Made by a program: the position numbers and the translations under genes
From: Fonticula alba ATCC 38817
Taxonomy: Eukaryota; Protista; Nucleariida
Assembly: GCA_000388065.2 (NCBI GenBank)
Contig: KB932208.1
DNA: 31,508 nucleotides
Reading direction: 5' to 3' (one strand)
The notes under the pieces: generated by a model
Told to the model about the DNA's origin: nothing
Databases searched by the model: none
Seen by the model: the letters and a program-made list of their open reading frames with translations, nothing else
Shown: piece after piece, positions 1-31,508 of the stretch
Numbering within the stretch: position 1 is the stretch's first letter
How the letters are laid out: each line of letters opens with the position of its first letter

Positions 1-4
1 CCAC

Positions 5-3000
5 ATGCCGGCGGTCGCCCTTAGCGGCTCCGGGGACCCCCCCGCCGGCGGCGCCCCCGGCCGTCCGGGGACCGCCTCCCTGGCGGTACGCTACGTGGAG
101 AAGGTCCTCGGTGTGAATACCGCGGCGCCCATCGACTTCGCCGCGGCGCTGGCCTCCTCGGCCAGCTCCTCCGGGCCCTCCTTCCTCCGGCGCCGGCAAA
201 AGAGCGAGGACATCCGCCAGAAGGCGGTCAACATCCTGTTCATGCACAACCAGCACGCGCTGGCGGCCCTGCTGCAGCACGCGTCCACCGTGTCGGCTGA
301 CGCGCCGGCCGTGGCGGCCTCCGTGCACGTCCTCCTGCGCGACCCCAGCGCCACGGAGGAGCTGCTCCGGCGCCTGCTCGGCCGGCGCATCTCCTCGGCC
401 ATCACCGAGGCCACCGCCCGGCGGGCCTTGCACTCGGCCGAGAGCGCCTGCTCCCGGCGCGAGCAGGCCTCCGACGACTCCGATGACGGGTCCCCGGATG
501 CGCACCAGCCCTCCTCCTCGCCGACCGGGCCCGATGCCGCTGCCTTCGATGATGGCCTTGCCACGGATCTCGTCAACACCCTGCGTGACAACAGCCTCAC
601 CATCCTGCTGCTGATCGCCTATGCCCAGGTCGAGGGGGCCGACTTCCTGGAGGCCACCCTCGGTGACATTGTTCGCGAGGTCATCGCCATGGTATGTGTC
701 CGGTTTGTGTGTGTATGTGTGTGAATATGTGTGAGTGTCGATGCACCGATGTACCGATGCACCGATGTACCGATGTACCGATGTGCATGGATGTCTTTGC
801 ATGTATTTACGTGCATGTGTGCATGTGTATGCCGATACGGCCCAACCCGCTCCCCCTCCTTCGTGGCCCCTCTTGGCAGACGACTCACATGTGGATTACC
901 CCTCCCCCCCCCCCCCCACACACACACACACACACCCACCCTGATAGGACGACCATCCCAGCGCCCTGCCCAATAAGGAGGCCGACCCGGCCCGCCGGGC
1001 GCACGCCCTCCAACTCGCGGCCGACATCAGCGAGCGCCTGCTGGCCAGCATCTTCCGGCACTCGCTGCCCAACGGTTCGTGGGCATGCTGCCTGCCACTG
1101 CGTCGCATGGGCACCTTCATCCGCATGGCCGTCGCCTCGGCCGCCTCCGAGAGCCTCATCCGCATCCCGGAGCCGGAGGTGGCCCTGGACCGGCTACAGG
1201 CCGCCTCCAGTCGGCCCTCCCCGGAGCCGGAAGACCGCATCACCCTGCCGGAGGATGATGCCACATCCCCGGGCGGCCCCGGGCCCGGGGCCGCCTCCCC
1301 TCCGCCGCTGCAGCCCATGTCCACCAGCATGCGCGTCATCGGGGCCTTCCTCTTCCTGCGCTTCCTCCTGCCGGCCGTGTCGAATCCCGACCGCTTCGGC
1401 CTGGTCCCGGCCCTGGACCTGGACCACCCGGCTCGCGGGACCCTGCTCCTGGTGACCAAGGTCCTGACCAACCTCTGCAATGGCACCCCCATTCGGGATG
1501 CCGCCACCCGGCCCCTCAACCGGGTGCTCTTCCGCCGCCAGGCCGATCTCTGCGCCTGGCTGGACTTCATGAGCACCTTCCCCGGGACCGGGGGGACCTC
1601 TCCGCGGGGGGCCAGCCCCCCGGTGGCCGGACCCAGCGTCCCCCCGCCGGCCGGGCTCCGGCTCTCGGCGTGCCACCTCTTCGGCGACCGCCAATACTCG
1701 GCCACCGTCATCAATCTGGCCGTCGACAAGCTGTGCGACTTTGTCCGGATCAGCTCCAGCCGCATCCGCGCCCAGGTCGAGACCACCGACCATCACCATG
1801 CCATTCGCCGGCAAATCCAGAAGCTCATCCCCCCGGTGCCGGCGGCCACCACGCCCACCGCCACCGCCACCGCCACCGCCACCTCCAGTGCCGGCGCCGG
1901 CACCAGTGCCACCACCCCAACCACCGGCACCGGTGCCACCACCACCACAGCCACCGGCACTGGTGGCACCGCCGCCGGCGGCGATGGGGTCTCCGCCTCC
2001 GAGCCGGCCGGCGGTGCCAGCCAGGCGACTCTGCCGGCGGCCGCCGCCTCCGACGAGGCCATCGAGCAGCGCCGGGCCCTCCGGCTGGAGGTCCTGGCCC
2101 GGGCCCATGCGGCCGATCGCCGGGTCCATTCGATCCGCGGCATGTCCGGCTCCGATGGGGCCACCCTCCACGGGGACCAGGTCATCCTGGACCAGGAGGT
2201 GGCCAGCAAATTCCGCGAGCTCCTCAAAGTCCTGGACACCGAGAAGACCGAAACCCGTGACGAGCGCAAGGCCGCCCGCAGCATGGCCCGCGAGCACCGC
2301 CGGGCCGAGCGCAATCTCCGCCGCATTGGCCGGTCGCTGGCCGACTCGACCGATGATGTGTCCTCCGGCTCCGGCTCCTTGGCAGGCGGCGACTCGGGCA
2401 AGCACGGCCACCCGGCCGGCGGGGCCGGCGGCGGCGGCGGCTCGGACGCCGGCGATGCGGCCCCCGGGGTGGTGGCCACCTCCGACGGCGGCGGCGGCAG
2501 CAGCAGCAGCAGTACCTCCTTCTGGCCCTTCTCCAGTGCCAGCTCCTCCTCGTCCTTCGTTTCGTCCTCCTCCTCTTCGTCCATGGTGCAGTCCTCCTTC
2601 CTGTCCATCTCCTCGCCCTCCCTGCGGCCGAGTGCCATCCGCACGTCCACCTANNNNNNNNNNNNNNNNNNNNNNNNNNNNNNNNNCTTGTAATCCCCGG
2701 GGTGGTGGCCACCTCCGACGGCGGCGGCGGCAGCAGCAGCAGCAGGACCTCCTTCTGGCCCTTCTCCAGTGCCAGCTCCTCCTCGTCCTTCGTTTCGTCC
2801 TCCTCCTCTTCGTCCATGGTGCAGTCCTCCTTCCTGTCCATCTCCTCGCCCTCCCTGCGGCCGAGTGCCATCCGCACGTCCACCTCGGTGGGCAACTTGT
2901 CCGACGTGGCGGCCGAGGCCGGCCCCACATCGGCCCCGCCGCCCGCCTCCGGACGGCCCGCCCCCGGGCCCGCCTCCTCGATGTGCTCCTGCTCCCTGGG

Positions 3001-6000
3001 CGAGGTGCGCGCCCCGTGCCAGGGCTGCACCGGCGGCGGCAGCAGCAGCATTGGCACCCCCTCCAAGTCGCCGGGCACCACCGCCGGCAGCGGCAGCGGC
3101 AAGCCGGCCGCCACGTCGCGCTTTTTGCCGATGTTCTTCCAGAACACCGCCAGCAGCCAGGCCACCGGGCTCGCGTCGCCCAGCACCAGCACCGGCACCG
3201 GCACCGGCACCGGCGGCCCGACCGCCGGCCATGGGGACATCCCGGCCGCCGGGGCCATCAAGAAGAGCCGCTCAACCGGGGCCATTGCCGACCACCTGGC
3301 CGAGCCGGCCCCCACCATGTCCCCGGCTCAGCAGCAGCGCCTGGCGCAAAATGCCCGGGCCCTGCGCGCCGACACCCATGCCCCTCTGGACGGGTCGAGC
3401 GCCGCCGGGGCCGGGCTCCCGCCGGTTCCCCCTTCCCCCTCGGCCTCGCGCTTCCTGCCCGGCGGCGCGCGCTTCCCCCGGCTCGGGGCCGCCTCGTCCA
3501 CCGGCGGGACCATCCGTCGGTCGACCTCCTCGCAGCTTGGCCTCTCGGCCATGGACATCCAGGAGGCCTCCCTGTCGTTGACCCGTGCCGGGGCCGATGG
3601 CGTGGTTCGTCTGTCGCCGCTGCTGTCGCCGGCCGACGTGCCGGCCGGTGCCCGGTCCGACATGTACCTGGCCCCGCTGCCCACCTCCCCGGCGGATGTG
3701 GGGTCGGCTGCCGGGGCCGGCGGGCGCCCGCCCGGCCGGCTGTCCACCTCGGTCTCGCTGCAGGCCCACTCCATCAGCGACATGCTGCACGCGGAGATCT
3801 CGGCCCAGCGTGCGGCGGCCCTGCAGCAGCGGGCTCAGCAGCGCGCCGCCCGCCGCCGGCTTCCCTCCTCCCAGTCGCTCCTGTCGTCGGGGGTGTCCGA
3901 TTCGGACAGCGGCTTCTCCGACCTGTCGGACTTCTCCGACGAGGGGGAGGAGGAGGGGGAGGAGGAGGAGGGGGGGGAGCAGGACCACCACCATCTGGCC
4001 GGTGGCCCCCGGGGCGGTCGGTCTGCCAGCCGCACGGCCGGCCCCGGTGGCCGGTCTCTGGCCGAGCGCCGCGTGGCCGGGGCCCGGCTCCCGCGCGTGG
4101 CCACCGGCGGCGCGCACTTCACCTCCGACTCCAGCTGCCTGTCCTCCTCGGCTTCCAGCTCGTCCTACTCCTCGGATGACAGCGGCAGCGACACCGACAG
4201 CGGCAGCGACACCGACGATGGCGGCCCTCGCCACCGCAGGCGCCCGGCCGCGGCCCCGGCCGCGGCCCCGGCCACTGGCCCCGGCACGGCGGCAGCCCCG
4301 GCCGCCGGGCCCCTTCCCGGCTCCTTCACCCAGATCCTGTCGCCCGACACGCCGGGGGCCTCCACCACCGGGCCCGGGGGCTCCTCCTCCGGGGCCTTCA
4401 GCCCCCCGTCGGCGGTGGAGTGTGGCTCCGACTCGGACACCGGGTTCCTGCTGGTCGGGGTGCCGGCCTCGCCGGCCGCCGCCACGGCCCCGTCGTCGGT
4501 CACCCCGCGGACGCGGCTCTTCCGGCGCCAGTCCTCGGCCGGGCCGCCGTCGGCCACCGGCGACGCCCCCTCCGGCGACTCGTCCTCCTCCTCCTCGTCC
4601 TCCTCCTCCTCCTCCTCCACTCCATCGCGGCTCCTGCGCCGGTCGACCATGATGCTCAAGGGGATCTCCTTCGGGGCGGTGGGCGCCGGCGGGGCCGGCA
4701 GTGAGTCGGCCGCGGGCTCCGGCTCGGCCGGGTCCGTGGGGGGAGCCGGGTCGCCAGGCGGGTCGCTGGCCGCCGGCACCGGCCCCGGTGCGGCCATGAC
4801 CATCGACGGCCCGGTGCTCACCTCCTCCACGGCCTCATTGAGTGTCTACCAGTCGCTGATGACGGCCGGGCCGCACCAGGACACGAGCTCCTCCTCGGCC
4901 ACGGCCACGGCCACGGCCACGGCCGCCGCCGGGCTGCCGGTATCCGCCTCGTGCCACTCCCTGTCGGCCATCGATGGGGGCGGTGTCCCGAGCACCGGCG
5001 GCGGCGGAGGCGGTGGGAGCGGCGCCGCTGGCGGGTCCCCCTCGCACCTCCCCTCGCCGTTGGGCGGGGCCACCGGCGCTGGCGCTGGTGGCACTCTCCG
5101 TTCGCGGCGCTCCTCCACCGGGGGCCTGATCGGGGTCTTCCCGTGGGCGTCGGCCTCGGCCTCGCCCTCGGCGGGCTCCTCCTCGCTGGGGCCCGGGCCG
5201 GAGGGTGATGCCGATCGGCTGGGCTCCCCGCCCTCGGCCGGGGCCGGCCCCAGCCCCGGTGGCATCCCCTCCTCCGGGCCCCTGCTGGCGCAGCTTCACA
5301 CCCCGGCGACCGGGCGTGGTCATGCTCACGGCCACGGCCACGGCCACGGCCACGGCCACGGCCACGGCCACGGCGGCGCCGAGGGCGGCGACGGGTCTTT
5401 CCCTGGCCCGGGCCAGCACTCGGGCTCCATGACGGATGTCAGCTCGGCGGGTCCGGCCACGCCGGCCACGCCGGCCACGCCGACCGCCGGGGGCACGGGC
5501 TTTTCCTCGTCCTCCTCGTCCTCCTCGTCTTCGCTGGCCACCGGCGGCGGCGGCGGGGCCCGCTGGGTCAGCAATGTCACGCCGTACCTCAATGCGGCTG
5601 GGCTCCTCTTCCGGGGGAACCCCATCGACCCGCACACGCTGCCGCTCTTTGTGGAGCCGGTGTTCAATGCCATCTGGGAGTACCTGGTCCGGGGGCTGGT
5701 GGGCTTCCTGCTGGACAGCCGCCGGCCCTTCCCCCTGACGGTGGAGGTGGCCGACGTGCAGACGGTCCTCGGCCGGCGCCTGGTGCCGGAGCTCCATGCG
5801 GATGCCTTTGCCCCGGCGGCCGGCGGCTTTTCCGGGGCCATCTTCGCCGAGGCCGCCATCGCCGAGGACTTCGACCGGCTGGTGGCCACCGTCCACGAGA
5901 TCCGCGGGTACTGCGGGATCTTGCGCGTGTTCTGGGCCCCCGGGGCCCTGGCCGCCCTGACCCAGGTGGCCAATGCGCTGGTCGACGTACGTACATTTTC

Positions 6001-6026
6001 TCTCTTCCCCTCCCCCCTGGGGCAGT

Positions 6027-6062
<36 letters not shown>

Positions 6063-7361
6063 TCTCTGGCCTCCTCGTGCCGCCTTCGTCCCTCCCTCGC
6101 TGCACTTGCGGCTGCTCCTGCCACCGTGCCCGCCCTCGCGCCAGCTGACCCNNNNNNNNNNNNNNNNNNNNNNNNNNNNNNNNNNNNNNNNNNNNNNNNN
6201 NNNNNNNNNNNNNNNNNNNNNNNNNNNNNNNNNNNNNNNNNNNNNNNNNNNNNNNNNNNNNNNNNNNGCATCTTCCTCCAGTCGAACAAGATCCTTCGCC
6301 AGTCCAAGCACCCCCGACACACGGTGGCCGAGGTGACCGGCGGCTTCTTCAACCACCTGGGCCTGTCGATGCAGCTCATTCGCGTGCAGGATCACGCCCT
6401 GGCTGGGCACTCCATGTTCGCCGCGCCGCTGGGAGCCGGCATCGGAGACATGATCGAGGTCACTCGGCGGACACTGGCCTCGGACGGGCCGTCGCCCGGG
6501 CCGTCGCCCGGCGGCTGGGCCGCCGGGTCTGCCGGCTCCCCGGCCAGCGCCGGGCCCACCCCCGACGAGGTGACCGTCGCCCCGGCCCCGGCCAAGAAGC
6601 GCGGCGTCACGCGCTTCGTGGCCAACCTCCGCGGCGGCAGCAGCAGCAGCAGCAGCAGCAACACCAACCTCGCTGGGTCCTCCTCGTCCTCCTCCTCCTC
6701 CTCGGCGGCCACTCCCGCTTCGGCCGGCGCGTCGCCCGCCGGCGGGGTGGCCCTCTCGCCGCCGCCGTTCTCCTCGTCGGCCGCCGGTGCCGGGTCCAAG
6801 GGCGGCCCCCTGCCACCCTCCAGTTCCATGCCCTCCTTCAGTATGTTCCACTCGCGGAGTGGCAGCCGTGGCGACATGGGCGCCAGCGCCGGGGCCACAG
6901 CCACCGCGGGCGGCCGTGCCATCGGCGGCGATGACCCCGGCGCAGCCGGCCCCACCATCATCCTCACCGCCGGGTCCGGCTCGTCGGGCGCCGGTGCCGG
7001 GCTTTCGCTCGGCTCCGCGTCGTCCCTCTCCTCGCCGGATCTCAGCTCGCTGGCCATCGGCTCGGCCTCCTCCTCGGCCTCTTCCTCGCCCTACAGCGGT
7101 CTGACCGCCGGCGGCGATGTGTCCACTCCGCTGACCCCCTCGGCGCCGTTCTCCCCCCCGGGGCCCGGGGCGGCCGCGCCGTCCCCCTCCTTCCTGCCGC
7201 AGCGGCGCATGTCCGGAGGCCGGCCGCTGGACTTTGACCGTGGCACCTGCATGGGTCCCTTCGAGAACCCGGACTACCTGGTCAAGTACCACTCCGGCGC
7301 CATCGCCGCCTCGACCGCCAAGCCGACCAAGTCCCGCCGTGGCCTGCCCTTCGGTTTGTGA
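5..7361 (+). CDS. Large RasGAP-domain protein (~2200 aa in window, probably 5'-partial). Exons 5-691, 948-5986 (after removing the false duplication 2653-2885), and from within the gap/~6268 to 7361
   Basis: Arginine-finger-like TLRDNSL (Arg codon 584-586) followed by LLIAYAQVEGADFLEATLGDIVREVI. Signature GAFLFLRFLLPAVSNPDRFGL and RGTLLLVTKVLTNLCNG at ~1340-1485. Intron 692-947 (GTATGT...TGATAG) joins the frames in phase 0. Donor GTACGT at 5987; branch-like CTGAC just before the gap at 6152. Stop TGA 7359-7361. The rest is Ser/Gly/Ala/Pro low complexity plus one helical-looking segment at ~5560-6480. Confidence 0.85.
739..786. repeat. Intronic 8-bp tandem repeat (CGATGYAC)x~6
   Basis: cgatgcac cgatgtac cgatgcac cgatgtac cgatgtac cgatgtgc, read directly inside intron 692-947. 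Confidence 0.85.
2462..2885. other. False tandem duplication (191 bp x2) across the scaffold gap 2654-2686
   Basis: 2462-2652 is repeated at 2695-2885 (offset 233) with one mismatch (AGTACC vs AGGACC). Removing one copy joins the ORFs starting at 1107 and 2702 in frame. Confidence 0.85.
6152..6267. other. Assembly gap (116 N) hiding an intron acceptor and possibly some coding sequence of the RasGAP gene
   Basis: N run. The upstream intron opens at 5987, and coding-like IFLQSNKIL resumes at 6270. Confidence 0.8.
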
Positions 7362-8810
7362 GAGGTGTCCCCTCCCGCTCTTTTCCTCCCCCCCTTGTTC
7401 CTTGTGTTGTTGTTGTCGTTGTCGCTGGGCAACCTCTCTCCTCCTCCTCCTCCCCCCCCCCGCCTCCCGCCCACGAGCGGAAATGCGTTGGCGTCGCGCG
7501 CATATACTCCCCCCATACGCGCGCACCCACGCTCCTCCCCTCTTGTCAGTCAGGGCGGCGGTATGAATACATTTGTCCCCCGCCCCCCTCCCTGTCAAAA
7601 AATAAGAAAGAAAAAAAAGGAACCGAAAAGAAGCCAGGGTGTTGCTGGTGTTTCTTGTTTTTGTTTATTTTCCGCCCCCCGCCCCAGCCCCAGGGGAGTC
7701 GCTTGGGGGAAATGAAGAATCCGAAGCCCCGGCCAGGGCGTGTGGTCGGTCCGGGCACAAGGACCCCCCAGGGCGCAATTCACCGTGGCTCGCGCACGGG
7801 CAACCGTTTCCCGCCACGCCCCCCCCCCCCCGTCCGCCGGGTGAGAACGCGCATGCCGGGCAGCCTGTGTCCGGGCGCTGCCGGCCCCCAAGCCCCGCGG
7901 CCGGTCTCGAGTGACAGAACGGGCACCAGACCCGGACATCACGCCCACGTGAGATGGTCCCGAACACCCGCAGCCCCGCTGGTGCCCATTCTCATGCAGG
8001 CAGATCGCCACCACCAATGGCGCCTGTTAGCCCCAGAAAGAGGCACGCGCGGCAAGAGCCAGGTAAATAGCTACTGACCCTCGATAGCCGTCCCTGGGGA
8101 GCGCTTTCAAGGGAGGGTTTAACCAGACCCGCGAGAATCTCAATTCTCAAGAGGGAGGTTTGAATGCACGAAAGGGCCGCCCTCCCGGTCTCGAGGTGCC
8201 GTCTGTCCTGGCTATTCCTGCGTCCCCCACCGCCAACGTGAGTGGAGTTCCCCGGACCACGGCCGCAGGGGGGGGGGGGCGGGGCGTGGCGCGCGGGCAC
8301 GCGTTCCCCTCTCCTCCCTCCCCGCCCTCGCGCACCTGGGGGTCGCGAGCCGGGCGCGTCCGGCTCGAGAATCCGGCCAGATCCGACGCGGGACCGTCTC
8401 TCGGGCTTTTTTCTGGCGCTGCCCCGCCCTGCCCCGGGCGGCCGGTCGGGGCCCGCATATCGCCCCTTCCGCCCACGCAGCTCTCCTCCCCTCTCTCTCT
8501 CTCTCTGTCTCCGTAGCCCCCCCCCCCCTCCCTCTCTCTCTCCCTCCAATCCGCCTCCCCCTCCCCTTCCTCCTCCTTGGTTCCCTCCCTCCGCTGTGCG
8601 CCCCTCCCCCTGCTCCTCCCTCCCGTCCCCCTCGCCCCTATCCCCTCCTGGCGCGCCCCTCCCCAGTCAATAATTGAACTCGGCGCCTCTCGATGGCAGC
8701 ACCCCCCGCCCTCCCCTTCCCACGCTTGCCGCTCGCTCAGCACCGTGCGTGCTCTAACACCGCGCGCCCTATCGCCCCCTTCTCTGCCCCGCCCCCCGCC
8801 CCCGCCCCCG

Positions 8811-11647
8811 ATGCACTGGGAAGAGGTCCGAGGAAAAGCGCCTGCCTCCGCCAGCCCGCCTCCCCTTGCCATGGATGGGTGGGGGCCAGTATCCAATGTC
8901 CCAACCCGTTTCTCAGTCGGGGCTGACAATCCGCCGGCGGTCATCGGCAGCTTCGATGACTTTGGTGACGATGCCGCCGACTTCGGGGGCCAGCTGACCG
9001 GGGATGTCTTTCCTTCGCCCTCCTCCTCCTCGGTGTCGTCGGTCCTGTCGCCGGATCTCGCCGGTCTGAGATCGTCTGTCGGGCCCGATGACGATTTCGC
9101 CGGCCACGATGAGGACGAGTGGACCATCTCGCCGGCTTTGGCCGAGGCCCTCGATCTTCAGGACCAAATCACTCCCGCCTCGTCGGCGCCCCGGTCATCT
9201 GACAGCAAGGTGCGTGCTGTCCGCTGTCCGCTGTCCGCCGTGTGCTGTCCGCTGTCCGCTGTCCGCTGTCCGCTGTCCGCTGTCCGCTGTCCGCTGTCCG
9301 CTGTCCGNNNNNNNNNNNNNNNNNNNNNNNNNNNNNNNNNNNNNNNNNNNNNNNNNNNNNNNNNNNNNNNNNNNNNNNNNNNNNNNNNNNNNNNNNNNNN
9401 NNNNNNNNNNNNNNNNNNNNNNNNNNNNNNNNNNNNNNNNNNNNNNNNNNNNNNNNNNNNNNNNNNNNNNNNNNNNNNNNNNNNNNNNNNNNNNNNNNNN
9501 NNNNNNNNNNNNNNNNNNNNNNGCTGTCCGCTGTCCGCTGTCCGCTGTCCGCTGTCCGCTGTCCGCTGTCCGCTGTCCGCTGTCCGTCAGGAGTCTTAGG
9601 GCTGGGCATGCGTATGCACACGCCTGACTTCTCCTGCTCCTCCCGCCCCTTCGATCTCTGACGTCTTACTGGTTTTGTTGGCCGGAAACACAGCCCGGCT
9701 CCTCACCCTCTTCATCGCAGGCGTCCTCCCCCCTGCTGACGACGAGGTCCACCACGCCACCCAAGGCCGATGCCCTCAACGCATCTCTCAAGAAGGATGG
9801 CCCTCTGCCGGCTGATGCGCCCCCCGCCACTGGAATGCCGCCGGCGCCGTCATCCGGCTCATCGACCTCAAGGCCCACGGCGGGACCCGTCGATGTGCAT
9901 ACGGGCCTCCCTCGTGGCCGTGCCGGTGCCACTCCGAATGCCGCGTCCCTGGCCGCACGGCCGGGCATCGGCAAGCGGCGCCTTTCGCTGGTCGGCGACG
10001 AGGCCAAGGAGGACACACGCTCAGTTCGGTCACGCTCCTCGGCCTCCCTGGCCGCCGGGGCCGGGGCCTCCCCGCCGAGTCCGACTGGTTCGCCGACAGC
10101 TCGATCGGCAGCGACCTATCCACCATGTCCATGGCCGTGCGTTTGCAGATGTTCCCTCCTCCACGCCTCGGCCGACCGCTGTCACGCTTCTCCCACGGCC
10201 GCACCGCCTCCGCCCTCGTCTCACCTCGTGCGACTGGTCCCTTTCCCTCCGCCCCCCGCCCCCCCCGGCGCGCCCTCGCCATGGCTCCAGGAACTGGTTG
10301 AGTCTTCGAAGCACGTGAAAAAGGCCCCATCCTCCAGCAGCAAGGGCGGCCAGGCCCGCCAACGCAATGCCAATCGCCCGCCCCCCGAGCCGAAGCCCTT
10401 CATTCCGCGAGTGGTGTGCAAGTACTTCATGGAGGGCAAGTGCGGCCGCGGGACCGAGTGCACTTTCTCCCACAATGCCATCCCCGACAAGCCGATGGAC
10501 ACCTGCCGGTACTTCCTGTCTGGCAGCTGCAAGCGTGGCGACAACTGCGTCTTCTCCCATGGTTCGTGCTTCCCGCGTTGGCGGCGCATCGCCTATGCCT
10601 CTCGCTTTGGCCGCCCCCTTCCTCTCGCGCCTTCCGTAGTGCCCCCCCCCCCCCCTCCCCCCGTCCTCACGGGTGTCCCTATACTCACACACCAGCACTC
10701 CAACCGTGATAGATCTCAAGTCCATCAGCTGCCGGTTCTACTTCAGCAACAACATCTGCCACATGGGCCACAACTGCCGGTTTTCCCACACCATTCCACC
10801 CGGGTCGTCGGATGGCGATGTGTCGGCCTCCTCCTCGCCGCTGCTGATCCCCGGGCTGACCCCCTCACCGGAGCTGGTGGCTCACCAGCTGGATGTCATG
10901 CTTGGCCCGGTCGGCCGGCCAGGCCATGGTGGCGGTCCCCTGCCGCCTGTCCCCCCGCCGGGGATCTCCCCTTCGCCCTCCTGTCCGAGTCTCCCTCCCG
11001 GAGCCGGTCTGCCCTCCTCCGGCGGGTCGCTGCTGCACTCGTCCTCTTCGCCGGGGCTCCTGTCACCGCACTCCTCCTCGCCCTTGTCCCCGGCGCTGAT
11101 CGACTTGCCGGCCGTTGGTGGGGTTGCCCGGCCTGGCGGGCCGCCGCCGCCGCCGCCGCCAGTGCACTTCCACCCTCGCATTGGGGCTCCCCGGGGTGCC
11201 GGCTCTGGCGCCGGCCCGAGCCCCCTCCTGCCGCCCACTTCTTCGCCATCCTCCTCACCCTTGCTCCCCTCGGTGGCCATGAATGCTGCCGGGGGCCTCC
11301 CGCACCTGCCTCCCCCGCCGGCGCATCTCCAGCAGCCGGGCTTCCATGGGCCCCCTCCGCCACACCATCCACCGCAGCCCTTCCATCCCCACCACCAGCA
11401 TCATCCCCACCGCCATCCCCATCACCAGCATCACCATCACCACTCTCGGCACCCGGCCAACGCCGGCCCGGACTTCCACCCTCCCCACCACCTGCGAGGA
11501 GATACCCGGCCAACGTCGTTCTCGCACCATCGGCCGCCTCCGCCGCCCGGGCTGCCGGCCGCCTCGGCGCCACCACACTTTCGTCCGGCCGCCGGGCGCC
11601 CGCCGCCGGTGGCCGGCCCCAGCGGCCCCCCGCCCTCCCGGGCATAG
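8811..11647 (+). CDS. Triple CCCH zinc-finger protein, ZC3H4/ZC3H6/ZC3H8-like, with a Pro/His-rich C-terminus. Exons ~8811-9209, 9694(or 9721)-~10136, 10291-10561, 10713-11647
   Basis: CKYFMEGKCGRGTECTFSH and CRYFLSGSCKRGDNCVFSH (C-x7-C-x5-C-x3-H), then CRFYFSNNICHMGHNCRFSH (C-x8-C-x5-C-x3-H). Phase-1 intron 10562-10712 restores FSH-D-LKSISC. Donor GTGCGT at 9210. Stop TAG 11645-11647. The structure at 10050-10290 is ambiguous. Confidence 0.85.
9216..9586. repeat. Intronic 7-bp tandem repeat (GCTGTCC)n spanning the gap 9308-9522
   Basis: Near-perfect GCTGTCC units on both sides of a 215-N gap, starting just after the donor at 9210. Confidence 0.95.
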
Positions 11648-13529
11648 AGAGCAGGGACCGGAGCAGCGCATGTGTCTCCCCTCCACGACTCTCTCCGCCC
11701 GTCCCCTCTCCTCCCCTCCCGCAAATAGAGAACAGGGGCGCTCGCACACGCGCGCCGATGCTCATGTGGCCGCCGAGGTGCGCGCCCTGTCCGCGTGATC
11801 ACGATCAAACTTGCCGCAGCCCATCCGCCCGCGTTTCTCCTCCCCCACAGAGTGGCAAACGCCTCGGGGCACATCCGTCATCCTCCCCCCGCCCCTTTCT
11901 CTGTCCCTCTGTTTCGTTGCCTCTCCCTCCCTCGCCGGATATTTCTCCCCTGCCTACCGCCTGGATCCCCGGAGGCTGGGCGCCAGACCTCTCTGCCTCT
12001 GGGATACGCGCGTATGGGTGCGGCGATGGGGGGGGGGGGGGGGCCCGAGTCTTGGCCGTGGCCCCATGGTTGGTCCTGAATCTCCGGGCCGGCCGAGGTG
12101 TTTACGTTCCCCAGGGCAGTGATTCCAGGCGACGTAGGGGGGGGGGGGGGGGGGGGTAGGCGCCTTGCGAATGTTAGGCACAGGCCGCTCGGGGATGCCT
12201 TATACAATGATGTTGGTGTTATAATGGTGGTGGTGGTGGCGGCGGCGGCGGCGGCGGGAGAGGCATGAGCAAGGCAGGGACGAGTCGATCTGGACCCGGG
12301 GGGCCGCCGCACCCACCATCGTTCGGGACCCTCTCGATCGGCATGCATGCCGGCGGACAGGACTTCTTTGGACCATGGGCCCGTTCGCGGGGGGAGGGGG
12401 GCCAGCGATCTAGCCTGCCGGCGGTGTGGCCGGCTCCTTGGCTCTTTTGCCTGGAGTCTGAGTTGGCCCTTCCTCGCCGCCCCCGAACGACAGAGGACTC
12501 GGGGCCCATCGGAGTGGAGCCCATCTCGCGGCCCTTTTTGGCCGGCTGGAGCGCGGCGGGCTTGACATCAGGGCAAGGCAGACAGCCCAGGCGCGGGGCC
12601 GGGGCCGGGGCCGGGGCCGGGGCCGGGGGGGGGGGCGATTTTTGACATTGCGCTCGGGCGGGGCGCGTACATGGCGCCGTGGATTTTGAATTGTCCTGGC
12701 CTTCCTCCCCCCGGGCGGCGGATCGCAACAAGCCTGATCGACCCAGGGGCCATGGCGGTCGGCGCCGGTGCTGGCGGGGGGGGGGGGGGGGCCATTGGCG
12801 CCTGCGGGCCCTTGCGCAAGTGACTAGTGCGCGCGCGTGCGCCTGCCGCGACGGGCCTAGGGCGGCCCTCGTGCAGGGGGAAGCTCCCTGGCGCGAACGT
12901 GTGGGGCGCGCACACCTCACAGATGATTCCCACCCACACCCCCAGGCGTGGGAGCCTAGGCTCCGGCCGTGGCCTCCGCCCAGCCAGGGGGGGGCTTGGG
13001 GAACGATCGACCCCGTCCGCATCCAGGGGGCCCGGTGGCCACTTTCCCCGGAAGGCCTGGGGTACGGCGGGAGCCCGCCCGCGGCCGTTCCCGCCGCCAC
13101 GCCGCGGTACACACTGGGCCCGGAGAATGCTTACGAAGTACGGGGACACGCCCGCACACGGCCACCGGGGAAGAAAAAAAGCCCCCTGCCAGCCAGCCCA
13201 AAGGGGCCACATTCCGGGGGCCCGGTCGATCTGGGCGTGGTCTTCTATTCGCCCAGACTCGGTAGCCAGGCCCCGGTCCGGCACCGCTTGGCCCGATGCC
13301 CCCCGCCCACCGGGCCGCAAGCTCCATCCCCCCCCCCCCCCCCCAGCACCCCTCCGTCTTCCTGGCCACGCCAGGGGATGATCGCTCGCACCAGGATGCC
13401 GTGCTTTCTCCGTGCGTGCCCCCTAGCGCTTAATTGTCCCTCGCCGATACCCGGGTCACGATCGGTCCCCTGCTTCGGCCCCTCCCGTGTATCCCCGTAT
13501 GCCCCGGCCCTCCCCCACACTGGCAGATC

Positions 13530-14174
13530 NNNNNNNNNNNNNNNNNNNNNNNNNNNNNNNNNNNNNNNNNNNNNNNNNNNNNNNNNNNNNNNNNNNNNNN
13601 NNNNNNNNNNNNNNNNNNNNNNNNNNNNNNNNNNNNNNNNNNNNNNNNNNNNNNNNNNNNNNNNNNNNNNNNNNNNNNNNNNNNNNNNNNNNNNNNNNNN
13701 NNNNNNNNNNNNNNNNNNNNNNNNNNNNNNNNNNNNNNNNNNNNNNNNNNNNNNNNNNNNNNNNNNNNNNNNNNNNNNNNNNNNNNNNNNNNNNNNNNNN
13801 NNNNNNNNNNNNNNNNNNNNNNNNNNNNNNNNNNNNNNNNNNNNNNNNNNNNNNNNNNNNNNNNNNNNNNNNNNNNNNNNNNNNNNNNNNNNNNNNNNNN
13901 NNNNNNNNNNNNNNNNNNNNNNNNNNNNNNNNNNNNNNNNNNNNNNNNNNNNNNNNNNNNNNNNNNNNNNNNNNNNNNNNNNNNNNNNNNNNNNNNNNNN
14001 NNNNNNNNNNNNNNNNNNNNNNNNNNNNNNNNNNNNNNNNNNNNNNNNNNNNNNNNNNNNNNNNNNNNNNNNNNNNNNNNNNNNNNNNNNNNNNNNNNNN
14101 NNNNNNNNNNNNNNNNNNNNNNNNNNNNNNNNNNNNNNNNNNNNNNNNNNNNNNNNNNNNNNNNNNNNNNNNNN
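13530..14174. other. Assembly gap (645 N), may hide the first exon of the SPX gene
   Basis: N run. The canonical SPX start (MKFGK...PEW) is not visible on either side. Confidence 0.7.
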
Positions 14175-14255
14175 CCCCCCCCCCCCAACCCGTTCGGCCG
14201 CTTACCCATGTCTTTCTTCGCCCAACACCCACCCCCTCCACATGCAGCCCCAACA

Positions 14256-17061
14256 ATGCCAGGCTCTCGTCCCGAGTCGCGATTCTCCCCAGCCCAGTAC
14301 TTCGACTACCGCGGCCTGAAGGAGATCCTGGCCAAGTTCGTCGACGGTGCGGTCGGCGAGTCGGCCCACCACGATGACGATGTCGATGACCCGGCCGTCG
14401 CGGCGGCCGACAACTACGACTCCCACGACACCGTCGACAAGTCCAAGACCCCGGTGGTTGGAGCCAGCCTCGCCACCCTGCGCCGGGCGGACCCGGCCAC
14501 TCCGGCCTCACCCGGGCCCGCGGCCGCCGGCACCGGGACCACCACCACCGGCATGGTCTCGGCCGCCGGGGCCGCCGCCTCGGCTGCCGTCACCAACGCC
14601 ACCACCTCTCCCCTCCCGGCGGACAAGCAGAATTCCCCCCCTTCCGCACGGTCGGCCTTCCCCGCCAACCACTCCCTCCAGTCCAAGCCCCTGCGCGTGG
14701 CCGTTGATCAGGCCCGGCGGACGTCCCGCGAGGACCCGTACGCCAGCAGCGCCCCCGGCACTCCGGGCGGCACCTGCTCCCTCTTCGGCGCCAGCAACGC
14801 CATCCCCCTCTCGCGGGCAACCAGCAACCCGCACATCATGGAGTCTCTCATGGGCACCGCGCTGCAGCTGGATGACGGTGTGGGCCGGGGCTCCCCGGCC
14901 GCCCCGTTCAAGCCCTTCGTCCTGCCGCCCGAGAAGAAGGAGATCGCCGACCAACTGAAGGAGGCCCTGCGCAACGAGATCAACAAGGTGTCCACCGTGT
15001 TCGACGGCTACCGCGAGGAGATCAAGAAGAAGCGCGAGCAGTGCGAGAAGGAGGTACGCGCATGGTCTCCCCCCCCCCCTCTCTCGCACCCATTGCCCCT
15101 GGGACATGGTCACTGATTCACATGCCCCCCTCCCCTCTGCTCCTTCCCCGTCTCCCCGCCAAACACAGCTCCTTCAGTTTGAGGCCAGCCTTTCTCCCAG
15201 TCTCCGCGGTGACAATAGCGCCTCCACCGACCCGCTGCATTCGTCGAGTGTCGCCTCCACCGAGTCCGACGGCACGGCCTCCTCTTCATCGCACTCCTCC
15301 TCCGGATCCATGTCCCTGCGCAACTCCTCCCAGCACTCCTTCTCCGCCCTCCTGGCGCAGACCGTGGACCCGCTGCCGGATGAGCTGGTGTCCAAGGTGA
15401 CCAGCCTGTGCGATCTGGCCGACGATCTTGTCGCCTACGCCCTGACCAATGAGCAGGCCTGCACCAAGTTCATCAAGAAGTGCGAACGCCGTGCCCCGAC
15501 CGCCGGCGTGTTGGCCTCCCTGGCCCGGTGTGTCCGCTCGGCCAGCTTCACCAGCTCCATTGCCGACATTCGCGAGGTGGCCACCTGGGCGCGGAAGGTA
15601 CGCCCTGCCTGGGATCCTTCTCCCGGCTCCCCCCTTGTCGCCCGGCCTCCTTTCTCCCCCCTGCCGGTCCGGATGATCGTCCCCCTCTCGCGCTAACATT
15701 CCCCCTTCCGCCGCTGCCCATGCAGATCGCCATCGACTCGCGGCCCAGTATCGAGGGCATGGACCCGTCCCCCTCGCACGTTTTCTCCGAGTGTGCCACC
15801 ACCATGGTTGACCCGATCGAAGTGCGCCCTCCCCCCCCCCCCTTGGTTCCCTTTCCTCTCCCTCCCTCCCCTTCCCCGCCTCTAACCAGCCCCTTCCTCC
15901 TCCCCCCCCCCCCTTCCAGAGCGTCCCCACCTTCACCACCCTCGACCTTAACTCCCTGCCGTCCGGGCGCGTGTCGCGCATGTGGATCGCCCTGGCCACC
16001 GATGGTCTGGGCTTGCCCATTCGCGTCCCGGTCATGGTGGCCAAGGGCGTCAAGCGCGGCCCGGTCCTCGGCATCACGGCCGCCCTGCACGGCAACGAGC
16101 TCAACGGCATTCCCCTCATTCACCGCCTCTTCCGGGAAATTGACTGCACCGAGCTTTCCGGCTGCCTGGTGGCCGTGTCCATCGCCAACCCTCCGGGCTT
16201 CCTGCGCCAGCAGCGTGGCTATCTCGACGGGTCGGACCTCAACCGCCTGATGCCGGGCAAGCCCACCGGCACCGCCGGCCAGCAGTACAGTTACTACCTG
16301 CTGGAGCGCATCGTCAAGAAGTTCGACTACTTGCTGGACATGCACACCGCCTCCACCGGCCGTGTCAACTCGCTCTACGTCCGCGCGAACATGATCAACC
16401 CGGTCACCGCCAAGATGGCCATCCTCCAGCACCCGCAGATCATCGTCCACAACACCGGCCCCGATGGGTCGCTTCGTGGCGCGGCTCACGCCCTCGGCAT
16501 CCACGCCATCACCGTCGAGGTGGGCGACCCTCAGCGCTTCCACCGGCGCTTCATTCACTTTGCCCACCTCGGTGTGGAGAACATCATGTGCCACTTGAAG
16601 ATGGTGCCTCGCCAGGTATGTCTCTCTCTTCTCGCCCTCGCCCTCGCCCTCGCCCTCGCCCTCGCCCTCGCCCTCGCCCTCCCCCTCCCCCTCCCCCTCC
16701 ATCTGTTCGCCCATCTCGTCGTTGTACTTGCCCTGCTAACCCGTGTACCCCCTCTTGCCAACAGTCCACCCGCCCCGAGAAGGATGCCGTCGTTTGCACC
16801 CGGTCCTTCTGGATGTTCACCCAATCCGGCGGCATCCTGACCGTCCTGCCCGAGATCAACGACTGGGTCCGGGCCGGCGATGTGGTCGCCCGCGTGTACA
16901 ATGTCTTTGGTGACCTGATCGCCCAGTACATTGCCCCGGAGAATGGCATCGTCGTCGGCAAGAGCGTCAACCCGGTGTGCAGCTCTGGCGATCGCATCCT
17001 CCACCTGGGTGTCACCTCGGAGGATGGCTTCGAGAGCCTGACCAATGACGGCCACCTGTAA
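14256..17061 (+). CDS. SPX domain fused to a succinylglutamate desuccinylase/aspartoacylase-family (AstE/AspA, peptidase M14-like) Zn hydrolase with a C-terminal barrel-sandwich hybrid domain. Exons ~14256/14293-15053, 15169-15597, 15726-15821, 15920-16615, 16765-17061; start unresolved
   Basis: SPX motifs: QYFDYRGLKEIL, ALRNEINKVSTVF, LVAYALTNEQACTKFIKKCERR. M14 motifs: GPVLGITAALHGNELNG, DLNRLMPG, DYLLDMHTAS, ITVEVGDP. Hybrid domain: WMFTQSGGIL...GDVVARVYNVFGD...APENGIVVG...GDRILHLG. Four GT-AG phase-0 introns (15054-15168, 15598-15725, 15822-15919, 16616-16764) keep one reading frame to TAA at 17059-17061. Confidence 0.88.
16631..16678. repeat. Intronic (CTCGCC)x8 microsatellite
   Basis: Read directly inside intron 16616-16764. 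Confidence 0.9.
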
Positions 17062-17959
17062 GTGTGTGCCCGGGGCTGGCAGCGTCCTTTGCCGTACGCA
17101 CGTACGCATGCGCACCCATGTATGAGCCAGCCCGTGCTCCGCTCGGCCTCCCCGTCTCCAATGCGCCCCGGCGGCTGTTTTCCTTTCCGTCTGCCTTTCG
17201 TGTTACACACAGGAGACCAGTCGGGGATGTGCGATATGGGGAGCGACACAAAGAGCCGGAGCCCGGAGAGGTCCCTGGTCGGCGCGTGCCCATCGCGCTG
17301 CTGCTATCGCTGCCTCGACAAGAATGAAAACCAATAAAAACGAAGCTTCACCATGATCGGCACGCGTTTCTTGTTTCTCCCCTCCTCCCTGTGCGTTGGA
17401 AGGTGTATCGGCGGGGCCCGGCCAGGAGATCCCTGCTGTGTGCGGCTCCGCCCTGGGGGAATATGGGGCGGCTGCCCGGAGCAGGGGCATGGGAGGAACA
17501 CAGGGACCACCACCCATCCAGCCGCCCACTCCTTCGCCGCATTTGACACCCACACGCCCCCCCTGCCCCGGTCCTCCCTTGCGCCGTTGATGATGGCCTC
17601 CACGGACAAGGACCCGCTTGCCTTGTCGTCCCCCCCGCGCCTGCCCTTCTCCTTCCTTCAGCCACCTCCAGTGTCAAGTGGCCCGACGCACGTCGAAGCA
17701 CCGAGTCCCTCGGGCTTTTTGATTCCCAATCCCGCCGCCGTCGAGGCCCTGGACATGCCCCTGTGGTGCGTGCATTTGCCCAACACCGACGCACAATGCC
17801 ACGGCCTCCATCTAACACACATGCACCTGGGTCAAAAGCCTTCTTGAGCCGCCCCTCTCGGTCCCTCCGCCGCCCGAGCCCTCCTCGACATGAGATGGAC
17901 ATCCCCGAAATAGAGAAAAAGCAAACAAGGACATCTTCATTTCACCCCCGCGAAGGACC

Positions 17960-18591
17960 TCAAATGGGAAAGGGTGGCGGCTGACCATCAACATCGAAAA
18001 CCCACGGCCCATGGAAGGCAAAAGCTTGCGGCGGCCGGGTGCTCAAGTGGCTGGAGGAGTCCTGTGCCAGGGCGTACCGGCCACGGCCGCCATGCGTCTG
18101 TGCCTTCGAGCGAGACAGCAGCGGTGTCAGGTCGGACGAGCTGCGCAGCAGAGCCCACAAAGACCCATCATCATCGCCATGGAGCCAGGCCGTCTGCTTG
18201 AGAGTCTGCCACAAGGGAAGCCCCACAATTCCGCCAACAGCCCGGTCCTCAGCGAGGACACTCTGCCGGAAGGCAATCTCGCTCGGGCAGGTGGGAAGCA
18301 CTTGGTCTTCCTCGGCTCGGTGGAGGATGGGATCGGCTGCCGGGGTCACCGACCGGTCATGGTGGTAGCTCCACGGGAAGAGGGTTTCCATGTTGTAGCT
18401 GGCCGTCATGGCGGCGGCCGTGGTCCGGTGTGCGGCGTCGCGCGACCGGGCCGCCGCCTCGCTGTCCGGCAGAGCCACATGCGGGATGGCTTCGCCACTG
18501 ATGCCGGATGCCTGGAACACGCGCATCAACGCCTCGACCGAGTCCTCCTCGGTAACTGGATGCACCAGCAGGAGCGGCGAAAGAGGGGGGA

Positions 18592-18625
<34 letters not shown>

Positions 18626-21600
18626 AGCGAGGGCATGCGTCAGGAAGAGCCATCGCAGGGTGGCCGCTGGGAGAGGTCGGGCGAAAGGACCCGAGGCATG
18701 GGGGGGCCGAGAAGCAGCTCCCCGACGTACCGGCCATGTGACTGGGAGTGAGGCGTCCTGTGAGCACAAGCATGATGGTCTGCGCCTCGAGTGTGTCCCG
18801 GTCGCGGGAATTGATGGGATTGATCGAGGGAAGCTGGTGGAGGGGGGATTCGAAGTGCACGATGGCCGGGATGGGTGGCATGAGGGCGGGTTGCTCGCGG
18901 CTTGCCTCGATGCGAGCCTCCAGGCGCATCGGCATCGGAGGTGCCGGCTGGGGCAGCCACGAGTCGGATTCCGAATCCGAGGAGCCTACCAGCAGCAAAC
19001 TCCGGAGAAGCTACACCATGCCGATTGGCAGGGGGAGAGGGGGGGGGGGGGGCGGAGGCGATCAAACCAGCATCAGTACACAATCAACGGGTCGCAGGCA
19101 GGGGGGAGGGACATGGGCCGGGAGAAGGAGGAAGAAAAAAAGAGGCGCACAGGGGAGACACATACATCGGAGTCCTCGGCCGAATCGGCCGGCAGTGAGG
19201 CAAGCAGAGCCCCCTCCGTCAGGGGCTCGAGAGGCGGCGCCGGGCCAAGCGGCTCGAATCGAGGAACGAAGTCCGCACGAGAAGAGCCCGACGTGAAGAG
19301 GTCGTCACTGGAGGAGCTACCAAGAGTCGAGCCAAAGAGGGGCCCCGCCGCCGGGGCACCCAGCAGCGAGTCCTCCTCCAGGCCGGCTGGCGAGGAGAAG
19401 AGCGGCGCCGTGCGGCCGGCCGCGTGGGGCTGCAAGCTGCTGGACGGCGAGGGCGGGTGTGAAGGGGGATGATCATCGGCACCGGCGGGCGGGGCCGCCA
19501 GGGCCGCGGCCAAAGCAGACACGGCCTCGGTCGACATGTCCGACGCCGAGCCGCCATTCCCGGAGTCCGGCACCAATAGCAATGACGCAGGAACCGGAGT
19601 GGTCACCAGGGCATCAGCCCCGGCTCCGGCCGAGGGGGTGGCCATCAGCTGCAGCGAGGCGGCCGGATCCCGCCCAGCCGGACCGCCCAGGGGAGTGGCC
19701 ATGCCGAAGAGGGGCCCATGATCCGGGTGAGATGCACGGGCCGTCGTCCGAGGCCCCCGGTCCCGAGATCCGCGAGCCGCATGGGCCGCGCGTGTCGGGA
19801 CGCCGCGAATCGGCGGCGCAGCCGATGAGGAAGTCTCCGCGATCGGCGAGAGCTCCATCGGAGCAAAGAGGACCGAAGAGGTGGAGGAAATGGGCGAAGG
19901 GTCGGTGGAGGAGGAGGAGCTCAACAGGGAGGACGATGCAGGGGAAGGATCCCCACTCAAGGGCGAGGAGAGGATGCCCCCGCTGGTGGCGTGGCTCACG
20001 CGGCGATGGAGCCGGGCCACCTCCTCCGCCTGCCAGTCCATGAGGGCCCGGCCACCGGCCGGGGGGCCACCAAGGTCAAGGGCACTGGCGCGCGCTGGAA
20101 GCGGGGTGGAAATGGCCAGCGGCCCGCCTGGGGCATAGGAAATCGACGGCGAAAAGGGGGCCGCATGCAGGCCGCCGGCATTCGGGCCGGCCTCGGCGGC
20201 CTGGGTGGGAAAGGCTCGAACCACCACCGGCGAGGGGGCCAAGGTGGCATGCACGGCCAGCACATGGCGCAGATGGCGCCGGCGCTGGTGGAAGACATTG
20301 ATCGACCGCGAAAAGGACTCCGCCTCATCGATGGCGCTTTGTGCCGCGGCACTGAGGACCGGCGGCGCGCCTTCGGCATCCCCCGGCGCCGGGACACTCC
20401 CCAGGGCCGTAGTCCGACCTCCCGCGGGGAGGAGGACAGCCGAGTCGATGGTGGTGCCGGTCGTCGAGGCGGCCACATCCCGGGCGTTGGCCGGCGCCGG
20501 GGTGGCCGGCGCGACCGGCGGCGGCGGCGGCGGCGGCGGCTTCGGCACGGAGGGCACCCGCGTTGATGCCGAGATCGCCGGGGTCTCGGCAGCATGCCCA
20601 TGCTCGGCACTCAGCAGCAGCAGCGATCCCGGGACCGGGGTCCCAGGGGTATCAAGCAACAAGCCCGAGCCACGCCGCTGCATGGGCGCCACCGGCGGCG
20701 GAGTCTGCGAGGGGAAACTCATGGCACCGCCGAAGTCCATGGAAAAGTGCCCATGATCCATGGTGCTGTTCAGGGCTCCCGACCCGAAGAGCGCATGGTA
20801 AGCAGTCGATGAGGGCTGATCCGGGCGCTGGGGAGTTGACAAGGGCGGATGATGCATGTGGCGCATGTGTGAGGGAGTTGACGACGGAAAGGCGTCATAA
20901 GTGCTGGACCGGCCCGGGGTGCTGATGAAGGACAGCCCTCCGCCAGCCGAGGGCGCGGAGTTGCCCCCGGCGCCGGTCCCACTCCCGGAAGGGGCGCCAA
21001 CCGGCGAGAAGAGCGGTCGCCCAGGGAGGAAGGTGGCCCGCGCATCGGCCACCCCCTGGGGAGAGATCATCATCGCATCTGAGGGGGTCGACGTCGAGCT
21101 CCGGCCGGCGGAGGGGCGTGTCCGAGGAGCCACACGACGCTCTTCCGATCTTTGCCCCCGGCGCCGGTCCCACTCCCGGAAGGGGCGCCAACCGGCGAGA
21201 AGAGCGGTCGCCCAGGGAGGAAGGTGGCCCGCGCATCGGCCACCCCCTGGGGAGAGATCATCATCGCATCTGAGGGGGTCGACGTCGAGCTCCGGCCGGC
21301 GGAGGGGCGTGTCCGAGGAGCCACCGGTGTGGCTGCCACATCGGCGAGGGCCGACGCGCGACGCTCGGCCGCCACCGCGTCCAGCAACGACCAGGCGCCA
21401 CTGCCACCGTTGGAGCTTCCCGGCGGAGCAGCCGGGAAGAGAGACCGGTAGACATCCGGGCCGGCGTCGGAGAGATCCGACAGCGGGGAGGACATCAAGG
21501 AGGTGGAGAGCATCAATGAATCCGGCAGCGGATAGTCCGGCGAGCTGTTGGCCAAAAGGCGCTGAATGGCGCGAAAGTCGCTGCCAGGAAGTGGGGCACG

Positions 21601-22619
21601 GGGCGGCTGCTCGGCGCCGTCCACCGGCGAAAAGAGCGGCCGTACGGGACCCCCAGCCCCGAGTGCCGCCTCCGGGGTTTCCACATCCGAGGGCGAAGAG
21701 GAAAAGGAGGCAGACGGGGGGCTTGGACGGCCGCAGATCGGAAGAGCACACGTCTGTTGGCCAAAAGGCGCTGAATGGCGCGAAAGTCGCTGCCAGGAAG
21801 TGGGGCACGGGGCGGCTGCTCGGCGCCGTCCACCGGCGAAAAGAGCGGCCGTACGGGACCCCCAGCCCCGAGTGCCGCCTCCGGGGTTTCCACATCCGAG
21901 GGCGAAGAGGAAAAGGAGGCAGACGGGGGGCTTGGACGGCCGCGTTGGCGCTGTCGCAGCGGCAGAACCGGCGGCCCGGTAGGCCGGGCACCGGCATCGG
22001 GCGTTGGTGTCCGTGCGGCCGTGGGGCTTGGCAGCGAGAGAGCCCCCGATCTCCGGCCTGAGGGTGGTGGTGGGGTTTGCAGCGGATCCGGCGAGGGGGA
22101 GGAGGAGGAGGGGCCTCGATGCGTGCCGGTACTCGCGACAAAGAGACCCTGCCCGGCATCGAGGCGTTGATCGGAGAGTTGCTGGGAAAAGCTGTCACGG
22201 TTGGATTGGATACGCGCGACTCGCTGTTGTGGACGAGCCGGAGGCCCCCCCGAGCCCGGGGCAAGGGCAGTAGGCGGAGGAGTGATGGTCGATGCGGCCG
22301 CCGGCCGGGAGGGAACCGCAAGCGACGGCGGCTCACCGTCCCGCGGCAGGAGGGTGCCCGCTCCGGAAGGAGTGGTTGCCTCGTCCAGGAGCAGATCCCC
22401 GGGAGCGAGTACCGGATCCGGGCCCTTCGGCCGGCTGCCCAGGTCGGCTTCCGGGGAGGAGTGGAGGGAGCCGGCGTCGGCCGGGACGCGTCGCCGGCGA
22501 TTGCGCCGTGCCAGCCGGGGCGGAGAAGAGGACCGCCATTCCGACGTGTGCTCCGGCGTCAGCGACGGGTCGTCAGCCAGAGACGGCGGGGGAGATGAGT
22601 GGCCGCCTGGAGGGTCCAT
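17960..22619 (-). CDS. Uncharacterised ~1309-aa Ser/Pro/Ala-rich protein. Exons 22619-19166 (minus 400 bp of artefactual duplication), 19010-18731, 18555-17960
   Basis: Three long minus-strand ORFs fuse in frame once the 209-bp and 191-bp adapter-linked duplications are removed. Introns 19011-19165 (GTATGT...GTGTAG, phase 0) and 18556-18730 (GTACGT...ATCCAG, phase 1) give a 3930-nt CDS ending in TGA at 17960-17962. No family motif recognised. Confidence 0.65.
20961..21324. other. Illumina adapter (21132-21151) between two copies of a 173-bp segment; assembly artefact
   Basis: ACACGACGCTCTTCCGATCT at 21132-21151 matches the 3' end of the Illumina Read-1 primer/adapter. 20961-21133 is repeated at 21152-21324. 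Confidence 0.95.
21545..21943. other. Illumina TruSeq adapter read-through (21735-21756) between two copies of a 190-bp segment; assembly artefact
   Basis: AGATCGGAAGAGCACACGTCTG at 21735-21756. 21545-21734 is repeated at 21754-21943. Confidence 0.95.
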
Positions 22620-22789
22620 GGCGGCGGGAGGAAAGGAGATGCACAATCAGGGCGGGATGCTTCGAAGGGGGAGAGAGAGGGAGGAGCAACGAAAGGAAGG
22701 GAGGAAGAACAAGAGGACACGGAGCGGAAAAGGGAAGGTGCGAGGGGGAAAAGGATACCGACCGGTGCGACTGAGAAACCGCAAGGGGG

Positions 22790-23060
22790 CGGCTGAAGAA
22801 GGGAAAATAGATTTTCGTAGCGGAAAAATAGACAGCAGATCGTTTTTTCATGGCAGTCAATTCACAGCTTTATACTATTGTTTGGGCAATTATATGACAG
22901 AAAAGTAGTCTATTTTTGTATTTAGGAACATCAAGTCTTGAATAATCAATAATTGTCGAAAAATAGATTGTCCACCTCATTATTATGAGTTTGCTCTCAT
23001 ATTCTTTTAAGATAACAATTCTGATGTTTGTTCTCCATTATCAGCTTGTGCTTGCCCATT
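22790..23060. promoter_or_regulatory. AT-rich island between divergently oriented genes; candidate (bidirectional) promoter
   Basis: The most AT-rich stretch of the window. It lies ~200 bp upstream of the minus-strand ATG at 22619 and ~900 bp upstream of the plus-strand ATG at 23928. Function is inferred only. Confidence 0.35.
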
Positions 23061-23927
23061 TTTGCCGGGCTCTCGAGCAAAGGGGCCCTGCGCGCGCTCC
23101 TGCCTCGGTCGGGTCCGGGGTGGGGGGGGGAGCAACTTCCCCCGCGAGAGCCGTGTGGCTGGGCACAAGTCGGCCCGCGCGGTGGCATGTCCGCCCCAAG
23201 TCAAGGCAGTTCTTTCTTGGGCAGGTCGTGTGGTCTTGTCCCATTGTCCAAGGGGCGCGTGTAGGAACTGCCGGTCCCTCGGCCCGTTGCTTCCTGCTGC
23301 AGGGCTGAGTGCGTGGGCTCAAGAAAGGACGCCCCCGCGGGAGGGCCGAGCCGGCGAGAAGGTAATAACCACCCTGGCAGTGTGTGTGTGTGTGTGTGCA
23401 TGTGGCACGAGCCCAGTTCTTTTTAGGCTCCCGCCCTCCGCGCTTCCGGCCGCCATTTCGGTCGGAGATGCCATCGCCATTTCCGCGGGGCGTCGCCACC
23501 AGGGGTGGGGGTACATACCCAGGGGGACCGGGGCGTATGACTGCGCACGTACATTTATTTCGAACGCACGGGGTCGCGCGGAATGACGCGCCTGAGGGTG
23601 GTCGGTGCACGCAGTCGCGGGCTTCTTTTCGGGGAAACCGTGGTCATCCTTGGGACCCGGCGCGCGCGCACGGTGCGCGCCGACGCCCGTTGCGGCTCTA
23701 CCAGGAAACACTTGCGCCTTGGAGGTGGATGGAGTTCGCGGAGGGGGGGGGGGGAGGCCGATCCCTGGTCATTCTTCTTGTGGCATGCTATTGTCGATGA
23801 AGACTTGCTCTTTTTTCTTATCCCCCCTCCTGCCCCCTCCCCTCCCTCGTCCTCTCCCTCTCTCTCTCTCCCCCCCTTCTCCCCTCCCCCTACTCCCCTC
23901 CTTTCGCCAAGAGCCTACCCCGCCCAG

Positions 23928-25519
23928 ATGACGTTCCCGGAATCATCGACATCCCTCACGGTCTTCGCCGGATCATGGAACATCAATGACAACCACAAGA
24001 CCTTGGGAGCGCTCCACCAGTGGCTTAACCCCGGTCTCTGTCCCTCCCCCCCCCCCCCCCTCCCTGCCCCGCCGGCTCCTCGCCTGTGGCCTCTTTCGCT
24101 GCCTGTGCCGCCCCTGTCTCCTAACACCTGCCTTGATCCTCCCAGCCAACCCGGATCTCGTGGTCCTTGGCTTCCAGGAGTTCGATTCCTCGAAGGACGC
24201 CTACTTCGAGAACAATGCCAAGACCTCCGGCCTGTGGATCGACGAGACCATCAGCCTGCTGAACCGTGCCTCGACCACTGGCACGTACTCGCTGCTTTCC
24301 TCTTCGCAGCTTGTCGGCATGCTGATCCTCGTCTTCGCCAAGGATACCCTCATCCAGGAGTCCATCACCCAAGTCGATGCGTCCATGGTTGGCACCGGCC
24401 TTGGCCGCATTCTCGGCAACAAGGTATGCATGGCTCCCCGGCCTTGCTTTTGGCCGTGTGGGTGTGGCTGTGAAGGGCACATCAGGTCCATGTCTCCGTT
24501 CCCTTTGCTGACGCCCACGTGTCCTCCCCCCTTTCTTCCTCTTCCTCCTCCCAAAGGGCGCTGTGGCCGTCCGCTTCAACATCGGCTCCACCTCCTTTGT
24601 CTTCATCAACAGCCACTTCAACGCCCATGTGCCGAATGTCCAGCGCCGCAATGAGGACTTCCGCGAGTACGCCGCTCTCCCCCCCCCCCTCCCCTTTTCC
24701 CCAGTCCACTTCCCCCCTCTGCGCTGGCCCGCCATGCGTCACCCGGCATACACACGCTCACCCACTTGTCCGCCCCCTTTTCCAGCATTTGCCAGCGCAT
24801 GCTCTTCTTCTCGGATGTTAATTCCGACATTCCCCGTGCCACGGTGGAGGACCTCCTGAGCCGGCCATCGCAGGATGAGGACTCCGTCATCCAGGCTCAG
24901 AATGAGTTCCAGTGCGCGCGGAGCACGTACACCGCGCCGCCCGTGCAGCCCAGCACCGATGGCCTCACGCGCATTGGCGACCACGACGTCATCGTCTGGC
25001 TCGGCGATCTGAACTACCGCGTTGAGCTGGACCGCGCCGACCTCATGACCCACATCGCCGAGGAGAACTGGGGCAAGCTCTATGCTCATGACCAGCTGAA
25101 GTGCGTGCACTTGACTGCGCCGGCGTCTTCCCCCCCCCCCCCCCCCTTGCCTGCTGCTCAGTGCCGCTGACTCCCCGTGCCACCCTTTGCCCTCCCATCA
25201 CTCCTTCGCAACAAACATCTCCACGCTTAGCCGCGAGATGGCCGCCGGGAGAGTCTTCCAGGGGTTCACCGAGCTGGTCCCCGCCTTCCCGCCAACCTAC
25301 AAGTTCGACATCGGCACCAACAACTATGACTCTTCCAAGAAGCAGCGCAACCCGGCCTTCTGCGATCGTGTCCTTTGGCGTATTCCCACCGCCCCGGGCT
25401 ACGCCCTCCAGCCGTCCATCTTCGATTCCCTCCGGACCCTGTGCAATTCCGACCACAAGCCGGTTTTCCTCGGCTTCTGCGTGTCCTTCCCAGCTGGTTC
25501 GCAATCCTCAAGCACCTAG
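23928..25519 (+). CDS. Inositol polyphosphate 5-phosphatase (IPPc domain, INPP5B/OCRL/synaptojanin-like catalytic core), 365 aa. Exons 23928-24033, 24146-24423, 24557-24666, 24786-25100, 25231-25519
   Basis: Motifs VFAGSWNIN, DLVVLGFQE, QLVGMLILVF, GNKGAVAVRF, FINSHFNAH, VWLGDLNYR, FPPTYKFD, RNPAFCDRVLW, SDHKPV. Four GT-AG introns give a 1098-nt frame-consistent CDS ending in TAG. Confidence 0.93.
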
Positions 25520-27206
25520 AGCGCGCGCGCACCCCCCTCCCCTCTCTTCCCTGCCCCTTCCATCCCTCCTCTCCCCACCTGCACCTGTCCAAGTGAGAAA
25601 GAGCGCTCGTTTGTCCGCCACTCCCCTTCCTCCTCCCTTCCCCCTGTGTGTTGCTGTTGCTCGAGATTTCGACCTACATTTTTGTTCCTCCCCTTTTCTG
25701 CCCCTCTTTCCTCTGCCCCTGCATCTGTTCCACCGCTGCAGGGTGCCCTGTTGTGTCCTTGCGCCATCTCTTCTCTCTTCCTTCCAAAAAAAAAAACAAG
25801 ACAAAGCACTCCCCTCCCCCGACGCCGCCCTGTGTGCTGACTCCTGCGGCCGCACACCCTTGCTTCCCTTTCTCTTTTTTTTTTCCCACCTGAAAAGCGC
25901 GCTTTGCTGGGCCGGAGCGGGTTTCGCCTCAGAAGAAAACCGGCTACCTCCGGTCCATCTTTGCCTCTTACCTGCGCAAGCATTCGGTCCTTGTGGTGAC
26001 TGTCACCTTCGTCATTAGCTTCTCCATCTGTCATCTTCTCCTCACATCAAGCTAGAGGACACACGCGTCTGTGTGCGAATGTGTGTGTGTGTGTGGGTGC
26101 GAAAGAGAGGGAGGGACAGGGGGCACTCGCGTCTCCATGCCCGTGTGCACCCTGGTAGTGTGCCCGCGATGGGAGGCCTGCCCTCACCTCACTCATCAAT
26201 AGAAGGAAACCCCGCAACGTTGTCGAGAATATGGCCGGGATGTGGGGACAAAGGGGTGGCGATGTAGCTGGTGCCCCCGGCTGGGGCGCGCGTTTTTGGC
26301 CATTTCGCTTGGGATCGCCGGGGCCCGCCCGACCTCACGGCACCACCTTGAGAGCGGGCGCCTCCCCTCTCGGCCTCGGGTTCTGGCCCCGCCCGCGTAC
26401 ACGCATTTACGACCCCGGCCAACACAAGCCCACCCCGGATGGCGGGTCGCGAAGGGGCCAAACGTTGGCAGGTTGCGGACCCCGCGCCGGGCGGAAAAAA
26501 AAAACTCCTCGACCGTACGCCGCCTGGCCCCCGCCCCCTCCTCCCCCCCTTCCCCGGTCCCGAGGGCTCGCTCGCTGGGAAGTTTCTCGGAACAATAGGC
26601 AGAGGATGTCGCTCGGGAGGGCGCGTCTGAGTGATCCACTCCGCTGAATGGGCCAAGACACATGCGCGCTCTCTTGGCTGCCTCGACATGCGGAGAAGGG
26701 GGAACCGAACTGGCGAGATATTCCGAACGCCCGGGCTAAGGCCAACGGGTCCCGGGCGAAGGGGCGGACTAATCCCGGCAGAAATGATGAATGTGCATGC
26801 GCGCATGGTCTCCAAGAGGCGGAAGGAAAGGAGACACGTATATGCATGTGAAAGAGGGGGGAGTGTAGTCGAGTTTCGTGCGAGAGAAGGGCAACGAAAC
26901 ATGGGGGGGGGGGGCTTGACAAGTACAGGCAGTGGTCCTCCTCCGATTGGGGTGGAAGTGGCAAATTGACGGAGCGAGGCAAAGTGTCTAGGGAGAGGGA
27001 AGAGGAGAGAGGGGGGAGCAGCGATGCGGCGAGGGGCAATCGAAGGGACGGGCCCGAACGAGAGAACACATCGCCCTGAAAGCCATCTGGGTGGGCAGGA
27101 ACACCCACAGGATAGGGTGGGGCCCCCATTCAACAGTGGCACATCCCTCTCCTCGGCTGGCAAGGAGAAAAATAGGGAGGCGAACGGCCAGAAGTTGAGG
27201 ACAAGG

Positions 27207-27239
<33 letters not shown>

Positions 27240-27576
27240 GGGGGGGGAGGGAGAGAAGGCGGCCATGTGCAGGACGTGTTGGGCAGGCCCCGCGCGATCG
27301 AGAGACAGACAGCATGGCGGTGTCGCCTGCGCGGGACAGAGATGTGCGAAAAGGGGCCTGTGTCAGTGGTGTAGGCGGCAAACACGCCATTGGGCTGTGA
27401 TGCGGTAGGAGGGATGCACGGGCTTCCGCGTGGAAATGCGCCATTCAGAAGGACAAACGAAGGTGGGGAGGGGGCGCATCTGCACGTACATGCCAGTACA
27501 CACACGCATACGCGCGTTCACACGCATACACACAGACACATGATGCCCGTGGGTCAAGATGACTCCGTGCAGGATG

Positions 27577-28554
27577 TCAGCCCTTCGGAGTTAGCACCAG
27601 CGGCGACACGGCCGAGGCGGTGCCACCACCGGATGGCCGGACCACCGCTGCACCGGAGGCTCCCGCGCCGGCAGCCATGCTCGAGGACATGGCCGGCCCC
27701 GCAAGGCCATCTGACACCTTGAGCGAAAAGATGGACGCGTAGCCATCGGGGCCGACGCCAGGCGAGGTGTCCCCAGTCGGCACCACGGGCGTCAGTGCCG
27801 GGCACTCCGGAAAGTCGCCCTCATCCACGTCAGACGAGGCATACGCCCCGAAGGAATCCGCCAAAACATGGTGGATCTGTGTCCCATGATAGGCTTCCAC
27901 ATCGGAGGAATATTCCGGGAAGGCTGGCGTCAAGAAGGCCAAGCCAATCGGGATCCCGATGGAAGCGCGCTGATGGCCGTCAATCAAAAACTCACTGAAG
28001 TAGGTGCAGTCGCGCCGGCGATCTTCGGCGGCCGCGGCGACGGCGGCGGCCGCGGCTGCCGCCGCAGCAACAGCAGCCACCGCCGCCGCCGCCGCCGCGG
28101 CTGCCGGCGATGCTCCAGGTCCCGTCCCCTCCCCCGATTCGTGGCCCAGGGCCGGCGGCAGCGGGCTACCGCCGGCGTTGGGCAGACGCCCCGGAGGCGA
28201 GGGAGAAGAAACTGAAGAACCACCATCACCACCGGCCAGGGGGGTGGCCGAGCAGCTTACCGCAGCAGACGACCCAGTCGCCGGGACCGCCAGCGACAGC
28301 GACGAGGAAGATGCCGACGTCGCCAGAGAAACCGACCCCTCCATCGGCCGGGGACTATGGTTCCCGGAGTCGAAGAAGGAGGGCGAGGAGGAAGCCCGCT
28401 CGAAGGGCCCAGGAGCCGATGTCAGCCCCTCGGCAGCCCGGGGCGAAGGTGGCTGCGAGCCGAAGCCCACCGACGCAAACTGCTCGGCCAGTGGGCCAAC
28501 TCCGCCGCCACCACCACTCATGGGGCCACCGCCGCCACCGCCGCCGCCGCCGCC

Positions 28555-28586
<32 letters not shown>

Positions 28587-29423
28587 TACTGATGCTGATG
28601 CCGGGGCCGGCATTGCCATGGTCGCTGCCACTCCCCAAGGGGTCACCCCCCCGGGCAACATCCTCCTCCGAGGAGGACGAGCTCACCCGGGTCGGATGCA
28701 GGGGCAGCGGCAGCCCGGGCCCGGAAGACGTGCCCGGCATCATCGGCCACCGGCCATCCAGGTGGTGCCCAGCCGGCGCTTGGTGATGGCCGGCCAGGAC
28801 AGACAGCTCCAGGCCGTCGAACTGAGACAGCAGGCCGGAGGCTGTCAGCGGAAGGGCCGCCAGCTGGGCGGCCGCCGTGAGAGCCGACCCAAACTTGGGG
28901 CAAGTGTGGAAGGTACAAGGCGGAGGAGCGCCAGATGAAGGCCCGGGAGTGGAGGAATGCCCGCCGTCAGTGTCGACCCCTGCGATGCCCAGGGCCGTGG
29001 GAGAGGCGGCGTCCATGCTGGTGGCAGCGCCAACAGCGGCAGCAGTGGTACCAGTGGTGGTGCCGGCGGCGCTGATGAGCCCCCCAGTGCCGATGGGGCT
29101 TGGAACGCCCGTGGCAGACATCGCCATCCCCCCGGCGCTGCCCGTCGGGGAAAGAGAAACGTGGGCGGGCCAGGCCCCCTCGAGGGGAGCGGCAAAGTGC
29201 CGGGCTTCGGCCGACGGCGGAGACGGCGGGGGAGACACCTCGCGCGAGTGGTTCAGCAGCAGGCTAGTCAACGAAGGCCCGGTAGCGCCGCCAGCGCCGC
29301 CAGCGAAAACCTCCTCCACACCGGAGGGGATGCTGCTGGTCGAGAGTTTGCCCATGGAGAAGGCGGCGCCATTATTGGCTGTATATGGGCGACACGCGTA
29401 TGGTCGGACGCGCGTATGGTCGG

Positions 29424-29477
<54 letters not shown>

Positions 29478-30203
29478 ACACATACATACATACATACATA
29501 CATACATGTATGTATATCCATATTTGTGTGTGTATGGATGCCAAAAACACGGAAAATACACGGCAAGGCCCAATGAATCAAGGCCAAGAGGCCGGCAGAG
29601 GGAGAGACCGGGGGAGGGAGCAGGATTCGGTGATGTCAGAAAAGAGACGAGCTCCTCTCCACCCGCGTGCACAGTCGCCGTCGGGGGCATGGGCAAAAGA
29701 ACGGTCCGGACAGAGGAGCAGCCAGGCCCATGGGGCGGCACAACGCACCGCTGGTTGCCCCGGAGGGACATTCGTGTGAAGAGGAGGAGGAGCGAGAGGA
29801 AGCAACAGCCTCACCGCCATCCGGGCAGTAGGCCACATCGTCCTCGGAGTATGGCGGGGCCAGAATATCGAAAAGAACTGATGGGGCATCCGGCAGGGCA
29901 GCAAACGCGTGGATGTTCCCGCCGCTGGTGGGAAAGAGCGTGTGCAGAGCCGGCGCCTCGACCACCTGGTCGGCAATGCGGATGGCCTCCCGGCCGCCGA
30001 AGGACCGGACAGTCTGCCGGAGGCTCTGGAGGGCCTGGTTCCTCATGGTGTCCAGTACGGCCCGCGCAGAGTCCGAGCCGAGGGACGCCGCAGCCGGGGC
30101 GGCACTGGAAAGCGGGGTGGGATTGGCCATGCCGTAGGGGGACCGGACGGCCGGCCGCGTCCCGCCGCCCCCGGTGGCGGTGGTGGTGGTGGCGGCGGCG
30201 GCA

Positions 30204-30236
<33 letters not shown>

Positions 30237-31104
30237 GCCGAGGAGCCGGCCAATGTCGCATCCAGGCCGGAGCTCTCCCCAGCGGCGGCCAGGCTCCCGG
30301 AGGAAGAGGATGAGGAGGCCGAGCAGGAGGATGAACAGGAGGCCGACCCGCAGGGGGTCCACACCGGGGCCGACCCGGGCGAAGCCACCCCCCCGGCCGG
30401 GGGAGCCCCATCGCCGGGGCAGACATGGGCGGCCGAGGTGCCGACCGGGAGGGCATCGATGCTGGTGACGGTGGCAGCGGCCCCGGAGGTGGCCATGGTG
30501 CAGGGGGTCGTGCCCTCGCCGGGCCCAGGGAGGGCCAGGGGGATGGGCCGGAAGTTGAACCCGCCGACCGGCTTCTGGAAGAGGGCCTGAGGGGGGGTGT
30601 TTTCCACCCAGTCGAAGGCCTGGTGGCGAACACTGCCCCGAACGACCGACGTGATGACCGTCATGTCGGGATGGTCGTGGAGCGGGAGGTAGGCCCCGCA
30701 GCCGAGTAGGAAGACTCCCATCGACACGTAGGGGGTGTGCAACACCTCGTAGTATGTCACATGGTTGGGCGGCTGCGAGCGGAGGCGCTCTTCGGTGATG
30801 CCCAAATGCGCGATGGTGAGCTGGCCGAGGAGGGTCTGTGGAGGTAGCGCGCCAGGGGCGTCAGTGCTTTTGCGGGGATGGACGTGGCGAGGAGGCCATG
30901 ACCGAGGGAGGGGACGGGGGGCAGCGTGTGGACATGCAAAGGCACCTTCAGTGACAGGAAGAGGACGTGGTCGGTCGGCTCGCCGAAGTTCGGCCGGCCC
31001 TGGTCTGTGGTGAAGAGCCGATGAGAAAGGATGGAGATGCGGTCCAAGAGAGAGAGGGACGGGCCCCGACAAATGTCGAGAAGCTCATCACAGCGGCCGC
31101 ACAT
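27577..31104 (-). CDS. ADO: 2-aminoethanethiol (cysteamine) dioxygenase / plant cysteine oxidase (PCO_ADO cupin) homologue, ~993 aa with two large insertions. Exons 31104-30946, 30835-29815, 29378-27577
   Basis: SMGVFLLGCGAYLPLHDHPDMTVITSVVRG...AFDWVE; TLFPTSGGNIHAF; LFDILAPPY; RRRDCTYF; AYHGTQI. The three Fe-ligand His are at codons 30679, 30673 and 29911. Introns 30836-30945 (phase 0) and 29379-29814 (GTGAGG...ATACAG, phase 1) give a 2982-nt CDS ending in TGA at 27577-27579. Confidence 0.88.
29433..29507. repeat. (CA)n then (TACA)n microsatellites in ADO intron 2
   Basis: Read directly. Preceded by a 16-bp direct repeat (CGCGTATGGTCGGACG x2, 29395-29426) next to the acceptor. Confidence 0.9.
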
Positions 31105-31199
31105 CGTAGCCAATGCGCGCGTCCGCGAGGAGGGGAGAGAGAGAGGGGGAGGGAGAAGGGGAGGGAAGCGTGTGGGCGTAGTGTGGGGCCTGGCTACGA

Positions 31200-31200
<1 letters not shown>

Positions 31201-31244
<44 letters not shown>
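31201..31244. repeat. Poly-G44 (poly-C on the ADO sense strand)
   Basis: 44 consecutive G upstream of the ADO ATG. On the minus strand it is flanked by CTGAC/CTAAT upstream and GTCGTAG downstream, like an intron 3' end. Confidence 0.85.
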
Positions 31245-31245
<1 letters not shown>

Positions 31246-31429
31246 GAGAATTAGTCAGTGGGTCGCCAACTGGCCAGTGGGGAGAATGGCTTTTGACTAT
31301 CAAGGCGCCGGAGGACCCATGACAACCGGCTATGATCATGGACTGGCGAGAACGAGGGGGATGCGCCGGAAGTCACAGGCGCACCCTCGCCCAGAGTGAG
31401 TGTGTAGTCCCAGACACACGCAAGTGGAC

Positions 31430-31471
31430 AGACGGACGCACACAGACGAACACACGCACACACGCACACAT

Positions 31472-31508
<37 letters not shown>
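31430..31508. repeat. (CA)n microsatellite running off the window end
   Basis: Read directly. Confidence 0.85.

What the first reader, a model, noticed from the sequence alone, without database searches (positions are those of the whole stretch)
14256..17061. SPX (inositol-pyrophosphate sensor) fused to an M14/AstE-AspA zinc amidohydrolase: a possible phosphate-status-gated enzyme
Seen: one spliced frame joins a complete SPX helical set to an intact M14 hydrolase. The SPX ligand-binding pattern is kept: Y-x3-K in YFDYRGLK and K-x2-KK-x2-R in KFIKKCERR, with Arg at the last Lys-cluster position. The hydrolase keeps the Zn ligands H-x2-E (HGNE) and H (DMHT), the substrate-binding NR (DLNR) and the catalytic-Glu-like TVEVG. 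Established: SPX domains bind PP-InsPs (InsP7/InsP8) and regulate their partner domain. The classic architectures are SPX alone, SPX-EXS, SPX-MFS, SPX-RING, SPX-VTC, SPX-CitMHS/Na-sulfate transporter and SPX-ankyrin-GDPD; SPX-AstE/AspA is not one I recognise. Inference: phosphate signalling may directly control an N-acyl-amino-acid deacylase or carboxypeptidase/deglutamylase, coupling P status to N or amino-acid metabolism.
Basis: partly seen in the sequence, partly recalled or inferred. Interest (0 to 1): 0.85.

Follow-up and report, generated by a model that had tools for sequence, protein, structure and literature searches.

The report
SPX sensor fused to zinc amidohydrolase
This Fonticula alba gene really does join a very diverged phosphate-status sensor (SPX) domain to an intact zinc amidohydrolase in one mRNA, and it belongs to an old, widespread but unstudied eukaryotic protein family, so it is not a one-off.

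Summary
One 2.7-kb transcript contig in four runs joins five exons (14248-15053, 15169-15597, 15726-15821, 15920-16615, 16765-17061) with four GT..AG introns. The product is the annotated Fonticula alba protein H696_04706 (771 aa).

Residues 445-771 are a complete AstE/AspA-type zinc amidohydrolase (Pfam 2.4e-30; DoeB-like fold, TM 0.83). All Zn, catalytic-Glu and carboxylate-clamp residues are kept.

Pfam does not detect an SPX domain here. However, 64 of 65 orthologues carry SPX plus AstE/AspA. A profile built from those orthologues' N-termini scores 39.6 bits on F. alba, against at most 3.0 for 1000 shuffles. The predicted fold matches SPX structures, and eight residues in or beside the SPX ligand pocket are kept.

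The architecture is not unique. At least 101 protein clusters carry it, from early-diverging fungi, Pneumocystis, Plasmodiophora and Balamuthia. Databases label them "SPX domain-containing protein". I found no paper on the family.

The SPX-fused hydrolases form one clade. The nearest bacterial relatives sit in operons with two glutathione-pathway-like amide ligases, which suggests a small-peptide or N-acyl-amino-acid substrate.

Gating by inositol pyrophosphate is inferred, not shown. The first exon lies in the assembly gap, so helix alpha1 (MKF) is unresolved.

The parts
13530..14174 (+). Assembly gap (N run) that must hold the first exon or exons of the gene
   Evidence: Transcript contigs carry 114-126 nt 5' of 14248. 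Their last 30 nt are absent from the window at up to 3 mismatches. No ATGAARTTY (Met-Lys-Phe) occurs anywhere in the window.
14248..15053 (+). Exon holding the annotated start ATG at 14256. It encodes SPX helix alpha2 (YFDYRGLK, 14298-14321), a disordered low-complexity insert of about 180 aa (14355-14900), and the start of helix alpha3 (from 14928).
   Evidence: Acceptor AG at 14246-14247 and donor GT at 15054 are confirmed by spliced contigs. Helices and disorder come from the AF2 models.
15169..15597 (+). Exon encoding the end of alpha3, a second disordered insert (15217-15336), helix alpha4 with N360 and the K-x2-KK-x2-R cluster (15466-15492), and helices alpha5-alpha6
15726..15821 (+). 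Short exon encoding the end of alpha6 and the SPX-hydrolase linker
   Evidence: Joints 15595/15724 and 15821/15920 in all four runs
15920..16615 (+). Exon encoding the AstE/AspA catalytic domain. It holds Zn ligands H498/E501 (16088-16099) and H583 (in DMHT, 16337-16348), R540 (16214-16216), the N549-R550 carboxylate clamp (in DLNR, 16235-16246) and catalytic E641 (in TVEVG, 16511-16525).
   Evidence: Pfam PF24827 at 1.8e-31 on this exon alone. Alignment to DoeB 6TWL/6TWM. Family conservation of at least 63/65 at each site.
16765..17061 (+). Last exon, encoding the C-terminal beta domain of the hydrolase and the stop codon TAA at 17059-17061
   Evidence: Aligns to the DoeB C-terminus.
17062..17356 (+). 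3' UTR, with AATAAA at 17333-17338. Transcript contigs end at 17347-17356.
   Evidence: Sequence; contig ends

Best explanation
The gene encodes the Fonticula alba member of a eukaryote-wide orthologous family. In this family an N-terminal SPX domain, the receptor for inositol pyrophosphates, is covalently joined to a DoeB/AstE/AspA-type zinc amidohydrolase.

Shown here:
- There is one mRNA and one reading frame.
- The hydrolase is intact. It has the H-x2-E...H zinc site, the catalytic Glu, and the Arg plus Asn-Arg clamp that in this superfamily holds a free alpha-carboxylate.
- The N-terminal 413 residues are a very diverged SPX domain. Helices alpha2-alpha6 are interrupted by two disordered low-complexity inserts.
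- That domain still has Y15, Y18, K22, N360, K366, K369, K370 and R373, the equivalents of the residues that form or flank the Vtc4/XPR1 ligand pocket.

Inferred mechanism:
- InsP7/InsP8 binds this basic surface when cellular phosphate is sufficient.
- Binding changes how the SPX helical bundle contacts the hydrolase or its oligomer, and so switches the enzyme.
- The enzyme cleaves an amide bond and releases an L-amino acid with a free alpha-carboxylate from a small N-acyl amino acid or short (iso)peptide.
- The substrate is most likely the same as, or close to, that of the roughly 50%-identical bacterial enzymes. Those are encoded beside a GshB-like ATP-grasp ligase and a GshA/GspS-like ligase, so the substrate may be a glutathione-like or other ligase-made small peptide.

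The direction of the switch (on or off at high phosphate) cannot be told from sequence.
For: Single spliced transcript:
- Four GT..AG joints lie in one contig in each of four runs. The translation is identical to P0234.

Hydrolase:
- Pfam AstE_AspA_cat at 2.4e-30.
- Foldseek to DoeB 6twm, E 4e-26, TM by target 0.83.
- Closest reviewed protein is DoeB E1V7W0.
- Catalytic columns are conserved in 63-65 of 65 family members.

SPX:
- 64/65 family members hit Pfam SPX.
- The family N-terminal profile hits the SPX domains of XPR1, Vtc4, SPX1/2, Pho90 and PHO1 at 1e-32 to 1e-20.
- A profile built without F. alba scores 39.6 bits on its residues 1-425, with blocks alpha2, alpha3 and alpha4 in order. 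The best of 1000 shuffles scores 3.0.
- AF2 places helices 18-30, 225-274, 337-374, 378-389 and 397-413 at pLDDT 83-98.
- The N-terminal model's best PDB matches are almost all SPX structures, e.g. 8tyv_A with TM 0.63 and rmsd 2.3.
- Ligand-pocket residues are conserved in 56-63 of 65 members and are all present in F. alba.
- PMC10167327 documents K127 as part of the IPx-binding lysine cluster, with Y19, Y22 and N121 beside the pocket.

One origin of the fusion:
- All 33 SPX-fused rows plus 3 with long undetected N-termini form one clade, SH-aLRT 96.

Substrate lead:
- 48 of 80 nearest bacterial loci have a GshB-like ATP-grasp gene and/or a ~480-aa GshA/GspS-like protein adjacent on the same strand, often with overlapping stop and start codons.
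- Natural ATP-grasp-hydrolase fusions exist.
Against: - Pfam SPX, PDB phmmer and the ESM Atlas find no SPX signal in the F. alba sequence itself.
- The canonical MKFxKQL helix alpha1 is missing at the annotated start. The 10 codons upstream in the transcript (SAATAASPAS) are not alpha1-like.
- About 220 residues of disordered insert break up the domain.
- The structure models were made with a family alignment, so the SPX fold match is not independent of the sequence homology.
- No ligand-binding, activity or substrate data exist for any family member. Literature searches were empty.
- 32 of 80 bacterial loci lack the ligase neighbours, and fungal loci show no conserved neighbours.
Confidence: 0.6

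Rival explanations
1. The F. alba SPX region is a decayed relic. It descends from an SPX domain but no longer binds inositol pyrophosphates, and serves only as a helical scaffold or oligomerisation arm for a constitutive hydrolase.
For: It is the only one of 65 family members missed by Pfam SPX. Helix alpha1 is not seen. It has very large disordered inserts. Three other clade members (P0003, P0012, P0013) also lack a Pfam SPX hit.
Against: All eight pocket residues (Y15, Y18, K22, N360, K366, K369, K370, R373) are retained despite only 12-24% overall identity to orthologue SPX regions. That pattern indicates purifying selection on the ligand site. The inserts fall in the loops between helices alpha2-alpha3 and alpha3-alpha4, not inside the helices.
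Confidence: 0.2
2. The hydrolase domain is a protein-directed carboxypeptidase, for example one that trims C-terminal or ligase-added Glu or other residues from a protein. SPX would then target or time that protein modification, rather than small-molecule metabolism.
For: The fold is M14-like, and weaker structural matches include carboxypeptidases and the deglutamylase CCP5 (ranks 32-50). The bacterial partners are ATP-grasp ligases whose wider family includes the protein-modifying ligase RimK.
Against: The best matches by far are small-molecule deacylases: DoeB, 3na6, 3cdx and the dipeptidase CphZ, at E 1e-26 to 1e-19, against 1e-9 or weaker for peptidases. The partner ligase scores best as glutathione synthase (1e-41) and only weakly as RimK (1e-11). 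There is no Pfam Peptidase_M14 hit.
Confidence: 0.1
3. The fusion is an annotation or assembly artefact that joins two separate genes.
For: An assembly gap lies just upstream, and the gene is GC- and repeat-rich.
Against: A single contig spans all exons in four runs, with exact GT..AG joints. The same architecture occurs in more than 100 independent protein clusters.
Confidence: 0.02

Closest known systems
DoeB/EutE, N-alpha-acetyl-L-2,4-diaminobutyrate deacetylase (PDB 6TWL/6TWM; Halomonas elongata E1V7W0)
   Same: Same two-domain fold (TM by target 0.81-0.83, about 325 aligned columns). Same H-x2-E...H zinc site, catalytic Glu and Asn-Arg carboxylate clamp.
   Different: Only about 21% identity. 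NCBIfam DoeB scores 74.5 bits against a cut-off of 402.7, so it is not an orthologue. DoeB has no SPX domain and is a bacterial ectoine-catabolism enzyme.
Eukaryotic SPX + AstE/AspA proteins annotated as 'SPX domain-containing protein' (e.g. Mortierella P0001, Pneumocystis jirovecii T551_01152 P0224, Plasmodiophora P0245, Balamuthia P0004)
   Same: Orthologous clade (SH-aLRT 96). Catalytic region 54-67% identical. Same domain order and the same SPX pocket residues.
   Different: They begin with the canonical MKFxKQL and are compact (about 500-730 aa). The F. alba protein lacks a visible alpha1, has about 220 residues of disordered insert, and escapes Pfam SPX. No family member has been characterised.
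Known SPX-enzyme fusions: Vtc4 (SPX-TTM polyphosphate polymerase) and Gde1 (SPX-ankyrin-GDPD)
   Same: An N-terminal SPX module precedes a catalytic domain. The family SPX profile matches Vtc4 and the SPX domain of entry 5ijj (Chaetomium Gde1, per the title) at about 1e-25 to 1e-27, and the N-terminal model also matches them.
   Different: The catalytic partner here is an amidohydrolase acting on C-N bonds, not a phosphate-metabolising enzyme.
Bacterial AstE/AspA-like hydrolases of Myxococcota, Saprospiraceae and Bdellovibrionota encoded beside GshB-like and GshA/GspS-like ligases
   Same: 47-54% identity to the F. alba hydrolase exon among those I sampled (P0020, P0023, P0025, P0026, P0031). 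The extended motifs DG.DLNR.MPG, DLHTAS.GR.NS.YVRA and AIT.EIG.P..FQ are shared.
   Different: About 325 aa with no SPX domain. Regulation is by operon context rather than a fused sensor.
Fungal HutD + AstE/AspA fusions (Phlyctochytrium, Chytridiales sp., Absidia)
   Same: Same hydrolase subfamily (48-53% identity), also carrying an N-terminal accessory domain.
   Different: A separate clade (support 100). The partner domain is HutD, not SPX.

Membership tests
SPX domain (Pfam PF03105) | Match to the curated family model at or above its gathering score | tested here: not met
   No PF03105 hit on P0234 or its residues 1-440, even at E<=10, nor on the exon pieces. By contrast 64 of 65 orthologues hit at E<=0.001.
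SPX domain (Pfam PF03105) | Demonstrable homology to bona fide SPX domains through intermediate sequences | tested here: met
   The orthologue N-terminal profile, built without F. alba, scores 39.6 bits against at most 3.0 for 1000 shuffles. The family profile (alignment A2, which also includes the F. alba row) hits solved SPX domains at 1e-32 to 1e-20.
SPX domain (Pfam PF03105) | Helical architecture: an alpha1-alpha2 hairpin plus the long alpha3/alpha4 and alpha5-alpha6 helices | tested here: inconclusive
   Helices alpha2 to alpha6 are predicted with pLDDT 83-98, and the best PDB matches are SPX structures. Alpha1 (MKF..) is not in the visible sequence, because the first exon lies in the gap. 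The model depends on the family alignment.
SPX domain (Pfam PF03105) | Basic ligand surface: Tyr/Lys of alpha2 and the K-x2-KK-x2-K cluster of alpha4 | tested here: met
   Y15, Y18, K22, N360, K366, K369 and K370 are present, with R373 in place of Lys. The role of K127/Y19/Y22/N121 is documented in PMC10167327.
SPX domain (Pfam PF03105) | Binding of InsP6 or PP-InsPs | not testable with these tools
   Needs ITC or MST with recombinant protein.
AstE/AspA amidohydrolase superfamily (Pfam PF24827) | Match to the family model above its gathering score | tested here: met
   106 bits against a cut-off of 25, E 2.4e-30, covering model positions 2-191 of 192.
AstE/AspA amidohydrolase superfamily (Pfam PF24827) | Zn ligands H-x2-E and a distal His, a catalytic Glu, and Arg plus Asn-Arg substrate contacts | tested here: met
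   H498, E501, H583, E641, R540, N549 and R550 align with the DoeB motifs and are conserved in 63-65 of 65 members.
AstE/AspA amidohydrolase superfamily (Pfam PF24827) | Two-domain fold: a catalytic alpha/beta domain plus a C-terminal beta domain | tested here: met
   TM by target is 0.83 to 6twm over 326 columns, with pLDDT above 90.
DoeB (TIGR02994), aspartoacylase (NF002601) and AstE (TIGR03242) equivalogs | Score at or above the curated equivalog cut-off | tested here: not met
   74.5 against 402.7, 30.7 against 180, and 20.6 against 305.65. The protein is a distinct subfamily whose substrate is unknown.
Classical M14 carboxypeptidases (Pfam Peptidase_M14) | Match to the Peptidase_M14 model | tested here: not met
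   No such hit at E<=10. M14 peptidases appear only as weak structural matches, at E about 1e-9.

The most novel reading that the evidence does not exclude
SPX-AstE/AspA proteins are a previously unstudied class of effector in inositol-pyrophosphate (INPHORS) signalling. It probably arose once early in eukaryotes and was lost in most Dikarya, animals and plants. In this reading, cellular phosphate status directly gates the hydrolysis of a still-unknown small peptide or N-acyl amino acid. That compound would be made by GshA/GshB-like ligases inherited from the same bacterial-type cassette, and could be a glutathione-like or cationic nitrogen-rich compound. The result would couple phosphorus status to nitrogen or amino-acid (or redox) metabolism.
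Probability: 0.3. Interest if true: 0.8.

Novelty: new variant of a known kind. Interest (0 to 1): 0.6.

Why it matters
All well-studied SPX proteins act on phosphate itself: transporters, polyphosphate synthesis, a phosphodiesterase, and regulators of phosphate genes. A conserved SPX domain fused to an amidohydrolase would be a direct link from inositol-pyrophosphate signalling to carbon-nitrogen bond metabolism.

The family occurs in organisms of practical interest. These include Pneumocystis, which keeps the gene despite a reduced genome, arbuscular-mycorrhizal and Mortierella fungi that store much polyphosphate, the clubroot agent Plasmodiophora, and Balamuthia. It is absent from the model yeasts, which probably explains why nobody has studied it.

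The hypothesis is directly testable with recombinant protein. The bacterial operons offer a route to the substrate.

For F. alba specifically, the gene shows that an SPX domain can drift beyond Pfam detection while keeping its ligand site.

Tried and rejected
- Pfam, NCBIfam, PDB phmmer and the ESM Atlas on the separate SPX exons gave no SPX signal. BLASTP of those exons against orthologue P0001 was also empty. Only a family-specific profile worked.
- The hhalign comparison of A2 against P0234 is circular, because P0234 is in A2. I did not use it as evidence.
- I searched for the missing 5' exon. The 30-nt loose end and an MKF-coding pattern are both absent from the window. Read laying shows only 30 letters of a loose end, so the true N-terminus could not be read.
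- I looked for eukaryotic homologues of the ~480-aa bacterial ligase-like neighbour. The search returned only Bacteroidota in its best 120 hits. The only hint of eukaryotic members is an Atlas structural cluster from Mucoromycota.
- Three fungal loci showed no conserved neighbours.
- Eight literature searches found no description of this architecture.
- I rejected an artefactual gene fusion. I also rejected membership of the DoeB, ASPA or AstE equivalogs.
Full report
**Gene structure and identity**

The region is a GC-rich (68%) eukaryotic gene on the + strand. My model has five visible exons:

| Exon | Coordinates | Note |
|---|---|---|
| 1 (visible) | 14248-15053 | annotated ATG at 14256 |
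| 2 | 15169-15597 | |
| 3 | 15726-15821 | |
| 4 | 15920-16615 | |
| 5 | 16765-17061 | TAA at 17059-17061 |

- The model was tested against four public runs that hold the sequence.
- In each run a single contig of 2732-2742 nt lies on all five exons. It skips exactly the four predicted introns, all GT..AG.
- The contigs run on to 17347-17356, which is 9-18 nt past an AATAAA at 17333-17338.
- The SPX-like part and the hydrolase part are therefore on one mRNA.
- The translation from ATG 14256 is identical over 771 residues to database protein P0234. That entry is 'hypothetical protein H696_04706 [Fonticula alba]'.
- Fonticula alba is an opisthokont of the order Rotosphaerida.

**The missing 5' end**

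- The same contigs carry 114-126 nt upstream of the acceptor at 14247/14248.
- The last 30 of those letters occur nowhere in the window, even allowing 3 mismatches.
- In frame, those 30 nt read SAATAASPAS, with no stop and no ATG.
- No Met-Lys-Phe coding pattern exists in the window.
- It remains open whether translation starts at 14256 or further upstream.

**The hydrolase**

- Residues 445-771 match Pfam AstE_AspA_cat at 2.4e-30, 106 bits against a cut-off of 25.
- The AlphaFold model has pLDDT above 90 across this part.
- The model superposes on the ectoine-pathway deacetylase DoeB/EutE (6twm) at E 4e-26, TM by target 0.83 over 326 columns. The next matches are 3na6, 3cdx, 2qj8 and the cyanophycin dipeptidase CphZ.
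- The closest reviewed protein is DoeB of Halomonas.
- The residue alignment to DoeB pairs HGNE with HGDE, DLNR with NLNR, DMHT with DFHS, and TVEVG with TTELG.
- Across 65 family members, H498, E501, R540, N549, R550, H583 and E641 are each conserved in 63-65 sequences. The active site is intact.
- It is not an orthologue of DoeB, aspartoacylase or AstE. All three NCBIfam equivalog scores fall far below their cut-offs.

**The SPX domain**

The F. alba sequence alone gives no SPX signal:
- Pfam finds no SPX on the exon pieces or on the whole protein, even at E<=10.
- PDB phmmer and the ESM Atlas also find nothing.

The decisive evidence comes from relatives:
- A search of 1.84 billion representative proteins with the catalytic exon found many proteins of 500-860 aa that are 54-67% identical. 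Their N-termini match Pfam SPX.
- In an alignment of 65 family members, Pfam finds AstE_AspA_cat in 65 and SPX in 64. The single miss is F. alba.
- A profile of the N-terminal regions of F. alba and 32 orthologues (alignment A2) hits the solved SPX domains of XPR1, Vtc4, rice SPX1/2, Pho90 and PHO1 at 1e-32 to 1e-20.
- A profile built without the F. alba sequence scores 39.6 bits on its residues 1-425. The best of 1000 shuffles scores 3.0 bits.
- That match aligns three blocks in the canonical order: YFDYRGLKEIL (alpha2), LKEALRNEINKVSTVF (alpha3) and LVAYALTNEQACTKFIKKCERR (alpha4).

Structure prediction agrees:
- AlphaFold predicts helices 18-30, 225-274, 337-374, 378-389 and 397-413 with pLDDT 83-98.
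- These helices are separated by disordered low-complexity stretches at 34-215 and 283-322.
- The best PDB matches of the N-terminal model are almost all SPX structures. Examples are Vtc4 7ytj_D at E 8.5e-3 and XPR1 8tyv_A at TM 0.63, rmsd 2.3.
- These models used the family alignment, so they corroborate the sequence homology and are not independent of it.

**Ligand site**

- Aligned to the family, F. alba keeps Y15, Y18, K22, N360, K366, K369 and K370. R373 stands where 57 of 65 members have Lys.
- Each of these columns is conserved in 56-63 of the 65 members.
- By my own positional mapping onto yeast Vtc numbering (not a tool result), Y15, Y18, N360 and K366 correspond to Y19, Y22, N121 and K127. 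PMC10167327 documents K127 as part of the lysine cluster forming the inositol-polyphosphate pocket, and Y19, Y22 and N121 as lying beside it.
- These residues are retained although overall identity to orthologue SPX regions is only 12-24%. That argues the site is still under selection.
- The missing piece is helix alpha1. All 32 orthologue N-termini in that alignment start MKF, MKY, MRF or MRL, typically MKFxKQL. The annotated F. alba start reads MPGSRPESRF.

**Distribution and origin**

- Of the 120 best 90%-identity clusters found with the Mortierella orthologue, 101 carry both PF03105 and PF24827.
- Many are already named 'SPX domain-containing protein' by UniRef.
- Fungal carriers include:
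  - Mortierellomycota;
  - Endogonales and Calcarisporiella;
  - Glomeromycota;
  - Kickxellales, Harpellales, Entomophthorales and Basidiobolus;
  - many chytrids;
  - the Taphrinomycotina genera Pneumocystis and Saitoella.
- Non-fungal carriers include Plasmodiophora, Spongospora, Balamuthia and marine protist transcriptomes.
- In a maximum-likelihood tree of the hydrolase region, all 33 SPX-fused rows form one clade with SH-aLRT 96. Three further proteins with long N-termini that Pfam also misses fall inside it. F. alba lies in this clade but outside the fungal sub-clade.
- A second fungal group is fused to HutD instead of SPX and forms a separate clade with support 100.

**Clues to the substrate**

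- The nearest prokaryotic relatives sampled are 47-54% identical to the F. alba hydrolase exon and about 325 aa long (P0020, P0023, P0025, P0026, P0031).
- Their relatives in the GTDB genome scan come from Myxococcota, Saprospiraceae and other Bacteroidota, Bdellovibrionota and Planctomycetota.
- In 48 of 80 loci they are flanked on the same strand by one or both of two genes, often with overlapping stop and start codons.
  - One is a glutathione-synthase-like ATP-grasp ligase (Pfam GSH-S_ATP 2e-29; NCBIfam glutathione synthase 6e-41, below its cut-off).
  - The other is a ~480-aa protein with no Pfam or NCBIfam match. Its closest structural neighbours in the Atlas are GshA-type glutamate-cysteine ligase, glutathionylspermidine synthase and circularly permuted ATP-grasp proteins.
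- Natural ATP-grasp-hydrolase fusions exist (P0251, P0253, P0257).
- Thirteen loci also carry arginine decarboxylase, and most of these also carry agmatinase and deoxyhypusine-synthase-like genes.
- The conserved Arg plus Asn-Arg clamp holds a free alpha-carboxylate in aspartoacylase-type enzymes. This point is established knowledge that I recall, not something tested here.
- Taken together, this suggests the enzyme removes or releases an amino acid from a small ligase-made peptide or N-acyl amino acid.
- Fungal loci show no conserved neighbours, so the eukaryotic substrate is only inferred.

**Verdict**

It is an SPX-amidohydrolase fusion with an apparently functional ligand site. It is one diverged member of an ancient family that is present in databases but uncharacterised, and regulation by phosphate status remains an inference.
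- Eight literature searches, five of them aimed at this architecture, found no paper describing it.

Noticed in passing
Proteins P0018, P0019, P0022, P0024/P0259, P0037, P0072: A second fungal family fuses the same hydrolase subfamily to an N-terminal HutD domain instead of SPX. It occurs in the chytrids Phlyctochytrium and Chytridiales sp., and in the Mucoromycota genus Absidia. It forms its own clade with support 100.
   Followed up: partly
L024:4514-5968, L011:3455-4993, L058:4529-5959, L001:57-1535: A ~480-aa bacterial protein family has no Pfam or NCBIfam match and sits immediately upstream of the hydrolase in 43 of 80 loci. The Atlas shows a GshA/GspS/circularly-permuted-ATP-grasp-like fold, and a near-identical fold (TM 0.97) in a Mucoromycota protein cluster. 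It is probably an undescribed amide ligase.
   Followed up: partly
L031:7132-10431; also L024, L052, L062: In Saprospiraceae and flavobacterial loci the ligase-hydrolase cassette lies next to arginine decarboxylase, agmatinase and a deoxyhypusine-synthase-like gene. This hints at a polyamine-linked product.
   Followed up: no
Proteins P0251, P0253, P0257: These are natural fusions of the hydrolase with a glutathione-synthase-like ATP-grasp domain. Cluster members also include the two parts as separate proteins of 326 aa and 335 aa.
   Followed up: partly
window 16637-16700 (inside intron 16616-16764): A (CGCCCT)n hexamer microsatellite is followed by (CCCCCT)n. Reads appeared cut there in read laying.
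   Followed up: no
window 13330-13346, 14175-14187 and other gap edges: Long poly-C tracts flank the N runs (2654-2686, 6152-6267, 9308-9522, 13530-14174) and probably caused the assembly gaps. Unrelated abundant transcripts match only these C runs.
   Followed up: no
window 9835-12159 (+): The upstream neighbour is a 774-aa ORF with tandem CCCH zinc fingers (Pfam zf-CCCH at about 1e-12).
   Followed up: no
window 29636-31072 (-): A PCO_ADO (cysteamine / plant cysteine oxidase) homologue scores Pfam 5e-29. The scan has already noted it on this window.
   Followed up: no
Proteins P0003, P0012, P0013: Three metagenomic members of the SPX-fused clade have long N-terminal extensions that Pfam SPX misses, as in F. 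alba. Drift of this SPX domain beyond Pfam detection has therefore happened more than once.
   Followed up: no
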